A stretch of 64,000 bases of DNA. Source: Patescibacteria group bacterium. Its GTDB lineage: Bacteria > Patescibacteriota > Dojkabacteria > J137. This document shows, in pieces, positions 1 to 64,000 of this stretch. The notes below the pieces were generated by a model that had not been told where the DNA came from, did not search any database, and saw only the letters and a list, made by a program, of their open reading frames with translations. The position numbers were made by a program, and so were the translations under genes. The DNA lies in contig CAUJCN010000001.1 of the NCBI GenBank assembly GCA_963169855.1, forward strand, positions 175,645 to 239,644, in the 5' to 3' direction. Positions within the stretch are counted from its first letter, which is position 1; each line of letters starts with the position of its first letter.

Positions 1-459
1 AGACTACTTGCTTCAGCTTGGAATCCTGCTGACTTTTTTAAAATGGCGTTACCTCCTTGTCATGTGCTTTTTCAGATAAACATAATCGAAGGGCAACTTG
101 CACTACACATGTATCAAAGAAGTGCAGATATCTTTTTAGGAGTTCCATTCAACATACCATCATACGCATTACTTGCACACATGCTGGGAAATGTTCTTGA
201 TGCACAGCCATCATTACTAACTATTTCTTTTGGAGATTCTCACATTTACAAAAATCATATTGAACAAATGGAAACGCAATTGACCAGAGAAATACTTCCG
301 ATGCCACAATTATTACTTGATCCAAGAATAAACGACATAGACAGCTTTGATCATAACAGTATCGTTTTACAAGGATACAAATCACATAAGAAACTTGGTG
401 GAGTAATGGCAGTTGATAGAAAGAAACCTGTGGAGCAGTTGCAGACAATCGAACAGTAA
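1..459 (+). CDS. thyA: thymidylate synthase, 5'-partial (continues upstream of window)
   Basis: Frame open from nt 1; ...RLLASAWNPADFFKMALPPCHVLFQ... and YQRSADIFLGVPFNIPSYALLAHM match ThyA catalytic Cys (PCH) and folate-binding motifs. Confidence 0.85.
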   Translation, partial: RLLASAWNPADFFKMALPPCHVLFQINIIEGQLALHMYQRSADIFLGVPFNIPSYALLAHMLGNVLDAQPSLLTISFGDSHIYKNHIEQMETQLTREILPMPQLLLDPRINDIDSFDHNSIVLQGYKSHKKLGGVMAVDRKKPVEQLQTIEQ

Positions 460-489
460 CGTAGTTCTATTAAAATCTAAAACAAAAAG

Positions 490-1716
490 ATGAGTGAAGT
501 TCTTGAAATAATAGAAAATCCTAAATCTCCAAGCTTTCCTGACGCCGTAATAGAATTAACACAAAGCAAATATCCTAGACTTTCAAGAAGACAATTTTTA
601 AAACTTACAGCAATTCTTGCTGGAGCAGGTTTGATAAAGAGAATTATTGACATCGAAACTCTAGATTGGAAAAATTATTCATACTCTAAAACTGAATTGA
701 TGAATGCCGCAATGAAATATCAGAAAGCATTTAACTTTGGAGTATATCCAGATTTCGAAGGAAACGATCCTTGGACTAATACAAATTTACTACGCGATGC
801 GATTGGGTTTCAAAACAAGATTGGAACGTTTTTAAATTTAGAATGGACTGATGAACAATCGTATCCTGGGAAATTAGACCATGCGATAGAACTTCTTTAC
901 GAAATAAACTCAAGAAATGCACAACCATTAATTAGTTTACATACAGCGTTACGTCCAAATGGAAGCCATATTTTTAGTGATTCAAATGCTAATTGGCTCA
1001 GAACTCATATCGAGTTAATGATGAAAAAGTTGAATGCTGAGTTTCCATTTCCATTAGAAATCAGAAGTTTTTACGAAGCGGATATAGATTCAAGATTTGC
1101 ATTTTCTTATGGACCAAGCAACGATTTGCACGGAGCTGCTCATCAAGAAGGATTCAAAAGAGCTGCGAGAATGCTTTCAAATGCAAATGATATGACAAAT
1201 TATAGACGTGATATCGGAATGTGTCTCTCCGTTTTTTGTTCCGACATACAAGGTTACTGGATTCCTCAAGATGGAGGTTCAAGAATTTTTGATGCAGCAG
1301 GACTAGATGGTTACGATATTTTTCCAGGAAGGCTTTCTGATTGGGTAGATGAAGACATTCCTTTTGATGGTTGGGTAACTTTGCTTGGATATTACATGTT
1401 AGGGAAAAGAAGTCCTGAACAAGTTTTCGAAGGTGGATTAAGAACCCTTGCAGAATTAACACGAGGCGAAGTTCCTTTTCATATTTACGAAATTGGATCT
1501 AAGCAAGGTGATATTGAATGGATCGATCACGCTTTCTGGCTCCTCGCGGCTTTGGGTGGAGACGGAGCTTATCCATTTATTTATGATAAACAATATCAAA
1601 TCAAAAAATATAACAAACCGTACGAAGCCGATTGGTCACGCAATTTGGGTCGAGGCGCAGAAGTTTATGCTCAAAGCTTGCATGTGTTAAATTCTCGAGC
1701 TAATATTCAACGATGA
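490..1716 (+). CDS. hypothetical secreted protein with twin-arginine-like signal (RRQFLKLTAILAGAGL)
   Basis: 408-aa ORF; N-terminal RRxFLK + hydrophobic stretch; no firm family assignment. Confidence 0.5.
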   Translation: MSEVLEIIENPKSPSFPDAVIELTQSKYPRLSRRQFLKLTAILAGAGLIKRIIDIETLDWKNYSYSKTELMNAAMKYQKAFNFGVYPDFEGNDPWTNTNLLRDAIGFQNKIGTFLNLEWTDEQSYPGKLDHAIELLYEINSRNAQPLISLHTALRPNGSHIFSDSNANWLRTHIELMMKKLNAEFPFPLEIRSFYEADIDSRFAFSYGPSNDLHGAAHQEGFKRAARMLSNANDMTNYRRDIGMCLSVFCSDIQGYWIPQDGGSRIFDAAGLDGYDIFPGRLSDWVDEDIPFDGWVTLLGYYMLGKRSPEQVFEGGLRTLAELTRGEVPFHIYEIGSKQGDIEWIDHAFWLLAALGGDGAYPFIYDKQYQIKKYNKPYEADWSRNLGRGAEVYAQSLHVLNSRANIQR

Positions 1717-2099
1717 AGAAAATCGTAATTTGCGGATCAACAAAATTTGCGGAAGAAATGAAATCATTTTCGGAAGAGCTAGAGTCGTTCGGATTTGAAG
1801 TTATATTTCCCAAAGTAGATATTTCTGATGAAGATATTGATAAATTCCCATTTGCGGAAAAACAATTCGTTTACAACAGATTGATTACAAATTATTTCAA
1901 ACACATTTCGGAATCAGATGCAGTTTTCATTTACAACAAAAATGGTTACATCGGAACAAGTGTAACAATGGAACTTGCATACGCCTTTGCTATGAAAAAA
2001 CCAATCTATGCTTTTCATGCTGATGAAGATATTACTCGCGGTTCTTTAATTACAAAAATAACTCCGACTTCAAATGAGTTAGTAGAACTTTTGAAGTAA
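1713..2099 (+). CDS. nucleoside 2-deoxyribosyltransferase-like / flavodoxin-like fold protein
   Basis: MKKIVICGSTKF... Rossmann-like N-terminus typical of NDT-like proteins; start overlaps upstream stop (ATGA). Confidence 0.4.
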   Translation: MKKIVICGSTKFAEEMKSFSEELESFGFEVIFPKVDISDEDIDKFPFAEKQFVYNRLITNYFKHISESDAVFIYNKNGYIGTSVTMELAYAFAMKKPIYAFHADEDITRGSLITKITPTSNELVELLK

Positions 2100-2401
2100 T
2101 GAACATTTACGTTTTCAAAAGTCCTCTACAAATGTTTCAAACGGATGCTGCTTGGTACTTTGTAACTTTGCCAAAAAATATTGCAGAAGAAATTAAATTT
2201 TTATTTTCTTCTCAATCACGAGGATGGGGATCTTTTCCAGTAAAAGTTATAGTTGGAGAATCCGAATGGAGAACTTCAATCTTTCCGGATAAATCTTCGA
2301 ACTCATACTTTCTACCAATAAAAAAATCAGTTCGATTAGCTGAAGATCTAAGTATAAACGAAATTGTGGAAGTTGAAATAAACATGTTAGTTTCGTTATG
2401 A
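2099..2401 (+). CDS. DUF1905-family protein
   Basis: 100 aa; FVTLP...GWGSFPVKVIVGESEWRTSIFP pattern typical of DUF1905; translationally coupled (TAATG). Confidence 0.5.
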   Translation: MNIYVFKSPLQMFQTDAAWYFVTLPKNIAEEIKFLFSSQSRGWGSFPVKVIVGESEWRTSIFPDKSSNSYFLPIKKSVRLAEDLSINEIVEVEINMLVSL

Positions 2402-2410
2402 TGTATCAAT

Positions 2411-3148
2411 ATGAAACTCAAAAATAAAAAGATTGGATTATCAATTAGAGGAGGCGGAACAAAATCCGTTGCTTATGCAGGGGTTTTGAAAGCATTTGAA
2501 GAATTAGAAATACCAATTCACGCAATCGTATCTGCAAGTGGCGGCTCAGCAGTTGCAACCTATCACGCACTAGGGTTAAAACCAGAGCAGATTCTTGAAA
2601 ATTTAAAAAAAGTTCGACCTTATTCAATATTTTCATTAAGATCATTAATTAGAGGACGTATTGCAGATTACAGAGAATGGGAAGAGTTTGCGCAACAGGC
2701 AACACAAGGTAAACGAATAGAAGATACTCAGATAAAACTATTTATTCAAGCGACAAATGTAAATACGCACGAACTAGAGTACATCGAGACCGGTGATTTA
2801 GCCAAGGCAGTAGTAGCATCCTCTGCAATTTTATATCCATACAAATTTAAGCACAGACAATATGTTGATGGTGAATACTCACCTGCATACGGAATTGATA
2901 AGCTCGAAGAATTCGGATGCGACATAACATTTATTATTAATCTACATGAAGGAAGAAAAAGATTTTCCTTATTAGATATTGCGAGATTATCTCAAGCGAA
3001 AGCGTTTAAGTTCGACGAAAATCTCCATCCAGCTGATTTCAAGATTTCAGTAAGGATTCCAGCAACATTTCCTTTCTCTCTGAAAGGTATGGATAAGATA
3101 TTCGACCACGGTTACAAGCAAGCTCTCAGGTTTATACAAAATCTGTAA
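2411..3148 (+). CDS. patatin-like phospholipase
   Basis: GLSIRGGGTKSVAYAGVL (oxyanion GGGxK/R) and SASGGS (GxSxG) motifs. Confidence 0.7.
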   Translation: MKLKNKKIGLSIRGGGTKSVAYAGVLKAFEELEIPIHAIVSASGGSAVATYHALGLKPEQILENLKKVRPYSIFSLRSLIRGRIADYREWEEFAQQATQGKRIEDTQIKLFIQATNVNTHELEYIETGDLAKAVVASSAILYPYKFKHRQYVDGEYSPAYGIDKLEEFGCDITFIINLHEGRKRFSLLDIARLSQAKAFKFDENLHPADFKISVRIPATFPFSLKGMDKIFDHGYKQALRFIQNL

Positions 3149-3225
3149 TAGGTTAAAATGTAAATATTACTTATTCCTGAATCAAGTTCAGGATTAGATT
3201 GAATTTTACTTATTATTAATATTTT

Positions 3226-3492
3226 ATGAGTAGCACCGCAAAAAAATTCATTGCAGGAATTATAATATTAGTAGTAGGAATCTTAGTTGGGTTGACAGTT
3301 CCAACAGTTATTAAGAAGTCTCAAGATTTTGATAGATACGCAAAGGCCAGAGAAGCAGCACCAGATAAAGAAGAATTCGATAGAAATTTTGATGCGATGG
3401 TTCAATGGTTTGAAGATTATAAAACAAACAATCCTGGAGCAACAGACGAGGATGCACAAGAAGCTTTCGAGGAGCTTTGGGATCGAAATTAA
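3226..3492 (+). CDS. small membrane-anchored hypothetical protein
   Basis: 88-aa ORF with N-terminal TM helix. Confidence 0.4.
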   Translation: MSSTAKKFIAGIIILVVGILVGLTVPTVIKKSQDFDRYAKAREAAPDKEEFDRNFDAMVQWFEDYKTNNPGATDEDAQEAFEELWDRN

Positions 3493-3516
3493 GATATCCT
3501 AATCAAAATCAATAAT

Positions 3517-3936
3517 ATGGCACACTATTTCGCAGGAGTAATTTTACTTAATCAATGTGGATTTCTTTTAGCCCAACATCGAGACAACGCTCCAGAAATT
3601 TTGGGAAAGAATCAATGGTGTGTTTGTAGCGGAGAAAAAGAAAATTTCGATAAAGACATTTTTGAAACTGGTACAAGAGAGTTGTTCGAAGAAACACGGT
3701 ACAAAATTCATCCTTCAGAACTAAAACTTCTTTTAGAAGATAGTTTCGTTAACGAGCTTGGAAACGAAGTTCATATTACTGTTCTCATTGCAGATTACGA
3801 TGGTCAACAAACTATTGAATGTCGCGAAGGACAAGAGATCAGATTCATCAATCCGAGTGAAATTGAAACTTTAAGTTGGTACAACAACAACCAGAACTAT
3901 TTTAAAGAAGCTTATAACCATTATCTCAAAAGGTAA
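3517..3936 (+). CDS. NUDIX hydrolase
   Basis: Nudix-box-like SGEKENFDKDIFETGTRELFEETRY (Gx5Ex7REUxEExGU pattern). Confidence 0.55.
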   Translation: MAHYFAGVILLNQCGFLLAQHRDNAPEILGKNQWCVCSGEKENFDKDIFETGTRELFEETRYKIHPSELKLLLEDSFVNELGNEVHITVLIADYDGQQTIECREGQEIRFINPSEIETLSWYNNNQNYFKEAYNHYLKR

Positions 3937-3990
3937 ATAGTAGTTCGGAAACTATTTACAAATTATTCTTTTCCATTCTATAATCCACGC

Positions 3991-4341
3991 ATGTTCGACA
4001 TGCCAGCTCCTAATGAGCAACCAAAATTAACTCTAGATCAACTTATCGAAGCAGCTGCTGAAAGAGAGCCTATTTTCATTAGAGTAGAGTGCATTTCTAA
4101 CGAAACTGGAGAAAGACATGTTTTAGATTTTGTGTTTGAGAAATCACGCACTCCTTACATGAGAATAAAAAGTGATAAAAGAAAGTTCTTCCTAACCACT
4201 GAAAGAGAAGCAATAGCTGAAGAGAATTTAAAAGTTTTGGCTAATCAAATCAGACAAATAACAGGAGGCGTTTACAGCATCCATCCATTTTACGGATTAG
4301 TTTGGGATACTCGGAACGCAACAATTTCAGAAATCGATTAG
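3991..4341 (+). CDS. hypothetical protein
   Basis: 116-aa ORF, codirectional, typical composition. Confidence 0.4.
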   Translation: MFDMPAPNEQPKLTLDQLIEAAAEREPIFIRVECISNETGERHVLDFVFEKSRTPYMRIKSDKRKFFLTTEREAIAEENLKVLANQIRQITGGVYSIHPFYGLVWDTRNATISEID

Positions 4342-4411
4342 ACAACAGAAAGTAATTGTTTTAGATATTCCAGATAAATTCCGTTATATGGAAAAGGATC
4401 TAATTGATGAA

Positions 4412-5350
4412 CTACAGAATAAAGTCAGTAAGTTCATCTAAAATCCCAGCCCATTCGCAGTATTCAATTCCCCAAAGAATTATTTCTTCAAATCCTAAAT
4501 CTTTATAATCAATAATATTCTTTTTGATCAGATCCAAAGAAACACTTTTAACTTTTTCTGGAGACTTTTTATAATCGAATTTTTCCCAAGGCTCAGCTTG
4601 AAGCTCAGCAATTATTGGTTTAATGTTTTTTGATTGTAGGTGAATTGTGATTTCTTTTAAATCTACCAATGAATAATCAGGTCCTCTATAACGGAATAAT
4701 CCTGGTTGCTTAGGATAAAAATCAAAACCTATTTGATCAATATTTTTTAGTTTTAAAATTTTCTCCAAATTATTTCTTTTCTTTAAATCGTTTCCCCAAA
4801 TTGTTACTAATATTTTTCTTGATGAATCCAAACCTTTTACTAAATCGATTTCTTGTTGAAGAAAATCTGAATCGATGTTTAAGTTACTCGGACCCGAAGG
4901 ATCAAGTGGTTCGTTTTCAATTTGCCAAGTAGAAATATTTTCGAAATCTTTAAACTGTTCAACGCAAGCTTTAATAAAATCCAAAGTCTTTTGTTCCAAT
5001 TCAGATTTTTGTACGAAGTTTGGGATGTAAAATTCTGGCCATCTAGGTGCTTTCATTCCTACAGTCAAAATAATTTCGAAACCAAGATTTTGAGAGTATT
5101 CAATAATTTCTTTTGAAGATGAAAAATCATAGATTCCATTTTCTTTTTCAATTTCATTCCAATAAAGTCCCAATCTTATTATTTTGAGGTTCGAATTGGA
5201 TAACTTATCTAGCAGTTTCTTCCAATCTAGATTTAACCAATCACACTGACCTTTAGAAAACGAAAATCCGTAAACCATTTTGAAAACAATCTTATCTAAT
5301 GTAAAATTCATTATCTCACAATAAACCTTATGAATAAGAGTAGAACTCAA
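4412..5350 (-). CDS. TIM-barrel glycoside hydrolase (GH5-like)
   Basis: WQIENEP (NEP acid/base motif) and AELQAEPW candidate nucleophile region. Confidence 0.5.
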   Translation of the reverse strand: MSSTLIHKVYCEIMNFTLDKIVFKMVYGFSFSKGQCDWLNLDWKKLLDKLSNSNLKIIRLGLYWNEIEKENGIYDFSSSKEIIEYSQNLGFEIILTVGMKAPRWPEFYIPNFVQKSELEQKTLDFIKACVEQFKDFENISTWQIENEPLDPSGPSNLNIDSDFLQQEIDLVKGLDSSRKILVTIWGNDLKKRNNLEKILKLKNIDQIGFDFYPKQPGLFRYRGPDYSLVDLKEITIHLQSKNIKPIIAELQAEPWEKFDYKKSPEKVKSVSLDLIKKNIIDYKDLGFEEIILWGIEYCEWAGILDELTDFIL

Positions 5351-5575
5351 ATTGATAATATTTTCGGCTGTCTTTCGATTGTTTTCTTAATAATGGGATT
5401 ATTCTTAGCTTTCGCGAACACTGGAATTGCAGCGCAAATCAACAAATGGCAATCACAGATATTAGGAGGTGAATTTTACCCAGCACTAACTGCTTTTGTC
5501 TTGATTATCATACCTTTGTTAGTTTTAATGATAGTAAAGCTGATTGTAGTAAGGATAATCCAAAAAAGAATTTAG
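5330..5575 (+). CDS. small membrane protein
   Basis: 81 aa, two TM helices. Confidence 0.3.
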   Translation: MNKSRTQIDNIFGCLSIVFLIMGLFLAFANTGIAAQINKWQSQILGGEFYPALTAFVLIIIPLLVLMIVKLIVVRIIQKRI

Positions 5576-5618
5576 GTTATAATAAATCGATATTTAAATA
5601 GTTTTTTAAGATTTTAAT

Positions 5619-6623
5619 ATGAAAAAAGTTCTACTTATCTCAATTCCGCTGTTCCTGCTTTGCACATGTGTTTTAGTTATTGGAGGATTCGTGTTCGCAT
5701 TCAATTCTAATACAAATATTCCAGTAGTTTCCAATTTGGTAGAGCGATTAGAAAACGTGTTTGTAAATGAAGAGACTTTCAAAACTCAACTTGTTAAAGA
5801 GATCGAAAATATAGTAAATTCTGATTTTGAAAATGTAGCACCAGCATCAAACGAATTTAAAAGTGTAGCAGCAAATTATGTTTTGAAACTAGATGTTGAA
5901 TCTGAAGAAGGGGATTTTGGATTGGACTCATCTGGCGACATTATGGGAGATTCTAACGGAGATAAAGTTTTCGTTCGAGCTGATCTCGATCTAGATTTCT
6001 CTGGAATCAAGGTTGGGGGAGAAGTGTTCCTAATGAATTTTATAAATAACATGAAGTCTGAAACATTTATTAAATTAGAAGAAATTCCTTCTTTCTTATC
6101 AATGAACATTGAAGGATTAGAAGATGCAGAAGGTGAATGGGTTTTCTTTTCAGGAGATGTTGAACGAACAATTGAATCTACACCATTTGCAGAATTAGAT
6201 ACTGAAAAGAAAGCAGAGCTGCTTCAGTTAATTAATACAGATGAATTTAAGTCTTTAATAAGCCGAGGAAACGATAGAGTTTCTCCTACTACTAATATCC
6301 GATCCAAGTGTATTATTGTTGAAGCAAACGAGCTTAAGATGACTCAGCTTTTAAACAAATACGAAGAGATTGCTGGCAGCGATATTGAACATGATTTATT
6401 ACCTACACCTTTTAGATTTACAAGCGAAATGTGTTTTGGAAGAAAAGATGGAGCACTTTCATACTTAAATTTTGAAATATTTTCACCACAAGGAAATGGA
6501 AGCTTTACTTTAGGAGATATTCGATACTCAAACGAGCCTGTGAGTTTAGAAAAGCCTTCAGATTATATTAGTATCGAAGATCTAAATCTTTCCTTTCCAT
6601 TCTTGGAAGGAGCCCAATTCTAG
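5619..6623 (+). CDS. hypothetical secreted/membrane-anchored acidic protein
   Basis: 334 aa, N-terminal TM/signal anchor. Confidence 0.5.
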   Translation: MKKVLLISIPLFLLCTCVLVIGGFVFAFNSNTNIPVVSNLVERLENVFVNEETFKTQLVKEIENIVNSDFENVAPASNEFKSVAANYVLKLDVESEEGDFGLDSSGDIMGDSNGDKVFVRADLDLDFSGIKVGGEVFLMNFINNMKSETFIKLEEIPSFLSMNIEGLEDAEGEWVFFSGDVERTIESTPFAELDTEKKAELLQLINTDEFKSLISRGNDRVSPTTNIRSKCIIVEANELKMTQLLNKYEEIAGSDIEHDLLPTPFRFTSEMCFGRKDGALSYLNFEIFSPQGNGSFTLGDIRYSNEPVSLEKPSDYISIEDLNLSFPFLEGAQF

Positions 6624-6627
6624 CATC

Positions 6628-6658
6628 ATGACGCCCATTTTGGGCGTCATTTCTATAT
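6628..6658 (+). terminator. rho-independent terminator
   Basis: perfect hairpin ATGACGCCCA-tttt-GGGCGTCAT followed by TTCTATATATT. Confidence 0.6.
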
Positions 6659-6875
6659 ATTCGTGATATAATATATATGTATAAATCATCAATATTTTGT
6701 GCTTTATACAGATCTTTAACAAGGAAGTAACTTACTACGAATTGGACCATTGGTTGTGGGCTTTAGGCGCTTCTGTTCCGTACTTGATACGGAATCTCAT
6801 GAGCATCTAAAGCTCACACCAGTACCAATTTCGGAGTACTGGCAAATCGGAGCACAACAAGGAGAAAGTTCTACC

Positions 6876-7358
6876 ATGAAGAAGCTCATCGTCATTTCGC
6901 TGCTCATCGTCGTTTCGCTGCTCGCCGTTTTCAACGCATTCGCCCAGGAACAAACCGTCGTCATCCAGAATGTCGTCGAGTGCCCCGTCACCACCATAGG
7001 CTGGTGGGGATTAACAGGAGAACTCATCAACGACGCCCCAACGAGGGACGTAATAGTCCATTGGGACGACACCAACCAACGCTCCGCGAAGGAACTCGGC
7101 GTCGACCCAGAGCAAGGGTGGATCGTCTGGTGCACGGAGAGCGATATGCTCAGCCGCGTTGCCACAGTCGAGGGCGAGCCGAACCGAATCACTATCGATG
7201 GTGACGAATATTGCCAAGTGGCGGGCTTCGTTACTAACCTCCCGGATCGACGAGTTGTTGGCGTTACGGCGGCCGCGGCGTATGCATTCACGGAATGTCT
7301 CGGGGAGACGATCGTCGAAAGCTCATACGTAAGGACTTTCGGGATCGTCTTCGACTAG
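6876..7358 (+). CDS. small secreted 4-Cys protein encoded in a GC-rich island
   Basis: RBS GGAGAAAG 7 nt before ATG; signal peptide MKKLIVISLLIVVSLLAVFNAFA; about 50-60% GC with high GC3, versus about 33% in flanks; ORF track lists 6750..7358 from a TTG. Confidence 0.5.
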   Translation: MKKLIVISLLIVVSLLAVFNAFAQEQTVVIQNVVECPVTTIGWWGLTGELINDAPTRDVIVHWDDTNQRSAKELGVDPEQGWIVWCTESDMLSRVATVEGEPNRITIDGDEYCQVAGFVTNLPDRRVVGVTAAAAYAFTECLGETIVESSYVRTFGIVFD

Positions 7359-7369
7359 CCAGCGTTACT

Positions 7370-7405
7370 TCCTCCCGGACCCGCTTAATCGCGTGGTCCG
7401 GAGGA
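7370..7405 (+). terminator. GC-rich hairpin terminator after island ORF
   Basis: TCCTCCCGGACC...GGTCCGGAGGA imperfect 11-bp stem followed by T-rich stretch. Confidence 0.45.
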
Positions 7406-7439
7406 CTTTAATCTTAAATTTCAAATACTTCTCTTTTTT

Positions 7440-7851
7440 GATCTTTTATTCTTAAACCTTCAATCTTTTTAGATATTGATCAATCTCTTAGTAAATTATA
7501 TAATCTAGATATTCACAACGATAAAGGTTCCCAGCCTTTGGAGTGAGAATGGAACTACTATTGTCATATTGAGCCTGTCGAAATATAGACAATTGGATAA
7601 CATTCCTCAGAACTCAACTGAGATAACACAAATGAGAACTAGTAAATTGCTAGTTACAGAGTCTTTAATAGCAATATTAAGGAAAAGCAAGATGGTACCA
7701 CGATCGTGTACACCGAAGCGTTTGCGTAGGTTGTAAGCCTCGTTCTTGCTAAATACTATTACCCGTAGTGTTTAGCAAGAATGGGGCTTTTTTTGTAGCT
7801 AAAGGCGTCAAATCGCCTCTGGCTAATATATTTAAATTTTATTTTGTAATT
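7440..7851 (+). promoter_or_regulatory. proS 5' leader with candidate attenuator (T-box-like motif plus long terminator hairpin)
   Basis: about 410 nt noncoding; GAUGGUACCACG at 7691-7702 resembles T-box GGUGGUACCGCG; 19-bp hairpin 7735-7789 followed by U-tract, 57 nt before proS ATG. Confidence 0.35.
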
Positions 7852-9324
7852 ATGGACGACAAGAAAATTACTCCAAGAGCCGAGGACTATTCTCAATGGT
7901 ATCTTGATATTGTAGAGAAAGCTGAACTTGCAGAAAACTCAGCGGTTAGAGGATGCATGGTAATTAAACCTTACGGTTACGCTCTTTGGGAAAACTTTCA
8001 AAAAGTATTAGATGGAAAGTTCAAAGAACTTGGTCACGTAAATGCTTACTTTCCTTTGTTAATTCCAAAATCATTTTTAACAAAAGAAGCAAAACATGTT
8101 GAAGGATTTGCTCAAGAAACAGCAGTTGTAACTCATTACAGATTAAAAACTGATCCAGTAACAAGAGAAGTTATTGTTGATCCAGAAGCAAAATTAGAAG
8201 AAGAATTAGTTATCAGACCAACATCAGAAACCATTATTTACGATACTTACTCAAACTGGATTAAATCTTACAGAGATTTACCATTACTGATTAATCAATG
8301 GGCAAATGTTTTAAGATGGGAAATGCGAACAAGACCATTCTTAAGAACAGCAGAATTTCTATGGCAAGAAGGTCACACAGTTCATGCGACTTTAGAAGAA
8401 GCTGAAGAAGAAGCAATTCAAATGCTGAAAGTTTATCAGTGGTTTGCAGAAGAATATCTTGCGATTCCAGTTATCCCTGGTCAAAAATCAGAATCTGAAA
8501 AATTTGCAGGAGCATTACGAACTTATACAATCGAAGCAATGATGCAGGATGGCAAAGCTCTTCAAGCGGGAACTTCACATAATTTAGGTGATAACTTCGC
8601 AAAAGCTTTTGATATAAAATTCTTGGACAAAGATGAAACTGAGAAATATGCTTGGCAAACAAGTTGGGGATTAAGCACAAGAATGATCGGAGCATTAATT
8701 ATGACTCACAGCGATGACAAAGGATTAGTTGTTCCACCAAAAATTGCACCAACTCAAATTGTTATAGTTCCAATTTGGAAAGATGATTCTCAAAAAGAGT
8801 TAGTATTAGCAGAGGCTAAGAAATTGAAAGAACAATTTGCAGGATTCAGCGTAAAATTAGACGATAGAGACTACAACACTCCTGGAGAGAAATTCTACCA
8901 GTGGGAAAAGAAAGGAGTGCCTTTGAGAGTAGAAATCGGACCAAAAGATATCGAGAAAAATCAGGTCGTATTTGTAAGAAGAGACAGCGGAGAAAAATCT
9001 TTTATCCCAATGAGTGAAGTTTCATCTCAAGCTAAATCCACACTAGATAATATCCAATCTTCACTTTACGAAAAAGCAAAGGCGTTTAGAGATTCTAGAG
9101 TTTACGAAGTAAATTCATACGAAGAATTGAAAGATGTTGTAGAAAATAAAAATGGATTTGCTTTAGCATACTGGGATGATTCTGCAGAAAACGAAGCGAA
9201 GATTAAAGAAGAAACTAAAGCCACAATCAGATGTATTCCTTTTGAGCAGAATGGAGTTTCTGGAAAATCAATTATTTCTGGAAATGAAACTAATCATAGA
9301 GTAATTTTTGCAAAAGCTTATTAA
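7852..9324 (+). CDS. proS: prolyl-tRNA synthetase, archaeal/eukaryotic-type class II
   Basis: [26 protein letters not shown]...[15 protein letters not shown]-terminus, motif 2 [15 protein letters not shown]-terminal zinc-binding-type domain; ORF track start 7768 is an upstream in-frame ATG inside the terminator hairpin. Confidence 0.9.
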
Positions 9325-9330
9325 TTGAGC

Positions 9331-10161
9331 ATGAGAATTGTCCAAACCAAAACATCTGACGGAATAAACTTTAATGGATTAATTTCAGAAGCAGAAAATC
9401 CAAAAGGAATTATTATTCATATTCACGGCATGGCTGGAAGTATAGTTATCAATTCTTTTTATCAAAGCATGCACGATGAGTATACAAAAAATGGTTGGTC
9501 ATTTCTTGTAGGAGAATTAAGAGGCACTGGAACAGTTACTCAATTCACATCTGCCAGTGGTGTAAGAACTATTGGTAATGCCTACGAAATATTTGAAGAA
9601 TGTGTTTTTGACATCGATTCCTGGATAAATTTTGCAAGAGATTTAGGTTATTCGAACATTTGTCTACAAGGACACAGTTTAGGTACATCTAAAATTGCTT
9701 ATTATTTGGATCAGACACACTCTAAAGATATTGAAAAAGTAATACTGTTAAGTCCTTCAGATATGCACGGATTAGTTCATGATTCTACTAGCATTAAGGA
9801 GCACGAAATATTACTTGCTGAAGCAGAAAGGCTAATTCCATCATCGCCTAGAGAATTATTAAGCCAGCCATTATGGGAAGATGTATTGTTATCAGCACAA
9901 AGTTACTTGACTTTTTTTGGGCAGAATTCAAAAGATAATATTTTTCATTATAAGCAAAATAATAATTGGGAAGTTTTAAATTCAATAAAAATCCCTGTTC
10001 TTGCAATAACAGGAACACAAGATGATGGAATCGTTCCAGTAATTTCTGCAAACGAAGCAATGGAGATTCTGAAATCTCAACTCATGAACTCATCCAAGGT
10101 TAAAACTATAGTGTTCGAAGGTGCCGAACACGATTTCAATAATTTTTTGAGAAAGAAATAG
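9331..10161 (+). CDS. alpha/beta-hydrolase fold protein
   Basis: GHSLGT nucleophile elbow (GxSxG), HGMAGS; ORF track TTG start at 9325. Confidence 0.55.
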   Translation: MRIVQTKTSDGINFNGLISEAENPKGIIIHIHGMAGSIVINSFYQSMHDEYTKNGWSFLVGELRGTGTVTQFTSASGVRTIGNAYEIFEECVFDIDSWINFARDLGYSNICLQGHSLGTSKIAYYLDQTHSKDIEKVILLSPSDMHGLVHDSTSIKEHEILLAEAERLIPSSPRELLSQPLWEDVLLSAQSYLTFFGQNSKDNIFHYKQNNNWEVLNSIKIPVLAITGTQDDGIVPVISANEAMEILKSQLMNSSKVKTIVFEGAEHDFNNFLRKK

Positions 10162-10190
10162 TTAAAAATGTTTTAGAATTCATTAATTAA

Positions 10191-10679
10191 ATGATCTGGA
10201 CTAAACCTCACATTTCAAAAATTTACGAAGCGGCTGGTGCGATTGGAGACAATCGCATCGAAGTTTCGGATTCAGAAAATTCTGCAAAGATGTTTTCTTC
10301 TTCTAAAGGCAAGTTCTACACAGTTACCTGGAACGATGATTTATCCCAAATGATGAGTAACGATAACAGTGCTTACTGGACTGGACAAGTCAGCTATCCA
10401 ATGATTTCAATTTTAATGCTGAAAGGTAAAATTCAATTTGATCCAAAAATCTGCGATTTACTAAAAGGATTTGCATGGAAAGATATAAATCAGACCCCGT
10501 ATAAGTTACGGGGTAAAAATGATTTCGACAAAACAGTGGAATTTGTTCTTAACGAACTTGAGAATAGAGGAGAAGATGTCGAATTTGTAAAAAGTGAAAC
10601 TCAGAATATTGCTGACCAACTTGATAGTTTGCAAATCGAGCATTTAGGAAACAGATTAAAACCACCAAAGGGATACTAA
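10191..10679 (+). CDS. hypothetical protein
   Basis: 162-aa ORF. Confidence 0.4.
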   Translation: MIWTKPHISKIYEAAGAIGDNRIEVSDSENSAKMFSSSKGKFYTVTWNDDLSQMMSNDNSAYWTGQVSYPMISILMLKGKIQFDPKICDLLKGFAWKDINQTPYKLRGKNDFDKTVEFVLNELENRGEDVEFVKSETQNIADQLDSLQIEHLGNRLKPPKGY

Positions 10680-10854
10680 ATCATATTCTCTTTAAACCTG
10701 GATATAAATTAGGTAAAGTTTATAGTAACAAAGCCAGAAAATTTTAAGTTCGAAAAAGTTGGAACATTTTCTCTCTTCGAGCTTGAATATTGAGCTTTTG
10801 TTTTATCAAGTATTTTTCGATCTTTGAATTTAGAATTTCGAGCTTTTATTTTAT

Positions 10855-11241
10855 ATGGATCTTATTATTTTCGACGATGTTTGCGTACTTTGTAATGGAT
10901 TTGCAAAATTTGTGCTGAATCGTGACAAAAAAGACCGTTACCTTTTTACATCTCAAACTTCCGAAGCTTTCAAAAAGTTGAATATAGATCAAAAGTTAAT
11001 AGGACAAACAGTTATCCTGGTGAAGAATTTTGAAACTAAACCAAAAGTTTTCGTTAAGTCCAGAGCGGCGATAGAAATCTTAACTTCACTTTCTAAAATC
11101 TACTTTCCACTGAAAGTTTTAATTTTAGTTCCCTGGTTTATTCGTGATTTCTTTTACGATTTAATCAGTAGAAATCGATACCGAATTTGGGGAAAGACAT
11201 CTGTTTGCTCAATAGCTAAAAACAGCAAGATGTTAAAATAA
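10855..11241 (+). CDS. DCC-family thiol-disulfide oxidoreductase (DUF393)
   Basis: N-terminal IIFDDVCVLCNGFAKFV (DxxCxxC) signature. Confidence 0.55.
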   Translation: MDLIIFDDVCVLCNGFAKFVLNRDKKDRYLFTSQTSEAFKKLNIDQKLIGQTVILVKNFETKPKVFVKSRAAIEILTSLSKIYFPLKVLILVPWFIRDFFYDLISRNRYRIWGKTSVCSIAKNSKMLK

Positions 11242-11349
11242 CCTATAGTAGAAATCTGAGAGGTTAAAACCTTTAACCCAACATCTCTTGCTATTAATCC
11301 TGTTACAGCTTATACTCGCTAAGACTTATATAAATTTAACTATAATGCC

Positions 11350-11883
11350 ATGGCATACTTTAATAGAAACGATAGAGGGAATAGAAGAGGAGGAAGAGGT
11401 TTTGGAGGATCTAATTTTGGAAGAGATAGAGGAAACAGAAGTTTCGAAGATAGAGATTCATTCGAAAGAAAGGAAATGTTCAAAACAGTTTGTGATAACT
11501 GTGGAAAAACTTGCGAAGTTCCATTTAAACCAAGCGGAGACAAGCCAGTTTACTGTAGTGACTGCTTTAATGAACAACGACAATCACCTCCAAGAGATCG
11601 AGGAGACAGAGGAGAAAGAAATTTCGACAGACAAGAATCTAAGCCTGTAGACAACAGAACTAACGAAAAAATTCTTGAGCAATTGGGAGAACTAAATTTA
11701 AAAATAGCTCAACTAACATCAGCTGTAGAAAGCTTATCAAAATATACTCGAGCAGGAAAGATTGTTACTCAATCTGAAAACAAGAATGAAGAGTCAGAGT
11801 CTGAAGAAGCTATTCCGGAAGTAGAAGAGAAAACGAAACCTGTTGCAAAAACAAGAAAAGCTAAGAGTGCAAAAGCAGAATAA
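11350..11883 (+). CDS. RGG-rich C4 zinc-ribbon nucleic-acid-binding protein
   Basis: RGG/RDR repeats then CDNCGKTCEVPFKPSGDKPVYCSDCF (CxxC-x17-CxxC), coiled-coil/Lys-rich tail. Confidence 0.5.
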   Translation: MAYFNRNDRGNRRGGRGFGGSNFGRDRGNRSFEDRDSFERKEMFKTVCDNCGKTCEVPFKPSGDKPVYCSDCFNEQRQSPPRDRGDRGERNFDRQESKPVDNRTNEKILEQLGELNLKIAQLTSAVESLSKYTRAGKIVTQSENKNEESESEEAIPEVEEKTKPVAKTRKAKSAKAE

Positions 11884-12055
11884 TCTAATTGGAGATTGGT
11901 CACTACTTGATGGCTAATCTCCAATCTTTCAAACATACTTAATCCCAAACGACTAAGCACACAAACAGTTTTTAAATCTATAAAGACAGCGATCAGTTTT
12001 AGAAATTTAATAAATTAGCCGTTGTTGTTATAATAACTTTGATTATTTTCAACCT

Positions 12056-12598
12056 ATGTACCCAAAACTAATTCTAAGAATTCAAAACAACACTCCTCAT
12101 CTTTATTTAGTTAAAGATGAAAATACAGAAACAAAAATGACTTTAGTAGATGAAAATCTATCTGCTTTATTTCCAACAATTGCAAAAAAATTAGGAATCA
12201 AAGATGCTACATCTTTTGACGAATTACTAGAACTTGCAAATAATTCTGACGAAACATATTTCGATGCTTCACCAGAAGTAAACACCGATTCATTAGAATT
12301 CGAACTTACAGAAGTTGCCGACAAATTAATCGAAGAAGTTTCAGAAATGGAAGATGAATACTCTAATGTTGAATTAAAAGATGATTTACGAAACGAATTA
12401 AATAATAATCAAAAGAATGATAACTTCGCGAGCATTTTGGACATTCTTTACAAAGTGATTATTACAAAAACATTAATTGCAGCTCACGATTTAGAAATCG
12501 ATAAAGTTTATTTACAATCTCCAGAAAACTTAGCGAGATTTAGAGAAAAGATGGCAAAGGAATTAGACAACCTTGGAGTAGAGATGTTTGTTGAATAA
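12056..12598 (+). CDS. acidic hypothetical protein
   Basis: 180-aa ORF. Confidence 0.4.
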   Translation: MYPKLILRIQNNTPHLYLVKDENTETKMTLVDENLSALFPTIAKKLGIKDATSFDELLELANNSDETYFDASPEVNTDSLEFELTEVADKLIEEVSEMEDEYSNVELKDDLRNELNNNQKNDNFASILDILYKVIITKTLIAAHDLEIDKVYLQSPENLARFREKMAKELDNLGVEMFVE

Positions 12599-12950
12599 CT
12601 TTCTCACTATAAAAGATTAACAAACCTTACTACAAACTTAGGATGGGGTTTGGGAAGAAATCGGCGAGACCACCAAACCACTGTAACTCGTTTCCGATTT
12701 CGCTCCCAAAACTTGGGCTCCACCTTTAGTTATAAAGGTGGAAAAGTACCAAATAACAACTTCTGAGACTTAGTAATCTTATTTTTATTTACTTTTCCTT
12801 ACGTACTTTTGAAACCAAAAGTACCAAAAGTTCCGGAGGTAAATGAGTGGACAAATGCTCTTTTTGAGTCAGACTACTAGCACGGCATTTACCCCCGGAC
12901 CCCCATTCGATATATCTAAGTCCAAAAAGTATCAATACTTTTATTTGACA

Positions 12951-13832
12951 TCACATACTTATAACAATCGTTGCTGATTTATCGGTCATTTCGATATCTT
13001 CTCCTTTTAGCTGGAGCTTAGCAAGCCCATCCATAAAGTATTCTAGCGGTGCGAATTTTTGAAAAATCCAAAAGTCTTTTGCATTAATTTCTTTTCTTTT
13101 CCATGACTGTGATTTTGGTGCAATCTTAACTGTCATTACGATTTTTCCTTCTTTGGTTAAGAATGAAATTAAATTGCTGAAGAACGCAGATTCAGAATCA
13201 AACGGAATTGTATTCCATGCATAATCAGAAATTATTAAATCGTATTTCGATTTTAATTTCATTTCCAAAATATCAGCTGATTTTTTTCTAGCTTGAGGAA
13301 CTTTTATAAGTTTTAAAACTTTTGAAGATAAATCAACATAATCAATTTTTTTGAAACCCTCAACTGCAACTGGAAGATTTAAAAGCAAAACTCTGCTCGG
13401 ATTATTTTGCAAAATTTGTGCTTGAATAAAATCTAAACGAATTTTTGCTCCATCAACAATATCTTCTGAATATAAATCTCTAATTTTTTTTGCATTTTTA
13501 TAAACAAAATCCCACTCAAAGTTAGTACTATTTTTATAGTCTTCAAACTCTTTTCTGAGTTGTTTAATTTTCCAAAAGAAAACCTTGGCTTTATTATCAC
13601 TTTTAGAATCAATAGTATAAGAATATGCTTTTTCTACAATTAAGCGATCTACATTTTTAAGAACACTTAAATAGATTCTTAAGTTCTCGACATCATTAAA
13701 ATCTGCAGCTATTTTATATGCAAATGCTTGAAATTCATGTGCTGCATGACGTTTTCCTTTTCCCTTAGGCTCGTTAGAAAATCTTTTATCTAGAAGTTGC
13801 TTTGCAGATATCATGAAGTGATTATACATCAT
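12951..13832 (-). CDS. hypothetical protein, C-terminal half weakly resembles a class I SAM methyltransferase
   Basis: YDLIISDYAWNTIPFD and LTKEGKIVMTV resemble MTase motifs II/III; no clear Gly-rich motif I. Confidence 0.35.
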   Translation of the reverse strand: MMYNHFMISAKQLLDKRFSNEPKGKGKRHAAHEFQAFAYKIAADFNDVENLRIYLSVLKNVDRLIVEKAYSYTIDSKSDNKAKVFFWKIKQLRKEFEDYKNSTNFEWDFVYKNAKKIRDLYSEDIVDGAKIRLDFIQAQILQNNPSRVLLLNLPVAVEGFKKIDYVDLSSKVLKLIKVPQARKKSADILEMKLKSKYDLIISDYAWNTIPFDSESAFFSNLISFLTKEGKIVMTVKIAPKSQSWKRKEINAKDFWIFQKFAPLEYFMDGLAKLQLKGEDIEMTDKSATIVISM

Positions 13833-13868
13833 GAGAAAGGTTAAAAATAAAAAGGTTAATAGGTAAAA

Positions 13869-14255
13869 TTATTTAAGTTTCCTTACTATTGAACTCTGAA
13901 TATATTCAATTTCCTTGACCTCAGTAAATAGAGGGTACAAAAGTTGATCTTTTGTGATCTCTATAAGTATTGATATCCAATAACTTGTTTCTCGCGCCTC
14001 CTTCTTTGCTATTTTCATTCTCATCTTGCAATCTCTTGTACCGAGGTTTTGATTAGCCTCAATATAGTTAGCGCCGATCGAACCGGAGCTTCTAATTAAT
14101 TGTTTATAGTCTTCGATCGTAATAATAGAAAGTTTTTTTGTTTTTACATATTGACGGATGTTTACAGCAAATTCTTTACATCTATCTTCTAAGTCATACT
14201 TCATTAAAGAATTGTACCTAATGCTAAACGGAATTGACACTCTATCGTAATACAT
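13869..14255 (-). CDS. four-helix-bundle protein (23S rRNA intervening-sequence protein family, TIGR02436-like)
   Basis: GSIGANYIEA...KEARETSYW signature. Confidence 0.65.
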   Translation of the reverse strand: MYYDRVSIPFSIRYNSLMKYDLEDRCKEFAVNIRQYVKTKKLSIITIEDYKQLIRSSGSIGANYIEANQNLGTRDCKMRMKIAKKEARETSYWISILIEITKDQLLYPLFTEVKEIEYIQSSIVRKLK

Positions 14256-14408
14256 TTTTAGCCTTTCAATCTTTTGTGCTTTAGTCTTTTACCCATTTTA
14301 GCTAATTGTGCATATCTCAGCCCTATAGTAATTAAGTTAATCATTTCGAACCCGTGAAAATATTGCCCAAAAACCCATGTTATGTGGAACGTATTATTTT
14401 TCATTGAC

Positions 14409-14424
14409 GACACAACATATAGTG
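14409..14424. promoter_or_regulatory. NrdR box 1
   Basis: ACACAACATATAGTGT matches 15/16 of the NrdR-box palindrome consensus acaCwAtATaTwGtgt. Confidence 0.7.
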
Positions 14425-14440
14425 TTTAATCTGTACATTA

Positions 14441-14456
14441 ACCACTAAATTTAGTG
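14441..14456. promoter_or_regulatory. NrdR box 2
   Basis: CCACTAAATTTAGTGA with perfect 14-bp palindrome core; centre-to-centre spacing 32 bp from box 1. Confidence 0.65.
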
Positions 14457-14471
14457 ATTAATAAGAAAAAC

Positions 14472-14927
14472 ATGGTTTGCCCATACTGTAAAAGTGAACA
14501 ACTAAAAGTGGTTGATAAACGAAACTGCGCAGAAACCGCAATTAGAAGAAGAAGAGAGTGCGAAAGTTGTAGCAAAAGATTTACTACATACGAAAGAATC
14601 GAAAGAGTAACTTTGAATGTACAAAAACGAGACGGTAGAGTTGAAGAATTCGATAGAGAAAAATTAAAACGTGGAATTAAGAAAGCTGTCAGCAAAAGAG
14701 ATGTCGAAGAATCAGTAATTGACGAAATGATCTTTGATATAGAAAGTAATCTGATGAATAGGGACGAGCAAACAATTAATGCAAAGGAGATTGGAGAAAT
14801 GGTTTTAAAAAGATTAACAAAAGTTGATAAATTAGCTGCTTTACTTTTTGCAGCAGTTTATAAAGATTTCAAGAAACTTGAAGATGTTCATAAAGAACTA
14901 GTAAAGCTTGAACAACTTAAAAATTAA
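14472..14927 (+). CDS. nrdR: transcriptional repressor NrdR
   Basis: MVCPYCKSEQLKVVDKR...RRRRECESCSKRFTTYERIE zinc ribbon + ATP-cone (VQKRDGRVEEFDREKLKRGI). Confidence 0.85.
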   Translation: MVCPYCKSEQLKVVDKRNCAETAIRRRRECESCSKRFTTYERIERVTLNVQKRDGRVEEFDREKLKRGIKKAVSKRDVEESVIDEMIFDIESNLMNRDEQTINAKEIGEMVLKRLTKVDKLAALLFAAVYKDFKKLEDVHKELVKLEQLKN

Positions 14928-14956
14928 TATAGATATTTTATTTAATCAATTATTCA

Positions 14957-17758
14957 ATGAAACTAGCAGCACTTAAAGCGTTGGACTCTTTAACTCCATT
15001 TAACCGCGAAACTTTTAAAACCTTTATTTCTAATTTAACTGAAGGAATTCCTAATTCTACAGATATGGTAGATACAATTGTAAGAGAAGTTGAACTTACA
15101 GTTTTTAGTGGAATTACTATTGATCAATTATTAGAAGCTACAACATTAGTAGCAACTCAGAACATCCAGAATGATATCAACTACGATAAAATTGCTGCGA
15201 GAATCTTACTAACAAATATTTATAGAAGTGCACTAAAAAATTATCCAGCTGCTGAGAATTTTGAGGAATTGTACAAAAATTCTTTCATTGAATATATCGA
15301 ATATGGAGTAGCGAAAAGACTTCTACACACTCAAATGGGAGAAGTTTACTCAAGAGACGAAGTGAATGAATTAGCTGCAGAATTACTCCCAGAAATGGAC
15401 GATACTTTCGATTTCATTGGGTTAGATACAGCATTCAAAAGATACATGAGATTCGATTGGGATCAGAAAGCTTTGGAAACTCCTCAATTCATGTGGATGA
15501 GAATCGCAATGTGGATGGGGATTAAAGAAAAAGATAGAGTACGATGGGCAAAAGGTTTCTATCAGAAATTAGCAAAACTCCTATATATTCCAGGAGGTTC
15601 TACAAATATTGGAGCAGGAACTACTTACCCAACTTTAAGTAACTGTTATTTAATCGACACAGAAGACGATACTAGAGCAATTTTCGACAACGTAAAAAAT
15701 ATCGCTTTAATTTCTAAAGCAACTGGAGGAATCGGAATCTCCGTTACTAAACTAAGAGCTTCCGGATCTCTTGTTCGAAGTAACAACACATTCTCAACAG
15801 GACCAATTCCATTCATCAAAGTAATGGATACAACTTTGAAATCAATGTCTAGAGCTGGGAAAAAACACGGAGCAATGTGTATCTACATGGAAAACTGGCA
15901 CTATGATTTCTCAGAATTTATCGATTTGAGACAAAACGCTGGAGACGATTACAGAAGAGTTCGAACAGCAGATACAGCAGTTTACCTTTCTGACGAATTC
16001 ATGAAGAGAGTAGAAAACGACGATATGTGGTATTTATTCGATCCAGCAGAAGTTTCTGATTTACCAGAACTTTATGGAGCAGAGTTTAGTCAAAAATATT
16101 CTGAATATTGCAAAATGGCGGAGGAAGGAAAAATCACTCTGTTCAAAAAAATGCCTGCTAGAGAACAAATGAAAATAATGTTGAATTCGTTGGTTAGCAC
16201 ATCACATCCTTGGATAACATGGAAAGACCCGATTAATGTAAGAGCATTAAACAACAATACAGGAACAATTCATAGTTCTAACTTATGTACAGAAATCTGC
16301 TTACCTCAGGATAGAGAAAACATTGCTGTATGTAACTTAGCTTACATTAACTTAACAAGACATATCGATACAGGTTCAGATAAATCACAAACAAAAGTAA
16401 ACTGGGATTTATTAAAAGAAACAGTTAGAGTTTCAATTCGACACTTGGATAATCTTGTAGACGTAAATGAATTAACAGTTGCAGAAGCAAAAAAATCTGA
16501 CAGTGAAAACAGGGCAGTGGGATTAGGAATGTCTGGCTTAGCAGAAGTATTCGAAAAATTCGGATTCGCTTACGACTCACCAGAAGCTTATGACTTAACT
16601 GATAAACTAACAGAATTCATTTCTTATCATTCTATCGATGCTACTGCAGACTTAGCTCAGGAGAAAGGAAGTTACACTCACTTCCCAGGATCAATGTGGG
16701 CAAAGGGATTTGTTCCATACGACACTTTGGAATTGTTAGAGAAAAGCAGAAACTTCTCAGAAGTTGATAGTAAACTTGCAGGAATCGATAAAATCAAAAG
16801 TAGAATCGAAACAAAAATTGATTCTATCTCTGATCCTGAATTAAAAGAAATCTACGCAGCTGTAAAAGAATTAACTTCATTGTTTGAGAAGCCAGCAGAA
16901 ACCGGTGCATCAGAGCCAAAAGTTTCTTACTACAAACAAGATCGAAGCAAAGATTTAAACTGGGATTCATTGAAAGAGAAAGTAAAGAAGGGAGTTAGAA
17001 ACGCAACTGTAATGGCGATTGCACCTAACGCATCAACAGGATTGGTGTTGGGAACATCTCCAGGAATCGATGTTAGATTCTCACAGATTTTCAGTAGAGC
17101 AACAAGTAGAGGAAAATACTTAGATATTAATAAAAATCTTGTAAAAGATCTTCAACAACTAGGACTTTGGGATAGATTAAAGGATCAGATTATTGAAAAA
17201 TACGGAGACATTTCGGATATGTCGGAAATTCCACAATCTTTGAAAGAAGTTTACAAAACTTCATTCCAAGTCTCACCTTATGGAGTAATCGAAGTTGCAT
17301 CAAGAGCACAGAAATGGATCGATCAGGCACTAAGTAGAAATATGTACTTAGAAACTAGAGAAGTAGATGAATTAATCGAAATCTATACAGAAGCATGGAA
17401 GAGAGGTTTAAAGACAACATATTACTTACACACAAAGCCAAGACATACAGCTGAACAGAGTACTACTGTTGTTAATAAATCACAGGCGTTAAACAAATCT
17501 GGGTTTGCAAGAGTTGCAAAACCAATCAGCTCAAAACCTGAAGAAGAAGTTGTTCCGCAGAAAGTTGAAGCTCCAGCTCCAGCAGCATTTGCAGTAGAGC
17601 CAGCACCTGTCTTACAGTCAGTAACAGTTACAGCTCCGGCAGAAACTAAATTAGAAAGAATTAGAAGAGAACAAAAAGCTAAACAGAAAGCTATGAAAAT
17701 TGCAGAAGCATGTCCAATCGATCCTGCAGAAAGAGCACTTTGCGAAGCCTGTCAGTAA
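14957..17758 (+). CDS. nrdA: ribonucleotide reductase class I alpha subunit
   Basis: SNCYL and NLCTEI active-site cysteines, C-terminal CEACQ pair after an Ala/Pro-rich linker; no obvious N-terminal ATP cone. Confidence 0.85.
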   Translation: MKLAALKALDSLTPFNRETFKTFISNLTEGIPNSTDMVDTIVREVELTVFSGITIDQLLEATTLVATQNIQNDINYDKIAARILLTNIYRSALKNYPAAENFEELYKNSFIEYIEYGVAKRLLHTQMGEVYSRDEVNELAAELLPEMDDTFDFIGLDTAFKRYMRFDWDQKALETPQFMWMRIAMWMGIKEKDRVRWAKGFYQKLAKLLYIPGGSTNIGAGTTYPTLSNCYLIDTEDDTRAIFDNVKNIALISKATGGIGISVTKLRASGSLVRSNNTFSTGPIPFIKVMDTTLKSMSRAGKKHGAMCIYMENWHYDFSEFIDLRQNAGDDYRRVRTADTAVYLSDEFMKRVENDDMWYLFDPAEVSDLPELYGAEFSQKYSEYCKMAEEGKITLFKKMPAREQMKIMLNSLVSTSHPWITWKDPINVRALNNNTGTIHSSNLCTEICLPQDRENIAVCNLAYINLTRHIDTGSDKSQTKVNWDLLKETVRVSIRHLDNLVDVNELTVAEAKKSDSENRAVGLGMSGLAEVFEKFGFAYDSPEAYDLTDKLTEFISYHSIDATADLAQEKGSYTHFPGSMWAKGFVPYDTLELLEKSRNFSEVDSKLAGIDKIKSRIETKIDSISDPELKEIYAAVKELTSLFEKPAETGASEPKVSYYKQDRSKDLNWDSLKEKVKKGVRNATVMAIAPNASTGLVLGTSPGIDVRFSQIFSRATSRGKYLDINKNLVKDLQQLGLWDRLKDQIIEKYGDISDMSEIPQSLKEVYKTSFQVSPYGVIEVASRAQKWIDQALSRNMYLETREVDELIEIYTEAWKRGLKTTYYLHTKPRHTAEQSTTVVNKSQALNKSGFARVAKPISSKPEEEVVPQKVEAPAPAAFAVEPAPVLQSVTVTAPAETKLERIRREQKAKQKAMKIAEACPIDPAERALCEACQ

Positions 17759-17771
17759 AAATTTGAAACAC

Positions 17772-17800
17772 GAAGATCGAAGACTTAAATTTCGATCTTC
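17772..17800 (+). promoter_or_regulatory. intergenic hairpin between nrdA and nrdB
   Basis: GAAGATCGAA-9nt-TTCGATCTTC perfect 10-bp stem. Confidence 0.35.
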
Positions 17801-17829
17801 AAATATTATATTTTCGATCTTTTTTAATT

Positions 17830-18810
17830 ATGGGAATACTACGAAGAAAAAAACTAACAGATGATTTGCAGTTACAAAACGTGACTTACAAATGGGCACA
17901 AGAATTATTAGATCAGGCGGTAGCAAACACTTGGTTTCCAAAAGAAATTCCTCTTGCCGATGATTTGGAAAATTGGAAAAAAATGACACAGGAAGAAAAA
18001 GATGCTGTCACAATGTACATAGGATTTTCTAATCCTTGTGAATTCGAAGTAAATGAATCCATTATGCACGGAATGATGCCTTTTGTTTCTGCGCCAGAAA
18101 TTCAAATGTACTTGGTAAGACAAATGTGGGAGGAAGTAAACCATTCAATGACGTTTACCTACATAATGAACACATTAGAAATTGATAGAAGCAAAGCGTT
18201 CAATTTACATACCGCTGTCGAAGAAGTTCATGCAAAGGAATCATTTTTAACGGACTCAATCAAGAAAATGGCAACTGGTGATATCAACATCGATACCGTA
18301 GAAGGAATTCAAGACTTCATCAGAAATATTATTAAAACAAATATTGTTACAGAAGGAATTTGGTTCTATACAGGATTTATGTTTGCGTTAAGTTTCAGAC
18401 AAAGAGGATTAATGCGAAATCTAGGAAGCTTAACTGACTGGATTGCTAGGGACGAAGCACTTCACTTAAAAGTTGGAATCAATATGATTCTTACAATCTT
18501 AGAAGAATATCCTGAAGTTGCAACAGAAGAGTTTGCAGACGAAATTAGAGACATTGTTTTGGAAGCAGTAAGATTAGAACAGAATTACAATAAAAAATTA
18601 ATTCCAAATGGAATTTTAGGAATGAATACAGAATTCATAAACAATTATGTTGAATACGTTGCAGATAGAAGATTAGTAGAGTTAGGATTTCCTCCTCACT
18701 TTAATACACCAAACCCAGCAAAGTGGATGGCAACGGCAAACGATACTTATCAACTAGTAAATTTCTTCGAAGCTCAGAATACTTCTTATGAGGTTAACGC
18801 AGGAAAATAA
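17830..18810 (+). CDS. nrdB: ribonucleotide reductase class I beta subunit (ferritin-like), possibly class Ic-like
   Basis: ExxH pairs EEVNH and DEALH; Phe rather than Tyr 4 residues after first His (HSMTF); Glu at first metal-ligand position. Confidence 0.75.
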   Translation: MGILRRKKLTDDLQLQNVTYKWAQELLDQAVANTWFPKEIPLADDLENWKKMTQEEKDAVTMYIGFSNPCEFEVNESIMHGMMPFVSAPEIQMYLVRQMWEEVNHSMTFTYIMNTLEIDRSKAFNLHTAVEEVHAKESFLTDSIKKMATGDINIDTVEGIQDFIRNIIKTNIVTEGIWFYTGFMFALSFRQRGLMRNLGSLTDWIARDEALHLKVGINMILTILEEYPEVATEEFADEIRDIVLEAVRLEQNYNKKLIPNGILGMNTEFINNYVEYVADRRLVELGFPPHFNTPNPAKWMATANDTYQLVNFFEAQNTSYEVNAGK

Positions 18811-18811
18811 T

Positions 18812-19180
18812 ATGAACACTACACAGACTATACTGGATGTCCCTTACGAAGAAGTACCTAAAATTAGATCCACACCTTTAGCAGTTGATGAAACTTTTGA
18901 AGGTTTTAGAACATCAATTGATGAGAGGTATCATCAAACAATTTTGTCAGTCTATGATCAAGCAAGCACAAGTTCTACATTCGATCCTTTTGACTTGAGT
19001 GCGATCGTTAGTACAATAAAAAGCAAATTAACAGAAACTAGGTTAGAAGAAACTCGAAATAAGCTCGGTAGGATACCTAGAGCACGTGATGTGTTAGAGC
19101 ACTTTCCTCCTATAAGTAGACAAGATATTGAATTATTTATTCATCACCACAGAAGCCCACAATTATTCCGTGAATTCTAG
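18812..19180 (+). CDS. hypothetical protein
   Basis: ORF beginning MNTTQT immediately after nrdB stop. Confidence 0.4.
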   Translation: MNTTQTILDVPYEEVPKIRSTPLAVDETFEGFRTSIDERYHQTILSVYDQASTSSTFDPFDLSAIVSTIKSKLTETRLEETRNKLGRIPRARDVLEHFPPISRQDIELFIHHHRSPQLFREF

Positions 19181-19282
19181 TTTTATAATGCGAATTATGT
19201 TATCATAATATAGTAACAAAACAGGCGAATGAGTACTAAAGACATTGAAAGACCAACTTTTCTAAGAGCTTTATTCATAAGC

Positions 19283-19322
19283 TAATAGCTTGACCCTTGC
19301 AGCAATGCAGGGGTTTTTTATT
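19283..19322 (+). terminator. rho-independent terminator
   Basis: CCCTTGCAGCAATGCAGGGG hairpin followed by TTTTTTATT. Confidence 0.55.
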
Positions 19323-19338
19323 ATTTTAAAGTAACATT

Positions 19339-20025
19339 ATGATGGGATTAAGATTAAGTAACGATACAATAGTTCGAGAAATTTCTACACACGAAGTCAG
19401 AGACCTGAACACTCTGTTAAGGGAATATAAAGAGGCTGTTGGGCAAAACTCCCCTATTATTGAAGATATATTGGAACGTATCGTATTAGAGCACGAATAC
19501 ACAGACGCTGTTTATGCAGCTGCATTAAAATCTTTACAAAGTAGTTCGGCAACTCAAGAAACGGTAAACATCAGTCCTGATCAAATTGAGGCAGCAAGAA
19601 GGGAAAGGAGTCAAGCTGTTAACGATATAGCCGAGCAGTACTTTAAAGCAAAACCTTTTGCAGGAAGTTACGAAGTCGAACTACCTTTAGTTAGGGATTT
19701 AATCCGTAATGATGGCAGATATCCTGTAGAAGAAATAGGGAGCCTTGTAGTAAGTGAACTCCGAGGAAGGCTTTCTGGGATTGAACAAGACATCCAAATA
19801 GAAAAAGAAACAGATCCTCTAGAAAGAGCAATAGAAGCTTACTTTCAAGCACTTCCTGAAGATATAAAAAATGCACAAATATTTGATCATAGTACTTTCG
19901 GCAATATCGCAATTGCATTTAATCTTGATGACACGCAAAGAAGAGAATTTCGTGATCAAATATCTATAATTCTCGAAGCTGAAGTTACCTTCGAAACCTC
20001 AGCAGACTTAGACGAGGAAATCTAA
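19339..20025 (+). CDS. hypothetical protein
   Basis: 228-aa ORF. Confidence 0.4.
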   Translation: MMGLRLSNDTIVREISTHEVRDLNTLLREYKEAVGQNSPIIEDILERIVLEHEYTDAVYAAALKSLQSSSATQETVNISPDQIEAARRERSQAVNDIAEQYFKAKPFAGSYEVELPLVRDLIRNDGRYPVEEIGSLVVSELRGRLSGIEQDIQIEKETDPLERAIEAYFQALPEDIKNAQIFDHSTFGNIAIAFNLDDTQRREFRDQISIILEAEVTFETSADLDEEI

Positions 20026-21104
20026 TCTCTAAGATTCTTGTAAATTATATTCACGCATCCTGCGAATGGGATTGCTAATAACGCTCCTATCGCACTTCCT
20101 GTCAGCGAGAATCCAGCAATAATTACCAAGATTGAAACAATTGGGTTTAAATCAATCGCCTTTCTCATAATCACAGGAACCAAGAATACTCCTTCAATTT
20201 GCTGAATCAGAATAAAGCTGATCAAAATATAAACAATAATTGCAGCAACACTTCCAGTTAAAATTGCTAAAAGAACAGCAAACACCAAAGTAATTGTTGG
20301 ACCTAGGTTTGGTAGTGCCTCTAGAATTGCAGCAATCAGCGAGATAAGCAATGCAAATCTTCCAAGATCGTAATCCTGAACAAATAAGCCAGGAATCGAG
20401 ATAACTATATAAGTTAGTAAACCAACGAAGAACATTAACGCTATCTGCCCCACTAACCAACTACCCAAACCAGTCTTCATCTGAGTGAAAATCTTATTCC
20501 ATTTTTGTCTCTGATTTTCGTTTTTCAGGAAATAATTCACTCCCTCTTCAAAGAAATCTTTCTTTGGAAGAATCATATACAGGGATATGAAAATCACTAA
20601 GAAAATATTCAAAAGTCCTGCTGCTATTCCACCAGCAATCTTTAATCCCGCAGCTCCAACTCCATTAAAATTTCCTAGAAAGTTAGCATCAAAAACCTGA
20701 TTCAATTCAATTTCATTATTCGCAAGCTGATCAATTTTACCCACGACATTCGATACAGGTTCTGATAAAACTGGGAATCTATCATCAACAAAAGATTGAA
20801 TACTGTCTGAATTTAATTCAACATCCTGTAAAGCAGTTCTAACTTCGTTGTAAGTAGCATTCAGAATTAAACTTAAAACAAATGAAGTCAAAGCTATCAA
20901 ACCCATAAAGACAAATGCAATTGCCAAGCCTCGTGGAATCTTCTTTCTTTGAAGATAATCTACAGTTGGTTTCAGTCCAGCAAAAATAATAAATGCTGAG
21001 AAAACAATTATAAATATAGAGTAGACTTCACTAAAAAACAGAACAAAACCTAGAAGTAGAATTCCGATAAGGATGTTTTTGGGAGAGAATAATTCAAATT
21101 GCAT
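20022..21104 (-). CDS. AI-2E family (PerM/UPF0118) transporter-like membrane protein
   Basis: 360 aa, about 8 predicted TM helices with typical AI-2E size/topology. Confidence 0.45.
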   Translation of the reverse strand: MQFELFSPKNILIGILLLGFVLFFSEVYSIFIIVFSAFIIFAGLKPTVDYLQRKKIPRGLAIAFVFMGLIALTSFVLSLILNATYNEVRTALQDVELNSDSIQSFVDDRFPVLSEPVSNVVGKIDQLANNEIELNQVFDANFLGNFNGVGAAGLKIAGGIAAGLLNIFLVIFISLYMILPKKDFFEEGVNYFLKNENQRQKWNKIFTQMKTGLGSWLVGQIALMFFVGLLTYIVISIPGLFVQDYDLGRFALLISLIAAILEALPNLGPTITLVFAVLLAILTGSVAAIIVYILISFILIQQIEGVFLVPVIMRKAIDLNPIVSILVIIAGFSLTGSAIGALLAIPFAGCVNIIYKNLRD

Positions 21105-21199
21105 AAAAATGCGTTAACTAAAGGAATATTACCATGATCTAAAACATCTGAATACCCTACAGATAAACGCTATAGTGAGCGCAAGAATAAATGATGCAT

Positions 21200-21263
21200 G
21201 TTGAAGCACTCGAAATGTTCAACAAAAGAATGAATGATGTCATGGTGAGGCACTCGAACCATC
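21200..21263. repeat. two tandem hairpins of the ATGGT-TCGANNNNCCTC-ACCAT family (left flank of GIY-YIG gene)
   Basis: GTTGAA-GCACTCGAAAT-GTTCAAC and GATGTCATGGTGAGGCACTCGAACCATC. Confidence 0.7.
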
Positions 21264-21569
21264 ATCATTCTTTCTCTCTCCTAGACTATAACGTTGTGCT
21301 AACTTACTAATAAGATCGTAATCGTTTTTAATTAAAGCTTCTTTCTTAGCTCTAGACCACCTCTTAATTTGTTTTTCAAAAGCAATCGCATAATTTATAT
21401 CATTGAATTCAAAAGTGGCACAAACAATAATCGGTCTTCTTTTGTAAGTGTAACAACGATTATTCAATCCATTAGAATGCTCAGAAATTCTTCTATCTAA
21501 ATTATTAGTTACTCCTATATAAAAAGTATCGTCAATACACCTAAGAATATACACATAAAAAGACTTCAT
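21240..21569 (-). CDS. GIY-YIG nuclease family protein (COG2827/YhbQ-like)
   Basis: FYVYILRCIDDTFYIGVTNNLDRRISEH signature. Confidence 0.65.
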   Translation of the reverse strand: MKSFYVYILRCIDDTFYIGVTNNLDRRISEHSNGLNNRCYTYKRRPIIVCATFEFNDINYAIAFEKQIKRWSRAKKEALIKNDYDLISKLAQRYSLGERKNDDGSSASP

Positions 21570-21632
21570 ATTTGAAGAATACTACTAACCTCTGAGAAGT
21601 TCTTTGTCATGAAATACAAATTCCTTCTTTGT

Positions 21633-21657
21633 ACGGTTCGAGAGCCTCACCGTGACA
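21633..21657. repeat. hairpin repeat of same family, inverted relative to 21236-21263 (right flank of GIY-YIG gene)
   Basis: ACGGTTCGAGAGCCTCACCGTGACA; reverse complement matches left copy at 21/23 positions. Confidence 0.7.
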
Positions 21658-21705
21658 AAGTTATAAGCACTCAAATCGGAACTAACTTTGATATAATGCA
21701 TATGT

Positions 21706-23178
21706 ATGACAATTCTAGATACCAAGAACGAAAATTTCCAAACTACAGTAAGGACAGCCCCTAAAAAGCCGGGTTGTTATATGTATAAGGATTCGTCCGG
21801 AACTATTATCTACATTGGCAAAGCAAAGAATCTTTTCAATAGAGTTCGAAGCTATTTTATGAACTACCCCAAGTTAGAAATTAGAATTCAGCAAATGATA
21901 GATCTGGCAGTTGAAGTTGAGTATCTGGTAGTCGATTCTGATGTTGAATCGATAATTCTAGAAACGAATCTAATCAAAAAATACCACCCTAAATACAACA
22001 TTTTGATGAGGGATGATAAAAACTACAGCTGGATTCTTTTTGAGAAACAGATAAAGGGCAAGAATGATTTCCCAAGAATTAGAATTGTAAGAGATAACTC
22101 AGAACCAAATGCAGATTACTTTGGACCTTTTCCATCCAGACTTCCATTAAAAAACATTTTAAGAAGAGCAAGAAAAGTTTTTCCTTATGCGAGTTGTAAC
22201 AGAACAATTGTTCAAGTTTCAAACGATCCACTGCAAGTTGAAACAAACAATAGCATCCCTTGCCTATACTACCATTTAGGACTATGTAGCGCTCCATGTG
22301 CAAGTAAAGAAAATAGAGAAGATTACATGAAAAATTTCAACAACATAAAAAGAATTTTTCAAGGTCAAAAGGGCGAAATCATTAACGAACTTGAAGACAA
22401 AATGAAAATACTTTCTGAATCCAGAGAATACGAAAAAGCCGCTGAAGTTAGAGACAGAATCGATGATATTCAATACGTGACAAAGAGAATCAAAATAGAT
22501 AATAATGTTGATGATATAGTTGTAGCAGGGCTTGTAGAAGCTGCCAGAGAAAATGGAATTAACGAGCTAATTGAAAAATTGAAATTTCCTGCTAGCGTTT
22601 TAAGTAATCACAAAGGTTTTAGAATCGAGTGTTACGACATTAGTAACTTCCAGGGATCGAACCCGGTTGGAGCTATGACAGTAATGATTGATGGTGAATT
22701 GAGAACTGATTTGTACAGAAGATTTAAGATTCAAATCAAAGATACTCCAGATGATTTTGCCATGCATCAAGAAATGCTGGAAAGAAGGCTAAAGTACTTG
22801 ATAGACGATCAGAACAAACTAAAAGACGAATCTTTGAAGCAAATGCCAGATCTAATAATTGTAGATGGAGGAAAAGGTCAATTGAGTTCAACATTCTTAA
22901 TTCTTAAACAATTTGGTTTAGAAAAACGAATTCCAATCGTTGGGTTAGCAAAGAGAGAAGAAGAGATATTCAAACTGAATAATCAATTTGATGTTTCAAA
23001 TAATGAATCTAAAGGTCAGGAAAAAGCAAAAAAATTGTTAGCAAAGTTCGGTAGAGTAATGCTTCCAAGAAGATCCGAGTCTTTATTTATAGTTCAGAGA
23101 ATTAGAGACGAAGCTCATAGATTTGGAATTACATTCCACAGAAAACTGAGAAGTAAAGCAATGAAACTTAATGATTGA
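21706..23178 (+). CDS. uvrC: excinuclease ABC subunit C, short form lacking C-terminal (HhH)2 domain
   Basis: N-terminal GIY-YIG (GCYMYKDSSGTIIYIGKAKNLFNRVRSYF), Cys motif CLYYHLGLCSAPC, UvrBC domain EYEKAAEVRDRIDDIQ, ends shortly after EAHRFGITFHR. Confidence 0.8.
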   Translation: MTILDTKNENFQTTVRTAPKKPGCYMYKDSSGTIIYIGKAKNLFNRVRSYFMNYPKLEIRIQQMIDLAVEVEYLVVDSDVESIILETNLIKKYHPKYNILMRDDKNYSWILFEKQIKGKNDFPRIRIVRDNSEPNADYFGPFPSRLPLKNILRRARKVFPYASCNRTIVQVSNDPLQVETNNSIPCLYYHLGLCSAPCASKENREDYMKNFNNIKRIFQGQKGEIINELEDKMKILSESREYEKAAEVRDRIDDIQYVTKRIKIDNNVDDIVVAGLVEAARENGINELIEKLKFPASVLSNHKGFRIECYDISNFQGSNPVGAMTVMIDGELRTDLYRRFKIQIKDTPDDFAMHQEMLERRLKYLIDDQNKLKDESLKQMPDLIIVDGGKGQLSSTFLILKQFGLEKRIPIVGLAKREEEIFKLNNQFDVSNNESKGQEKAKKLLAKFGRVMLPRRSESLFIVQRIRDEAHRFGITFHRKLRSKAMKLND

Positions 23179-23180
23179 GA

Positions 23181-23771
23181 CTATTTTCGCTTAATCCCAT
23201 TAAACATTCCTCGAAGCATTCGTTCTAGATAGATATCTAGAACAACAAGCATAATCAGAATAAAGATTGAAGAGATGTTTATGACTCCGCTAGGTATCGT
23301 TATTCCAGAGAATATTCCTTGAGTCCAATCTGTAGAAGAATAGACGAATTGTATGAACCCCGGAGCCGAACTTCTTGGGAATAGTCCAAAAGCATCAATA
23401 ATAATTCTGAAGAAAATTAGGAATTCTACAATCTTTAGTAATCCGTCCAACAAGTTTACAAAAATATCTTCAACACTTTCGTATAAGAAAGATGTAAGAA
23501 CTTCCGAAACACCTACTCCAATAAAAATATAGATAAGAATGGCGATTAACGCGTCAAAGTTTAATTGTGCAACTACGGAAGCAATTGAAATCGGAACAGC
23601 TCCGACAAATGGTTCTAAAAAGAAACTACTTACAGAAAAGAAAAAAGAAACTAAAAAGTTTCCTGTGCTTGCGTTTAAAAGCTCTAATAAAATTCTAAAA
23701 ACAAGAAAAACAACTATAACTCCAGTTATTCCTAATATTATTGATCTTAATCGTGTTCTTAGGTCTTCCAT
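23181..23771 (-). CDS. polytopic membrane protein (YggT-like?)
   Basis: 196 aa with 4-5 TM helices. Confidence 0.4.
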   Translation of the reverse strand: MEDLRTRLRSIILGITGVIVVFLVFRILLELLNASTGNFLVSFFFSVSSFFLEPFVGAVPISIASVVAQLNFDALIAILIYIFIGVGVSEVLTSFLYESVEDIFVNLLDGLLKIVEFLIFFRIIIDAFGLFPRSSAPGFIQFVYSSTDWTQGIFSGITIPSGVINISSIFILIMLVVLDIYLERMLRGMFNGIKRK

Positions 23772-24027
23772 ATATCTAGTATTTTAACAGAAAAAGTTGC
23801 GACTGTAAGCGTAGCCACTCTAAGTTACATCTAAAGAAAAGATTTAAAGGCTTGAAGATCAAAGGTTCTAAAACGAAAAGATGAGAAGAATTTAAGGTTC
23901 AAAGATTAAAACCTAAAACCTGAAAGCTGAAAACACAGGATCTACATCCTAAACCTTCTCCTTCACCTTTTCCTCTTCCTTTTATCATTTGATCTTTACC
24001 TTTAACTCCTTTATATTGTTATTAGGT

Positions 24028-26526
24028 ATGAATTTTACGCTTAAAAAACGACAAAAATTTCTGGTTTTATTCTCATTCCTTTTTCTATACCTATTCACAC
24101 CTGTCAGTAATGTTTTTGCGTTGTCTGGACCAACAGAAGATGTGATTTTTGGAGTAACCCCGGGAGTAGTTAATCAGGTTAAATACGGCTGTACAGTTGA
24201 TAGTTTAAAAGGAGCTGGAGGAGGATTTGTTACCTCTGTGTCTAAACTTGTTGGAGCAGATTTTGCAGATTTGAAGTGTGCCTTAGAAACTGGAGCATTA
24301 GATTTGAATCAAGATGGAACAGGATACATTTTTACTCCAAGCTCTGGTAATCCAAACAATTCACTTTTAGGACTAGCTGTTTCTGCTTCTCAAATGATGA
24401 TTACAGAAAAGCCAGCAAGTGGAATGGATTTCATTCAAGATAAAGTATACGCATTAACTCATATAGGAACTGTTTCTGCACAAGACCCCGCTACTTACTA
24501 CCCTGGGACAGGATCAGATTTATTGAGACCTATTCAATCTTTCTGGGGATGGTCTGTAAATTTCGTTTTCTCATTCTTGGTTCTATTAATTCTTGCTATA
24601 GCATTCGCAATTATTTTCAGATCTAGATTAGGAGGGAAAGCTGACATTACAATTCAAAATTCAATCCCTAACATTGCATTGGCATTGATTCTAGTTCCGC
24701 TAAGTTATGCAATTTCAGGATTATTTATCGACGCAGTTACTTTGGGAACCAATGCTGTTCACGGATTCTTAATTGGCCCAGGAGCGCCTGGAAGTCAGGT
24801 TTATCAAACTAGAAACGACGATGGAAGTTGTGTTCCTTACAATCCAAACGATGTTACAACCGAAAATTGCGATAGAGGGTTGTATGTAGATGATGACAGA
24901 ATTAACATTTGGAATGTTAGAGGAAAGATCAGCATTGGCGAAGAAATTGGTAATGCATTAGGATCAACAATCAATGGGGGAACTACTGATGGTGCAGTTG
25001 GAATTATACTTGGATTATTCAGAGCAATCGATTCTGTAATTGGACTTTTAACCGGAGGAACATCTGGGCAATTTGCTTGGCTGGGAAGCATTATTAACTT
25101 TTTTGTTTCGATTCTGACTTTGTGGATCAGTTTAAAGATTGCATGGCAGCTATTTAAGAAATTCCTGACATTCTTGTTATTCCCGATTTTCTCACCTTTC
25201 ATCTTTGCCACAATCGCTTTGCCTGGGAATGGATTGAACGCTGTTATAAATTACGCAAAGATAATGGGGGCAGCGTCTCTAAATTTCATAGCAACCTACG
25301 CGATGTTTATTCTAACTTTAGTATTCACAAGTGAAGGATTCCAGTCACAGTTCCCAGATATAAGAACATCGGGATATATACCTCCTTTGTTAGGACTAGA
25401 ATCTATACTTGCAAGCGGAACCGATACCCAGCTAACAGGAATTACTGCATTGGTACTAACTCTTGTTGGAATTGGTATTTTCTTCAATATTCCAAATACT
25501 TTGAATAATATCGACAAGGCACTCGGAGCAGATAAAATCATACTTCCACAATTCGCAACAGATGCATTTGCAAGTATGAAGGAAAGTTTTGGTGCGACAT
25601 ATGGATTGGCGAGCAGAGGAGTTGGTCTTACAAGAACTACAGTTCAAGGTGGAATTAATTCTGTAAAAGCACTTCAAGATGGAAAAGGTTTGGTAAATAG
25701 GTGGAGAGCTAGAAGTCAACTGGCTTATGATAAAGATTTAGGATTAAATCCTTCTGACAAAGGTTCTGCTAGAAATGCGAAGTATGTAGAATTGAACAAG
25801 AAGAGACAGGGTGCTAATGCTGATATCGAAAGAGGACGAAAACTTTTGAACAATCCTAATGCAACCGCAGCACAAAAAGCTGAAGGTGAACAATTGATCC
25901 AAAATGGTCAAAAACAAATGAATAAAATTCAAAAAGAAGCTGAATTATTTGATATCAAAGGATTCTACGGAGACGATGTTAAAGCTCCATCTCTTAAGGT
26001 ATCGTTTGATTTTGAAGATGTATTTAAAGGTCCTTTCAACAGATCAGCTTTACGAACACTTAAAGCCCAAGGGCCTCAGGATATTGAACTTGGTAAAATT
26101 GTATTCGAAGCTGAAGAGTTTGAGTTTGATAATAGCTTTGAAATTAAGGCGTATAAGGCAGGAACTCCTACAGAAGCGGATCCAGCTGGACCTCCCGAAG
26201 GAGCAGCTATTAATATTAGCAATGACTCATTAGTTAGTTCTAATATTTTCTTATCTGATTTCGGAACAGAAGATAAACTTCCAACTTATGCATCTTTAGT
26301 ATTAAAAGCTAAAAGAGTTGATGTTACTAAACCGAAGGAAATTAAAATTACAGCTCTTCTACGAGTTAAGGATGCCAAATTCTTTGGGGATGTTGCTGGA
26401 TCGACAGATCCTAATGTATTGAGACCTTTGTGGTCTGTGGCTTTACTAAAGAAGTTTAGATTTAGTTATAACGACTTACTATCTGGAAGGTTTAACGTAA
26501 CATTAACAGCAGGTTCAGGTAATTAA
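24028..26526 (+). CDS. large surface protein: signal peptide, extracellular Cys-containing domain, polytopic TM core, long coiled-coil/Lys-rich tail
   Basis: ATG at 24028 after AGGT; MNFTLKKRQKFLVLFSFLFLYLF signal; 6-8 TM helices between aa about 190-520; ORF track lists TTG 23989. Confidence 0.5.
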   Translation: MNFTLKKRQKFLVLFSFLFLYLFTPVSNVFALSGPTEDVIFGVTPGVVNQVKYGCTVDSLKGAGGGFVTSVSKLVGADFADLKCALETGALDLNQDGTGYIFTPSSGNPNNSLLGLAVSASQMMITEKPASGMDFIQDKVYALTHIGTVSAQDPATYYPGTGSDLLRPIQSFWGWSVNFVFSFLVLLILAIAFAIIFRSRLGGKADITIQNSIPNIALALILVPLSYAISGLFIDAVTLGTNAVHGFLIGPGAPGSQVYQTRNDDGSCVPYNPNDVTTENCDRGLYVDDDRINIWNVRGKISIGEEIGNALGSTINGGTTDGAVGIILGLFRAIDSVIGLLTGGTSGQFAWLGSIINFFVSILTLWISLKIAWQLFKKFLTFLLFPIFSPFIFATIALPGNGLNAVINYAKIMGAASLNFIATYAMFILTLVFTSEGFQSQFPDIRTSGYIPPLLGLESILASGTDTQLTGITALVLTLVGIGIFFNIPNTLNNIDKALGADKIILPQFATDAFASMKESFGATYGLASRGVGLTRTTVQGGINSVKALQDGKGLVNRWRARSQLAYDKDLGLNPSDKGSARNAKYVELNKKRQGANADIERGRKLLNNPNATAAQKAEGEQLIQNGQKQMNKIQKEAELFDIKGFYGDDVKAPSLKVSFDFEDVFKGPFNRSALRTLKAQGPQDIELGKIVFEAEEFEFDNSFEIKAYKAGTPTEADPAGPPEGAAINISNDSLVSSNIFLSDFGTEDKLPTYASLVLKAKRVDVTKPKEIKITALLRVKDAKFFGDVAGSTDPNVLRPLWSVALLKKFRFSYNDLLSGRFNVTLTAGSGN

Positions 26527-26529
26527 TCA

Positions 26530-29500
26530 CTAAACATCTCTTCCTAGAACTGCTTTTCCGTATTCAACCCGGTCTTCAGATTCTCTTAATCTCTTTCCGC
26601 CTCTGTTTAATTTTGATCGAGCATAGATCAATCTTAAAGTTCTGGATTTATCATCAAAGACTGCAGGATCGAATCTTTCTGTTCTAATTTCTTGAATTAC
26701 CTTATTTCGCTCTTTAGCAATCGATCCAGAAGAAAGCGAGTTCAATTGTGAGAGGTAGAATTTCTGACGAGTTTTATAGTCATTAAATAGTTGTGCAATT
26801 TTTCTTCGCAACTCTACAGTATCAGATGTTGAGTTAGCTAAGTCCGTACCTTTTTCTTTTCTAGTTAAGAATGAATTCACCTGAGAAATTCTGACTTTTA
26901 CAGATGTTGTTGCATTAGCATAGTCATTTAAATTTCCTAAGAATAAGTGGATGAAATGAGCGAACACACTTGGGTCAAAAGCAAACGTCATTCCCTGCCA
27001 TCCAAAAACTTTCATCTTTGTATTAATCACTTTATTGTAAAACTTTTGTCCAACTGATCTTATTTGCGACAAAATTGTTCTTTGATATTCAGGAGATAAG
27101 GAAGAAATACCTAGTAATGCAATGACTTCTTGTGCATTCGTAGTTGCTGGATTCTGCAGATCTGCAAACAACGATTTATCTAGGAATGCATCTTGGATAT
27201 TTTGAGAATTCATCATGATATAAAGTATATCTTGTAGTCTTTGAGCATCTACTGGAGATTGAAGGAACATATTTCCTATATCTTGTGCCTGATTTATTAA
27301 TTCTCGTGGATTGTATAAACCTGAATCTGTCATGATGTCTTGGTCCAAAAAGTTTTCGATAGATTTCTCATTTACTTGCTCATCCATTACTTGAAGCATC
27401 TTTATTTTGTTTGCTTTATAAAGATTAAGAGCTCTTGGATCATCAATTATTTCTTCTGGAATTCCAAGCATACTCTCTGGTGGCAAACTTCCATTTGCTT
27501 TTACATATCTACTTCTGATTTTTCGATCGGAAATTCCTTCATCTTTCTGCAAAGCTCTACCAACTGCGTGATCGTATTGACCCTTGAAGTTCGAATTATT
27601 AATAAGCATTTGTGCTGTTGCAACAACCTTTCCTAAAGATTTTGCAGTCTCTACAACTTTATCTGAATCTATTGTGTACATTGCAAGTGTCGATAGTTCA
27701 GCTGCATCTGCAGAATCGTCGTTACCTTCCGCGTTCTTAGTAAATGTTTGTTTCTCTAAAAGTAATGTATCAATCATTGATTGGTTTATTCCTGCACGTT
27801 TAGCAGCACCGTAAAGTCTATCTAGGTAAGAAATAATTCCTCTTGTATTTGGCGAGTAGTCCAGATCAAGAAAATTGTTTAAACCATTGATTGGATTGAG
27901 TTTAGATGAAAGTGTTTGTCTTTCAACGCTTCCTTCTAATCCTTTTAACTTCTTTTTATCCTGACCTTTATACATCTTCAAAGTTGAAGCTAATCCTGCT
28001 TTATCTTGGCCTCCAAAAAAGAAGAAACCTCCTTGCACAAGATCCTCCATTAATCCTTTATCTACATTGTGTAATTGTTGGAAAAGAGTTCCTAGATTCG
28101 CAAACTTCGGTTGCAGAGAACCAGTATTTACATCCACTACTTGTTGATGAGCTTTATTTAATGGTTCGAAATATTTTAGTGATTCATTAATTTCACCACC
28201 TGATGCAAACGGAGGAAGACCCATATAGCTATAAACCTCTATATCCACTCTTTCAATTCCAGCAGAAGTCCGCATCTCTGTAAACAATTTCGTTAAACTT
28301 TCGCCATCTTTGTTTAAAGACTCTTTTAAAGATGTAAACTCTTCTTCAGTTAATGTCCCTAAAGTTTTTCCAAGCATAGTTTCAATTTCGTCTGCGAGGA
28401 ACGGATTTGTTGCTTTTGCCTTTGCAAAAGAAGTAGAGGAATCGATTAGAAGAATAATGTTTGGTTTTAAATCTTCCGCAGGTTGGGAAACGAATTGTAA
28501 AAAGAATTTTTTCTGAATTCGTTCTAATGCACCAGTTGGGTAAGAGATAATATCAACAACCTTCTGCAAATCTCCCTCAAAAAGATTAATTAGATTTGTA
28601 ACTGGAGAATCACCAGTAAGCGAACCTCTTACATCTGCTTCAATAGCTCTTGCAATATCGCTCACAGGCATGCCATTACCTTTTCGTTCAGCAATATATT
28701 TAACTTCTTGCGCAAGTGTTTTTACAGATACAGCACTTCCTGGGAACAATCGTTTCAACTCAATTGCTTTGTGCATACTAATTCTTTCAGTTGTTTCTCT
28801 ATCTTTTTTAGCAAGCTGGACTTCTGTATTTATTGTATCTACCATTGATTGAGCTTTTTGGTATGCAGAATCAAAATCACCCACAATATCAAAATCTGTC
28901 ATTTTACCTCTTGCCAGAACTGCTGCAATGTTCGGAGGAAATATAGCATTCAAGTTTAATGGAGCGTTAGGATTAGTCATTTTTTCTTGTAATCCTGTAG
29001 CAATGATATTTTCAAGGTTAGAATTTACCAACTTCTGATCTGCTTCATTCAAGTTAGCTTTTGCTCTGGCTGAGAGTACTTCTGCTTTTATTTCTAGATA
29101 TGATCGAAATTCAGGGGAATTCGGACCAAATGAAGTAGGGTTCTTTGTGTAATCTAAAGCACTTTGTAATTGAGGATACTTTTCTGGAGGAACAGAAACT
29201 TCTCCACCAGTTAAAGCAAACTCTGTTGCCTTATTTAGCAGATCTGCATTCATATCAATAGAATCGAATAACTCTCGATTTTCTCGGATGAACTTTACAG
29301 GGTCTTTTCTTAACTTTGCGGCTTCTTTCTTTTCTTTGCCAAGTGCTTTTTCATTTCTAACTTTCTGAGTTAGGATGTACCATAAAGCCCCTGTGTATTT
29401 TGCTAAGTTCTCTGGTAATTGCCATGTCAGCTTGTATAGAGAATGGAATTTATCGATGTAACTTAATACTTTTGGTTCTCCAAAACCTCTTGCCCAATCA

Positions 29501-29739
29501 TCAAAAGCTCTCACTAACTTTACAGGTCCACCTAGTGTTTCAATCTCTTTATACTTTTCCTTATCAAAAGCCTTATCGATCCATTTGCTAATATCGCCCA
29601 TGCCATCAACAAGTGCGTCTCTACCGTCTCCAACACTTCTCCAAAATCCTAATTTTTTAACAGTTCGATTACCGTTATTTAAACGGTTTTCAAATCTGCT
29701 ATCTGCTAAATCTCTAGTTACATCAGGCGCGGCTTTCAT
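26530..29739 (-). CDS. large (1069 aa) soluble hypothetical protein, translationally coupled to P-type ATPase
   Basis: 17-bp overlap with upstream ATPase gene; no TM, no Walker A. Confidence 0.5.
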   Translation of the reverse strand: MKAAPDVTRDLADSRFENRLNNGNRTVKKLGFWRSVGDGRDALVDGMGDISKWIDKAFDKEKYKEIETLGGPVKLVRAFDDWARGFGEPKVLSYIDKFHSLYKLTWQLPENLAKYTGALWYILTQKVRNEKALGKEKKEAAKLRKDPVKFIRENRELFDSIDMNADLLNKATEFALTGGEVSVPPEKYPQLQSALDYTKNPTSFGPNSPEFRSYLEIKAEVLSARAKANLNEADQKLVNSNLENIIATGLQEKMTNPNAPLNLNAIFPPNIAAVLARGKMTDFDIVGDFDSAYQKAQSMVDTINTEVQLAKKDRETTERISMHKAIELKRLFPGSAVSVKTLAQEVKYIAERKGNGMPVSDIARAIEADVRGSLTGDSPVTNLINLFEGDLQKVVDIISYPTGALERIQKKFFLQFVSQPAEDLKPNIILLIDSSTSFAKAKATNPFLADEIETMLGKTLGTLTEEEFTSLKESLNKDGESLTKLFTEMRTSAGIERVDIEVYSYMGLPPFASGGEINESLKYFEPLNKAHQQVVDVNTGSLQPKFANLGTLFQQLHNVDKGLMEDLVQGGFFFFGGQDKAGLASTLKMYKGQDKKKLKGLEGSVERQTLSSKLNPINGLNNFLDLDYSPNTRGIISYLDRLYGAAKRAGINQSMIDTLLLEKQTFTKNAEGNDDSADAAELSTLAMYTIDSDKVVETAKSLGKVVATAQMLINNSNFKGQYDHAVGRALQKDEGISDRKIRSRYVKANGSLPPESMLGIPEEIIDDPRALNLYKANKIKMLQVMDEQVNEKSIENFLDQDIMTDSGLYNPRELINQAQDIGNMFLQSPVDAQRLQDILYIMMNSQNIQDAFLDKSLFADLQNPATTNAQEVIALLGISSLSPEYQRTILSQIRSVGQKFYNKVINTKMKVFGWQGMTFAFDPSVFAHFIHLFLGNLNDYANATTSVKVRISQVNSFLTRKEKGTDLANSTSDTVELRRKIAQLFNDYKTRQKFYLSQLNSLSSGSIAKERNKVIQEIRTERFDPAVFDDKSRTLRLIYARSKLNRGGKRLRESEDRVEYGKAVLGRDV

Positions 29740-32230
29740 TTAATTTACTTAATAAAATTGATAATAAAACTCCAATCATTCCTACAATTAGCACTATCTG
29801 AATCTGAGAAAAGTCTATTCTTACAACATTATAGTATGTTCTCCAAGGGAAAAGAAATAGAAGCCCTGCCGCTACCAACCCAACAACGTTTATCATAATA
29901 ATCTTCTTAACCGACTTAAGTCCTAAGCTCCATTGAATGTATGTAAAACAGAGAAGTCCCAACCCAACTGTTGCAATTATAGTAGCAACATTTCCAGTTA
30001 AATCTTCCAAATTTACAGGTAAGACTGTTTGATAAGTTCCAAGAATCATTAGGAAAATGAAAATAGCGATAGAGTTTAGCGGCTTTAGTTTCTTAGCGTT
30101 CAGTAATATAAACAATGAGTAAACAACACTCAAAGATAAAATCATCAAAACTAGAGAAGTATTAATTTGATCGTATGATAAATCCAACGCTTTTAGATAT
30201 AAGAAGTAACCGAAGGTTACAACAGTCATAATGACTGCAAATGGAACGGAAGAGTAGAGAACTTCCTCGAAGAAGTTTCTTTTTGATTTTACTTTCTGTC
30301 TTGTAAGAATTACTGCGTAACTCGGCGCACTACTTCCTAAGAAACTAAAAATCAATGTTGATGATGGATGTATTGGAAGATAATATCCAAGCAAAGCTAA
30401 GGTTAACACAAAGAATACTGCCAAGAAAGATTTGTTCAAAAACATTTTTGTAGAAATCTTTAAGTTGTGAAGAATGTTTTCTCCTTCGTAAAAGATTTCA
30501 GGAACTTTTGCATAATCGTTGTTCAACAATACAATGTCAGAAACGTCCCTAGCCACTTTAGCTCCACTTTCTACAGATATTGCTACATCAGAAGCTTTTA
30601 ACGCAAGTACATCATTAATTCCATCTCCAACCATTGCAACTCTGTGTCCTGAATTTTGAAGAGTTTCGATAATTCTCAATTTATCTTCAGGCTTGGATCT
30701 TGTGAATACATCGTATTCTTCAATCACTTTACTGTCTAATTGAACTTCGCTTAGATCAACAATTTTCAAATCCAGAATATTTAATCTGCTCAGAATTCTT
30801 GAAACCGCAACTTTACTATCTCCAGAAATAATTTTGACGCGAATATCTTGAGAGTAGAAGTCATCCAGAGTTTTCGCTATACCTGGATTAACATCTTCTT
30901 CAATCACAAAAATGATCGCTTTATCTGCTGTGAAATCTAGTTCCTTTACAATTTTGTGACTGAATAACGCAAGAACAACTCTGTATCCTTTGTCTTCATA
31001 ATGTTTTAGTTTTCTTTCTACATCTGCTTTTATTTTCTTATCGATACTATTTTCTAACGCTGCAAATGCACCAATTGTTAATGTAACAGGTTCACCATCG
31101 ATTTCTCCAGATGTCTGGCTATATTTCTGTTTTGATGTGAATGGAATTTGATCGAAGTTCTTAACAGTCTGAACTTCGTAGTCTTTATAATGATTTCCAA
31201 TTGTTTCCTGAGTTTTATTTACTCCAACTAGTTTTGTTGAAATTGATTTGTAATAACGACCTAATAGTTCTACATCTACATCGTTGAAGGTTTCTACTTC
31301 TATCAACTTCATATTATTAGTTGTGATTGTTCCCGTTTTATCCAAACAAATCACATCGATATTTGCGAGATCCTCGATGCTTCCTCCTTTCTGAATTAAG
31401 ACGCCTTTTCTATACAATCTGATAATCGAAATCGTGAATGTAAGTGTAAATAGGAAAATCAAAGTCTGAGGAATAATTAAACTGATTGCTGTTGTTAAAG
31501 AAAGTAAAGATTTAACCTGACTTTCACCTAAACTAATTGATGATGCGTATGTAATTGCACTCGTTACAATCGATGCGATTACTAAGAATAAAATCATTTT
31601 GTCTCCATTTTTTTGAAGAACGCTTTTCTTTTCTTTATATTTTGTAGCTTCGGAACCTAGTTTATTTAGGTAGTTTGATTTTCCAACGTTTTCAGCAATA
31701 TAAACACAATCTCCAGTTACAACAAAACTAGCAGATAAAACCTTATCTTTAATTTCTTTCTGAAGATAATTTGATTCTCCTGTAAGCATCGATTCATCAA
31801 TCTGAAGATAATTTGAGTAAACAATTTCTCCGTCCGCAACAATATTTTCTCCTTCTTTTACAGCAATATAATCTCCTTTAACAATTTGATTTACAGGGAT
31901 TTCGATTCGCTGAGAATCTCGGATAACTGTAGCCGTGATTTGAAATTGAGATTTAAGTTTATCTAAAGTTCTTTTAGCTCGAATTTCGTCTGCAGCAGAA
32001 ATGATTGTGTTGATAAACACGAATACAATAAATGCCAAAACTTCTCTGAACAGTCCAAAAGCAACTAAAGCAATCAGCAATGGAACAACAACTATGTTAA
32101 TTATGCTGAAAATATTTCGAATAATAATCCTCGTGTATCCAGGAGTGTACGAATCAATTACCTGGTTGGACAATCCCAGCTTTTTTCTTTTTTGTACTTC
32201 GATGGTTGAAAGTCCTTCAAAATTTTCCAT
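29723..32230 (-). CDS. P-type cation-transporting ATPase (type II, Ca2+/Mg2+-like)
   Basis: TGES, DKTGTIT phosphorylation site, GDGINDVLAL hinge, 8-10 TM helices. Confidence 0.85.
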   Translation of the reverse strand: MENFEGLSTIEVQKRKKLGLSNQVIDSYTPGYTRIIIRNIFSIINIVVVPLLIALVAFGLFREVLAFIVFVFINTIISAADEIRAKRTLDKLKSQFQITATVIRDSQRIEIPVNQIVKGDYIAVKEGENIVADGEIVYSNYLQIDESMLTGESNYLQKEIKDKVLSASFVVTGDCVYIAENVGKSNYLNKLGSEATKYKEKKSVLQKNGDKMILFLVIASIVTSAITYASSISLGESQVKSLLSLTTAISLIIPQTLIFLFTLTFTISIIRLYRKGVLIQKGGSIEDLANIDVICLDKTGTITTNNMKLIEVETFNDVDVELLGRYYKSISTKLVGVNKTQETIGNHYKDYEVQTVKNFDQIPFTSKQKYSQTSGEIDGEPVTLTIGAFAALENSIDKKIKADVERKLKHYEDKGYRVVLALFSHKIVKELDFTADKAIIFVIEEDVNPGIAKTLDDFYSQDIRVKIISGDSKVAVSRILSRLNILDLKIVDLSEVQLDSKVIEEYDVFTRSKPEDKLRIIETLQNSGHRVAMVGDGINDVLALKASDVAISVESGAKVARDVSDIVLLNNDYAKVPEIFYEGENILHNLKISTKMFLNKSFLAVFFVLTLALLGYYLPIHPSSTLIFSFLGSSAPSYAVILTRQKVKSKRNFFEEVLYSSVPFAVIMTVVTFGYFLYLKALDLSYDQINTSLVLMILSLSVVYSLFILLNAKKLKPLNSIAIFIFLMILGTYQTVLPVNLEDLTGNVATIIATVGLGLLCFTYIQWSLGLKSVKKIIMINVVGLVAAGLLFLFPWRTYYNVVRIDFSQIQIVLIVGMIGVLLSILLSKLNESRA

Positions 32231-32324
32231 AAATCATTAAAGCTAAAAGGTGATAAGGCTAAAAGACGAAAAATTAAATCTTTCATCTTTTTAATTTCTA
32301 GCCTTTCCTGTAAATGTTATCATA

Positions 32325-33191
32325 ATGCATATGTACAGAATAGAGCAGTTAATCAAAGAGGAGGCACTTTTCTACACAATAGACGAGGTCGATTCTATTC
32401 AAATAATTGATATTTACAGCCTAGATCAGGAAGTTTCTGACGCATTGAGCGAACGAATAAAGAGTACCGAAAATGTAGTTGTGAATGTTAAATCTAGAGG
32501 TTTGTTGGACTCAGAATCCGATAATCACTTGGGAGAGATCTTCAAGATTATGAAACAAGCTGATTTCGATTCTTACGTAAAAGGAACTGTTCCTGAGTTT
32601 GCTATTTTACGAGAGGAAAATGTTTCTTTAAAGTTTGATTTTGTTCACTCAGAAAAAAATCCACAGTTATTCAAATATAGGTTGAGACAGACAATTGCAG
32701 AGTATTCTAAGAACAAAAGGGTATTAAACATGTTCCCAGGAATTTCTGATTTAACTGCTGCAGCGATTGGTGGCGAAGCAACGCATGTAGTTGAGTTTTC
32801 TGATTTTGCTCTGAAGGAACAATCTGATTTTACTAAAAACTTGAATGATGTTTCTGATAAAGTCCAACAGATTGAAGGAGATTTTGAGTCTGCAATGCAA
32901 GCTTTGGAGCAACCTTATCAGCGATTCGAACTTATTATCGCAGAACTAAGTGTTTTGGAAAGATATTTTCCCGAGGCTTCTACATCTTTCAAAGAGAATC
33001 ATAAGAATACTATTCGAAATATGCAGCACATGCAGTTGGAGCAAAACGGTATTTTGATTCTTGTTTCTGATGATTTGAATTTCCATCTGGATAGCTATAT
33101 CAGACCTGGAGCGGATAGACTAACTAAATACTTGAGTGGGAAAGAGTATGGTGAACAGAAGCAGTTTCATGCGTACGCGTTTTATAAATAG
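32325..33191 (+). CDS. hypothetical protein
   Basis: 288-aa ORF. Confidence 0.4.
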   Translation: MHMYRIEQLIKEEALFYTIDEVDSIQIIDIYSLDQEVSDALSERIKSTENVVVNVKSRGLLDSESDNHLGEIFKIMKQADFDSYVKGTVPEFAILREENVSLKFDFVHSEKNPQLFKYRLRQTIAEYSKNKRVLNMFPGISDLTAAAIGGEATHVVEFSDFALKEQSDFTKNLNDVSDKVQQIEGDFESAMQALEQPYQRFELIIAELSVLERYFPEASTSFKENHKNTIRNMQHMQLEQNGILILVSDDLNFHLDSYIRPGADRLTKYLSGKEYGEQKQFHAYAFYK

Positions 33192-33246
33192 TATCAATCC
33201 ATTAGCTAAGCAGAGATTAATTCTCGCTGACACGTTTTTCCCGAAT

Positions 33247-33272
33247 CGTCACATCTGCAAATGCAGGTGTCT
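33247..33272. repeat. hairpin inverted-repeat arm, left flank of second GIY-YIG gene
   Basis: CGTCACATCTGCAAATGCAGGTGTCT, internally palindromic. Confidence 0.65.
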
Positions 33273-33338
33273 CCTAAAAGAAGACGATTTTGTATCATAG
33301 AACAATGCTACTTATGCAACGACATAGTAAACTGCGTT

Positions 33339-33629
33339 ATGAGAAGTGGATACGTTTACATAATCAGCAACAGAATTTGTACAGTACTGTACATAGGAGT
33401 CACTAACAATCTAGTGCGACGTATCCAAGAACACAGAGATAATAAAACCGTAACCTCATTTTCATATAGATACAACATTAACAGACTTTTATACTTTGAA
33501 TATTATGAACGAATCAGTGATGCTATCGTTCGGGAGAAACAATTGAAAAAATGGAAACGTTCTTGGAAGTTAAAGTTAATAATAGAACTGAATCCTGCAT
33601 TCGAAGATTTGTTTAAGAATTTGCTTTAA
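33339..33629 (+). CDS. GIY-YIG nuclease family protein (COG2827/YhbQ-like)
   Basis: YVYIISNRICTVLYIGVTNNLVRRIQEH; start taken at MRSGYVY because ORF-track ATG 33261 lies inside the flanking hairpin. Confidence 0.6.
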   Translation: MRSGYVYIISNRICTVLYIGVTNNLVRRIQEHRDNKTVTSFSYRYNINRLLYFEYYERISDAIVREKQLKKWKRSWKLKLIIELNPAFEDLFKNLL

Positions 33630-33635
33630 CCCAAA

Positions 33636-33661
33636 AGACACCTGCATCCGCAGGTGTGACG
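33636..33661. repeat. hairpin inverted-repeat arm, right flank of second GIY-YIG gene
   Basis: AGACACCTGCATCCGCAGGTGTGACG; reverse complement matches left arm at 23/26 positions. Confidence 0.65.
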
Positions 33662-33711
33662 TTACTCATAAAACTGTTTTCTATTGAATGACTTCGTGGA
33701 AAGCCAAGATG

Positions 33712-35067
33712 TTACACTTCGAAGTTTTTTCCTCTAGCACCTTTTGTTAACTCAACTGGAAGATACCTTTCGAAACCTGGATCTTGTTTGTAAAGTGTTA
33801 GTAGTTTCTGCGCTGATGCAGGATCTCCAGTTCTTAGATACTTTACTTTTAGAGAGAAAAAGTAAGTATTCATCGCTTTCTTAATTTTTGGCAAATCGAT
33901 TTCCTTTTTTGACTTTCCAAGAACGTGGATTCTTTTTTCTAGCATTAGTAAATGCCAGTCTAGTTCTTCATCTGTATATTTTTCTAAATCATCTCCAATA
34001 TAGCTAGATAAGTCATCTCCAAAAACCAAAGTCAGCATTTCTATATCTGATGTTGTCAATTTAGAAATCAGTTTAACCATTTCTGATCCAAAGTATTTAT
34101 TCTTGAATGTTCTAGAATTCACTATAGCTGATTTTATTAACTCCGCTACTAATTCTTTTTCTTCAGCTGTTAAGTGTAGAGAGAATTCTGCATATGCACC
34201 AATAAAAACATCCCAATTTCCAGAAACTTCCATAACTACTCTTAGGAAGCTGTCGAATTTTTCTGTAATTCTTGAACGAATAAGTGGTTTGCTAAGATAT
34301 TCATTTATGAAACCTTTAAATAAATTTTGAATATACTCAGGTTCTACATCTTCAAGAGTTTTGCCTCGAAGAAATCCTTCTGCAAATTCTCGATCTAGAT
34401 ATGCTCCTGTTTCGATCAATAGATCTGCAATTTCTCGTTTCATGTAAGGTATTTTAATACCTCCCCTTTCTAAAATCTTAATTGCATAGTAACGGTGATC
34501 CTCAGGACTCAAATTGGGAATAATATACTCAATCAAGAAAGCCTGATAATATTGAGCGGCAGAATATTGCAAGTTGCCACTATATGCTTCTCTGTATTTA
34601 TCAACTCCTATCTTCAAGATGATATTTTTGATCCCCTCTAGAATATGTGGATCTGGAATGAAACCCTTTTTGCCCGCATCACTAAATTTTGGTTTTATAG
34701 AGATTTCTAAGTTTTCTTCGTCAGGAACAACTACTTCTGTATCGATATGTTCAGGATTCTCAGGACTATTTCTTAGCAGATCTTCAAAAGATGTAATATG
34801 TGGAACAAGAACTTTATTTCCTTTCAGAATTTCGTTCATTTGATCTGGATTTATGTGTGGTGCTGGTACTCCGCCAGAACTTCGGAGTTGTGATTCAGCA
34901 TCATCTATAAGTGGATCTTCCATATACTTATTATAGCAGGCAATCGCCCATATCACAATACTGGTAGTAATTATAGGAGTTTCAAATCTCTGCGAATAGA
35001 AATTTCTGATAACCAGCGAATAATTCCTCAAAGAGTTTCCAAGTATCCTCATCGGGTCTTTTTGCAT
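33712..35067 (-). CDS. hypothetical protein (true start possibly at internal Met, nt 34923)
   Basis: 451-aa ORF; the first 48 codons overlap the upstream gene. Confidence 0.4.
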   Translation of the reverse strand: MQKDPMRILGNSLRNYSLVIRNFYSQRFETPIITTSIVIWAIACYNKYMEDPLIDDAESQLRSSGGVPAPHINPDQMNEILKGNKVLVPHITSFEDLLRNSPENPEHIDTEVVVPDEENLEISIKPKFSDAGKKGFIPDPHILEGIKNIILKIGVDKYREAYSGNLQYSAAQYYQAFLIEYIIPNLSPEDHRYYAIKILERGGIKIPYMKREIADLLIETGAYLDREFAEGFLRGKTLEDVEPEYIQNLFKGFINEYLSKPLIRSRITEKFDSFLRVVMEVSGNWDVFIGAYAEFSLHLTAEEKELVAELIKSAIVNSRTFKNKYFGSEMVKLISKLTTSDIEMLTLVFGDDLSSYIGDDLEKYTDEELDWHLLMLEKRIHVLGKSKKEIDLPKIKKAMNTYFFSLKVKYLRTGDPASAQKLLTLYKQDPGFERYLPVELTKGARGKNFEV

Positions 35068-35614
35068 TCAAAACTCGTCCAAATGCGGTTCTTATCAAGT
35101 CTGGATTATCAACCAAGTCACCTTTAGACTTTCTAAAATCTCTTCCGTACCTATCTTGGTCTACAAATCTTCGTAGGAATTCTTCAAGTCTCTTTAGCAG
35201 AAGAGAGTGTTGTTCAACTATTTGAGGTTTCTTGCGTCTATTTTCTCTAAACTCAGCTACAGTTTTCCTAATATATTTTTCTAACAACCCTTTCATCACC
35301 ATAGTTCTTTGCATTTGATAGGTTTCTACGTAATCGGCAACATCTGGAAACTTTTTATCGTAGTCTTTGTAATCATTTAAGTAAGCTACTCTATGTACAA
35401 CAAATTCCCCAAGTATCTGCAAGAATCGATCAGCAGGACACATGTCTATAAGATTGAGGGTGAGAACTTCCCCGCTGGTTGGGTGAATAGTGCCAGCGTG
35501 CCTTTCGATATATTCTCGGTAAGGTCCGTTTGGGAGGCTTGGTGTTTCAGGCATAGGGGAATTATAGCAGGGGACTAGATACAATTTTGAAAAAACTGCA
35601 CATATTGTTATCAT
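34982..35614 (-). CDS. hypothetical protein
   Basis: 210-aa ORF. Confidence 0.35.
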   Translation of the reverse strand: MITICAVFSKLYLVPCYNSPMPETPSLPNGPYREYIERHAGTIHPTSGEVLTLNLIDMCPADRFLQILGEFVVHRVAYLNDYKDYDKKFPDVADYVETYQMQRTMVMKGLLEKYIRKTVAEFRENRRKKPQIVEQHSLLLKRLEEFLRRFVDQDRYGRDFRKSKGDLVDNPDLIRTAFGRVLNAKRPDEDTWKLFEELFAGYQKFLFAEI

Positions 35615-35704
35615 GTAACGATTATTATATAAAAATAAATTATGAGCGACACAATAACAAAAACAACTGCTCCGGCTCCGGACTCAATAACTAAGAAATA
35701 AACT

Positions 35705-36217
35705 ATGGGAAGTAATCTATCATCAAAAGCAGAGCAGAACTTTGAGTACATGAGAGGTGTGTATCAAGATACATTGAATCATGAAAACAGTAATGAGCTA
35801 CATATTTATGATTACTTAAGCCTTTCTGCATCCATTCTATTAGGGATTTCAGCCCTAGATCTTATTGATGTTTCAAGTGACAGTGAAAAATTTATATTGA
35901 TGCTTTATCTCCTATCTCTTTCTGCTGTTTTGGGAATAGGTTTTTATGGGAGACTACAGATTTACAACTTTTGGAAGCAATGTAAAAAATTTGATTTAGA
36001 AAATGTAAATAACTGGAACAAGACCTCTTCAGAAATATCATCAGCTAAAGATGAGCAAGAGGCAAAATTAATATATAGCGGTGCAAAATCAACTGAGGCT
36101 TCTATATCACTGCTCAAACGTACTTCAACTAGTGATGGTATGATTTACGCGCAAGCCTTTTTTATGATGGTTAGCTTAGTCAGCTTGATAATTCTATTCA
36201 CAGTAAAACTTTGGTAA
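35705..36217 (+). CDS. membrane hypothetical protein
   Basis: 170 aa, 3 TM helices. Confidence 0.4.
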   Translation: MGSNLSSKAEQNFEYMRGVYQDTLNHENSNELHIYDYLSLSASILLGISALDLIDVSSDSEKFILMLYLLSLSAVLGIGFYGRLQIYNFWKQCKKFDLENVNNWNKTSSEISSAKDEQEAKLIYSGAKSTEASISLLKRTSTSDGMIYAQAFFMMVSLVSLIILFTVKLW

Positions 36218-36641
36218 CCCTACGTATTCATTTTGTGCTAGATCTATTATCTAAATATGAGCTTGTATTTAGAAACTGGTCAAAGTAATCAAAATCAGGG
36301 TAACTGATAGGAGTAATATTTGTTACTGGCGGACAAATGTCCATTTGCAATAAAGTGCTTTAATACAGTTATATAAGATTATCCAATTCAAACGCATCTA
36401 TGCCAAATAATACCTTTTGACAGAATTCATAGCTTGCATTTAAACTATTGTATTTAATTTCTACATTATAAAAACACCAACAGAACTAAAATTCATCGAC
36501 TTATTTGCTGGGATTGGAGGTACTAGAATAGCATTTGAGAATGCTTGTAATAGTTTCAACATCAAAGCTCATTGCGTATTTACGTCTGAAATAAAGCCGT
36601 CAGCGATCAAAGTTTATAAAGATAACTTCAACAATGACTAT

Positions 36642-37775
36642 GTGAATGGTGATGTAACAAAAATTGATAGTAGGGATATTCCAGATTTTGACTTTCTCCT
36701 TGCAGGATTTCCTTGTCAACCATTCAGTGCTGCAGGTAATAGAAAGGGATTTTTAGATACTAGAGGTACACTATTTTTCGAGATTGAAAGAATATTAAAA
36801 GAAAAAAAACCTCAAGGATTTCTTTTAGAAAACGTTGAAGGACTAGTCAACCATGATAAAATCGATCCTAAAGCAAAGATGGGTAGAACCCTTGAAACAA
36901 TTCTCACTAAACTCGATTTACTTGAATACAAAACCTCTTGGAAAGTTTTAGATTCTTCAGAATTTGGAGTTCCTCAAAAAAGAAAAAGAATATATATAGT
37001 AGGTCATAAGAAAACTGCCATTGATTTAGAAAACTTTCCTAAGACGAAATCAAAATTAGATGAAATTTTAGAAAAGGGACTCGATGTTCTAAATACACCG
37101 TTCACAAACAAATTGTTAAGCAAGTTTAATGTCAAGGAACTTTACGGTAAATCTATAAAAGATAAACGCGGCGGGAATGAAAATATTCATAGTTGGGAAT
37201 TAGAACTTAAAGGGTCGGTTAGTAAGTTTCAATCCGAGCTACTTAATATTTTGCTGAAAGAAAGAAGAAAAAAAATTTGGGCTGTCAAAAAAGGAATTCA
37301 TTGGATGGATGGAATGTCTTTAACATTAGCCGAGATTCAAAGTTTCTTACAACCCAATCTCTTTCAAGAAGATAATCTGAAATCTGAATTAGATGATCTT
37401 GTTACTAAAGGATATCTGGTTTTCGAACACCCTAAAGATCTCAACTCATCTGGAATAAGAGATTACAGATATGACTTAGAACCAGGTTATAACATTGTTT
37501 CTGGGAAATTAAGTTTTGAAATCAGCAAGATTCTAGATCCAAATGGAATTTCGCCTACTTTAGTTGCTACTGATATCGAAAAAATTGCCATCCCTGATAT
37601 TAACGGGGTAAGAAGGTTAACTACTAGAGAAGGATTGCGATTATTTGGGTTTCCTGAAGATTTTCGAATAGATGTAAAAAAACGAGAAGCTTATGATCTT
37701 CTAGGAAACACTGTGGTAGTAACTGTGGTGCAGAAGGTTGCAGAAAGGATACTACAAAGTATTGCCAGTATGTGA
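36642..37775 (+). CDS. DNA (cytosine-5)-methyltransferase; homology continues in frame upstream to about 36444 without an ATG/GTG/TTG
   Basis: PCQPFS (motif IV), ENV (VI), QKRKR (VIII), GNTVVVTV (X); in-frame upstream codons encode KFIDLFAGIGG (motif I). Confidence 0.75.
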   Translation: MNGDVTKIDSRDIPDFDFLLAGFPCQPFSAAGNRKGFLDTRGTLFFEIERILKEKKPQGFLLENVEGLVNHDKIDPKAKMGRTLETILTKLDLLEYKTSWKVLDSSEFGVPQKRKRIYIVGHKKTAIDLENFPKTKSKLDEILEKGLDVLNTPFTNKLLSKFNVKELYGKSIKDKRGGNENIHSWELELKGSVSKFQSELLNILLKERRKKIWAVKKGIHWMDGMSLTLAEIQSFLQPNLFQEDNLKSELDDLVTKGYLVFEHPKDLNSSGIRDYRYDLEPGYNIVSGKLSFEISKILDPNGISPTLVATDIEKIAIPDINGVRRLTTREGLRLFGFPEDFRIDVKKREAYDLLGNTVVVTVVQKVAERILQSIASM

Positions 37776-38435
37776 CAAGTAATTTTCTTTTACTTTTACT
37801 AACCAATCACTGCTTGCTAATGAAGTCTTGGGGTATTTCATCAGTACTGAATAAAGAGCTTCAACAAAAGACTTCCGAGAGTCGAAAATCTTAAACTTGC
37901 TTTTACCTGATGGATTTCTAAATATACTTGCAGGTCTTATATTATAAATGACGTCTCTTTTTATTTGAAATCTAATTGCGTATCTTTCTCCAGGACAAGT
38001 TATTTCCCATATTTTTTTTAAAAAAATATTATTAACTTTAAAGATCCCCTCTCTCAAAGTGTATGAGAATATAAGGTAATCAGCATCTAGTCTGTATGAA
38101 TCTGAAAGCAAGGAGTCACAGTAGGATTCAAAGTTCGCAATATCAAAGTTTGCGTCGCCGTCGTAATCGAAAACCTTTATTTCGAGAAGATCTTTGGTAG
38201 TGCTCAACGGAGACATGTAAAAGTCTGGAAATTCTTGAGTATTCTCAGGAGATGCTGCTTCAATACCACTTTGATTCATCCATGCCAGTAACCAATTTTG
38301 AAAAATGTACCCAACTGCACTTTTGTCAGTTAAAGTATTAGATACACCTAAAAAATCAAATCGAGATTGTCCAGAATTCTCAAGAATCCCACTTTCTTTT
38401 AGTCTTTTTACAAGTTCTTGCGCTGTAATAACCAT
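37752..38435 (-). CDS. putative type II restriction endonuclease (convergent partner of the MTase)
   Basis: 24-bp convergent overlap with MTase; candidate PD-(D/E)xK element D...LLEIKVFD. Confidence 0.4.
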   Translation of the reverse strand: MVITAQELVKRLKESGILENSGQSRFDFLGVSNTLTDKSAVGYIFQNWLLAWMNQSGIEAASPENTQEFPDFYMSPLSTTKDLLEIKVFDYDGDANFDIANFESYCDSLLSDSYRLDADYLIFSYTLREGIFKVNNIFLKKIWEITCPGERYAIRFQIKRDVIYNIRPASIFRNPSGKSKFKIFDSRKSFVEALYSVLMKYPKTSLASSDWLVKVKENYLSHTGNTL

Positions 38436-38550
38436 ATATCCTTGTTTATATGCATTAAGTATACTACATCAGGATGTGATTCGTGGATTGAATCTCTGAT
38501 ACTTTGAAGTTGCCATGAGTGTTTTTCTGGGTCTTATTCTGACATTCTTA

Positions 38551-39357
38551 CTATTGATTTGTTACTTCGTTTATGTACTTCATCAGAGAGGCTAGTTGAT
38601 AGATCAAGAATTCATTTTCTTCTTCAGATATATCTCCATCGTTATGTTTACTATTGTTATTAAAGAAATAATCAAGTTTTGAAAATGTTCCCATTATTAT
38701 TTCTCTAATGAATGCATCTCTGTTATCCTTTTTTAAAAGCTTTCCTAGTTCTACTATATTTTGTTTTAACCCTTTTTTATTTCCCAACTGTGATCTCAGA
38801 AATTCCTCTAACGATCTTCTTATAGATTCTGCAGATTTAATAAAATTCTTTTCGTAGTAGAATTTTAAAGCATCCAATAAATGCTTATTCGAGTTTCCAC
38901 TAAGAAAGGAAAGTGTAGTATCTACCTCCTCGTCTAAGAATTTCTCACCCTTAGGAACTGTAATTACTTGTTTTTTTAATACTTTTATATCAACCTCCAA
39001 CCTCGATAACTGTAAGGATCGGAGCAGACTTTTTATATAAAGGCCTCTTATGTGATCACTGGAAAACTCACTTCTAAAAATGATTTCAATCTTTCTGAAA
39101 AATTCAGCAATGTTATTTTCTACATCCAGACTGTCAGAAACATTTTTACTTATAGGTTCAGAAAAAGCATCATATCGATCAGGATCTTGCCACACTTCAT
39201 CTATAGCCAATTCCATACAGTATTGATACACTCCTAATTTTGTCATTGCTGAATCAATATTTTTAAAATCGTTCATCAATCTAATTTTAAATTTGCGGAA
39301 TTCATCTTCTGGATTAACTGTAGTATTAATTTTCCATCTACGATCAAAGTCCGACAT
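38551..39357 (-). CDS. hypothetical protein adjacent to R-M pair
   Basis: 268-aa ORF. Confidence 0.4.
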   Translation of the reverse strand: MSDFDRRWKINTTVNPEDEFRKFKIRLMNDFKNIDSAMTKLGVYQYCMELAIDEVWQDPDRYDAFSEPISKNVSDSLDVENNIAEFFRKIEIIFRSEFSSDHIRGLYIKSLLRSLQLSRLEVDIKVLKKQVITVPKGEKFLDEEVDTTLSFLSGNSNKHLLDALKFYYEKNFIKSAESIRRSLEEFLRSQLGNKKGLKQNIVELGKLLKKDNRDAFIREIIMGTFSKLDYFFNNNSKHNDGDISEEENEFLIYQLASLMKYINEVTNQ

Positions 39358-39359
39358 AT

Positions 39360-41222
39360 TTACTCCCCCTTCCTCAACTCATACATCCTCACAATCTCCT
39401 CAACACTATTAGGGTAATCCTTATCTCGATTCCAAATCTTTAATCTTGGAAATCGAATAGACAACCCTTTTGTTGAATCATCGTTTTTTACTTTTGCAGG
39501 AATTCCTTTCGCTGCTGTGTGGTTTGGGCTTCTTGTAATTTCGTCTGCAACAATTTCCATAACTAATTTTGGTTTTACCCAAACGTCTGGAACTAAAGTT
39601 TTATCTACAACATAGTTTTCTGGTTTCTCGGCCACGAAATGTTTCTGTAAGTCTGCATTAATTGTTGGAGCTTGTTCATCTGTAAATCCGCTTCCAACTT
39701 TTCCAATAGAGTAGTAGGTATCGTTACTTGCATCGTAGACCCCTGCCAACATCGCACCAAATCCGTATTTATTTCTCGCACCTTGTCCGTAGAAATATCC
39801 CAACACAACAACGTCGATTGTATCTACCAAGTGACTTTGAGTATTAGCCTTCAGCTTAATCCATTTGAAATTTCTTGTTCCAGGTTCGTATGTAGATTTT
39901 TCTTCTTTAGTAATTATTCCTTCTAAACCTGCATTCACTTTGCTGAAGAAATATTCTTCCAACTCAGCTTCTGATTGCATTTGTTTTGTCTCCAGCATCT
40001 TTAATGAGCCCTGAGCTTTGAGCTTTGAGCTTTGAGCTTCCTCCTTAGAGTTCTGAGAAAGCAAAGACTCCAGTATTCTCAGCCGTTCCTCTATCGGTTC
40101 CTGAGTTATATCTTTTCCATTCAAATACAAAACATCAAAACACATTGCTCGGACAGGAATATCTTTTGCATAAGTTTCCACATCGTACTTTCTTCTTCGC
40201 TGCATTGTTTCCTGATAAGTTTTGTAATTACCATCTTCTTCTACACCAATAATTTCTGAATCCAAAACAACAGAATCAACACCAAGATTTTTTACAGATT
40301 CCAAAAGCTCTGGGAAGTTGTCTGTAAGTCTTTCCATATTTCGACTGTAGACTTCGGCCTCACCAGTTTTTTTATCAAAATGAATTTGACCACGTAGTCC
40401 ATCCAACTTTGGCTGAACAAAACACTTCGGCATTCTTTCCCAAACAGAAGCTGCAGAATCTTCTCGCTCCACAAGCTTAGATGCGATTGGAACTCCAGGA
40501 ACAATTTTAATTTTTGATAGATTTTCAATTGCTGAAGATTTATCAGTGAGAATAATTTCCGCAAGTTGACCAGCATCTGCTCTTGCTCCAAAAGCCTGAT
40601 CAATTAATTTTCTTGTAGATTTATCTCCAGACACAACAAAAGAAAGAGAGTCGAGTAGAGTTTTGTCGCTAGCACCAAGCCTTAAGTCTCCTAAAATAAT
40701 TCTAGTTGTGAATTTAATTTCCTGAGGTTCAAGAATTCTGAAAAGGTTTTCGTACAATTTTAATTTTGCATCTTGAGATCCTTTCCCAGAAGTTTGAGTT
40801 ATTTTAATTAAGAATGAGTGTAGTTCTTCGATAGTTTCGACTTTGATGTCTGTCACATCGAGCTTGTCGAGATGTGTTTCACCATTTTGGTTATCATGCT
40901 TCGACAGGCTCAGCATGACATCTCCTTTGAATGTTTCTCGAATTTCTGCTGCAACATTCCCCATATCCCCAAGTTTACCCAACATCGACTTAACATCTTC
41001 AGAAGTAAATTCCTGAAGTTTTCTGATAATCATTTTGTCTGAGAAGTTGAATTCAATCGGCTCGAATTTTGGTGCAACTCTACCTTGAAGAAAGTAGATA
41101 AAAAATCGAGCTTCTTTTGGTGAAAGCTGGGTTAGAAAATCCGCGGTTAAAGTGGTTAGATCGTTTCTAGAACTTGTGGTTTCGAGTTTGTTTAAAAAAG
41201 CTGAGAGTTCTGTTAGTTTCAT
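39360..41222 (-). CDS. ATP-dependent DNA ligase
   Basis: adenylation motif I KLDGLRGQIH, EGIITK, WIKLK motifs. Confidence 0.8.
   Translation of the reverse strand: MKLTELSAFLNKLETTSSRNDLTTLTADFLTQLSPKEARFFIYFLQGRVAPKFEPIEFNFSDKMIIRKLQEFTSEDVKSMLGKLGDMGNVAAEIRETFKGDVMLSLSKHDNQNGETHLDKLDVTDIKVETIEELHSFLIKITQTSGKGSQDAKLKLYENLFRILEPQEIKFTTRIILGDLRLGASDKTLLDSLSFVVSGDKSTRKLIDQAFGARADAGQLAEIILTDKSSAIENLSKIKIVPGVPIASKLVEREDSAASVWERMPKCFVQPKLDGLRGQIHFDKKTGEAEVYSRNMERLTDNFPELLESVKNLGVDSVVLDSEIIGVEEDGNYKTYQETMQRRRKYDVETYAKDIPVRAMCFDVLYLNGKDITQEPIEERLRILESLLSQNSKEEAQSSKLKAQGSLKMLETKQMQSEAELEEYFFSKVNAGLEGIITKEEKSTYEPGTRNFKWIKLKANTQSHLVDTIDVVVLGYFYGQGARNKYGFGAMLAGVYDASNDTYYSIGKVGSGFTDEQAPTINADLQKHFVAEKPENYVVDKTLVPDVWVKPKLVMEIVADEITRSPNHTAAKGIPAKVKNDDSTKGLSIRFPRLKIWNRDKDYPNSVEEIVRMYELRKGE
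40006..40040. repeat. heptanucleotide tandem repeat (GAGCTTT)n inside ligase CDS
   Basis: gagccct gagcttt gagcttt gagcttt gagcttc; encodes EAQSSKLKAQGSL on coding strand. Confidence 0.7.
40895..40920. repeat. hairpin-family copy embedded in ligase CDS
   Basis: CATGCTTCGACAGGCTCAGCATGACA; the 12-mer TCGACAGGCTCA is also at 47943 and, reverse-complemented, at 7569. Confidence 0.6.
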
Positions 41223-41315
41223 ATTAAGATTCTATCATAGAGGAGAGCAAGTTTGCTCAGGCATTTGACAACCTTAAACTCTGCGATATAACATCTCGTC
41301 ATATTAATAAAACTT

Positions 41316-41909
41316 ATGCAAATGGATCAGTTTCCCGACGACGAACGAGCAGAGCAGACTTTTCAAGATTTAGTCCAGAGTAAATCTAAAGCCTTATATT
41401 CTCACATTATGCGAGGTATTCGCGAACAAAATTCTTCGGTAGAAATTGTTCATAAATACGAGTTTGGGGACAACACAGTTCTGATTTGTAATCGAATTCC
41501 AGACTACAAAAGTATAAAAGATTTTTTTGATGCGAATATCGATCAACTTTTAGCAGTTTTAGGACAAGATAATAAAGGTTTATCTAATGAAGAAATTAAA
41601 AAGAGTAAAGATAAAATGTATTTCAAATTGAGAAGCAATATGGAAAAAGCCACGTTTGTTTTATGGAAGAATAATTCAGTTTCTTTGGCTGTTACTTTTG
41701 ACAGCGGAGAGGGGAGCATAAAGTTTCCTTTTGTAATTGATCATGTTGGGATTTTAACTAGTGATCTTTTAATTGATAAAATTCTTAAGGCAACCGCATA
41801 CGCAAAACAAGATTTGGTTTATTGTACGAATTCAGAAATGAGAAGAGTAAGAATAATAACTCCGGATGGAAACGATTACTGGGCCGATGAGGCTGCAGAA
41901 AATAATTAA
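41316..41909 (+). CDS. hypothetical protein
   Basis: 197-aa ORF. Confidence 0.4.
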   Translation: MQMDQFPDDERAEQTFQDLVQSKSKALYSHIMRGIREQNSSVEIVHKYEFGDNTVLICNRIPDYKSIKDFFDANIDQLLAVLGQDNKGLSNEEIKKSKDKMYFKLRSNMEKATFVLWKNNSVSLAVTFDSGEGSIKFPFVIDHVGILTSDLLIDKILKATAYAKQDLVYCTNSEMRRVRIITPDGNDYWADEAAENN

Positions 41910-41947
41910 AAATCTATGATAAAATCGTATATATTAAGATTATACTT

Positions 41948-42166
41948 ATGGAGACAGTGGTAGAAAATCCAGCGAAAGGTTTAACTGACGACGAAGAGAA
42001 GGAACTTGCAAAATTAGATGAGTTATACTTTTCGCAACCATTTATGGCTGAAGAGGATGGTAGAAGACGAGCAGAGTTGATTAGAAAAAAGGAAGCTCTT
42101 ACTAATAAGCCTGCATACAGAAGAGCTTTTTATTTATTCGCTATGATGGCAAATACGGAAGCTTAA
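41948..42166 (+). CDS. small hypothetical protein
   Basis: 72-aa ORF. Confidence 0.3.
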   Translation: METVVENPAKGLTDDEEKELAKLDELYFSQPFMAEEDGRRRAELIRKKEALTNKPAYRRAFYLFAMMANTEA

Positions 42167-42176
42167 TTTAGCTTTC

Positions 42177-43349
42177 TTAATTAACTCTCTTAATCGCATC
42201 CATAAAGAAGACAGCATTTGCCAAAGAACCATCGGTTAGTTCTGCAGTTCCATAATAAACATAAATTGGATAAGTGAATCCAACCCATTCCTGAGGTTCG
42301 TAGAAAGCAAGTTCTGTTCTTCGTGCATCGATTTGGAATCTTCTAACTTCTCGGAGCGGAGCAGTAGCAAAATAATCATCTGTAGAAGTTGAAAGAGCAA
42401 CTAAAGCTCCTTCGCCACTTTGAACTCTAGAGAAACCTTCTTCAGGAGTGATAATTTGGTAAACGCCAGTTAAAGTATATTCAAAATTGATGAAATTTAT
42501 TCGGAAAACATCCTTTGCTGGATTAGATAGATTGTAAGAAAATAACGTTTTAAAACTTCCATTTGTAGAATCAGAAGTATAAACCTTTCCTTTTAAATCT
42601 AACGGAGCAGTTTGTCCAGGTCGAACTGCTGGTCTTTCGTTTTGAGGTTTCAAAGTTGCCTGATCCAAAACTCTATAAACAGATCCTGCAGCAAACTCAG
42701 CATCATCAATAGTAGATGTAACAATGTATTCTCCTGCGGCATTCAAGTCTAAAAATTTCAAATCAAATTGTGGACTAGTAAATCCTGTAGAACCAAAATT
42801 CAAAGTTCTTACTAACTGAGCTAATCTAGTTTGGTAACTCGAAGCATCACCAGTTAAATCAGCAACTTTAGCATCAGAGTTTGCAGATAAATCAGTTTCT
42901 AAACTCCAAACCTGAGTTACGCTGTTGTATCTTAGAGTCTTTGTTCTATCGGCAGATTGCCATCTGTAATCATTAGGTCCAAAAATTTGAGGTTCTTCTT
43001 CAAACCCTAAATTTGCTGCTGTGTCTTCAAAAGTTGCTAAGAATTGAAAATTTTCTCTAGGTTTTAAAACTTGATAAACGTACGAAACATCAGGGAATGT
43101 GTTCGAAAATGTTGATGTAATACTATACTGAGGATTTGAGCTTCCAATATTAATAGATGGAATATCGAATTCAGGAAGATCATTAAATATTCGGTTTGAC
43201 TTCATGTAGAATCGACTTGCCTCGTCTGTAGTTCCGCCAATACCTCTTTGAATAGTTCCGAAATTGTCGAAAAATATTATTACGACAGCAAAAACAAGGA
43301 AACCAATTAAAAATTTTCGCGCGTTGTTAGAACTCGAATATAAACTCAT
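42177..43349 (-). CDS. secreted/membrane-anchored hypothetical protein
   Basis: 390 aa, N-terminal signal anchor FLIGFLVFAVVIIFF. Confidence 0.45.
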   Translation of the reverse strand: MSLYSSSNNARKFLIGFLVFAVVIIFFDNFGTIQRGIGGTTDEASRFYMKSNRIFNDLPEFDIPSINIGSSNPQYSITSTFSNTFPDVSYVYQVLKPRENFQFLATFEDTAANLGFEEEPQIFGPNDYRWQSADRTKTLRYNSVTQVWSLETDLSANSDAKVADLTGDASSYQTRLAQLVRTLNFGSTGFTSPQFDLKFLDLNAAGEYIVTSTIDDAEFAAGSVYRVLDQATLKPQNERPAVRPGQTAPLDLKGKVYTSDSTNGSFKTLFSYNLSNPAKDVFRINFINFEYTLTGVYQIITPEEGFSRVQSGEGALVALSTSTDDYFATAPLREVRRFQIDARRTELAFYEPQEWVGFTYPIYVYYGTAELTDGSLANAVFFMDAIKRVN

Positions 43350-43393
43350 AAAACCATTTTATACTAATACTGAAATGAGTTCTATGGCTGTGG

Positions 43394-43495
43394 GAAAGAA
43401 CCCCTCTTGTGCTTCGCACTTTCTCCCTGTCATCCTGAGGCTCTCGAAGGGTTGAAAGGGGAGATGCCCGATTTATCGGGAAGAGGGGTTCTTTC
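43394..43495. repeat. GC-rich structured element with perfect 15-bp terminal inverted repeats
   Basis: GAAAGAACCCCTCTT ... AAGAGGGGTTCTTTC enclosing internal hairpin CCCGATTTATCGGG. Confidence 0.6.
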
Positions 43496-43585
43496 TGATT
43501 TGATTTTTGATCTTTCCTACCGTTTCCTATAGAATGAGAAAGAAGTTTTAATCTTTTGATTTTGAGCTTTTAGCTTTTTTGAACT

Positions 43586-45082
43586 ATGCCTGACTATTAC
43601 GAACAACCAGCTTATCTAAAAGAACTGTTAGAAGAGCCAAAAACAGAAACTACAGTTGTAAATACGAACGTTCCGCCTTCAGATGATGACGACACGCCAA
43701 AAAGATCTTTACCTAAGATTCCTCAAAGATACATTATTATTGTAATCGCATTACTTATTATTCTTGTTTTACTAGTAGTACTTTTAGGAACAAGAAGAAC
43801 TGGTGGAACAACTCCAACAACAACAGGTACTGATCCTAATAAAACAGTGATCTTGCAATGGTGGGGAGTTTACTTATCAGAAGATGCCGTAGGACCTTTG
43901 CTAGATGAATACAATTCCATAAATCCAAACGTAACTATTCAGTATGCAGATCAATGGCCAATCGGCTCTTATGATGACGCAGTTGCAAATTATAGAAGTG
44001 AACTAAATAGAAGAATCGCCTCTACAGATGTAGTTGAAACACCAGACATATTCATGGTGAATAACACTTGGGTCAAAGATTATATTAATTACGCTCAAGC
44101 TGCGACAAGTAATGTAACCGATTACGCAACATTCGCAAATACATATTATCCAGTCGTAGCTTCAGATTTTGCTAGTTCTACAACTCAGAAGGTTTTCGGA
44201 GTACCCTTATGGCTTGATACATACGCGATTTTATACAACAAAGATCAATTGAACGCAGCTTCAGTTTCAACAATTCCAACTGACTGGACTACATTTAGAA
44301 ATTTAGCCAGAACACTAACTCAGAAAACAGGATCAACTTTAACAAGAGGAGGATTTGCAGCAGGAATAGCCTCGAATGTAACTTACGCAACAGCGATGTT
44401 CAATCTATTGATGATTCAGAATGGAGTAGAGATAACAGACGCAAATGGTTTACCAATTTTCGGATCACAAACAGAATCTAAAAGTGCGTTAGATTTCTAC
44501 AAAGATTTTGCTACAAGTGCGAACTATACTTGGAGATCTTCAGCAAAAAATGATGCAGTAGCATTCTTGGAAGGAGACTTATCCATGATTTTTGCACCAA
44601 GCTACAGATACAGAGATTTAAAAACTACAAACGAAGATTTATCTTTAGGGTTAGATATTGGAGTAGCTCAGGTTCCACAGTTAGTTGGACAAAGCCAGCC
44701 ACTAATCAACTGGGCGGACTATTGGGGAAACATGGTTTCTTCGAAAAGACCGAATGCTGCTTACGCGTGGGATTTCTTAAACTGGATTACTCAACCAGAA
44801 CAACTTAGAAAACTAAACGATAATATAAAAACTGATACAGCTCAATTCGGAATTCTATACCCAAGAAAAGATATGGCTGCGGATAATCTTGCAGATACTG
44901 ATTTAAAGATTTTTGCAGAATCGTTACCTTTTGCTCAAAGTTGGCAGATGGTTAAGGGAATAGAAGTAAATGCGGCTTTTGAAGAATTGTTGGATTTGAA
45001 TTCTCCAAGTGCGAATAATATTACTCAGACTCAGAATGATATTACTCCGCTGGTAAATTCTGCTGGAACGCTAACGCAGTAA
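43586..45082 (+). CDS. extracellular solute-binding protein (ABC-transporter SBP family 1-like), membrane-anchored
   Basis: N-terminal TM anchor; VILQWWG...PNVTIQYADQWP...TPDIFMVNNTWVKDY pattern typical of sugar-binding SBPs. Confidence 0.5.
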   Translation: MPDYYEQPAYLKELLEEPKTETTVVNTNVPPSDDDDTPKRSLPKIPQRYIIIVIALLIILVLLVVLLGTRRTGGTTPTTTGTDPNKTVILQWWGVYLSEDAVGPLLDEYNSINPNVTIQYADQWPIGSYDDAVANYRSELNRRIASTDVVETPDIFMVNNTWVKDYINYAQAATSNVTDYATFANTYYPVVASDFASSTTQKVFGVPLWLDTYAILYNKDQLNAASVSTIPTDWTTFRNLARTLTQKTGSTLTRGGFAAGIASNVTYATAMFNLLMIQNGVEITDANGLPIFGSQTESKSALDFYKDFATSANYTWRSSAKNDAVAFLEGDLSMIFAPSYRYRDLKTTNEDLSLGLDIGVAQVPQLVGQSQPLINWADYWGNMVSSKRPNAAYAWDFLNWITQPEQLRKLNDNIKTDTAQFGILYPRKDMAADNLADTDLKIFAESLPFAQSWQMVKGIEVNAAFEELLDLNSPSANNITQTQNDITPLVNSAGTLTQ

Positions 45083-45169
45083 ACCTCTCCTGGCACCACT
45101 ACGTGGTGTCCTCCCTCTTCTTTTTTAAAGGAGAGGGAAGTTCCGACTTGTCGGAACAGGGAGAGGTTT
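45081..45169. repeat. GC-rich hairpin-rich element (includes a probable terminator)
   Basis: AAACCTCTCCTGG...CAGGGAGAGGTTT terminal IR; internal GTTCCGAC-tt-GTCGGAAC and GGCACCAC-tacg-GTGGTGTCC hairpins, then T-run. Confidence 0.55.
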
Positions 45170-45213
45170 ATTAAACATTGGCTTATTCCCCAATTTCTTT
45201 TATAATACAATCA

Positions 45214-47265
45214 ATGAAGAGAATATTTTTACTAATAATTGCGGCCACATTTTTCACATTCAGTGCTGGAATCGTACGCGCTAACGACATTTTTACAGAT
45301 CCACTGGCAGATGCTGCAGATCAATTTTTTCTAGTTTCACCTACAGCAAATCAAAAAGTAAAAAACTCAGTAGTAATAAGTGTAAGAACTTTTGATGATG
45401 AACAAACTGCGATTCCTACAACAATAGAAATTTGGGATTCTGCATCTTGTAGATCAACGAAAGTAGGAACAATAATGAGCACGAACTTTGTCTCGAATGC
45501 TTCTGTTAATAACGATATCAACTGGAACACAAAAGCCAATGTTGGAGCAGCGCCATTAAACGATGGAGATTACTGTTTGAAAGTTTGTCTTACTTTAAAG
45601 AACGGTGCTAATAATTACACAGCATGTAATGGAAGAAGAGTGAGAGTTCTAAACAATAATAGAATTCCTACAATCACTTCTTTGCCACCACAGCTATCAA
45701 TTTACGAAAACGATGCTTGGCAATACGATGTAAACGCAACTGACCCAGATAACGACCCTATTACATATAGACTTGTTCAAACAGCAAGTTTCTTATCGAT
45801 TGATCCTTCTACTGGATTGATTACTAGAAACGGCGGAGTTTCATTCCCAAACGGAGTTACAAGATTAGACTATACAATCATTGTTGCAGCAGATGATAAT
45901 TTTGCTGGAGCGGCAACTCAGCAATTTGTTCTTTCAATTTTGAAAAGACCACCGCCACCTCCAGTTAATCCACCAACTCAGCCAACACCTGAACCTGAAG
46001 TAACAAATACAGCGGCTCAGATTACATTTATTACACCTACAGAAAATCAGATTTTCAAAGGTGCGGATAACAAAATCACTTGGAAGATTGTTGATCCAGA
46101 CGGATTAGCAGAAGGTTATTTACTATTCGCAAAGGAAGAAAGTAATCCTGATTTCGATATAATTTTTGAATTCAGTACTTTAGAAACAAACTCATTTACT
46201 TGGGATGTTGGCAATTTACCTGATGGAAGATACTACTTAAATCTTGTAGCAATCGACTCCGAAAATGTTGAAACTATCAAACGGTCACCAACATTTGTAA
46301 TTCAAAATAAAGAGCCAGAAGAACCACAGGAACCTGAAGAACCTTCAGATGCATTTGTAGAAATTACAGATATTCTTCCTCAAGATGGAGCAACTCTAAA
46401 TTTACGAAAACCTGAAGTAGTTGGGAAATTCAGACCTAGTGTAAATGCAGAAGTGGATATAAATTCATTTAAATTCTTTTTAAACGGCGAAGACAAAACT
46501 AGCTTATGTACAGTTTCGATTTTAGACTTTACATGTAGAGTGGATCAGGATTTAGTAAACGGAACATACGAAATTAAACTATCAGTTTCTGCAGCAGGAG
46601 GCGAGAGCAGAGAAGTAACTCAATCAGTAAATATTAATGCCGAAGATATTGTATCGTTCCCACAAGGCGAATCAGATAATGTAAATTTCTTGGGGATTTT
46701 AATTCCAAGATCAGTTGTAAATTTGATTTTAATTCTTTGCGGATTAACATTCCTATTATTATTTATTCCATGGATTCTAATCAGAATTTGGAAAAGAGAC
46801 GATGTAGAGGAAGAGGAAATCACAACTGTAACTACTGATTACACAAGTTCAGATCCTTACTCATCTTTTGATAACAGCTACTTTATTACGCCAACGGTGG
46901 ATAAACCTGTTGTAGAAGAACCGGTAATAAAAGAAACAACTGTAGCAGAACAGCCAAAGAATGCAATTGAAAAAGAAGACCAAGACATCCGAGCACAAAT
47001 TGTTGCAGACTACTCTCAACCAAATTATCTTGTAACTGAAGCTCCTGCACCAGTTGTTGATGTTCCAAAAGCTCCTGAAGTTGTGGAAACGAAACCTGTA
47101 GAAACTACAGAAACACCAGTAGCCTCTGTAACTGAAGCACCAAAGGAAAAATCTTTAGATGAAAAGACTGAAGAAGAAATAATGCAGGATTATTACAAAT
47201 ATATTAATCCAACAAACGATCAGACATTTGTAGAGCCAACTCCAACTGACGAACCAACAAAATAG
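45214..47265 (+). CDS. cell-surface protein with cadherin-like/putative Ig (He_PIG-like) repeats, Pro-rich linkers and C-terminal TM anchor
   Basis: signal peptide MKRIFLLIIAATFFTFSAGIVRA; YENDAWQYDVNATDPDNDPITY motif; TM LILILCGLTFLLLFIPWILIRIW; ORF track TTG start 45178. Confidence 0.55.
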   Translation: MKRIFLLIIAATFFTFSAGIVRANDIFTDPLADAADQFFLVSPTANQKVKNSVVISVRTFDDEQTAIPTTIEIWDSASCRSTKVGTIMSTNFVSNASVNNDINWNTKANVGAAPLNDGDYCLKVCLTLKNGANNYTACNGRRVRVLNNNRIPTITSLPPQLSIYENDAWQYDVNATDPDNDPITYRLVQTASFLSIDPSTGLITRNGGVSFPNGVTRLDYTIIVAADDNFAGAATQQFVLSILKRPPPPPVNPPTQPTPEPEVTNTAAQITFITPTENQIFKGADNKITWKIVDPDGLAEGYLLFAKEESNPDFDIIFEFSTLETNSFTWDVGNLPDGRYYLNLVAIDSENVETIKRSPTFVIQNKEPEEPQEPEEPSDAFVEITDILPQDGATLNLRKPEVVGKFRPSVNAEVDINSFKFFLNGEDKTSLCTVSILDFTCRVDQDLVNGTYEIKLSVSAAGGESREVTQSVNINAEDIVSFPQGESDNVNFLGILIPRSVVNLILILCGLTFLLLFIPWILIRIWKRDDVEEEEITTVTTDYTSSDPYSSFDNSYFITPTVDKPVVEEPVIKETTVAEQPKNAIEKEDQDIRAQIVADYSQPNYLVTEAPAPVVDVPKAPEVVETKPVETTETPVASVTEAPKEKSLDEKTEEEIMQDYYKYINPTNDQTFVEPTPTDEPTK

Positions 47266-47300
47266 TTTGCTAACTTACACTTGAACTCTCACTTACACAG

Positions 47301-47804
47301 TTAAAGCATTCCTCGATTATTGAAGGAATTGCGATTATTTTCTTCAATTGCGTCTCTAGCACACTGAGCTAATTTCTCTTCATCATTACCTGCCTGTTCT
47401 GTACAACTACTGTCTAGAAGTCCGCTGAAGCGAGTGGGGTTCGCTAAAAATGCTACTGGAAAAGCAATAAGTAAAAATATAATGCAACCAAACAACGGTA
47501 TTGCCCAGATCCAGAAAGTAGAGGCTAAAAAAGAGATTCCTGTTCCAATAGTCCTCAAAGTTTTTACTTTCCCGGCGATTTTTTGAACCTTTGCCTTACT
47601 AGCATTCACAAGTTTGTTTCTCGTTTTCGCATCTTTTAAAGCGTTTTTCGCCTCCTCGATAGATAGTCCTTGTGCCTGAAGCTTTCTTCTAGCATCTTTT
47701 TCTTCGTAATATTGTTCTACAAGTTGAATTCGACGAAGATTAATATACTCGTCGTTCATTTCTGCTATGGATTGTGGCTTATCGTCTTTTTCTTCATCAC
47801 TCAT
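47301..47804 (-). CDS. membrane hypothetical protein
   Basis: 167 aa with 2 TM helices. Confidence 0.4.
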   Translation of the reverse strand: MSDEEKDDKPQSIAEMNDEYINLRRIQLVEQYYEEKDARRKLQAQGLSIEEAKNALKDAKTRNKLVNASKAKVQKIAGKVKTLRTIGTGISFLASTFWIWAIPLFGCIIFLLIAFPVAFLANPTRFSGLLDSSCTEQAGNDEEKLAQCARDAIEENNRNSFNNRGML

Positions 47805-47850
47805 ACTATTAATATATCATATTTTGAGATACCGATTCCGATACAACCAT

Positions 47851-47911
47851 AGATCCCGTACCACCGACAGATCCCGCACCACCGACAGATCCCGCACTTG
47901 ATGCGGGATCT
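47851..47911. repeat. 18-bp tandem repeat ending in perfect hairpin
   Basis: AGATCCCGTACCACCGAC / AGATCCCGCACCACCGAC / AGATCCCGCA-cttga-TGCGGGATCT. Confidence 0.65.
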
Positions 47912-47936
47912 AATTAAAGTTTTACATATATCGCAA

Positions 47937-47962
47937 CATGGTTCGACAGGCTCACCATGACA
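47937..47962. repeat. hairpin-family copy upstream of alaS
   Basis: CATGGTTCGACAGGCTCACCATGACA. Confidence 0.65.
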
Positions 47963-47993
47963 CGATATAATCCTGTATATTAATTTACACATC

Positions 47994-49922
47994 ATGAAAA
48001 CGTCAGAGCAAATCAGAGAAGAATTTTTGAAATTTTGGGAAGAATCACCTAGAAACGCCAAGCTTGTTCCGAACATGTCATTAGTGCCAAATAACGATCC
48101 TACTTTACTTTTCGTAAATTCAGGAATGTTCCCACTTGTTCCTTATTTAGGAGGACAACCACACCCTTTGGGAACGAGACTTTATAATTTGCAAAGATGC
48201 GTAAGAACAATCGATATTGATGATGTAGGGGACAATCGACATTTAACTTGTTTCGAAATGATGGGCAATTGGTCACTTGGGGATTTTACAAAAGCTGAAC
48301 AAATTCCTTGGATTTTGGAACTTCATGTAGAAAGATACGGATTCGATCCATCCAGACTATACATCTCGGTTTGGGGAGGAGACGATTCTATTCCAAGAGA
48401 CGACGAAGCAATCGAACTTTGGAAAAAGGCATTCAGGAAATACGGCATCGAAGCTGAATACTCAGAAGACAGATCAAACTTACCAAAAGATTTAGAAGAA
48501 GGAAAAACTTGGAAGCCAAGAATCTTTCCATTCGGAAAGAAAGAAAATTGGTGGCAAAGAGGACCTGATGTTGTTGGAGAACTTGGAGGACCTTGTTCAG
48601 AAATTTTCTTTGATACAGGAAAAATTGTTCACGAGCAGGAAAAGTACGACATTAACGATGACTCATGGAGATTCATCGAAATCGGAAACAACGTTTTCAT
48701 GGAGTACAGATTTGATGAAAGCGGAAAGTGGGTTCAGATGGAAAAGAAGAACATCGACTTTGGGGGAGGATTTGAAAGAGTAGTTAAGTGTATTCAAGAT
48801 CAAGAAGACTTCTTTGGAACAGACATTTTCATGCCTTACATTCAAAAAGTTGAAGAGCTTTCTGGAATGAATTACAAAGACGGAAATGGAAAAGATCACG
48901 ATAAATCAAACTCATTTAGAGTTATTGCGGACCACATTAGAACAAGCGTTTTAATGATTGGAGACGGAGTTGTTCCTTCAAACAAAGACCAGGGATATAT
49001 TCTAAGAAGACTTATAAGAAGAATGATCCGACACGCTATGAAAGTTGGAATTCAAGATAATTTTGCAGAAGATTTGGCAAAAGTTGTAATCGAAAAAATG
49101 ACTCACGGTTACCCTCATTTACAAGAACAGAAAGCTCGAATTATTTCTGAATTAGTTAGAGAAGAAGAAAAGTTCTCAAAGACAATAAGCAATGGTTTGA
49201 GAGAATTAAACAAACTTGTAGACGAAGTAAATAATTCTCAGAGAACTTCCCTGCCTGCCGGCAGGCATGGGATTTCGGGAGGAGACGCTTTCAACTTGTA
49301 CGAAACTTACGGTTTTCCAGTAGAACTTACATTAGAACTTTTGAAAGAAATGGGAATTTCTGAATTTTCTATGGATGAATTCAACGCTGAACAGGAAAAA
49401 CACCAATCCGATTCTAGAGCTGGAGCAGAGCAGAAGTTTAAAGGAGGTTTAGCTGATCAGTCAGAAGAAACTACAAAACTTCATACAGCTCATCACTTGT
49501 TACTTGCAGCTTTACAGAAACTTGTTAATCCTACTATCAAGCAGAGGGGAAGTAATATTACTGCTGAAAGATTAAGAATTGACTTCAATTTGGATAGAAA
49601 ACTAACTGAAGAAGAAATCAAGAATGTAGAAGAATGGGTTAACGCAAGAATTGCAGAAAAGTTACCTGTTGTAAGATTAGAAATGAAAAAAGAAGAAGCT
49701 GAAAATATTGGTGCACAAATGGAATTCGGAGCTAAATATCCAGATGTCGTATCAATTTATTACATTGGGAATTCAGTGGAAGAATCTGTTTCTAAAGAAT
49801 TCTGCGGAGGTCCACACGTTTCCAATACTTCTGAACTTGGTGAAGGCGGAAAAACTTTCAAGATTGTAAAAGAAGAAAGTAGTGGAAGCGGAATCAGAAG
49901 AATAAAAGCTTCTTTAGTTTAA
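47994..49922 (+). CDS. alaS: alanyl-tRNA synthetase, short form lacking C-Ala domain
   Basis: N-terminal catalytic-domain motifs (LVPNNDPTLLFVNSGM, RHLTCFEMMGNWSLGDF), editing HxxxH (HTAHHLLLAAL) and CGGPHV; 642 aa. Confidence 0.85.
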   Translation: MKTSEQIREEFLKFWEESPRNAKLVPNMSLVPNNDPTLLFVNSGMFPLVPYLGGQPHPLGTRLYNLQRCVRTIDIDDVGDNRHLTCFEMMGNWSLGDFTKAEQIPWILELHVERYGFDPSRLYISVWGGDDSIPRDDEAIELWKKAFRKYGIEAEYSEDRSNLPKDLEEGKTWKPRIFPFGKKENWWQRGPDVVGELGGPCSEIFFDTGKIVHEQEKYDINDDSWRFIEIGNNVFMEYRFDESGKWVQMEKKNIDFGGGFERVVKCIQDQEDFFGTDIFMPYIQKVEELSGMNYKDGNGKDHDKSNSFRVIADHIRTSVLMIGDGVVPSNKDQGYILRRLIRRMIRHAMKVGIQDNFAEDLAKVVIEKMTHGYPHLQEQKARIISELVREEEKFSKTISNGLRELNKLVDEVNNSQRTSLPAGRHGISGGDAFNLYETYGFPVELTLELLKEMGISEFSMDEFNAEQEKHQSDSRAGAEQKFKGGLADQSEETTKLHTAHHLLLAALQKLVNPTIKQRGSNITAERLRIDFNLDRKLTEEEIKNVEEWVNARIAEKLPVVRLEMKKEEAENIGAQMEFGAKYPDVVSIYYIGNSVEESVSKEFCGGPHVSNTSELGEGGKTFKIVKEESSGSGIRRIKASLV

Positions 49923-50539
49923 ACTTCGAATGCAGAAGGACTTGAACCCTGGTTTGAGTCCTTTTTCTTTCCATTTTTTGTATTCTTAATTGTTCCTAAA
50001 TACTTCCTTAATTTATCGTATTCGCAAAGATCAGCCATTTCGTAGTCAGGAAAGACATGTGGTGGTACCTGAAAGTCTTTACTAGCAGAGGCCATTACCA
50101 AGTATCTAGCAATTGATTCTGCAGCGTCTCTAAAAAACATATCATTAACAACCTGCTCTCTATTGCCATATTGTCCAAGGATATTAACTATTTCAAGCCT
50201 TTTCTTTGCAATTCTCTTTTCTACCATGCTTCTTAATTCTGCGAAGAACTCTTCTTGTTCGTAACCATCCTTTAAAGAAAAATGATATCCGGCTAGTGGT
50301 TGTTCATATCTATCAAGTTGAACACTTGCCATCCAAGTTTCGTAATCGCTGTCTGGTTCTAATATTTCAGTTTCACTTGAATTATTAACTTTTCCAGACC
50401 CTCTTCTCCTTTCCTCTACAACAAAAATCATACCAACGAAAACATATTGAAATTCTGGTAAAAGTGTAGAAAACAAAGGAAATTCGCTTGTTTTATCTAT
50501 TATTTCAAATTGAATAAAGTCGTCGCCCATTTTTAGCAA
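49919..50539 (-). CDS. hypothetical protein
   Basis: 206-aa ORF. Confidence 0.4.
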   Translation of the reverse strand: MLKMGDDFIQFEIIDKTSEFPLFSTLLPEFQYVFVGMIFVVEERRRGSGKVNNSSETEILEPDSDYETWMASVQLDRYEQPLAGYHFSLKDGYEQEEFFAELRSMVEKRIAKKRLEIVNILGQYGNREQVVNDMFFRDAAESIARYLVMASASKDFQVPPHVFPDYEMADLCEYDKLRKYLGTIKNTKNGKKKDSNQGSSPSAFEV

Positions 50540-50574
50540 TATTTATGTTGTTGGATTTTATCACATCGAAGAAT

Positions 50575-51810
50575 TTAGGAAAGTAGAAGCTGTGCAGATT
50601 CGTTAGAATTTTTGATCTCGTATTCCGAAGGTGTTGCTGTTGTGTAAACGACCTGGTTAGTTCTTTTTGTAAACTCGTCGAACATTAGAGGTCTATTATC
50701 TAGCGCTGATCTCATTCGAAATCCGTAATCAACAAGGTTTTCTTTTCTTGATCTATCTCCTGAATACATTCCTCCAATCTGAGGGACTGTAATATGGGAT
50801 TCGTCGATAATTGTTAGATAGTCTTCTGGAAAATAATCGAGTAAAGTAGACGGAGCTGAACCAACTGCTCGCCCATCTATGTATCTAGAATAATTCTCAA
50901 TTCCCTTGCAGAATCCAGTTTCTTCGATCATTTCCATGTCGTAGTTTACTCTTTGTTTTAATCTAGTTGCTTCTACAAGTTTACCTCTATCAGTAAAGTC
51001 TTTTACCTCTTTTTCTAAATCTTCTCGAATTCGCACAATTGCTCTTTTTAGTTTTTCTTCTGGAGTTACGTTATGCTTTGCTGGAAAGATTGTAATCTCG
51101 TCGACTCTTCCAATAACTTCTCCACTGATTGGATTCATAATTCTAATTGAATCGATGTCATCTCCAAAGAATTCAACTCTAACAGCTCTGTCTTCGGAAA
51201 CTGTAAGATTAATATCTAATGAGTCACCTCTAACTCTGTAAGTTCCTGTTCCAAAATCATTGTTAGTTCTTTCGTACTGCATATCTCTTAAACGAGAAAG
51301 TAGTTTGTCTCGTGTTAAAGCTTTTCCTGTTTCAATTTTCACGCTCATACCCTCGTAATCATCTGGATTTCCAAGACCATATATGCATGAAACAGTTGAT
51401 ACAATAATAGTATCCTTTCGTGATAAAAGCATTTGAGTTGCAGAGTTTCTGTATCTTTCGATTACCTCGTTAATATCTGAATCTTTCTCAATATATAAAT
51501 CTCTAGAAGGAACGTATGCTTCTGGTTGGTAATAGTCGTAGTAACTTACAAAGTATTCCACTGCATTTTCTGGAAAAAAGTCTATAAATTCTGAGTACAA
51601 CTGTGCCGCCAAAGTCTTATTATGGGATAAGATCAATGTTGGTTTATTTACATTCTGAATCAGGTTCGCCATAGTGAAAGTCTTACCTGTTCCCGTAGCT
51701 CCAATCAAAGTCTGATGTTTTAATCCAGCTTTTACACCTTCTGAAAGAATATCAATTGCCTGTGGTTGATCGCCAGATGGTTTGTAGTTTGAGTGAAGTT
51801 TAAATGCCAT
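50575..51810 (-). CDS. uvrB: excinuclease ABC subunit B, N-terminal fragment (domains 1a/2/1b only); truncated gene or pseudogene
   Basis: GATGTGKTF Walker A, NKTLAAQLY, VEYFVSYYDYYQPEAYVP; stops after ...TTATPSEYEIKNS, lacking helicase domain 3 (motifs IV-VI) and UvrC-binding domain. Confidence 0.75.
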   Translation of the reverse strand: MAFKLHSNYKPSGDQPQAIDILSEGVKAGLKHQTLIGATGTGKTFTMANLIQNVNKPTLILSHNKTLAAQLYSEFIDFFPENAVEYFVSYYDYYQPEAYVPSRDLYIEKDSDINEVIERYRNSATQMLLSRKDTIIVSTVSCIYGLGNPDDYEGMSVKIETGKALTRDKLLSRLRDMQYERTNNDFGTGTYRVRGDSLDINLTVSEDRAVRVEFFGDDIDSIRIMNPISGEVIGRVDEITIFPAKHNVTPEEKLKRAIVRIREDLEKEVKDFTDRGKLVEATRLKQRVNYDMEMIEETGFCKGIENYSRYIDGRAVGSAPSTLLDYFPEDYLTIIDESHITVPQIGGMYSGDRSRKENLVDYGFRMRSALDNRPLMFDEFTKRTNQVVYTTATPSEYEIKNSNESAQLLLS

Positions 51811-51984
51811 AGTTGAATTATACCATCGACTGAAAGGAGATGATAAAAGCTTTCCTTGGTCAAAGATAAAGTGAGCTTATATCGCAGAAACGCTATTTTA
51901 ATAACCAACTATCCAGATGAAATCCTAACCCAGATTGATGTTGTTTAAACTGGAACTTGAGGTATATAATATTGACATTACTTT

Positions 51985-52251
51985 GTGGTAACTATGGCAG
52001 ATAAAGAAGAACTTAGGGCAATCGATTCTCAAGAATGGGATCAGATTAAAGGGAATGCAATTTCAGATCAACCTGACGAAGGTGCGGAAAGAGTTGCGAT
52101 GGATGCTTTGCGAAATATAGCTAGACAGATTGCTAAAATCTACGGGAAAGTCGACGCATCAACAGTTTTAACTTACTCATATTCCAAAAATTTAGGACTA
52201 ACATTGGACGATGTTCAGCAAATTATCGATGCTTCCAATCATGAAGAGTAA
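51985..52251 (+). CDS. small hypothetical protein
   Basis: 88-aa ORF. Confidence 0.35.
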   Translation: MVTMADKEELRAIDSQEWDQIKGNAISDQPDEGAERVAMDALRNIARQIAKIYGKVDASTVLTYSYSKNLGLTLDDVQQIIDASNHEE

Positions 52252-53209
52252 TTCTACCAAAATAAATGTTGTAATCTTGAATAGTGGTGAAAATCCCAGA
52301 TACGTTGTAAGTTCAGTTCCTAGAAACTCATACTTACGATATAATGATAAAATGGATTTAATAGGAAACATCTGGAATAGAAATCATTTAGATAGATTGC
52401 CCAATTCAAGAGAAGGCTTAGAGGTTAAGCGATACTTTGTTAAAAAAAGTAGTAACCAATATACAGATAAGTACAGAACAAAGACTCGAGAGGTAATAGA
52501 TTACAAGCAAGAATTCTACAAAATTAATAATCTCCCACTTTCAGATCAGGAAGCAGAATTCATTGGGTTAAAAAAGAGAAATGATGGGAAACCTTATCGA
52601 ATTAGCCTTAAATTCCCTAACGATAATAGTGTTGATATAAAGGCGATCAAACAAATAATGACTGATGGGAACTTGAGTGAGGGAGAAATGTCAAGTAACT
52701 CTTTTTTGTTACATCTACGGAAACTTCTACGCACTACCTCTTCAAGACATTCTTCAGCAGAAGCAGATATTTTAAGTGACGTTGTCAGTGCCAATCCAGA
52801 CAAACCTATACACATATCTTTAGGCTCTAGTTCCAATGCTTATTTTATAGATGAGATGGGTACCGAGATACATAATATTTCTCCCTCAAGATTTTGTGCA
52901 ATTATTGACCTGACCGAAAATCCGAATGATGATAAAATGAAGCTTCGTAGATCATATAGTTTACCTAGTGATCATGTTCCATATTTTTTTGAAAATCCTA
53001 CCGAGAATGAAATCAATTTAAGGCTTAAAACTGATGTAAGACCACTAACCGATAAAGAAAAACTCATTTTACATTTCATAATGGAACGAAGAAGCAATAC
53101 TTTTCGAGAAAGCGAACTCGAGTTTATGAAGTATATTATTAAAGATGCTGAAGGAAACGTTACTGGAGTGGATAGAGCGAGGTGGATTGCAGATCAAAAA
53201 ACAAGTTAA
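52211..53209 (+). CDS. hypothetical protein
   Basis: 332-aa ORF. Confidence 0.4.
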   Translation: MFSKLSMLPIMKSNSTKINVVILNSGENPRYVVSSVPRNSYLRYNDKMDLIGNIWNRNHLDRLPNSREGLEVKRYFVKKSSNQYTDKYRTKTREVIDYKQEFYKINNLPLSDQEAEFIGLKKRNDGKPYRISLKFPNDNSVDIKAIKQIMTDGNLSEGEMSSNSFLLHLRKLLRTTSSRHSSAEADILSDVVSANPDKPIHISLGSSSNAYFIDEMGTEIHNISPSRFCAIIDLTENPNDDKMKLRRSYSLPSDHVPYFFENPTENEINLRLKTDVRPLTDKEKLILHFIMERRSNTFRESELEFMKYIIKDAEGNVTGVDRARWIADQKTS

Positions 53210-53218
53210 GACACGAAA

Positions 53219-53986
53219 TCAATATACCTTAATTTCATTTACACAGCTACAGATCTTACTCCATTCAGGATCCAGGTAACATTTAGGGTCTCTCGATGTA
53301 CATCGATATCTTCCGTGAAAAACCATTCTGAGTGCAGTATCTGCCCATTCAGATGGTGGAAAAATCTTCATTAAATCTTTCTCAACTTTCTCTGGAGTTT
53401 TATTTTTTGATAATCCTAACCGATTGGCTGTTCTTAAAACATGAGTATCAACAACAAATCCTGGTGGAACGTAACCAGCCACAACCTTAGGCATTTTTTT
53501 ATCTTCTTCAGTTAAGAATCCGTCTAGTCTCCCATCTGTAACTCCTGCGTGTTGCCTTTCAATAACTCTTTTTCTGAAAGCCTCTGGTCTTGCAAACCAT
53601 TCAGCAATAACTACATTCGCAGTTTTTCTTCCGACACCAGGTAGAGTAGTTAGTTCTTCCATTGTCGAAGGAATCTCCCCTCGGAATTCTGAATTCACCT
53701 TCTTCGCCATTTCGACTAAATGTTTAGACTTAGTTTTATAGTAATTAATGCCTCCAATTATCATCTCTACATCAATTGGATCAGCTTTTTCTAAATCTTT
53801 GAGAGTTGGATACTTTTTGAAAAGTGCTGGAGTTTTTTTATTAACTGTTGCATCTAAAGTCTGTGCAGAAAGCATTACAGACACAATCAATTCATAAACA
53901 TTGTTATGAGTAAGCGGTGTTTGAACAACAGGATAATCGCGTTTAAGAAGTTCATCTACTTTTTTAACTCGGTCCTCAAAAGTCAT
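53219..53986 (-). CDS. nth: endonuclease III (HhH-GPD DNA glycosylase) with about 45-aa insertion
   Basis: LPGVGRKTANVV HhH, catalytic VDTHVLRTANRLGL, 4Fe-4S CTSRDPKCYLDPEWSKICSC. Confidence 0.75.
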   Translation of the reverse strand: MTFEDRVKKVDELLKRDYPVVQTPLTHNNVYELIVSVMLSAQTLDATVNKKTPALFKKYPTLKDLEKADPIDVEMIIGGINYYKTKSKHLVEMAKKVNSEFRGEIPSTMEELTTLPGVGRKTANVVIAEWFARPEAFRKRVIERQHAGVTDGRLDGFLTEEDKKMPKVVAGYVPPGFVVDTHVLRTANRLGLSKNKTPEKVEKDLMKIFPPSEWADTALRMVFHGRYRCTSRDPKCYLDPEWSKICSCVNEIKVY

Positions 53987-53987
53987 A

Positions 53988-54194
53988 TTAGAATATTTTG
54001 AAGCCTATAATTTCGAGTACAGCTGCTATAGCGAAGAAAAATCCAACTAGAATAAAGAGATAAATTGCCCCGTACAGTTTGTAAGTCTGTCTATATGTAC
54101 TAAAATCTTTAGTCTTTCTAGAAGCAATAAATCCGATTCCTAGCAACCCAACGACTACAAATCCAATCATTAATAATCCTAATATTATTCCCAT
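53988..54194 (-). CDS. small membrane protein
   Basis: 68 aa, 2 TM. Confidence 0.3.
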   Translation of the reverse strand: MGIILGLLMIGFVVVGLLGIGFIASRKTKDFSTYRQTYKLYGAIYLFILVGFFFAIAAVLEIIGFKIF

Positions 54195-54253
54195 GAAGTT
54201 ATTTTACCATTACAGTGATAACTTAGGCATGAAGAAGTTTGATTTCAGAAAGA

Positions 54254-54640
54254 TTAAGCACCTGATAGGAAATCTAGTACTTTATCCAAAACTTCGTTGA
54301 TCTTATCCACACAAGCTCGATCTACATTTTGCGAGAAATCCAAGCTCTTTACATAAGATACGAAATCTTGAATTGCTACATTAAGAGCGTGTTCTTCAGG
54401 AAGAGGGACATCGTATGGTAAGCAGAATAGAAGATTTCTTAACCCAGTAATAAAACCTCCTCTGCATTTATACAGCTGATCATTTAGCTGACCAGTCACA
54501 ATTCGTCTATCGGGAAGTTCATCCAAACAATCAAATCGCATGTATCTGAACAAGGCTGAATATTTTTCTCTTTTTTCTTCAACTGAATCAGAGTCCAGTA
54601 TTTTAAACTCTGGTTTAACTGGTGCTATTAGCGTTTCCAC
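54254..54640 (-). CDS. hypothetical protein
   Basis: 128-aa ORF. Confidence 0.4.
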   Translation of the reverse strand: METLIAPVKPEFKILDSDSVEEKREKYSALFRYMRFDCLDELPDRRIVTGQLNDQLYKCRGGFITGLRNLLFCLPYDVPLPEEHALNVAIQDFVSYVKSLDFSQNVDRACVDKINEVLDKVLDFLSGA

Positions 54641-54681
54641 ATAATGTTTTTAAGTATGTGATTCTAACACGATAACATTAT

Positions 54682-55203
54682 CTATTTTCCTAAGTTCTTC
54701 ATTGCTTCCAACAGAGTAGAGTGAATATACTCAGATTCTGGTGTAGGTTCCCATGATTGCTCTGAAGTATCGGAAGAAGATTCATCCCATTTTAAATCTT
54801 CCATATGCTGATAAACCCACCACATATTTCCCCATGCATCCTTTATTCTAGAGAATTTATATCCAAGAAAATCTGTTGGCTTAGTTATAACAACTGCTCC
54901 TAAAGATTCAGCTTTTGCCAATGTGGATTCAACATCATTAACATAAACTTGTAAAAGGCTTGGTGTATAAGGCCAGTCTGGTTTAGTATCTGCCACTGCA
55001 ACCATCGAATTCCCTATCATTAATTCACAATGCAAAACTAGTCCATCAGTATCGTAAGTTAGAGAATAGGGTTGCTCAACAGCAAAGAAAACATCCTTCA
55101 GAAATTGAATTACCTTTGTAGCGTCTTTAGTTATTACGAAAGGCATTATTGTATTGTAGCCTTCTGGTGCTTTTGGAATAGTAGACATAAAAAAAGTTAA
55201 CAT
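54682..55203 (-). CDS. VOC (glyoxalase/bleomycin-resistance) family protein
   Basis: HCELMIGNSMVAVAD...DFLGYKFSRIKDAWGNMWWV pattern. Confidence 0.5.
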   Translation of the reverse strand: MLTFFMSTIPKAPEGYNTIMPFVITKDATKVIQFLKDVFFAVEQPYSLTYDTDGLVLHCELMIGNSMVAVADTKPDWPYTPSLLQVYVNDVESTLAKAESLGAVVITKPTDFLGYKFSRIKDAWGNMWWVYQHMEDLKWDESSSDTSEQSWEPTPESEYIHSTLLEAMKNLGK

Positions 55204-55248
55204 ATTAAACGTTAACTTAATTTACTATATTTAGAGGTTTAAATCTAA

Positions 55249-55551
55249 TTAAACAACATCAGGTTCTGACCACCAAATCGCAAGAACAATAATTCCTCCA
55301 ACAGGAATCAACCAAAGTAATAACCACCACTTGTCTTTCCCAACTGCATTTAATCTTCTTGCACCAACAGCCAGAATTGGTAATAGAACTGCGATTAAAA
55401 ATATACTGGCAACAACTGTACTTAAAAGTGACAGAGCAGAGGTTACTAATGCTACAGCAAGGTGAAACCACCATAATTCAGATCTAGAAGCTTTTCCTTC
55501 GAATTCAGCGTACTTATTCAAACATGTTTGGATTGATTCTTGAAAAGTCAT
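55249..55551 (-). CDS. DUF805 family inner-membrane protein
   Basis: ASRSELWWFHL...VGARRLNAVGKDKWWLLLWLIP signature. Confidence 0.55.
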   Translation of the reverse strand: MTFQESIQTCLNKYAEFEGKASRSELWWFHLAVALVTSALSLLSTVVASIFLIAVLLPILAVGARRLNAVGKDKWWLLLWLIPVGGIIVLAIWWSEPDVV

Positions 55552-55567
55552 AATTGTTTGCTAATGG

Positions 55568-55969
55568 TTAATTAAATTTTTGTTTTGAATGGTTGTAAGA
55601 TCTTTCGATAATTTGCTCAAGAACGCCCAAGTCCACCTCGCTAAGTTTAGTTATGTACAAACAGGCTTTACTCGTAGTGTTCTTACCTAACTTTGATAAT
55701 AGGTCAGAAAGGTCTAAATCATCTTGCATTACGTACAAAGTTTGGTTTTGTTTTCTTGGTGAGAATCCAGCCAAAGGCCAAGTTCCAGATTTAGTTTCAT
55801 ATTCTCCAAATCCAACAATCGCTGTTCCCCACATTTTTGGTTCTTCTTTGATAACTTTCTTATACAGATCGAGCAAAACTAAACCATCAGCTCTTCGAGT
55901 TTCATCTTCTATTGAATTTAAGAAATCTTCAACACTAGCATCATTTTTTTTAGTTTTTGGCTCTGCCAT
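55568..55969 (-). CDS. hypothetical protein (DUF1801/YdhG-like?)
   Basis: 133-aa ORF. Confidence 0.35.
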   Translation of the reverse strand: MAEPKTKKNDASVEDFLNSIEDETRRADGLVLLDLYKKVIKEEPKMWGTAIVGFGEYETKSGTWPLAGFSPRKQNQTLYVMQDDLDLSDLLSKLGKNTTSKACLYITKLSEVDLGVLEQIIERSYNHSKQKFN

Positions 55970-56559
55970 AGAAATTGTCTATTAATTACAATGATTATAT
56001 CAAGAATTAGGGAAGGGTGATATTTGGTGGGCAATGTTCAACTACCCGGAAGCCACTAAAATTATACCAAAAGAATTTAATTTAATCTTCGTACTAGATA
56101 ATTTAGATAAAAATATTAAAAGAATCTCTCAAAAGTATCAACTTCCTAATAAAAACGCCTAATTTAGGCGATTTTGTATTGCAATACAATTGTTATCTGG
56201 CTTTTTGGTGCTATAATCCTTCAATTATTAAATCAGGACAACGTTTAACGCGAATACTCTTGAAAAATATATTGATATTAAAGAACCTCTAAATCTAGGG
56301 GAGTTTTTTGAGGCAATGGATATAAAGTTCTTTCTTCAGAAGTTACTAAAGGAGGATCTAACTCAAGATGCCTCAGAGTAACAATAGTTTCTACAGAATC
56401 AGAAGTTTCAACTCCTGTGGTATTGCACATTAAATGGATTGAGAGAGCACAAAGACTACTAGGTAAGCGTAATGAAATTAAGAATGGTACTTACATATTG
56501 CCAGGTACAATTGAATCCTAATTTCAGTTATTATTTAAAAGTATTTTTTAAATAAGTTT

Positions 56560-57168
56560 ATGAAACCTGTTCTTTTTGTAGATTTTAATGGTGTTATCTC
56601 TTATCAAAACTTCTGGAATAGTATTTACTCTGAAGACCATAAATTATTCAACCTTAGAAACGATATTAATACCTTTGTATTTGTTGAGAACAAAGACTTC
56701 GTAAAAGATTGGATGGTGGGGTTACATACTGCTGAAGAAGCTCATGATTTAATAAAAGCAAAATTTGATATTGATAAAGAATATCTATTTGAAATATTTA
56801 AGAAAGACGCTGAGACAATTGATGTATCTGAAAAAATATTATTGAAGTTACAAGAGTTAAAAAGTAAGTATAAGGTTGTAATGATTACCGATAATATGGA
56901 TACATTTACTAGATTTACACTTCCCAATAATCCAGAGATAAGTAGGACATTCGATGGGATATTCGTATCCTTTCATACAGGCAAATTAAAGAAAACTGAT
57001 GAAGGTAAGATCTTCAAAAATATTGTAAATCTATTCGATAGTAAATTAGAAGAAAGCATCCTAATCGATGACTCTAAATCTAACTGTGAACTATTCGAGT
57101 CTATTGGTGGAAAATCTATTTGTATTACCGGGGAGGATAAGATATTAAAAGAACTGAAAGCGCTTTAA
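56560..57168 (+). CDS. HAD-superfamily hydrolase-like protein
   Basis: motif I LFVDFNGV, motif IV LIDDSKSN. Confidence 0.45.
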   Translation: MKPVLFVDFNGVISYQNFWNSIYSEDHKLFNLRNDINTFVFVENKDFVKDWMVGLHTAEEAHDLIKAKFDIDKEYLFEIFKKDAETIDVSEKILLKLQELKSKYKVVMITDNMDTFTRFTLPNNPEISRTFDGIFVSFHTGKLKKTDEGKIFKNIVNLFDSKLEESILIDDSKSNCELFESIGGKSICITGEDKILKELKAL

Positions 57169-57410
57169 AGTCCTTGTCAGTAAACTAAAAACACTCTTGT
57201 TGTTGACGTTGTACTATAGCAGGACTTAAAAAAGATAAGCAAGAGATTCCACATAAGATACTTATTAAACTAAGGCTTCCTCATGAGATTATACTCGATC
57301 TACTAAGGACTTCCGAGTTTGATAATCCAGTTAAAAATCCAAAAAAGTCCAAAACTATGGCTCTAAATTCTAATATTAAAAAGGGGGAGTTCGGGGTAAA
57401 TGAACATAAA

Positions 57411-57486
57411 TGGTGCCAGGGGGCAGACTTGAACTGCCGACACCTCGCTCTTCAGGCGAGTGCTCTACCAGCTGAGCTACCCTAGC
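57411..57486 (-). tRNA. tRNA-Phe (GAA), CCA encoded
   Basis: manual cloverleaf: acceptor GCUAGGG/CCCUGGC, anticodon stem CUCGC/GCGAG, loop CUGAAGA, T-loop UUCAAGU. Confidence 0.85.
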
Positions 57487-57546
57487 ATGTCGAAGTATTT
57501 ATTTCCCATCTTCCTTAACTCTACCCCTACTACACAAAGTTTCGTA

Positions 57547-57624
57547 GGACTAAGATCTTCTTTAATTCGGCTACATTTCATTTGCCTCATTAAGAATCTC
57601 TTGAGCAGCTGAGCTACCCTAGCA
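57547..57624 (-). repeat. 78-bp tRNA-upstream repeat A, ending in a copy of tRNA-Phe nt 1-19
   Basis: 70/70 with one mismatch to repeat B, then CAGCTGAGCTACCCTAGCA identical to the 5' end of tRNA-Phe. Confidence 0.8.
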
Positions 57625-57767
57625 TTAAGTAAGATTCAAGACTAAAGATTAAAGATCTAAAAAAATTAAGATTTTTGAATAAAACCCACTTACTGTTTCA
57701 AATCTTCGTTTCAGAACATGACTTGCCCTTTTGAATCTTTGATCTTTCAGCTTTTAACTTTTTTTAA

Positions 57768-57840
57768 TGGGCAGTATAGGATTCGAACCTATGACCATCC
57801 CGGTGTAAACGGGGCGCTCTACCAGCTGAGCTAACTGCCC
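57768..57840 (-). tRNA. tRNA-Val (UAC), CCA not encoded
   Basis: acceptor GGGCAGU/ACUGCCC, anticodon loop UUUACAC, T-loop UUCGAAU. Confidence 0.8.
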
Positions 57841-57888
57841 AATTCGGGACTTTGTATTCTAACATTCTATTGGCTCTACTCCCTAAAG

Positions 57889-57966
57889 GGACTAAGATCT
57901 TCTTTAATTCGGCTGCATTTCATTTGCCTCATTAAGAATCTCTTGAGCAGCTGAGCTAACTGCCCA
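57889..57966 (-). repeat. 78-bp tRNA-upstream repeat B, ending in a copy of tRNA-Val(UAC) nt 1-19
   Basis: same 70-bp core as repeat A, then CAGCTGAGCTAACTGCCCA identical to the 5' end of the tRNA-Val. Confidence 0.8.
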
Positions 57967-58045
57967 TTTTGGGCTATCCCAAGATCAAATGATTAACTTG
58001 GTCTTGAGATTATAGCCGAAAATTCAAAATTCTTAAAGTACTAAT

Positions 58046-58699
58046 TTATTTCAATCTGAAACTCTTTACAATATCTTCCATCTCTTCTAACTCAGCTCTC
58101 TGTGGATTAGTTGTTAGAGTTAAATAGTACATTTTTCTTCCTTGTTCGTCAGGGAAAATGAATTGTTTCTGCAACAAAGCCACTCCATCTAGAACTCCAT
58201 TCCATTCAGTAACACAAACAATCACTCCGTTAATTCTCTGAACTGTTGCGGACCAATCTTCTAAAGAGTCATAGTAAGGTTGAAGTTCGTTAATGCTTGC
58301 ATCAACTAAATCGCTACATACTGATGCAGAAAATTCTAAGTAATCCTCAGAAGTAATCAAATTTAAATTTGGAACAAAATCTCCTTCTTCTATAGTTGCT
58401 GGATCTTGAGAGAAGATAAAGGTTATATCTTCGCTGCTTTCGTCAATGAAAAAATTTTCAGGAATAGCCATTCCGATATCAGAAGAATATTTTCCAGTGT
58501 ATGTGGATTCTTTATTATTTCCTACATCTTGATTAGAATCGTCAACTTTCTTACAAGCACCTTCAGATGGTGAAGTTAAAAGACCTCTAAATTTACATTC
58601 ATTATTAACTTCGATGTATCCAAACAATCCGAATCCCACAATTCCTAAAACTAAGAAACATCCAAAACACCCTAATACTATTAATATTGCTTTTTTCAT
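58046..58699 (-). CDS. secreted hypothetical protein
   Basis: 217 aa, N-terminal signal/TM. Confidence 0.45.
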   Translation of the reverse strand: MKKAILIVLGCFGCFLVLGIVGFGLFGYIEVNNECKFRGLLTSPSEGACKKVDDSNQDVGNNKESTYTGKYSSDIGMAIPENFFIDESSEDITFIFSQDPATIEEGDFVPNLNLITSEDYLEFSASVCSDLVDASINELQPYYDSLEDWSATVQRINGVIVCVTEWNGVLDGVALLQKQFIFPDEQGRKMYYLTLTTNPQRAELEEMEDIVKSFRLK

Positions 58700-58845
58700 T
58701 ATTATTTTTTAACTAAACAGATAATACACTAACATTGAGCGTAAAGGAAATTCGAGATCGAAATAAATGTGAATACAGATCAAAAGATCAAACACTCTCG
58801 TAAGAATAGAATCCATTTTAAATAGAGAAATGATAGAATAGGTTC

Positions 58846-60648
58846 ATGGGAAAGATTAAGAAACTCAGCACAGAACTAATCAATTTGATTGCAGCAGGAG
58901 AAGTTGTAGAACGACCAGCATCTGCTCTAAAAGAGTTAATGGAAAATGCGATTGACGCAGGATCGTCTAAAGTTATTGTAAACATCGAAGAATTTGGAAC
59001 AAAGCTAATTGAGGTTATCGATAACGGATCTGGTATGGATAACGACGATGCAATTAATGCATTTATTCAACACGCAACCTCCAAGATCTCAGATAAAACC
59101 GACTTGCTAAAAATTTCTTCTTTTGGATTTAGAGGAGAGGCACTTGCAAGCATCTCTCAAGTTTCCGAGGAGACGATCATCGAGACTCAGCAAGCCGAAG
59201 CTTCTACAGGCACTATAGCTCGATTTCGATCAGGAGAAACAACAACCGAACAGAAATACGTAAAAGAGCAGGGAACAACGATAAAGGTTAAAAATCTATT
59301 CAAGAATTTTCCTGCAAGATTAAAGTTTCTGAAATCCGCTTCGACGGAAAACAAATACCTCGAAGAAATATTCAAAGGGATAGCATTCGCAAATCCCCAC
59401 ATTGAATTCGAGCTGAATATCGACAAGAAGAACGAATACAAACTTCCAGCGGCCAAGGACAAACTATCAAGAATTTACGACATCTGGGGAAAAGATTCCG
59501 CAGGCACTTTCTACCAAGAAGAATTTTACGATGGAACAACTATTCAGATTTCGCTAATTGCTGGGAAACCAGAACTTGCGAAGAAGGCGAATCCTTTGCA
59601 GATGATTTACGTCAACCAAAGGCCTATATCAAGCAAACTTATCCACGCGGCAGTCAACCAGGGCTACGAAGGTTCGATTCACAGAGAACTCAAACCAAAT
59701 TACGTAGTCTTAGTTCAGCTTGATCCGGAACTTGTGGATGTAAATATTCATCCTAGAAAAATGGAAGTTAAATTTGCCAACGAACAGGAAATTTTCAAAT
59801 TAGTTTACGGACTAACAAAGAAAACCTTAGAAAAACATGCGAGAAGTGCGATTTTCTCCGAACCTGTTCAGAGAGTACAGACTACCAACGATTTACCATT
59901 CAAAGTTTCAAACAATGCACCAAGTTTCAAAAGCGTTCCATCAACAGGTAGCTCGAAACCATTTTCTACAAAGGACGAGGCTATCAGCTTCTCAAAAATA
60001 CTCAGTGATTCAGTAAAAGATATTTCGTCAACGGGCGAAACTAGTTACCAGCAAGAGAATTTTAAGCCAATCCAGGTGTTCAGCACTTACATTGTTTTTC
60101 AAAAAGATAATCAGATTTTTATTGTGGACCAACATGCTGCGGCCGAAAAGATTCTGTTTGAGAAATTAGTTCGGGAATACACACAAGACAAACCTAGATC
60201 CAAACCGATTTTAGTTCCTCAAATAATCGAACTTAAAAAAGCAGATAAAGAAAAAGTTTTAGCACATACAGACCTTTGTGCCCGAATGGGACTAGTTTTA
60301 GACGACTTTGGAGGTAACTCAGTGAGAGTCACGGAAGTTCCAGAGTTACTCAAAGATTTCGATGCAGAAGGATTTCTAGACGAAATTATCGAAAGAGAAG
60401 AAGAACTAGTACCACTTAAAAATTTCAATAACGACTTTGATTTAACAGAAGATGAATATTATTTGATAGCCACTGCTGCTTGCCACGGAAGCATTAGGGC
60501 AGGGCAGACACTTTCAGAATACGAAATGGTAAATTTGTTAAGAACCATAGATTTTATCGATACAACTCAAAACTGCCCTCACGGCAGACCAATAGTAACA
60601 AAATTAAAACGAGAAGATATAGAAAAAAACTTTAAAAGAGTAATATGA
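58846..60648 (+). CDS. mutL: DNA mismatch repair protein MutL (endonuclease-type)
   Basis: GHKL motifs (ELMENAIDAG, DNGSGM, GFRGEAL) and C-terminal DQHAAAEKILFE endonuclease motif. Confidence 0.85.
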   Translation: MGKIKKLSTELINLIAAGEVVERPASALKELMENAIDAGSSKVIVNIEEFGTKLIEVIDNGSGMDNDDAINAFIQHATSKISDKTDLLKISSFGFRGEALASISQVSEETIIETQQAEASTGTIARFRSGETTTEQKYVKEQGTTIKVKNLFKNFPARLKFLKSASTENKYLEEIFKGIAFANPHIEFELNIDKKNEYKLPAAKDKLSRIYDIWGKDSAGTFYQEEFYDGTTIQISLIAGKPELAKKANPLQMIYVNQRPISSKLIHAAVNQGYEGSIHRELKPNYVVLVQLDPELVDVNIHPRKMEVKFANEQEIFKLVYGLTKKTLEKHARSAIFSEPVQRVQTTNDLPFKVSNNAPSFKSVPSTGSSKPFSTKDEAISFSKILSDSVKDISSTGETSYQQENFKPIQVFSTYIVFQKDNQIFIVDQHAAAEKILFEKLVREYTQDKPRSKPILVPQIIELKKADKEKVLAHTDLCARMGLVLDDFGGNSVRVTEVPELLKDFDAEGFLDEIIEREEELVPLKNFNNDFDLTEDEYYLIATAACHGSIRAGQTLSEYEMVNLLRTIDFIDTTQNCPHGRPIVTKLKREDIEKNFKRVI

Positions 60649-61130
60649 ACAGTCCAAGAAAAGCCATAATGATTGCGGTAGTAATAATCGCAACAGGCTT
60701 CTTGGCCTTTATAAGTTTCAATCGAACTTCCCAAAACGGTTTTACTCCAATTAGCCAAGCTATTTCTAAAATTCCAGTGAACATTAACGGTATAGAAATT
60801 GAAGCCGAAGTAGCTAGTACCGATGCAGAAAGAGCGACAGGCCTGATGAATAGAGAATTCTTACCCAGATATTCTGGTATGCTTTTCGTTTATGGCAGTG
60901 AAGCTCAAAGAACATTTTGGATGAAAAACACCTTGATTCCTTTGGACATAATATTCCTAAATTCGAATAAAGAAGTAGTCTCAATTTCATCCAATACTGT
61001 ACCCAACCAAACTGATAAACTTTATTACTCAAAGTTCCCCGCACAATTTATTTTAGAATTGAATGCAGGAATGGCCGAAGAGCTAGAAATCAATACAGGT
61101 AATGTTTTAGAGTTCGCTAACACTTTCTGA
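60645..61130 (+). CDS. DUF192 family protein
   Basis: ERATGLMNR...GMLFVYG...FWMKNTLIPLDIIFL signature; ATGA overlap with mutL stop. Confidence 0.55.
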   Translation: MNSPRKAIMIAVVIIATGFLAFISFNRTSQNGFTPISQAISKIPVNINGIEIEAEVASTDAERATGLMNREFLPRYSGMLFVYGSEAQRTFWMKNTLIPLDIIFLNSNKEVVSISSNTVPNQTDKLYYSKFPAQFILELNAGMAEELEINTGNVLEFANTF

Positions 61131-61236
61131 AATTTTCTTTCTAAAAGTGTTGACAAAACTTAATCTTGGATTTAGAATTATATTACTAAAGTTATACAAG
61201 TGGCTTTAGGAAGGTAAAAATAGTTAAAAGTGCAAT

Positions 61237-61270
61237 GAAAATTCCCCGTAAGGGGAATTTTCATTTGTGT
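61237..61270 (+). terminator. rho-independent terminator
   Basis: GAAAATTCCCC-gtaa-GGGGAATTTTC perfect 11-bp stem then TTTCATTTGTG. Confidence 0.6.
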
Positions 61271-61308
61271 CCGATCCAGTGTATAATAAACAAGTTTAAC
61301 ACTATACA

Positions 61309-61887
61309 ATGAGTTACTACGTCCCAACAGTTATTAAAAAGTCTCCAAGAGGAGAAAGAGTATACGATATTTACTCAATGCTTTTAGAATCTCGAATAAT
61401 CTTTGTAGGTTCAGGCATCAACGATGAAGTTGCAAACTCAGTTGTTGCACAATTATTGTTTTTAGCACAAGAAGATTCAGAAAAAGACATAGTTATGTAT
61501 GTGAATAGTCCAGGAGGATCTGTTTACGCAGGATTAGCAATTATCGACACAATGAATCATATTAAACCTGATGTAGCTACAATAGCAGTTGGATCTGCAG
61601 CTTCTATGGGAACAATGATTCTGACAAATGGAGCAAAAGGAAAGAGATTCGCTTTGAAGAACTCTACAGTTCATATTCATCAACCATTAGGTGGTGCAGA
61701 AGGACAAGCGAGTGACATCGCTATTACAGCAAAAGAAATTTTGAGAATAAAAGACATGCTTAAAAACATGTTGGTAGAGCAGACTGGGCAATCAGCAGAA
61801 AAAATCGAGAGAGATATGGATAGAGATTTCTTCATGACTGCAGAAGAAGCTAAGAATTACGGAATCATCGATAAAGTTATTGAATAA
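61309..61887 (+). CDS. clpP: ATP-dependent Clp protease proteolytic subunit
   Basis: catalytic triad context GSAASMG, IHQPLGG, DRD. Confidence 0.9.
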
Positions 61888-62056
61888 AGGCATCCTAAAG
61901 GATGGAAGATTCAAGACCAAAGATAAGAAGATTAAAAAGAAAAAATTTACCAAGAAGATTCAAAATAAGATTAGGATTCTTCAATAGTTCTTTGTGCTTT
62001 GATCTTTTAATTTTTGATCTTGAAAAAATAATTTGAAAAATTATTATTTTCTAAGT

Positions 62057-62129
62057 GGGTAGCTAGCTCAACTGGTAGAGCATTTCTTTGACGTAGAAAA
62101 GGTTACAGGTTCGAGCCCTGTGTTACCCA
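62057..62129 (+). tRNA. tRNA-Val (GAC)
   Basis: acceptor GGGUAGC/GUUACCC, anticodon stem UUUCU/AGAAA, loop UUGACGU, T-loop UUCGAGC. Confidence 0.8.
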
Positions 62130-62179
62130 TTAAAGTAAAATATTAAGATCCAAGATTCGAAGATTCAAAAATAATAAAG

Positions 62180-62212
62180 TGTGATGGTGAGCGTTAGTCG
62201 AACCATTGACCT
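62180..62212. repeat. hairpin-family copy between tRNA-Val(GAC) and ThrRS-like gene
   Basis: reverse complement GGTCAATGGTTCGACTAACGCTCACCATCACAC. Confidence 0.6.
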
Positions 62213-62256
62213 TTATTTTAATCTTTTAGTCTTTTAAACTTTAAACTTTTTTGAAT

Positions 62257-63765
62257 ATGACTCCAATTACTGACGAAGCAAAACACTCAGCTGCTCACAT
62301 TTTAGCGCAAGCTGTACAAAGAGTTTACCCAAAAGTTAAGATCGGAATAGGACCAGTCACAAAAGATGGATTTTATTACGACTTTGATCTCGGAGATAAA
62401 AAGATTACTCCAGAAACAATCGATTTACCAGAAATTGAACAGGAGATTAAAAAGATAATTTTAGAAAATCTTCCATTCAAACAAGTAGTCATGCCAAAAG
62501 AAACTGCATTAAACTACATGCTTCAGATGGGTCAGATTTATAAATCAGAATTGATTAACGTAGTTCCCGACGATAGCATAAGCTTCTTTAAAACTGGAGA
62601 TGAATTTATAGATGTTTGCCGAGGACCTCATATCGCTTACACGGGAGATATTGGACCAATCATTCTTACCAAGGTTATTTCTACATTCTGGAACGAAGAC
62701 CCTAAAAGACCTCCAATGATCAGAATTTATGGGAAGACTTTTTACAACGAAGACGAGGTTTCTGACTACAGATCTAAAGAAGAGCAGAAGAGTAAAAAAA
62801 GTTATTTAAACACACTAAAGAACTTCGGAATGGCTTCGAAAGAAGGGAATATCAATATTCTTGGACTAAAGTACATTGAAAAAGTTTCTGATGATTTGAG
62901 CAAAAAGCTTGGAATCTACTCTAATCTAAGAACCGACATTTTCGGGATTCACGAAAATACCCAAAGTGTTCTTGCAGATCTCGAATCAAAAGCATTCACT
63001 ATTCAAAGAGCAAAGGAAAAATCACATTTGAAAACAGCAGGAAAGACTTTGATTAAAAACTTACCACTAAAAGATTCTTTAGAAGATCAAATTACTTATT
63101 TCCATGTAACTTATTGCAAGGAGCAAGATTTATTCTTAAACATTGGATTTATCGAAAACTTCTTAGACCAAGTCAATTTCGAAAATAATAATGTTACGGC
63201 AGAAATCGAATTCAACGACGCCGAAAATAGCGTTTTCCGAGCAATCTCTGGAATTTTGCAGAATAAATATATTTCTCACGACAGAGTTATTACGGAATCT
63301 AAAGAAATTTTAGTTAGAATCAACGTTCTTGATGAACTGGACAGGGAATGGAAACTTGCAGAAGTAAGGATTAGATTCAACGGGGATAAATCTATAATGC
63401 TGTTCACATTACCCTTATTAAACTATATTGCATTCCAAGTCGAAAGCAATCCAAGCTTCCCTAAATCTTATTATGATGTTTATCTAATTCCTACAGACAA
63501 GAAATTCGAATCATATTCATTTGAATTAGCAGACGAACTTTCTCAAAAAGGCTTTGTAACAAAGGTTTTGAAGAATACTAGCAGCTTAAAGAAGAGAATT
63601 CGAAAATCATACATCGATAGCGTTAAGTACACTTTATTGCTTGGAGCAAAGGAAGTTTCTAACAGCTCAATTTCTTTGAGAAGTATCGAAGAAGACATCG
63701 GATTAGTTAAGAATGAAGAGTTAATTTCATATCTAGAAAAATTAGACGAGCAGATCGGCAACTAA
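62257..63765 (+). CDS. ThrRS-like protein: N2 editing domain + catalytic-fold domain lacking class II motifs + anticodon-binding domain
   Basis: HSAAHILAQA and DVCRGPH (ThrRS editing site), C-terminal HGTP_anticodon-like region, middle region homologous to ThrRS core (DELDREWKLAEVRIRF vs DCLDRAWQCGTVQLDF) but without motif 2/3 Arg or Zn ligands; ORF track TTG start 62251. Confidence 0.65.
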   Translation: MTPITDEAKHSAAHILAQAVQRVYPKVKIGIGPVTKDGFYYDFDLGDKKITPETIDLPEIEQEIKKIILENLPFKQVVMPKETALNYMLQMGQIYKSELINVVPDDSISFFKTGDEFIDVCRGPHIAYTGDIGPIILTKVISTFWNEDPKRPPMIRIYGKTFYNEDEVSDYRSKEEQKSKKSYLNTLKNFGMASKEGNINILGLKYIEKVSDDLSKKLGIYSNLRTDIFGIHENTQSVLADLESKAFTIQRAKEKSHLKTAGKTLIKNLPLKDSLEDQITYFHVTYCKEQDLFLNIGFIENFLDQVNFENNNVTAEIEFNDAENSVFRAISGILQNKYISHDRVITESKEILVRINVLDELDREWKLAEVRIRFNGDKSIMLFTLPLLNYIAFQVESNPSFPKSYYDVYLIPTDKKFESYSFELADELSQKGFVTKVLKNTSSLKKRIRKSYIDSVKYTLLLGAKEVSNSSISLRSIEEDIGLVKNEELISYLEKLDEQIGN

Positions 63766-64000
63766 TGGAAAATACGAAAGTATTAGCTGACAAATCGAGC
63801 AAGCCACCTCTAAATGCAGAGGTAATGTTCAACACTGTTTTTAAGATTTCGAATCCCCCAACACAAAGCATGGTAAGTGAAACTGGATTTGTTGCTATGT
63901 TTACAGAAACAGAAACATTAGGCTTTCTGAAACCGTATCTTAAAAATGGTGCTACAGAAAACGACATCAGAGGAAAAAGACTCAAAGTTTCTTTCCTAGA
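63766..64000 (+). CDS. hypothetical protein, 3'-partial (runs off window)
   Basis: ATG overlapping the preceding stop (TAATGG), open to window end. Confidence 0.3.

Follow-up and report, generated by a model that had tools for sequence, protein, structure and literature searches.

What is a small GIY-YIG gene doing between two inverted hairpins that resemble each other closely? The question is raised by positions 33247-33661 of a 64-kb stretch of DNA from a Dojkabacteria (Patescibacteria) genome, referred to here, at its full length, as the window (G+C content 35%). An earlier reading, made from the letters alone (the sequence-only reading), had reported two 26-mers at 33247-33272 and 33636-33661 that are mutual reverse complements at 23 of 26 positions and that each form a hairpin with an 8-bp stem, and these observations were confirmed. 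As set out below, the locus is very probably an SRM-ssn-SRM cassette, in which the gene for an Ssn-type GIY-YIG nuclease is bracketed by its cognate hairpins.

The Ssn system was described by Chenal et al. (Nat Commun 2025; PMC11893778), who linked the Neisseria NTS repeat CGTCATTCCCGCGMAVGCGGGAATCYRG and related motifs (Ssn-related motifs, SRMs) to ssnA, a 94-aa GIY-YIG gene, and found at least one SRM beside 71% of SsnA homologues and SRMs on both sides of 42%. SsnA binds the hairpin solely as single-stranded DNA (ssDNA), and its cut falls a few nucleotides to the 5' side of the motif; cleavage requires the three nucleotides (GTC) 5' of the palindrome, and binding requires the C 3' of it (PMC11893778). 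The N. meningitidis enzyme leaves dsDNA and the complementary strand uncut, neither binds nor cuts RNA, and lowers transformation by NTS-bearing DNA (PMC11893778). Four homologues, from N. meningitidis, N. elongata, N. wadsworthii and Wolbachia, have been characterised, and the three besides SsnA cut their own motifs (PMC11893778). The same authors likened NTS-ssnA-NTS to an insertion sequence (IS), and proposed a toolbox of ssDNA-cutting enzymes (PMC11893778). Our literature search found no further paper on the Ssn/SRM system.

The hairpin pair and the gene between them

The locus comprises the following features:

33247-33272, plus strand: upstream SRM, in sense orientation; C-GTC-ACATCTGC-AAAT-GCAGGTGT-C-T
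33339-33629, plus strand: ssn-like gene (ssn#2), 96 aa, single-domain GIY-YIG; MRSGYVYIISN...LYIGVTNNLVRRIQEH...REKQLKKWKRSWK...
33636-33661, minus strand: downstream SRM, inverted; on the minus strand C-GTC-ACACCTGC-GGAT-GCAGGTGT-C-T

In the left hairpin, GTC occupies 33248-33250, the 8-bp palindrome with its 4-nt loop 33251-33270, and the C 33271, and the stem contains one T.G mismatch. In the right hairpin, read on the minus strand, GTC lies at 33660-33658, the palindrome at 33657-33638 and the C at 33637, and the stem is perfect (8 bp, 4-nt loop). Both copies conform to GTC-ACAYCTGC-NNNN-GCAGGTGT-C, thus keeping GTC directly 5' and C directly 3' of the palindrome as in the oriented motif of the Ssn system, and they bracket the gene 5' and 3' in inverted orientation, as in the Ssn layout. 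The orientation follows from the asymmetric flanks (C-GTC...C-T, on the plus strand at the left and on the minus strand at the right), and the left arm matches the reverse complement of the right arm at 23/26 positions, compared with 9/26 in a direct-repeat alignment. Folding energies calculated for ssDNA are -4.5 (left) and -8.9 kcal/mol (right). The corresponding z-scores relative to shuffled sequences are -2.5 and -3.3, and they span -2.5 to -3.9 in dinucleotide-shuffled controls. The core CACCTGCNNNNGCAGGTG, with up to two mismatches allowed, occurs exactly twice in the 64 kb, against 0.03 occurrences expected. A chance origin of the pair was rejected on the basis of this core count and of the shuffle and control-window comparisons.

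The sequence-only reading had placed the start codon of the gene inside the left hairpin. An ATG at 33261, in the hairpin loop, does begin the longest open reading frame, but this is an artefact of the ORF track: gene callers place the start at 33339 on independent contigs, for a protein of 96 aa, and 32 homologues align from the Met at 33339. With this start, the left hairpin ends 68 nt upstream of the gene, without overlap. The left SRM begins 91 nt 5' of the start codon (homologues: median -57, range -156 to -32), the inner edge of the right SRM lies at +8 nt from the stop codon (homologue median +9), and the cassette measures 413 nt from SRM to SRM. Its neighbours are a 288-aa hypothetical gene on the plus strand and a convergent 451-aa hypothetical gene on the minus strand (33712-35067).

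The encoded protein matches Pfam GIY-YIG (PF01541) at E=3.4e-14 over residues 4-78 of 96, and the Pfam search returned GIY-YIG-type models only (PF01541, PF20815, PF10544) and no HUH/Y1 transposase. Residues Y7, Y18, R28, H32 and E66 are invariant in a 33-sequence alignment; judged from their matching spacing rather than from a direct alignment, Y7, Y18 and E66 probably correspond to the catalytic Y6, Y17 and E64 of SsnA. The AlphaFold model consists of one compact domain (pLDDT 90.3), its best fold matches being the GIY-YIG proteins 1zg2, Slx1 and UvrC-N. A sequence search of the PDB with ssn#2 alone gave no match at E<=0.01; UPF0213, Slx1 and UvrC were reached only with the family profile and by fold comparison. 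At 96 aa, the protein has the size of a single-domain Ssn protein (about 94-100 aa, without an extra DNA-binding domain). Its 2173 homologues, the best at 55-62% identity, are spread across phyla that include Bacteroidota, Proteobacteria, Thermotogota and Nitrospirota.

A GIY-YIG homing endonuclease of the I-TevI type was also considered. Such enzymes share with the cassette protein the catalytic domain and the occurrence as a small free-standing intergenic gene, but the cassette lacks a DNA-binding extension, an intron or intein context and a conserved target gene. The NCBIfam search returned no informative family, with grpIintron_endo (TIGR01453) at 16 bits against a 56-bit cut-off. The homing endonuclease identity was rejected on the basis of the 96-aa single domain between unrelated genes and of this sub-threshold score.

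Recurrence of the cassette across phyla

The flanks of 80 homologous loci from species-representative genomes were read, covering Bacteroidota, Proteobacteria, Planctomycetota, Patescibacteria, Fibrobacter, Chloroflexota and others. A strict detector was used, in which GTC must be followed directly by the palindrome, and windows more than 1.2 kb away in the same loci served as controls. Oriented GTC-palindromes were present on both sides in 42/80 cassettes (52%) and on at least one side in 61/80 (76%), in agreement with the published 42% and 71%, whereas the motif was present in 1.7% of control windows. In the great majority of loci, a GTCAT-stem-loop-stem-ATC unit stands some 30-100 nt ahead of the coding region, which is followed just past the stop codon by the reverse complement of the unit, with stems that vary by locus (TTCCTGC, TTCCCGC, CCTGAA, GCTGAA, GCCGGG and others). 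The best flanking inverted repeat exceeded every shuffled control in 70% of 77 cassettes.

The geometry of the window hairpins (8-bp stem, 4-nt loop, GTC-A 5' and C 3') is modal for the 103 SRMs collected from the 80 homologous cassettes. Among these 103 motifs, the stem has 8 bp in 87, the loop 4 or 5 nt in 96, and a C follows the palindrome in 96; 88 begin with GTC-AT, and 8 with GTC-AC. The exact Neisseria NTS consensus is found at two loci (L021 and L058). The published SRM string, HGTCWYN(0-2)YYVSBRHN(0-5)WNVSBRGN(0-2)RNCYNB, is a search heuristic that matches 24/80 loci and misses the commonest, TTCCTGC type (GTCATTCCTGCGAAGGCAGGAATC); it has no match in the 64-kb window, at either hairpin or elsewhere. 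Homologues whose flanks carry the exact NTS consensus or match the string are 46-63% identical to ssn#2.

The sequence-only reading had proposed a comparison of GIY-YIG paralogues with their flanking repeat types, and the two similarities do correlate: among 60 cassettes, the Mantel correlation between protein and hairpin similarity is r=0.325, a value reached by none of 2000 permutations. Ancestry and base composition contribute to this correlation, which is supportive rather than decisive.

Several individual loci show further arrangements. In Flavivirga sp. (L030, 1430-2900), three near-identical SRM-ssn-SRM cassettes form a direct tandem array (period about 505 nt) in which every unit has both hairpins. 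An alphaproteobacterial homologue (L064, 1501-3060) has an ORF about 1.3 kb longer than its ssn-homologous part, with a hairpin (...GGCCGGCCATGAC) only after it, and the extra sequence may be an insertion. Tandem arrays of 2-5 copies with a period of 18-25 nt, detected by TRF and made up of GTCAT, the 5' half-stem and a spacer of about 10 nt, adjoin full hairpins in a series of unrelated genomes (L010, L015, L018, L028, L058, L068, L100, L119, L133 and L135). These half-site arrays may have arisen by slippage or by repeated cleavage and repair, or they may be functional half-sites. The word 'tandem' is absent from the main text of Chenal et al. 2025 (PMC11893778).

Solo copies of the CACCTGC hairpin subtype

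A scan for solo copies of the CACCTGC...GCAGGTG hairpin, also proposed by the sequence-only reading, gave different outcomes at two scales. In the 64-kb window, the flanking pair is the only occurrence, with no solo copies, and oriented GTC-hairpins show no general excess. In the JGI metagenome collection, an exact scan with GTCACAYCTGCNNNNGCAGGTGTC matched 45 stretches, which yield the subtype consensus GTCACACCTGCGnAGGCAGGTGTCyAG. No ssn gene is present in the sequence fetched for 40 of the 45, the other five adjoin an ssn homologue, and many copies lie beside other SRM types. The CACCTGC subtype is thus genuine and mostly solo. The window copies depart from the consensus in their loops (AAAT and GGAT, against GnAG) and in their 3' flanks (CTCC and CTTT, against CyAG); given these differences and the T.G mismatch of the left stem, they could be decaying.

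Terminator and RNA-level readings

If no further copies were found anywhere and paralogue and flank type did not correlate, the sequence-only reading was prepared to regard the hairpins as coincidental terminators or attenuators. The hairpins would then serve the neighbouring genes in the ordinary way and stand beside the GIY-YIG gene by coincidence. Further copies do exist, in the 45 metagenome stretches, so that the exact motif recurs in unrelated metagenomes, and this reading appears extremely unlikely. In its favour, CTTTTGG follows the right hairpin on the minus strand, 55 nt separate this hairpin from the end of the convergent gene 33712-35067, and it passes a terminator scan on that strand (tail CTTTTGGGTT) as the only terminator-like match in the region; it may double as a terminator. 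The left hairpin, however, lacks a T tract and passes the scan on neither strand, and the asymmetric CGTC...CT flanks are kept in inverted orientation. The GTC-palindrome-C layout also recurs around homologues in many phyla, compared with 1.7% of control windows, and stem and protein sequences vary together. Given the missing T tract of the left hairpin and the conservation of the oriented flanks, the terminator reading in its pure form was rejected.

An RNA-level role, in which the hairpins would act in the 5' and 3' UTRs to stabilise the ssn mRNA or regulate it, perhaps through pairing of its ends, is likewise very unlikely. Both motifs (at -91 and +8) are probably transcribed together with the gene, and in RNA the T.G pair of the left stem would become a U.G wobble. 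Against this, N. meningitidis SsnA neither binds nor cuts RNA (PMC11893778), and outside the window the subtype occurs mostly as solo copies distant from any ssn gene. The stem mismatches, 9 G.T versus 10 A.C, show no strand bias and are uninformative. No Rfam family matches the region either: at gathering thresholds, the Rfam search of the window returned three tRNAs only, with no match at either GIY-YIG cassette. The preferred reading of the locus remains that of an SRM-ssn-SRM cassette.

A second cassette with a diverged nuclease

The sequence-only reading had described a cassette at 21200-21661 with the same organisation and a different repeat, and a GIY-YIG gene with the same layout is indeed present at 21239-21656:

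21239-21263, plus strand: downstream SRM of ssn#1, inverted relative to the gene; GTC-ATGGT-GAGGCACTCGA-ACCAT-C; overlaps the 3' end of the ORF
21240-21569, minus strand: ssn#1, 109-aa GIY-YIG protein of a separate, UPF0213-like subfamily
21633-21656, minus strand: upstream SRM of ssn#1; GTC-ACGGT-GAGGCTCTCGA-ACCGT

The ssn#1 and ssn#2 proteins are 45% identical and belong to separate subfamilies, with profile cross-scores of about 70 bits compared with about 150 bits within a subfamily. The ssn#1 protein matches the UPF0213 structure 1zg2 at E=2e-13, and is equally close to UPF0213/YhbQ-type proteins (1zg2, 1ywl) and to the ssn#2 family. UPF0213/YhbQ proteins resemble the cassette proteins in fold and size and provide the best structural and sequence matches in the PDB, but on the ssn#2-family profile UPF0213 proteins score low (26-31 bits, against 127-159 bits for members). 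Hairpin flanks have, to our knowledge, not been described for YhbQ-type genes. Relatives of ssn#1 in four other genomes have flanks of the same class (GTC-A-stem-GAGC...TCGA-stem), and loci of the ssn#1 subfamily (L134, L135, L137-L139) carry GTC-hairpins of their own class with the loop GAGC...TCGA. Judged from sequence relationships, ssn#1 may fall outside the published cd10448 family, which suggests that the pairing with hairpins perhaps reaches beyond the cd10448 clade through the ssn#1 subfamily.

From the two cassettes, the sequence-only reading had argued that hairpin pairs and GIY-YIG genes are associated in general, and against a single transposon present in two copies. The 45% identity, the separate subfamilies and the differing repeats bear this out, as do the Mantel correlation and the relatives of the two proteins in other phyla, each set being flanked by the corresponding class of repeat. 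The association is thus supported, but it is not new, having been published together with biochemistry (PMC11893778).

The best hits of UvrC place the window in Candidatus Dojkabacteria (Patescibacteria/CPR). The genomic position of the ssn#1 cassette can be compared with that in related Dojkabacteria contigs (L140, 9876-10000; L141; L142), whose UvrC is 79% identical. In these contigs the AI-2E-transporter gene and uvrC are adjacent, separated by a 125-nt spacer without a GIY-YIG gene or hairpin. The same syntenic spacer in the window (21105-21705) is 601 nt long and holds the ssn#1 cassette, with junctions too diverged to map.

Other repeats were observed in the window. At 47845-47965, an intergenic cluster of Ssn-type repeats consists of 2.6 tandem copies of the 18-nt AGATCCCGYACCACCGAC, which run into a perfect 10-bp hairpin, AGATCCCGCA-CTTGA-TGCGGGATCT (47887-47911; -11.8 kcal/mol, z -6.9), with the canonical CTTGA loop and a 3' C, and with CAG in place of the 5' GTC. 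About 30 nt beyond this hairpin, the minus strand carries a solo motif of the ssn#1 type, GTC-ATGGT-GAGCCTGTCGA-ACCAT (47961-47938). A hairpin of the same third class as that at 47887-47911, TTCCGTA-CTTGA-TACGGAA-TCTC, also without the 5' GTC, is located at 6767-6795, just upstream of an unusually G+C-rich ORF for a signal-peptide protein (about 6877-7358) that may have been acquired horizontally. A perfect 10-bp palindrome at 6628-6650, ATGACGCCCA-TTT-TGGGCGTCAT, directly follows the stop codon of ORF 5619-6623; it is terminator-like, has GTCAT within its stem, and is probably unrelated to the Ssn motifs.

Relation to known systems

The 33247-33661 locus shares with the Ssn/SRM system a single-domain GIY-YIG protein of about 95 aa, inverted hairpins that bracket its gene, the sequence GTC, 8-bp palindrome, 4-nt loop and C, and homologues that occur in many phyla and have hairpin variants of their own. 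It differs from the Neisseria system in its stem (ACAYCTGC rather than ATTCCCGC), in its GTC-AC rather than GTC-AT, and in a motif that lies outside the published string. Neisseria contains hundreds of dispersed copies, whereas none is dispersed in the 64-kb window. The host belongs to the Patescibacteria (Dojkabacteria), and 12 kb from the locus there is a further, more remote paralogue whose hairpins are of another class.

The REP/RAYT and IS200/IS605 systems are comparable in having a small nuclease gene flanked by palindromes that are recognised as ssDNA hairpins, in the absence of target-site duplications, and in repeats that are dispersed as solo copies in some genomes. They differ in that the cassette protein is GIY-YIG and not HUH/Y1, and Ssn is not known to transpose. 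In IS200/IS605 elements, both ends are on a single strand and do not form inverted repeats.

Possible mobility

The resemblance to insertion sequences raises the possibility that the cassette is a present or recent autonomous IS-like element, with the hairpins as terminal inverted repeats and the GIY-YIG protein as transposase or excisase. Such an element would be an addition to the Ssn cassette explanation and does not exclude it; we consider it doubtful. The analogy was raised by Chenal et al. themselves (PMC11893778). In its favour, most cassettes are compact and uniform units of 345-472 nt from SRM to SRM, and the family is distributed patchily across phyla at 55-62% identity. The three tandem cassettes of L030 point the same way, as does the lack of the ssn#1 cassette in the syntenic AI-2E-transporter/uvrC spacer of related contigs, although this could equally reflect a deletion, and the junctions are too diverged to read. 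On the other hand, no target-site duplications were detected around 43 two-sided cassettes, in which cognate and shuffled partners were indistinguishable, and neither cassette has an identical second copy in the window. The cuts predicted for this system fall on opposite strands, unlike those of IS200/IS605. We also know of no strand-transfer activity for GIY-YIG domains of this type, which counts against an IS-like element.

Also in keeping with mobility, the Logan contig L083 breaks off precisely where the left SRM ends. This contig (SRR24928191_1568289) comes from an independent assembly of the same strain, and its end corresponds to window position 33271, the C after the left hairpin; it could mark an assembly-graph branch, that is, population heterogeneity at the cassette boundary, or be a coincidence. 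Exact look-ups of the gene and of its upstream neighbour revealed no empty site for the 33247-33661 cassette and gave only contigs of the same strain, which carry the cassette or break at it; the related genomes found via UvrC stop short of the locus.

A broader proposal would treat SRM-ssn-SRM as a class of mobile element driven by a GIY-YIG ssDNA nuclease, which would be autonomous and would excise or copy itself through ssDNA intermediates without target-site duplication. The half-site arrays would be its footprints, the two nuclease/hairpin pairs of the window would be orthogonal and represent two independent invasions, and the ssn#1 clade would extend the principle beyond cd10448. This proposal is speculative, and we regard it as improbable.

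Proposed function

Under the preferred reading of 33247-33661 as an SRM-ssn-SRM cassette, ssDNA-specific cleavage by ssn#2 may be expected from the published biochemistry. By analogy with the four characterised homologues, the protein would bind the hairpin solely in single-stranded DNA, reading the stem sequence together with the C directly 3' of it, and catalysis would need the GTC directly 5' of the stem. The motif strand would be cut a few nucleotides 5' of the motif. The predicted substrates of the protein, in single-stranded form, are the flanking pair and whatever further copies the genome or incoming DNA may contain. Because the copies are inverted, the cuts at the cassette itself would fall just outside it and on opposite strands, on the plus strand shortly before 33247 and on the minus strand shortly beyond 33661. 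The likeliest role is action on motif-bearing ssDNA (incoming DNA, or replication and repair intermediates), or that of a remnant or active selfish IS-like unit.

Implications

The 33247-33661 locus fits the system published in 2025, and the feature is therefore real but already explained. What is new is the host lineage, an SRM subtype missed by the published string, and the presence of two diverged nuclease/hairpin pairs in one genome. The Ssn system thereby extends to the reduced genomes of Patescibacteria (Dojkabacteria), and the locus otherwise mainly confirms the 2025 discovery. One genome is able to hold two diverged nuclease/hairpin pairs, and a structural definition of the motif (GTC, 8-bp palindrome, 4-5-nt loop and C) recovers more than the published string. 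The CACCTGC-type and GAGGC.CTCGA-type enzyme/site pairs are candidates for the ssDNA-cutting toolbox.

Follow-up and report, generated by a model that had tools for sequence, protein, structure and literature searches.

A restriction-modification cassette of the NlaIV/NgoBV kind in a CPR bacterium, with a methylase gene that lacks a canonical start codon ahead of motif I

Introduction

The closest described counterparts of the restriction-modification (R-M) cassette presented here are NlaIV and NgoBV of Neisseria (GGNNCC), in which the m5C methylase M.NlaIV is combined with a PD-(D/E)XK endonuclease; residues D74, E87 and K89 of the NlaIV endonuclease are essential. Unequal start codons have been described for the BspRI R-M system, in which TTG is found on R and ATG on M, and this has been noted as a safe arrangement. 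In Escherichia coli, initiation at AUA and AUU reaches 1–2% of that at AUG, and infC and pcnB naturally begin with AUU; the efficiency of near-cognate codons falls drastically on mRNAs with a short leader or none.

We analyzed a stretch of 64,000 nucleotides (the window) from a Dojkabacteria-like CPR bacterium, a host in which Shine-Dalgarno sites are almost absent and many genes are leaderless. The R-M system encoded within it is itself of a well-known type; its oddity is the missing canonical start codon of the methylase gene.

Results

Genomic setting of the cassette

The cassette lies in a lineage-specific islet of approx. 6 kb (33200–39359), bordered on one side by the conserved P-type ATPase/288-aa gene and on the other by the gene of an ATP-dependent DNA ligase. 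The islet contains the methylase (M), the endonuclease (R), a PDC-S32-like gene (the product of 38551–39357 matches PDC-S32 at 3e-13) and four ORFans, and none of its genes has a counterpart in the relatives L083, L084 or L086. Only L086 spans the islet junction (L083 and L084 end inside the ligase gene), and in this relative the ATPase and ligase genes are situated about 1.5 kb apart. The R-M cassette was probably acquired horizontally. Elsewhere in the window, a GC-rich patch at 6.3–7.9 kb, considered as an RNA gene, gave no Rfam match at E values up to 0.1.

The methylase and the endonuclease

The methylase gene occupies positions 36468–37775 of the plus strand (435 codons when counted from ATA 36468, with the stop codon TGA at 37773–37775). 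Its product matches PF00145 (3.3e-82; 277 bits, cut-off 22; profile positions 1–323 of 324) and TIGR00675 (354.6 bits, cut-off 100.65). The term Dcm-type, used in the preliminary description, is appropriate at the superfamily level, at which the protein passes TIGR00675, but not at the subfamily level, since it fails the Dcm model NF007772 (135.6 bits, cut-off 710). Applying the patterns for C5-methyltransferase motifs (I, FxGxG; IV, PCQ; VI, ENV; VIII, QxRxR; X, GN(T/S)), we identified, at invariant columns, FAGIGG (I), GFPCQPFS (IV), LLENVEGL (VI), QKRKR (VIII) and LLGNTVVV (X). Motif I (KFIDLFAGIGG; SAM binding) is encoded at 36489–36521, and the Pro-Cys-Gln of motif IV, which includes the catalytic cysteine, at 36711–36719 (P90, C91 and Q92 are invariant), both on the plus strand. 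All 127 invariant columns of a 24-sequence alignment are kept, with a single conservative private change (V>I); private substitutions are no more numerous than in the homologues, and no further lesion was found in 1.3 kb. Judged by its sequence, the ORF is that of a complete C5-cytosine methyltransferase.

As previously reported, a convergent 227-aa ORF on the minus strand overlaps the 3′-end of the methylase gene by 24 bp (37752–37775). Its proposed role as the cognate endonuclease is supported by a match to the NgoBV/NlaIV family and by the pairing of the two families in other loci. The gene (37752–38435) starts with ATG, preceded by AAGGA, and encodes a Type II restriction endonuclease of this family, with matches to PF09564 (RE_NgoBV; 6e-44; 150.7 bits, gathering score 25; profile positions 3–224 of 238) and to PADLOC REase_II (8e-41). 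The catalytic residues D71 (38223–38225), E85 (38181–38183) and K87 (38175–38177) fall within invariant or near-invariant columns, and the protein is complete, with an intact PD...ExK and zero private deviations from its homologues. The site scan revealed no promoter-like site directly upstream of the endonuclease gene, and none of the nine neighbouring proteins scanned matched Vsr. The methylase subfamily adjoins an NgoBV/NlaIV-family endonuclease in 38 other loci, found in Bacteroidota, cyanobacteria, Helicobacter, Mycoplasmopsis and Saccharibacteria. By these matches, the cassette is a Type IIP R-M pair of the NlaIV/NgoBV kind, with a predicted m5C methyltransferase and a predicted PD-(D/E)XK endonuclease.

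The recognition target predicted from family membership is GGNNCC. Among the 16 XYNNY'X' palindromes, it shows the strongest depletion in the window (26 observed vs 49–57 expected; ratio 0.45–0.53, z = −3.4 to −4.5); for CCNNGG, the control matched in composition, the ratio is 0.9. GGNNCC is also somewhat depleted in relatives that lack the cassette in the fetched loci (ratio 0.52–0.79, based on small counts), and the depletion therefore need not stem from the cassette; we downgraded it as proof of activity.

Both genes contain homopolymer tracts: an A8 tract (36802–36809, plus strand, encoding KEKKP) and a second A8 tract (37268–37275) are present inside M, and a T8A7 tract (38012–38026, minus strand, encoding FLKKIW) inside R. 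The cassette holds three of the five tracts of 8 or more found in the window (P ~3e-4, post hoc), and the tract lengths were equal in the two assemblies compared.

The reading frame without a canonical start

The methylase frame is closed upstream by an in-frame TAA (36441–36443, plus strand). Past this stop, the frame encodes TIVFNFYIIKTPTELKFIDLFAGIGG through the codons ACT ATT GTA TTT AAT TTC TAC ATT ATA AAA ACA CCA ACA GAA CTA, continued by AAA TTC ATC GAC TTA TTT GCT GGG ATT GGA GGT, translated as T I V F N F Y I I K T P T E L K F I D L F A G I G G. In agreement with the preliminary description, ATG, GTG and TTG are all absent between this TAA and motif I, where ATT and ATA are the only start candidates, and the first canonical codon is located at 36642; the near-cognate codons preceding the latter are ATT 36447, ATT 36465, ATA 36468 and ATC 36495. 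The codon at 36642–36644, however, had been read as ATG and is in fact GTG (an ATG at 36640 lies in another frame), and no in-frame ATG occurs before codon 146 of the stop-to-stop frame (approx. 36879). The GTG, which is separated from the upstream stop by 66 codons, is the start used by public gene calls, which yield a 377-aa product without motif I. Initiation at this codon would, as had been noted, cut off the SAM-binding motif: position 1 of the PF00145 profile corresponds to residue 15 of the stop-to-stop ORF.

A survey of start codons in all window ORFs of at least 120 codons identified the methylase as the sole real gene in which more than 23 codons without a start follow the upstream stop; each of the other genes has ATG, GTG or TTG within 23 codons. 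An alternative genetic code, or the use of non-canonical starts throughout the genome, was rejected given the canonical starts of the other ORFs and their length under table 11. An infC gene downstream of thrS, considered as an in-genome example of AUU initiation, is absent: the gene that follows thrS begins with ATG and does not resemble IF3.

The comparison with orthologous M genes that had been proposed revealed a canonical start at the matching place in 70 of 70 evaluable homologous loci. This start is mostly ATG, located 2–12 codons ahead of motif I (FIDLF), and a near-cognate start is conserved in none of the 70. An ATT-ATA pair (36465–36470, plus strand) occupies the position of the initiator ATG in the alignment with the homologues: ATA 36468 aligns with the Met of MKTKTIKF (P0011) and MKTNTIRV (P0036), and ATT 36465 with the Met of MINKKKTIK (P0010). 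Because ATA 36468 aligns with the Met of the homologues, the simplest history would be a point change in the methylase start, either ATG>ATA (36468) or ATG>ATT (36465). Derivation from an ancestral ATG by a single-base change is strongly supported. The protein collection contained no close methylase orthologue (the next best homologue is 63–64% identical), and the locus of the source genome was absent among the best 80 loci kept from the genome-contig scan.

The start-less allele is fixed in all contigs carrying the methylase gene. Two independent Logan run assemblies, ERR10655385 and ERR10655382, agree with the locus at 100% identity (over 7.1 and 5.0 kb), and the 377-aa GTG call is present on 6–7 contigs (P0001; sources NCBI and Logan). 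No longer or ATG-bearing methylase allele was found in the protein collection searched, and the JGI metagenome contigs scanned gave no match to the 5′ coding stretch of the methylase.

The upstream region

The top-scoring promoter-like site is TTGACA-18 nt-TAAACT (36417–36446, plus strand; score 10/12), which constitutes weak evidence, since 13 such sites were found in the region vs 10.4 expected, i.e. without enrichment. Transcription from this site would start at approx. 36453, giving a leader of 12–15 nt in which a Shine-Dalgarno sequence is absent; the first 47 nt of the predicted transcript are unpaired in the minimum-free-energy fold. Leaderless starts were considered and rejected: the hexamer placed 6 nt before ATT 36465 is TTTAAT, without the conserved A2, and the hexamer upstream of ATA 36468 is AATTTC, so that M departs from the leaderless pattern of the host. 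The ATA-AAA at 36468 resembles the ATG-AAA start found in at least 8 of 50 host genes.

Stop codons occur throughout all three frames of 36218–36443, and two in-frame stops lie within 12 codons 5′ of the methylase start region. The sole upstream start is the TTG of a 7-codon ORF (36448–36471), whose TAA overlaps ATA 36468, and no canonical X XXY YYZ slippery heptamer was seen upstream of the methylase. With all three upstream frames closed by stops, the frameshift regulation suggested in the preliminary description had to be abandoned. With an ancestral ATG, the overlap between the stop of the 7-codon ORF and the start would read ATGA.

Possible explanations of the missing start

The explanation that we favor, over a recent loss of the start, is that the methylase is made weakly from AUA or AUU, although we judge its probability to be slightly short of even. 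The initiator tRNA would pair with either codon on the short, unstructured, A/U-rich leader of a transcript from the TTGACA/TAAACT promoter. Methylase output would amount to a few percent of the normal rate, and this trickle would suffice against the intact endonuclease in a genome that is small, replicates slowly and has few GGNNCC sites. The endonuclease is probably expressed by read-through from the opposite-strand ligase operon. The loss of M in the presence of an active R is normally lethal, and the intact R therefore argues that M is still expressed. Weighing against this, near-cognate starts are very weak and the methylase has no compensating Shine-Dalgarno sequence; conservation of the near-cognate codon in no relative leaves no evolutionary sign of selection; and the combination of a weakly started M with an R that has both ATG and the SD-like AAGGA reverses the safe arrangement of the BspRI type. 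The further proposition that the AUA/AUU start is a working, tolerated or even selected signal, holding the protective methylase at a very low set-point, appears doubtful. A serious competitor, to which we assign a somewhat lower probability than to weak initiation, is a fresh start-loss pseudogene, in which ATG>ATA/ATT silenced the methylase too recently for a second lesion to appear. The cell would then survive because R is unexpressed, cryptically inactive or phase-varied off, or because another methylase covers GGNNCC. Such a loss is consistent with the efficiency of near-cognate codons (~1–2% of AUG, lower still where the leader is short or missing) at a site without Shine-Dalgarno, with the occurrence of the non-canonical start in no relative, with the location of a lineage-specific cassette in a variable islet (R-M systems turn over quickly in such islets), with the failure to find a promoter-like site directly upstream of R, and with the enrichment of slippage-prone A8/T8 tracts in both genes. 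On the other hand, decay of R-M systems usually removes R first, and here R is intact in its catalytic residues, ATG and SD-like site, with no deviations; M has no additional lesion in 1.3 kb, the allele is fixed on every contig with the gene, and two hidden events (start loss in M and, in addition, either silence of R or a second, back-up methylase) are needed instead of one.

The remaining explanations are far less probable. Entry of ribosomes into the methylase frame from an upstream ORF, by programmed frameshifting, stop read-through or termination-reinitiation, could draw on the 7-codon TTG ORF ending in a TAA that overlaps ATA 36468. This is very improbable: the upstream frames are filled with stops (two of them in frame within 12 codons), there is no other canonical-start ORF and no slippery heptamer was seen, and the predicted transcript start (~36453) lies downstream of the TTG of this mini-ORF. 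Destruction of an ATG by a sequencing or assembly error, for which we found no supporting point, is more improbable still and in practice ruled out, because the two independent run assemblies, ERR10655385 and ERR10655382, match the window at every base over 5–7 kb; in addition, the same truncated call recurs on 6–7 contigs. We consider least probable of all, with next to no weight, that the annotated 377-aa product from GTG 36642 is the real functional protein. It is recorded under both NCBI and Logan as sources (P0001), but motif I is missing from it, together with the first ~50 conserved residues, including the invariant I18 to K51, A54 and F62; moreover, both the Pfam and the TIGR alignments begin at residue 15 of the longer frame, and the 66 upstream codons show conservation at the protein level, unlike a non-coding leader.

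Discussion

If the methylase is active, the locus would be an example from nature of a protective enzyme that is essential and yet depends on AUA/AUU initiation, and it would offer a first look at how stringently start codons are selected in CPR bacteria, a group that cannot be cultured. A functional AUA/AUU start would imply either that this lineage is unusually permissive in its selection of start codons or that very few methylase molecules are enough. If the methylase is dead, the locus captures an R-M system in decay, with the M gene, unusually, as the first to be hit. The public 377-aa call, which lacks the SAM motif, could lead surveys of CPR methyltransferases and R-M systems to misclassify the gene as truncated or non-functional.

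The system shares with NlaIV and NgoBV an RE_NgoBV endonuclease encoded beside an adjacent C5-cytosine methylase; D71, E85 and K87 correspond to D74, E87 and K89 of NlaIV, and homopolymer tracts are present in both genes, as in nlaIV_E and nlaIV_M. Unlike in the Neisseria systems, M and R converge and overlap by 24 bp, the genes reside in a CPR bacterium, and the methylase is without a canonical start. With Dcm/Vsr of E. coli (CCWGG) only the superfamily is shared (TIGR00675, PF00145): in contrast to Dcm, the methylase fails the Dcm model and is paired with a restriction enzyme, with no Vsr among the nine neighbours scanned.

As in infC and pcnB of E. coli, a near-cognate AUU/AUA would be the sole initiator, from which low, IF3-sensitive expression would follow; the AUU of infC, however, is conserved among orthologues and preceded by a normal ribosome-binding site, neither of which is true of the methylase. 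The BspRI system provides a precedent for start codons of unequal strength within one R-M pair, but the polarity is opposite: in the cassette described here it is the protective methylase that has the weak or absent start, and this is the risky order.

The methyltransferase gene and its missing start codon

The methyltransferase gene, M (plus strand, 36468..37775 if counted from ATA 36468), occupies a single stop-to-stop frame of 443 codons, which, on inspection of the sequence, is closed upstream by TAA 36441-36443 and ends with TGA 37773-37775. After the upstream stop this frame translates as T I V F N F Y I I K T P T E L K F I D L F A G I G G, and it contains no ATG, GTG or TTG between the TAA and position 36642, which confirms the preliminary description in that no canonical start precedes motif I. 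The codon at 36642, the first canonical start in frame, is GTG and not ATG as described there; the ATG at 36640 belongs to another frame, and the M frame itself has its earliest ATG at codon 146 (near 36879). The near-cognate codons available are ATT 36447, ATT 36465, ATA 36468 and ATC 36495. Among all window ORFs of at least 120 codons, M is the sole real gene whose upstream stop is followed by more than 23 codons without a canonical start, the two further ORFs of this kind being shadow ORFs.

Judged by its sequence, the long frame encodes a complete C5-cytosine DNA methyltransferase. It matches PF00145 from residue 15 onwards (3.3e-82; profile positions 1-323 of 324) and scores 354.6 bits with TIGR00675 (cut-off 100.65). 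Aligned with 23 homologues, it retains 127/127 invariant columns, covering motifs I, IV (PCQ), VI (ENV), VIII (QxRxR) and X, and carries one private change, a conservative V>I, where the homologues themselves range from 0 to 6.

Assembly error as the source of the missing start was excluded by two independent Logan run assemblies (ERR10655385 and ERR10655382), in which 7,134 and 5,029 nt, respectively, agree with the window without a single mismatch. The suggestion that a sequencing error hides an ATG is thus not borne out, an artefact of any kind is hardly credible, and the start anomaly, the single unusual trait of the system, is real and reproducible. A 377-aa gene call starting at the GTG is recorded in the public collection, on 6-7 contigs; it lacks the SAM-binding motif, should not be trusted as it stands, and has a negligible chance of being the real product. 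The protein collection contains no longer allele, and the next best match there is just 63-64% identical; the 5′ coding stretch had no match among the JGI metagenome contigs scanned. Entry by frameshifting, also proposed previously, is unsupported, since all three frames upstream of M are closed by stops and no canonical slippery site was seen there; the sole start upstream belongs to a 7-codon TTG ORF (36448-36471, plus strand, found by ORF scan). We regard recoding as very unlikely.

Ancestral start and translation signals

The comparison with orthologous genes proposed in the preliminary description set M apart: in the homologous methylase loci compared (the best 80, one genome per species), a canonical start precedes motif I in 70 of the 70 evaluable cases, none being start-less. 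The start is mostly ATG, 2-12 codons ahead of FIDLF, and a few genes have longer N-terminal extensions. In the alignment, the initiator Met of MKTKTIKF and MKTNTIRV falls on ATA 36468 and that of MINKKKTIK on ATT 36465, and the ATA-AAA of M parallels the ATG-AAA start of at least eight other window genes. The most parsimonious history is a single substitution that turned an ancestral ATG into ATA or the codon next to it into ATT.

The TAA of the TTG mini-ORF overlaps ATA 36468, and an ancestral ATG would give ATGA, a typical coupling overlap. This is probably a coincidence; the mini-ORF lies upstream of the predicted M transcript start. The best promoter-like site by motif score (TTGACA-18-TAAACT, 36417-36446, plus strand) is weak evidence, because the region overall is not enriched for such matches; it predicts a leader of 12-15 nt that would be unstructured and without a Shine-Dalgarno (SD) sequence.

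Genes of this host carry atypical translation signals: an SD-like 4-mer precedes just 5 of 50 window genes, two of them being the endonuclease gene R and its neighbour. A TAnnnT (−10-like) box stands exactly 6 nt before the start codon in 10 of 50 genes, a sharp peak over a background of about 2 per position. Such a box is a signature of leaderless mRNAs, and its frequency indicates that these are widespread in this Dojkabacteria-like CPR genome. M is off this pattern.

The endonuclease and the genomic islet

R (37752-38435, minus strand) is the convergent 227-aa ORF overlapping the 3′ end of M by 24 bp, exactly as first described, and its proposed role as the cognate endonuclease also stood: it matches Pfam RE_NgoBV (6e-44) and PADLOC REase_II, and NgoBV-like endonucleases adjoin the methylase, convergently or co-directionally, in at least 38 other homologous loci (Bacteroidota, cyanobacteria, Helicobacter, Mycoplasmopsis, Saccharibacteria and others). 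This conserved pairing marks M and R as cognate partners of the NlaIV/NgoBV type. An exhaustive HMMER search yielded 287 relatives of R; aligned with 36 of them, R keeps all invariant and near-invariant positions, including P-D71 ... E85-x-K87, without private deviations, and looks catalytically competent. NlaIV cuts GGNNCC, and its essential D74, E87 and K89 are equivalent to D71, E85 and K87; from family membership we infer that the pair would recognize GGNNCC.

Markov models of order 1 to 3 predict 49-57 copies of this motif in the window, which contains 26 (z = −3.4 to −4.5); of the 16 XYNNY'X' palindromes, none is more strongly depleted. For CCNNGG, a control matched in composition, the ratio is 0.9; CGNNCG is second most depleted (0.55-0.57 even with dinucleotide correction). 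Partial GGNNCC depletion (0.52-0.79, small counts) is also seen in relatives that have no cassette in their fetched loci.

The window is cellular DNA (approx. 35% G+C) encoding ProRS, AlaRS, ThrRS, MutL, ribonucleotide reductase, a P-type ATPase, a 620-aa ATP-dependent ligase and many ORFans; the nearest named homologues of AlaRS are in Candidatus Dojkabacteria, a CPR lineage. At 6300-7900, G+C rises locally (0.41 vs approx. 0.34) and ORFs overlap on both strands (6750-7358, plus; 6797-7291, minus); no Rfam family was detected there at E up to 0.1. The ATPase-ligase distance is 7.1 kb, vs approx. 1.5 kb in a more distant relative (L086), and the intervening genes have no counterpart in the loci fetched from three relatives, which places the pair in a lineage-specific islet of approx. 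6 kb (33200-39359), absent from L086 and flanked by the conserved P-type ATPase/288-aa gene and the ligase. The islet holds four ORFans (122, 451, 210 and 170 aa), M, R and a 268-aa gene (38551-39357, minus strand), located between R and the ligase, that matches the PADLOC candidate defence family PDC-S32 (3e-13) and is without a Pfam or NCBIfam match. The SD-like site of this 268-aa gene (GGGGGAG) is stronger than any other in the window. With first-ATG calls, the 451-aa ORF and the 210-aa ORF (33712-35614, minus strand) share 86 nt; the true start of the former is probably an internal ATG (its public call is 403 aa). The ligase (39360-41222, minus strand; TIGR00574) is a three-domain enzyme of Lig1/archaeal type in a bacterial genome, and it adjoins the islet position in all three relatives examined.

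Is the methyltransferase expressed?

We tentatively prefer the reading that M is made by low-level near-cognate initiation, at just short of an even chance. Neither gene shows decay, and intact R favours a live M because a cell that loses the methylase while its endonuclease is active normally dies. The start-less allele is fixed in all sampled contigs, and the GGNNCC depletion counts in the same direction. Very little enzyme might suffice, given 26 sites in 64 kb and the presumed small genome and slow growth of a CPR cell.

The same undecayed genes, competent-looking R and fixed allele speak against the alternative that M lost its start very recently and is now a pseudogene, R being silent or the genome shielded in some other way. 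We consider this alternative plausible though rather short of evenly probable. In its favour, AUA and AUU initiate at just 1-2% of AUG in E. coli, a strong ribosome-binding site notwithstanding, initiation at near-cognate codons drops drastically when the mRNA leader is short or absent, and M has no compensating SD sequence. Nothing indicates selection for a near-cognate codon, since no relative has one (0/70), and the partial depletion in relatives without the cassette in their fetched loci weakens the argument from GGNNCC. A weak M beside an R with ATG and AAGGA would also reverse the safe arrangement of BspRI.

Comparison with known systems

The designation of M as Dcm-type holds at the superfamily level but fails at that of the subfamily: unlike E. 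coli Dcm/Vsr, M scores 135.6 bits on the Dcm model (cut-off 710), and the neighbouring proteins scanned include no Vsr match. The likeness to Neisseria nlaIV extends to homopolymer tracts. Three of the five A/T homopolymers of at least 8 nt found by a tract scan of the window (36802-36809, 37268-37275 and 38012-38026) lie within the 2-kb cassette (binomial P approx. 3e-4, post hoc); they code for conserved Lys-Lys motifs and are of equal length in both assemblies compared. Similar tracts are present in the Neisseria nlaIV genes, of which nlaIV_E is phase-variable. The R-M system itself is an unremarkable representative of a family that is well known, found here in a host that has been studied less.

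Follow-up and report, generated by a model that had tools for sequence, protein, structure and literature searches.

Analysis of a 64,000-nucleotide stretch of DNA from a Patescibacteria group bacterium of the Dojkabacteria (positions 175,645 to 239,644 of contig CAUJCN010000001.1, hereafter the window) revealed that its uvrB gene encodes the N-terminal part of UvrB, and that in this lineage the remainder of the protein is the product of a second, physically separate gene. The fission of uvrB had a single origin, and the two halves have been conserved and inherited together. The best explanation of these results, and one that we regard as very probable, is an ancient fission within a clade of Patescibacteria, which gave rise to a two-subunit UvrB assembling non-covalently.

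The gene found in the window, uvrB-N (50575..51810, minus strand; ATG start, TAA stop at 50575-50577), encodes a protein of 411 aa (P0001), which constitutes the N-terminal subunit of the split UvrB (domains 1a, 2 and 1b). Residues 3-404 of this protein match positions 2-403 of the 653 positions of the UvrB profile PRK05298 (NCBIfam) with a score of 640.9 bits, which lies below the equivalog cut-off of 743 bits only because the final 250 profile positions are missing. In an alignment with PDB entries, uvrB-N covers residues 5-410 of the 661 residues of B. subtilis UvrB (2D7D). A Pfam search identified UvrB_inter (PF17757, domain 2) and the N-terminal lobe of the ResIII/DEAD type. Domain 2, the UvrA-interaction domain (residues 157-246; 51073..51342, minus strand), is matched over the full profile length (E=9.4e-29), includes the conserved RVRGD and also matches chain B of PDB entry 3FPN. 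Within the translation we found (i) the Walker A motif (helicase motif I) GATGTGKT (51679..51702, minus strand), (ii) the Tyr-rich beta-hairpin region of damage verification, VSYYDYYQPEAYVPSRDLYIEKDSDIN, which begins VSYYDYYQPEAYVP (51469..51549, minus strand), and (iii) the Walker B motif (motif II) DESH (50794..50805, minus strand), which is invariant in the 108 split N-halves described below. The polypeptide contains the ATPase core of domain 1a, the Tyr-rich beta-hairpin and domain 2, and it carries neither domain 3 (motifs IV-VI) nor the UVR domain (domain 4).

The reading frame ends in the linker, immediately ahead of 'IIRPTGLLDP' and domain 3. Its C-terminal tail, NSNESAQLLLS (50578..50610, minus strand), corresponds to the helix that precedes a variable insert in full-length sister UvrBs, and the fission point is located just after it. 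No UvrB domain 3 was detected in the whole 64-kb window by tblastn with a full-length relative as the query, and the sole other match of the full-length UvrB was to the UVR motif of uvrC. These results agree with a preliminary description of the window, which had recognized the ORF as the N-terminal 411 codons of uvrB (domains 1a, 2 and 1b, with the Walker A motif and the beta-hairpin) ending before domain 3, and had considered the downstream ORF unrelated. The latter (49919-50539; 206 aa) was rejected as a candidate partner: it has no Pfam or NCBIfam match and no similarity to UvrB, and its adjacency to the N-half is not kept in relatives.

When the last 318 residues of the closest full-length relative served as the query, a large family of stand-alone proteins (291-317 aa, approx. 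297 aa) from the same lineage as the N-halves was retrieved. These C-halves start with M..LPxxYxGIVYQIIRPTGLLDP and contain Helicase_C, the UvrB C-terminal domain and the UVR motif (PF02151). In the PDB alignment the C-half covers residues 407-657 of B. subtilis UvrB (2D7D), and together with the N-half (5-410) it tiles this protein with no gap between them. Motifs IV (TLTK), V (DADKEGFLRS) and VI (GRAAR) are invariant in 111 of the 111 aligned stand-alone C-halves, and at the new N-terminus of the same 111 sequences Y7 and G9 are invariant, with L3 and P4 conserved in at least 90%. One of these proteins, P0209, scores 349.4 bits against PRK05298 and so, alone, does not reach the cut-off of 743 bits; the simple sum of the scores of the two halves (641 + 349, approx. 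990 bits) would exceed it. The C-terminal region of the full-length sister P0097 is 54-71% identical to the C-halves. Two further proteins were rejected: P0240 (405 aa) is not a C-half, as it is continuous through the linker and starts inside domain 1, and P0349 (403 aa) appears to be error-ridden (Walker A GSEKT); neither of them speaks for an independent split.

Both half genes were located within a single genome. The chromosome OY969472.1 (contig_16963, 'chromosome: 1'; 1,140,724 bp) carries the N-half P0022 at approx. 805.4 kb (plus strand) and the C-half P0128 at approx. 1,086.1 kb (minus strand), i.e. two separate, intact genes on opposite strands, approx. 280 kb apart. Among the matches listed for P0128 as the query, mostly full-length UvrBs of other phyla, two complete Dojkabacteria chromosomes (OY969472.1 and OZ246402.1) each encode a stand-alone C-half and not a full-length uvrB. 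Seven N/C pairs share an identical largest-contig size (1,140,724; 1,193,217; 1,149,470; 202,872; 169,298; 151,094 and 98,125 bp); the OY969472.1 pair was located directly, and the other six were matched by equal largest-contig size only. The pairwise identities of the N-halves and those of their partner C-halves are correlated (r=0.78, a value reached in 1 of 5000 label permutations), the pattern anticipated for two parts that serve a single function and are inherited together.

The preliminary description had presented the gene as a reduced uvrB, which does not hold in view of the separate gene for domains 3-4 represented by the C-half family. Its alternative suggestion, that the missing half may be encoded elsewhere as a split gene, is the one that the data bear out: C-halves occur throughout the lineage, the pair on OY969472.1 provides a direct example, and P0209 is the probable counterpart in the genome from which the window is derived (see below).

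In order to assess conservation, we examined the best 120 database matches of P0001. The great majority (108) are of N-half length (398-441 aa; 65-100% identity) and have a common end point, which is shared, besides uvrB-N itself, by 107 homologues at 65-92% identity; the other 12 are full-length proteins (668-718 aa), none of them above 69% identity. Wherever the N-half homologues are named, they are assigned to Candidatus Dojkabacteria or to 'Patescibacteria group'. Among 50%-clustered protein representatives the split clade was hidden, and the matches were mostly fragments and chimeras. The alignment of the 108 N-halves has 411 columns, of which 121 show no variation and a further 79 are conserved in at least 90% of the sequences (200/411 altogether), and the conserved elements include the P-loop, motif Ia, the beta-hairpin, DESH, GIENYSR and DNRPL. 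All eight residues of the Walker A motif are conserved in at least 90% (G37, T39, G40, G42, K43 and T44 without exception), and residues 86-101 (YFVSYYDYYQPEAYVP, including the Tyr-rich core) are invariant in 108/108 N-halves, as is the stretch VSYYDYYQPEAYVP of the beta-hairpin. This pattern indicates that the N-half is under strong purifying selection clade-wide and, taken with the C-half alignment and the N/C correlation, that both halves are under purifying selection and co-inherited.

A neighbor-joining tree was built from the first 404 residues of the split forms, the 12 full-length sisters and 16 outgroup UvrBs. The split forms grouped together, with the 12 full-length proteins as their sister group, and the bipartition isolating them was recovered in 199 of 200 bootstrap replicates (64-taxon subsample with 36 split forms). 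As judged from the tree and the alignment, the truncation is a single, old and selectively maintained event.

We propose that the two proteins would come together non-covalently to give a functional UvrB in UvrABC excision repair. The N subunit would contribute the P-loop for ATP binding, DESH, the beta-hairpin that probes for damage, and domain 2, through which it would bind UvrA, and it would clamp DNA behind this hairpin. For its part, the C subunit (approx. 297 aa) would contribute motifs IV-VI with the arginine fingers completing the ATPase site, and the UVR coiled coil recruiting UvrC; it would thereby complete the motor and present the coiled coil to UvrC. Domain 3 is known to provide half of the ATP site of UvrB, in which Arg540 and Arg543 are essential (PMC3458569). 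The P-loop and DESH on one chain and the invariant arginine fingers on the other are both conserved, which suggests that the two chains still constitute one ATPase.

Assembly might be aided in two ways. The conserved N-terminal segment 'LPxxYxGIVYQIIRPTGLLDP' of the C-half may dock onto domain 1a by strand donation, and ATP and DNA may bridge the two RecA-like lobes. In the AF2 model of the C-half alone, the first 23 residues form a coil (pLDDT 71-77) and the remainder of domain 3 is predicted at >90, whereas in the model of a full-length sister the region equivalent to the tail of the N-half forms the last part of a helix (residues 397-411) followed by a loop, and a short strand is predicted at 'VAQ', just ahead of IIRPTG (pLDDT approx. 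88). These differences fit, though they do not prove, the donation of the N-terminal segment of the C-half to the sheet of domain 1a, which in B. caldotenax UvrB presumably reaches approx. residue 414. In SF2 enzymes the RecA lobes usually share a small interface, and this counts against the halves binding each other. The N-half should fold autonomously, because a 411-residue N-half of Thermus UvrB is stable and has been crystallised (PDB 7EGT).

A more specific form of the proposal would be that a class-level lineage of Patescibacteria relies on an obligate two-subunit UvrB in NER, the RecA-like lobes of which were cut apart and are held together by the donated linker strand and the lineage-specific inserts; we see the chances for and against this as evenly balanced. 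If it is true, this would be a natural SF2-type motor with its ATPase site located between two separately encoded, unlinked polypeptides, and the assembly of the ATPase could be a regulated step.

The halves might alternatively have undergone subfunctionalisation and no longer cooperate, the N-half acting on its own, e.g. as a damage clamp that is loaded by UvrA and binds ATP without hydrolysing it, or as a UvrD platform, and the C-half acting alone or with another partner. The two genes are indeed unlinked, with separate promoters, and the isolated Thermus N-half is not only stable but binds the Tudor domain of UvrD (PDB 7EGT). However, GRAAR and motif V have remained invariant in 111 C-halves and the P-loop and DESH invariant or conserved in at least 90% of 108 N-halves, the halves are co-inherited with correlated rates, and each large contig examined that carries one half shows the other, by largest-contig size match. 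In the light of these observations we consider such a loss of cooperation improbable.

The preliminary description had also suggested a degenerating or remodelled NER system, in which uvrB-N would be a truncated remnant or a pseudogene heading for loss. Neither the locus nor the 64-kb window contains coding sequence for domains 3 and 4, and uvrC is also short of a domain, but decay of this kind is contradicted by several lines of evidence: the 108 N-half-length homologues keep their length and all motifs down to 65% identity, the split forms constitute a single clade of ancient divergence, matching C-halves are kept, and frameshifts and internal stops are absent. Since purifying selection is apparent clade-wide and all catalytic and partner-binding motifs have been kept, degeneration is highly unlikely.

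The two-subunit reading is complemented by a plausible route of fission. Comparison of the full-length sisters with outgroup UvrBs revealed a lineage-specific insert of approx. 15-35 residues between 'ATPxEYE..S......' and 'VEQIIRPTG', with a variable middle and two conserved edges; the ends of the N-halves and the starts of the C-halves both fall in the variable middle. A second insert, of approx. 29 residues, is located in domain 3, is common to the sisters and the C-halves, and is predicted by AF2, with high confidence, to be helical.

A sister contig has nth directly upstream of its full-length uvrB, and S30AE and mnmA follow on the downstream side at a distance of 4-5 kb. The split genomes have nth upstream of the N-half, and in the window this synteny anchor, the ancestral upstream neighbour of uvrB, is a gene for an nth-like HhH-GPD glycosylase (53219..53986, minus strand). 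In OY969472.1 the C-half is flanked by S30AE and mnmA, and in a second genome mnmA is kept near the C-half. Eight split loci were examined for a remnant of the opposite half, and none showed one. The retention of ancestral neighbours by each half (nth by the N-half, S30AE/mnmA by the C-half) points to chromosomal rearrangement, and the simplest account would be at least one such event with its breakpoint in a dispensable loop. According to this scenario, an ancestor would have possessed the variable 15-35-residue insert in the linker between domains 1 and 3, and a chromosomal rearrangement would have broken uvrB inside it; the 5′ half would have stayed beside nth and gained a stop codon, and the 3′ half would have stayed near S30AE/mnmA and gained a start codon and a promoter of its own.

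A promoter-like site, TTATCA-18-TGgTATAAT (51817..51846, minus strand), ends 6 nt before the ATG of uvrB-N and is of the leaderless type. The C-half gene of locus L087 is preceded by TGcTATAAT-6 nt-ATG, and thus a TGnTATAAT box is placed 6 nt ahead of the ATG in both half genes, with the same layout. This leaderless-type layout is common in the genome from which the window is derived, being present at 18 of 62 open frames.

The structure of the junctions also bears on whether the halves could be joined covalently after expression, through a split intein, RNA trans-splicing or programmed read-through. Split inteins are classically found where the halves of one protein are encoded by unlinked genes, e.g. 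in cyanobacterial DnaE, and the uvrB halves match this context; as in dnaE-n/dnaE-c, consecutive parts of one protein are encoded by two unlinked genes. In most cases, however, the N-half ends 11-16 residues after ATPxxYE and the C-half starts approx. 10 residues before IIRPTG. The junction peptides (approx. 10-15 residues, homologous to the linker of the sisters) are so short that there is no room for intein fragments (approx. 100 and 35 aa). A Pfam search identified no Hint/intein domain in either half, and in Rfam there was no intron-like match at either junction at E<=1, only chance-level matches to sRNAs. Read-through of the TAA codon of uvrB-N would add 13 unrelated codons before another stop. 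In contrast to split-intein genes, the uvrB halves thus lack intein fragments, and covalent rejoining, which is not expected on these grounds, can be regarded as highly unlikely.

Finally, an artefact of assembly or sequencing, in the form of a spurious stop or a chimeric join at approx. 50575, an a priori possibility for any metagenome-assembled genome and one raised in the preliminary description as a sequencing error creating the stop, is barely conceivable, given that four sequencing runs, each assembled independently, yielded the identical 411-aa gene beside identical neighbours, that the end point is the same in >100 other assemblies (NCBI, ENA, JGI, Logan), and that the complete chromosomes OY969472.1 and OZ246402.1 encode a stand-alone C-half, with the N-half located separately on OY969472.1.

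The C-half P0209 (293 aa) was considered as the partner of uvrB-N in the genome from which the window is derived. P0209 and P0001 both occur in sequencing runs ERR10655378 and ERR10655380 (P0209 in others too). The tetranucleotide composition of the 6.9-kb locus of P0209 correlates with that of the window at r=0.978, compared with 0.962-0.983 for chunks within the window and 0.875-0.946 for other Dojkabacteria loci. The identity of P0209 to other C-halves falls into tiers (88-90%, 77-80% and approx. 65-75%), which mirror the tiers of P0001 among the N-halves (row correlation r=0.95). The NCBI contig carrying P0209 (817,811 bp) and the contig of the N-half (245,155 bp) together comprise 1.06 Mb, and two related chromosomes are of 1.14-1.19 Mb. 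None of the best 120 N-half matches has a largest contig of 817,811 bp. Co-occurrence, composition and phylogenetic position indicate that P0209 is probably the C-half of this genome; the evidence for the assignment is strong but circumstantial, and falls short of proof.

The uvrC gene of the window (21706..23178, plus strand) encodes a protein of 490 aa with GIY-YIG, a UVR motif and an RNase H-like endonuclease domain. The protein ends 15 aa past the latter domain and does not contain (HhH)2, as the preliminary description had noted, and with such a uvrC the NER pathway may depart from the textbook scheme. UvrC is known to dock through its UVR motif onto the UVR domain of UvrB, and for this uvrC the docking partner sits on the separate C-half. 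Two Firmicutes UvrA queries gave no match to uvrA in the window or in 17 related loci.

Compared with canonical single-chain UvrB (PRK05298/TIGR00631; 2D7D and B. caldotenax 1D9Z), to which it is 53-58% identical over domains 1a, 2 and 1b, the split form has the same complement of elements: motifs I-III, the beta-hairpin and the UvrA-binding domain on the N-half, and motifs IV-VI and UVR on the C-half. It differs in being composed of two polypeptides from unlinked genes, neither of which reaches the equivalog cut-off, and in the presence of the two lineage-specific inserts, one in the linker, which holds the break, and the helical one of approx. 29 aa in domain 3. The full-length sister UvrBs of approx. 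710 aa (P0097, P0112 and others; 65-69% identity to the N-half) share both inserts, the 'LPxDYxG' element and the nth-uvrB neighbourhood, but are encoded by one continuous gene, and so represent the pre-fission state. The N-half of Thermus thermophilus UvrB (PDB 7EGT chain A, 411 residues) has a nearly identical boundary and length, but is a laboratory construct and not a natural gene product.

UvrB is treated as universally single-chain, with its ATPase site located between domains 1a and 3, and a split form would surprise a UvrB specialist. Searches of the literature outside subscription journals (split/fission uvrB, Dojkabacteria uvrB, split genes in Patescibacteria/CPR) yielded no report of a split uvrB. 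Gene fission in reduced genomes is already known. The closest functional analogues, the naturally split reverse gyrases of Nanoarchaeum equitans and Methanopyrus kandleri, in which two subunits form an active heterodimer (reviewed in PMC4117796), are likewise a normally single-chain, helicase-containing DNA enzyme encoded as two subunits. They differ from the split UvrB in the organisms and the enzyme family, and also in the position of the break, which separates the helicase module from the topoisomerase module or falls within the topoisomerase domain, whereas the break in uvrB parts two RecA-like lobes.

With respect to mechanism, a natural split UvrB would offer a system for the study of lobe communication, cohesion and the control of ATPase assembly by subunit association. 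With respect to evolution, it would illustrate a clean route of gene fission, in which a variable loop is inserted, the chromosome breaks within this loop, and both pieces are retained. In database records that give a name, the halves appear as 'DEAD/DEAH box helicase family protein' and 'UvrB/UvrC motif-containing protein' (NCBI/UniRef), and in JGI both appear as 'excinuclease ABC subunit B'. As each half scores below the equivalog cut-off and the NCBI/UniRef records are named in this way, pathway reconstructions may wrongly count uvrB as missing from these CPR genomes.

The gene uvrC (window coordinates 21706–23178, plus strand) encodes a 490-aa protein that combines GIY-YIG and UVR domains with an RNase H-like endonuclease domain. 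The preliminary description held that this protein lacks the C-terminal (HhH)2 DNA-binding domain, and this was borne out, since the protein ends 15 aa past the endonuclease domain and its match to PDB 3C65 chain A extends only to residue 170 of 226.

Analysis of L087, the 6.9-kb locus carrying P0209 (the probable uvrB C-half of this genome), revealed that the S30AE/mnmA context seen beside C-halves elsewhere is not retained at this site, and therefore the lineage of P0209 is further rearranged. The gene located downstream of P0209 (L087 4234–6531, plus strand) encodes a 765-aa DUF8128/TrwB_AAD_bind protein (VirD4-like coupling ATPase). Outside the window, the representative protein library contains P0313, a UvrB N-half-like protein of another lineage (466 aa, 47% identity), whose sequence past ATPGPRE is an unrelated Gly/Lys-rich tail; P0313 may have been truncated independently, or its gene call may be frameshifted.

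Among the 62 open frames that encode 120 aa or more, 18 have an extended −10 box, TGnTATAAT or a sequence close to it, whose end lies 6–8 nt 5′ of the ATG. This layout is shared by uvrB-N, the gene for the N-terminal half of the split UvrB (site at 51817–51846, minus strand), uvrC, mutL, the DNA ligase gene and the uvrB C-half in L087 (site at L087 2984–3003); the gene starts concerned lie at 21706, 58846, 41222, 34923 and 13814, among others. Genes with the box in this position are devoid of a Shine-Dalgarno sequence, and the occurrence of such an arrangement in many genes suggests that leaderless transcripts are widespread in this organism.

The ligase (39360–41222, minus strand; 620 aa, DNA_ligase_A_N/M/C) is of the ATP-dependent, archaeal/eukaryotic type, carried here by a bacterial genome. 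The window ORFs that were scanned yielded no NAD-dependent ligA.

The possibility that alaS (47994–49922, plus strand; 642 aa) is a further truncated or split gene was ruled out: its predicted product scores 610 bits with PRK01584, a model for short-form AlaRS whose cut-off is 529 bits, which identifies it as an ordinary short AlaRS. The 2.5 kb scanned contained a single terminator-like site, which consists of a 14-bp hairpin and a T-run after it (49934–49965, plus strand). The site lies between alaS and the convergent 206-aa ORF and overlaps the 3′-end of the latter.

In the Rfam scan of the window, only three tRNA genes (57414–57486 and 57768–57840, minus strand; 62057–62129, plus strand) scored above the gathering score. 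A Pfam search of two very large ORFs, of 845 aa (23989–26526, plus strand) and 1069 aa (26530–29739, minus strand), gave no matches at E≤0.001. The 695-aa ORF at 45178–47265 (plus strand), with only a faint Kre9_KNH match in the precomputed annotation, probably encodes a surface protein; it contains an N-terminal hydrophobic segment, Pro/Glu-rich linkers and a C-proximal transmembrane stretch.

Follow-up and report, generated by a model that had tools for sequence, protein, structure and literature searches.

Partial 5′ copies of tRNA-Phe and tRNA-Val(TAC), interrupted by a two-hairpin insert, upstream of the intact genes in a Patescibacteria genome

Integrative elements that target tRNA genes reportedly duplicate, as a rule, the 3′ part of the tRNA, an observation said to go back to Williams in 2002. 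Bacterial MITEs and palindromic repeats, such as Correia/NEMIS, RUP, ERIC and the Rickettsia palindromic elements, are non-coding sequences of ~60-150 bp with a long imperfect palindrome; some of them carry outward promoters, some lie inside RNA or protein genes, and their presence varies among relatives. The arg2 islands of Klebsiella pneumoniae integrate at the 5′ end of tRNA-Arg, and their att site is made up of the acceptor 5′ half together with D-stem and D-loop (10.1101/2020.11.02.365908). Partial-tRNA repeats are also left by tycheposons and other tRNA-targeting elements (10.1101/2020.12.28.424599), and tRNA genes of Patescibacteria may be occupied by self-splicing group I introns, which sit in the anticodon loop at position 35/36 of the sole gene copy (PMC13011429).

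The locus described here lies in a window (the whole stretch of DNA that was analysed, 64,000 nucleotides long) from a CPR/Patescibacteria bacterium that is known solely through metagenomes. This assignment follows from the labels of its MutL relatives: those at 38-48% identity that bear a name are labelled Candidatus Dojkabacteria, and the closest genome, L005 (MutL 78% identical), is a MAG labelled Candidatus Saccharibacteria. The att sites of Prochlorococcus tycheposons, suggested by the low G+C, were ruled out, the organism being a CPR bacterium. Besides the window genome, the comparison covered L005 and a second relative, L016 (MutL 65%); the assemblies of the relatives are the MAG GCA_964650085.1 (CAZYSE01) and GCA_964561155.1. 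The genes beside the tRNAs are ordinary chromosomal ones (MutL, DUF192, ClpP, ThrRS, a HhH-GPD glycosylase and DUF1801), the rest of the window encodes ProRS, ribonucleotide reductase, UvrC, AlaRS, an ATP-dependent ligase and an NgoBV-type restriction-modification pair, and Ku and LigD are encoded just upstream of it. A Pfam scan of 55 window ORFs, i.e. all non-overlapping ORFs of at least 120 aa plus one of 100 aa, detected no integrase, transposase or reverse transcriptase domains.

Ahead of the intact tRNA-Phe and tRNA-Val(TAC) genes stands a 70-nt direct repeat (57547-57616 / 57889-57958; 99% identity), which occurs twice in the window, where shuffled sequences lead one to expect zero occurrences (coordinates of all parts are given in Table 1). 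The first-pass annotation had described identical 78-bp repeats; the 70-nt core with its single A/G mismatch at 57573/57915 stands, but the other 8 nt differ between the copies, each set being specific to its own tRNA, as that annotation had itself stated together with the gaps of 60 nt (tRNA-Phe) and 48 nt (tRNA-Val(TAC)) between repeat and gene. A core of 59 nt and CAGCTGAGCTA together make up the repeat; the latter is D-arm nt 8-18 in reverse complement and is the same in both tRNAs. The two genes are identical over nt 8-25, and the pseudo-copies are tRNA-specific only at nt -2 to 7. What had been taken for the first 19 nt of each tRNA is indeed a 19-nt match, but it consists of position -1 plus nt 1-18 (in Phe also -2), and tRNA similarity, as that annotation had overlooked, resumes past the insert with nt 19-25 in the Val unit and nt 19-24 in the Phe unit. 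Each module thus represents a pseudo-5′ third of a tRNA (nt -1/-2 to 24/25), containing the acceptor 5′ strand and the complete D-stem, and its D-loop is interrupted between nt 18 and 19 by a two-hairpin insert of 68 nt (Val) or 85 nt (Phe). The hexamer GTAGAG that marks the resumption has a frequency of 2.9e-4 per position in the window, corresponding to a chance of ~0.013 within the 45 nt available, and is found in 3/3 known modules. A connector with a constant length of 32 nt then joins the module to the intact gene.

Table 1. Positions of the parts of the two modules and of the tRNA genes, listed in tRNA sense
Feature	Position	Strand	Remarks
Sigma-70-like promoter TTAAGA-16-TATAAT, directed at the Val pseudo-copy	58009-58036	(-)	predicted
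42-nt leader from promoter to Val pseudo-copy	57967-58008	(-)	first ~25 nt orthologous to the L005 leader
Pseudo-Val 5′ segment, exact (position -1 plus tRNA-Val nt 1-18, TGGGCAGTTAGCTCAGCTG)	57948-57966	(-)
Hairpin 1, Val copy (59-nt core), imperfect palindrome	57889-57947	(-)	arms kept in L005, apex not
Hairpin 2, Val, TCCC-TTTA-GGGA	57880-57888	(-)	uses the last nt of hairpin 1
GTAGAGC (tRNA nt 19-25), Val unit	57873-57879	(-)	pseudo D-stem with GCTC of the pseudo-copy
32-nt connector, Val, TAGAAT-GT-TAGAAT	57841-57872	(-)	homologous to the L005-Phe connector
TGT-TAGAAT, proximal box of the Val connector	57856-57864	(-)	15 nt ahead of tRNA +1
tRNA-Val(TAC), intact	57768-57840	(-)	ARAGORN and Rfam; 100% identity to the L005 and L016 copies
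Inter-unit spacer	57626-57767	(-)	last ~50 nt orthologous (72%) to the leader of the L005 Phe pseudo-copy
Pseudo-Phe 5′ segment, exact (positions -2, -1 plus tRNA-Phe nt 1-18, ATGCTAGGGTAGCTCAGCTG)	57606-57625	(-)
Hairpin 1, Phe copy (59-nt core)	57547-57605	(-)	58/59 identity to the Val copy, apex included
Hairpin 2, Phe, expanded to 22 nt (TCCTAC...GTAGGG)	57525-57546	(-)
GTAGAG (tRNA nt 19-24), Phe unit	57519-57524	(-)
32-nt connector, Phe	57487-57518	(-)	most diverged copy; -10-like box degenerate
tRNA-Phe(GAA), intact, CCA encoded	57411-57486	(-)	ARAGORN and Rfam
tRNA-Val(GAC), third gene	62056-62130	(+)

Considered as direct repeats, the exact partial-tRNA segments (nt -1/-2 to 18) are spaced 125 and 137 nt apart, enclose 106-119 bp of non-coding DNA, and terminate at nt 18 within the D-loop, between GCTC and GAGC, that is, inside a symmetric stem-loop. 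The inserted segment (~105-120 bp) has neither a credible ORF nor terminal inverted repeats. Its right end, on the tRNA side, is unconserved and bears no sequence match to the left end; the sole inverted repeat is internal and is formed by the arms of hairpin 1, which match at ~15/20 positions by eye. If the element is taken to start with the D-arm-like TAGCTCAGCTG, the length of the target duplication is 8-9 bp (TGGGCAGT, ATGCTAGGG and TGCTAGGG); if it starts with CTCAAGAG, the duplication amounts to 19-20 bp (nt -1/-2 to 18). Neither tRNA-Val(GAC), whose D-loop reads CAACTG, nor tRNA-Ser(GCT) carries a module.

How, then, does this locus compare with the systems outlined above? As in the Klebsiella arg2 islands, the repeat comprises the 5′ acceptor half, the D-stem and part of the D-loop and ends inside the latter, and in both cases an intact tRNA gene follows downstream of the inserted DNA. 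The arg2 repeats, however, flank kilobase-scale islands encoding an integrase, whereas the repeats here flank ~110 bp of non-coding DNA with no integrase nearby; here, too, one insert is found at two tRNAs, and tRNA nt 19-25 resume after the hairpins. With MITEs the module shares its shortness, its lack of coding capacity and its variable presence, in this case across three genomes, but it has no terminal inverted repeats spanning the insert and only 2 copies in ~85 kb, and a target duplication of the MITE type (8-9 bp) applies only if the end of the element mimics tRNA nt 8-18, the alternative being 19-20 bp. The comparison with bacterial MITE and palindrome families was made by general description, and none of the collections searched yielded a sequence match. 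The group I introns of Patescibacteria are likewise non-coding inserts at tRNA genes in the same broad bacterial group; in contrast to them, the 68-85-nt insert sits in the D-loop of a truncated extra copy, is followed by an uninterrupted gene and has no Rfam match. Tycheposons resemble the locus in that a partial tRNA beside a full gene marks a past insertion and degenerate remnants persist, but they differ in carrying hallmark genes, whereas no comparable gene-bearing element is seen here. The first-pass annotation was fair in calling 5′-segment duplications unusual, but this has to be qualified by the precedent of the Klebsiella tRNA-Arg islands (10.1101/2020.11.02.365908). Altogether, the feature is genuine and structurally unusual, and is best classed among insertion footprints at tRNA genes, in this case with the partial-tRNA repeat on the 5′/D-loop side.

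The two relatives allow filled and empty sites to be set side by side, a comparison that the earlier reading had already envisaged. L005 carries the same module upstream of tRNA-Phe, where it begins with Phe nt 1-11, a 22-nt insert of two perfect mini-hairpins and TCAGCTG, and continues with hairpin 1, hairpin 2, GTAGAGT and a 32-nt connector containing TGC-TAGAAT, after which the tRNA follows. Its tRNA-Val(TAC), by contrast, is 100% identical to the window copy and has no module but a TATAAT promoter ~20 nt upstream, and in L016 both tRNA-Phe and tRNA-Val are identical genes without the module, with a TATAAT box 10-17 nt ahead of +1. The module is thus an insertion or duplication that is variably present among related genomes: two species have it at Phe, one has it at Val, and the third has it at neither gene. 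A TTAAGA-16-TATAAT promoter is predicted upstream of the pseudo-copy both in the window (58036-58009) and at Phe in L005 (8659-8632). Attempts to reach further relatives ended early, as a search with ORF217 gave a single homologue, the contigs of MutL relatives at 66-76% identity stop before reaching the tRNAs, and the L005 methyltransferase, used as a search anchor, matched its own genome only. Three origins had been proposed at the outset, namely the footprint of a site-specific element, decayed tRNA duplications, or a conserved leader or processing module, and since the module is present in some relatives and absent from others, the first two are favoured over a general processing signal. 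The third did not fall entirely, for although the module is missing from relatives, the perfect conservation of its arms and junction implies some constraint.

This conservation is markedly uneven. Between the Phe units of the window and L005, the pseudo-copy (nt 1-11) and a 27-nt junction block (nt 12-18 plus the 5′ arm of hairpin 1) are each 100% identical, and the 3′ arm of hairpin 1 is 91% identical, whereas the apex retains 48% identity (with the hairpin itself retained) and the connector 56%; the leaders preceding the Phe pseudo-copy in the two genomes are orthologous, at 72% identity (p < 0.0005). The two window copies, for their part, are near-identical only across the D-arm and hairpin 1, and hairpin 2 and connector of the Val unit are much nearer to the L005-Phe unit (38/51 aligned positions) than to the adjacent Phe unit of the window. 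Accordingly, the arms and the junction are subject either to constraint or to repeated homogenisation, whereas the remainder drifts.

The reading that we tentatively favour, as the most plausible rather than an assured one, is that the repeats are a footprint left by a small, non-autonomous insertion module whose target is the shared D-arm and which duplicates the 5′ end of the gene. The module comprises ~105-120 bp of non-coding DNA between the duplicated segments, made up of a palindromic hairpin of 59-62 bp, a short second hairpin, GTAGAG(C/T) and a connector of 32 bp that carries a -10-like box. It would enter the D-arm-coding DNA between TAGCTCAGCTG and GTAGAGC, a sequence common to tRNA-Phe and tRNA-Val(UAC), and in doing so would duplicate the 5′ end of its target. 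The original 5′ end would be left upstream, on its native promoter, as the pseudo-5′ third, and a complete tRNA gene would be re-formed downstream because the duplicated stretch spans the first base of the tRNA. Expression of the re-formed gene could rely on transcription reading through from the promoter upstream, on the connector's TGn-TAGAAT box, or on both, and its 5′ end would presumably be trimmed by RNase P. Under the 8-9-bp reading of the duplication, the left end of the element would mimic tRNA nt 8-18; a target duplication of 19-20 bp is unusual among known bacterial transposases. The anatomy, the variable presence among relatives, the tRNA-specific duplication at two tRNAs and the conservation of the hairpin arms are observations; we infer the mode of duplication, the promoter activity and the processing, and the module may be, or may once have been, mobile in trans in the manner of a MITE.

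Several observations speak for this small insertion module. The tRNA-specific positions nt -1/-2 to 7 are rightly duplicated at two different tRNAs, empty sites with identical tRNAs exist (Val in L005, Phe and Val in L016), and a filled tRNA-Phe site is present in a second species, L005. Moreover, conservation of arms and junction over leader, connector and apex is the pattern to be expected if the arms matter to the element. The identity of nt 8-25 in the two tRNAs and the empty tRNA-Val(GAC) and tRNA-Ser(GCT) genes count in the same direction, as do the purely Watson-Crick pairing of hairpin 1, folds no stabler than shuffled sequence and the lack of Rfam matches. Could the second unit not simply have been copied from the first by recombination? 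Any crossover, single or double, that joined a Phe module to a plain Val gene inside their common D-arm would give a chimeric, non-functional tRNA, and a target-duplicating insertion is therefore the simplest solution. On the other side, the known copies number only three and all lie in a single rearranged locus, no partner enzyme is encoded among the 55 window ORFs, terminal inverted repeats are lacking and the right end is the least conserved, and the mosaic similarity among the copies is not predicted by recent transposition of the whole module. If the module is mobile, it would represent a tRNA-targeting insertion of very small size that owes its survival to the reconstruction of the essential target, with the 5′ end duplicated and a promoter brought along or reused. 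Its strategy would then mirror the one familiar from integrative elements, which uses the 3′ end, and would be met in a reduced CPR genome, a setting in which little is known of mobile DNA. Given three copies in two genomes, a wider importance is no more than possible.

The alternative that survives best, albeit an unlikely one, is a local rearrangement that dispenses with a dedicated mobile element. A tandem duplication of the tRNA 5′ part and its leader, or a decayed tandem tRNA copy, would have received a palindrome in the D-loop of the dispensable copy, e.g. through error-prone break repair, and the second unit would have arisen by duplication and gene conversion. Such a history would suit the confinement of all three copies to one Val/Phe locus that is heavily rearranged across all three genomes (with ORF217 in inverted orientation in L005 and three different contexts for tRNA-Val), as well as a host that encodes Ku, LigD and an ATP-dependent ligase. 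It would likewise suit a pseudo-copy that, in the manner of a truncated gene bearing an insert, goes on to nt 24/25 and has no clean end at nt 18, and the homogenised tract (D-arm plus hairpin 1) fits gene conversion between units that lie 342 nt apart. Whether the leader was duplicated along with the tRNA is answered differently by the two genomes: leader-to-leader similarity is significant in L005 (p = 0.0065), but a duplication reaching ~25 nt into the leader is unsupported in the window units by anchored tests (p = 0.12 and 0.55), the earlier high leader scores being due to the 18-nt tRNA match itself. Similarity to the tRNA is, furthermore, limited to nt 1-24/25, which is not what a decayed tandem duplicate should leave, and no similarity was detected between the connector and tRNA nt 26-76 (p = 0.18-0.97), so that a derivation of the connector from a decayed tRNA 3′ part was rejected. 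Finally, to place the same insert, in the same position and with the same connector, behind different but correct acceptor strands would need either two origins or a conversion free of chimeras, and perfect cross-species conservation of the arms is unexpected of neutral debris.

Slightly less probable is that the module is the relic or miniature of an integrative element of the tyrosine-recombinase type, which used the D-loop as its sublocation and carried a tRNA 5′ part plus promoter. The pseudo-copy would then be attL, i.e. the host's original 5′ end, the connector with nt 1-18 would be the element-borne attR, and everything else would have been deleted. Partial-tRNA repeats ending inside the symmetric D stem-loop have precisely the geometry of integrases, and there are parallels in the islands at Klebsiella tRNA-Arg, which have a 5′-side att ending in the D-loop (10.1101/2020.11.02.365908), and in Prochlorococcus islands, which commonly hold partial tRNAs of degenerated elements (10.1101/2020.12.28.424599). 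An element-borne connector would also be expected to look alike at different tRNAs, as it does, -10-like box included, at Val in the window and Phe in L005 (p = 0.02), and both the variable island at the 3′ flank of tRNA-Phe and the empty target sites in L005 (Val) and L016 (Phe and Val) would accord with such an origin. Yet no integrase is encoded in the window or between the repeats, which are separated by merely 106-119 bp, and the GTAGAG(C) after the hairpins is left unaccounted for. The two tRNAs pose a difficulty here as well: an element adapted to Phe that crosses over at Val makes a chimeric tRNA, and two separately adapted elements would have to decay alike.

A little less likely again, the module might be a functional transcribed leader, in which a pseudo acceptor/D-arm with two hairpins in its D-loop acts in cis on the pre-tRNA, for example as a processing platform for RNase III or RNase P, or by competing for the 3′ acceptor strand and so tuning maturation. 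That would make it a cis-acting tRNA mimic of a new kind. The promoter predicted upstream of the pseudo-copy is strong and conserved in both species, the pseudo-copy matches the tRNA at 100% where the adjoining leader stands at 72%, the junction and the arms are conserved at 100%, and the apices diverge in sequence yet stay hairpins, all of which would be in keeping with a role of this kind. RNAalifold, in addition, pairs GCUC of the pseudo-copy with GAG(C/U) as a D-stem. The same tRNAs nevertheless occur in close relatives without the module, behind ordinary short leaders, which shows that it is not required. The predicted folds, moreover, are no stabler than those of shuffled sequence (z = -1.3, -1.8 and -1.1), and double changes affect just 3/30 predicted pairs among three sequences, two of them near-identical, with no Rfam family to which the leader could be assigned. 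Hairpin 1 contains Watson-Crick pairs only, with bulges and without G-U, and would therefore form equally on either strand or as DNA, which leaves strand, and RNA versus DNA, indistinguishable. Still less likely is that the module is a maintained, transcribed tRNA mimic whose 5′ strand is kept by selection, be it for an action in cis on tRNA maturation or as a target-matching RNA for a partner whose gene lies elsewhere. It is highly improbable, lastly, that the module encodes a guide-like RNA, in which the hairpin scaffold and the 18-19-nt tRNA-gene match (5′ and in tRNA sense on the minus strand, 3′ and antisense on the plus strand) would steer a nuclease or recombinase encoded elsewhere to the D-arm: a scaffold beside a target-matching segment does resemble the guide RNAs of transposon-encoded systems, and a plus-strand promoter-like site, TTGACT-17-TAAGAT, points to the pseudo-copy in the L005 module, but conservation of this site does not extend to the window copies, the window contains no TnpB-, IscB-, IS110- or Cas-like gene, a scaffold of this kind is very short, and harm would be expected if an essential tRNA gene were self-targeted.

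Further copies of the module were sought at several levels. With an nhmmer profile built from the three modules, no others appeared in ~100 kb of non-redundant sequence from the three genomes; the window genome has 2 copies in ~85 kb (the window and 10 kb on each side), and all three known copies sit in one locus of two related genomes. The core, which the first-pass annotation had proposed to look for at other tRNA genes, did turn up at tRNA-Phe of L005, but at no other site in the window, in the 10 kb on either side of it or in the remaining L005 and L016 sequence covered. In Rfam, even at E <= 10, only tRNAs were recognised and no group I intron, all other matches falling far below the gathering thresholds. 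A core 24-mer (arm plus the variable apex of the window type) had 0 matches in 185,579 species genomes, and blastn with the whole unit gave no match in phage and plasmid collections. The conserved 20-mer of the arm had 1 match in IMG/VR and 2 in JGI metagenomes, which were rejected as module copies and attributed to chance, as they lie inside coding regions with no tRNA nearby.

The repeat also has practical consequences. Logan contigs of the window genome end inside it, i.e. the 70-nt repeat breaks short-read assemblies exactly here, and the pseudo-5′ ends could pass for att sites or split tRNA genes. A Logan unitig from another sample (L003) ends 20 nt before the Val pseudo-copy and not within the repeat. 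Two minor likenesses may be recorded separately. The leader upstream of the Val pseudo-copy has a marginal resemblance to a collapsed copy of the hairpins (p ≈ 0.05), and the 22-nt two-hairpin insert in the L005 pseudo-copy resembles the leader and 5′ end of tRNA-Val in the window, a score equalled in 5/500 shuffles.

From the 3′ end of tRNA-Phe to the DUF1801 gene extends a variable island, its length and gene content differing among the window, the related MAG contig L005 and the more distant relative L016 (see table); in none of the three was an integrase seen between the DUF1801 gene and tRNA-Phe. The surroundings of tRNA-Val(TAC) have been rearranged, this gene having a different context in each of the three genomes. 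Here the membrane-anchored orphan ORF217, for which a single homologue was found among 5.8 billion proteins, is inverted in the window relative to L005, and the window lacks a 69-aa ORF of the ‘Fuseless’ family that both L005 and L016 carry upstream of mutL.

The module at tRNA-Val(TAC) (the Val unit), which L005 lacks, may itself vary between strains. A Logan unitig from SRR24928211 ends ...CATTTGATCT, at window position ~57986, i.e. 20 nt ahead of the Val pseudo-copy (the stranded copy of the tRNA 5′ end), and this break may reflect a strain polymorphism at the site where, compared with L005, the Val unit is ‘inserted’. In three other samples, the unitig ends 19 nt inside hairpin 1, the 59-nt core of the two-hairpin insert that splits each pseudo-copy, matching the expectation for a 31-mer graph. 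The Phe pseudo-copy of L005 is interrupted by a 22-nt insert composed of two perfect 4-bp mini-hairpins, CCCCAAAGGGG and CCACTTTGTGG; it occurs only once within the 22-kb locus and is weakly similar to the leader plus 5′ end of tRNA-Val in the window.

Locations of the features compared or described in the text
Feature	Sequence	Coordinates	Remarks
Variable island	window	55984-57411	1.4 kb; orphan 202-aa ORF
Variable island	L005	100-8342	~8 kb; glycosyltransferase, NUDIX, methyltransferase genes
Variable island	L016	3026-9380	~6 kb; 1858-aa surface protein
22-nt mini-hairpin insert	L005	8535-8556
tRNA-Val(TAC)/ORF217 region	window	58046-58699 (-)
tRNA-Val(TAC)/ORF217 region	L005	8728-9384 (+)
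tRNA-Val(TAC)/ORF217 region	L016	950-1714
33-nt motif	window	57631-57663; 61906-61938
26-nt hairpin-forming repeat	window	21632-21657; 40895-40920; 47937-47962
25-nt match	window	3298-3322; 61321-61345
88-aa ORF	window	3226-3492
Ku and LigD	L026	2295-5640	~4-8 kb upstream of window start
ATP-dependent DNA ligase	window	39360-41222 (-)
C5 methylase and endonuclease	window	36642-38435
PF05635 gene	window	13869-14255 (-)

Just upstream of the window (L026), the same genome encodes a non-homologous end-joining system made up of Ku and LigD, the latter a multidomain protein (ligase plus Prim-Pol); an additional ATP-dependent DNA ligase, separate from LigD, is encoded within the window. This complement is notable given the reduced CPR genome, and these genes are possibly relevant to the origin of the odd junctions.

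The 33-nt motif AAGATTCAAGACyAAAGAT... adjoins the Phe pseudo-copy at one of its two sites and lies ~120 nt upstream of tRNA-Val(GAC) at the other, in opposite orientation relative to the respective tRNA genes. Its 19-nt core pattern is exact at these two sites only; allowing 3 mismatches yields three further matches in the window (0.15 expected), of which one overlaps the first site and the other two lie elsewhere. The window further contains three copies, 73-100% identical, of a hairpin-forming 26-nt repeat, CATGsTTCGACAGGCTCAsCATGACA.

The window also encodes a type II restriction-modification pair, the convergent and overlapping genes for a C5 cytosine DNA methylase and an NgoBV-type restriction endonuclease, and a member of the 23S rRNA intervening-sequence protein family, which does not lie within an rRNA gene. 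Finally, a 25-nt match (92%) pairs the start of the 88-aa ORF with that of clpP; this ORF may represent an N-terminal fragment of ClpP or a ClpP paralogue.
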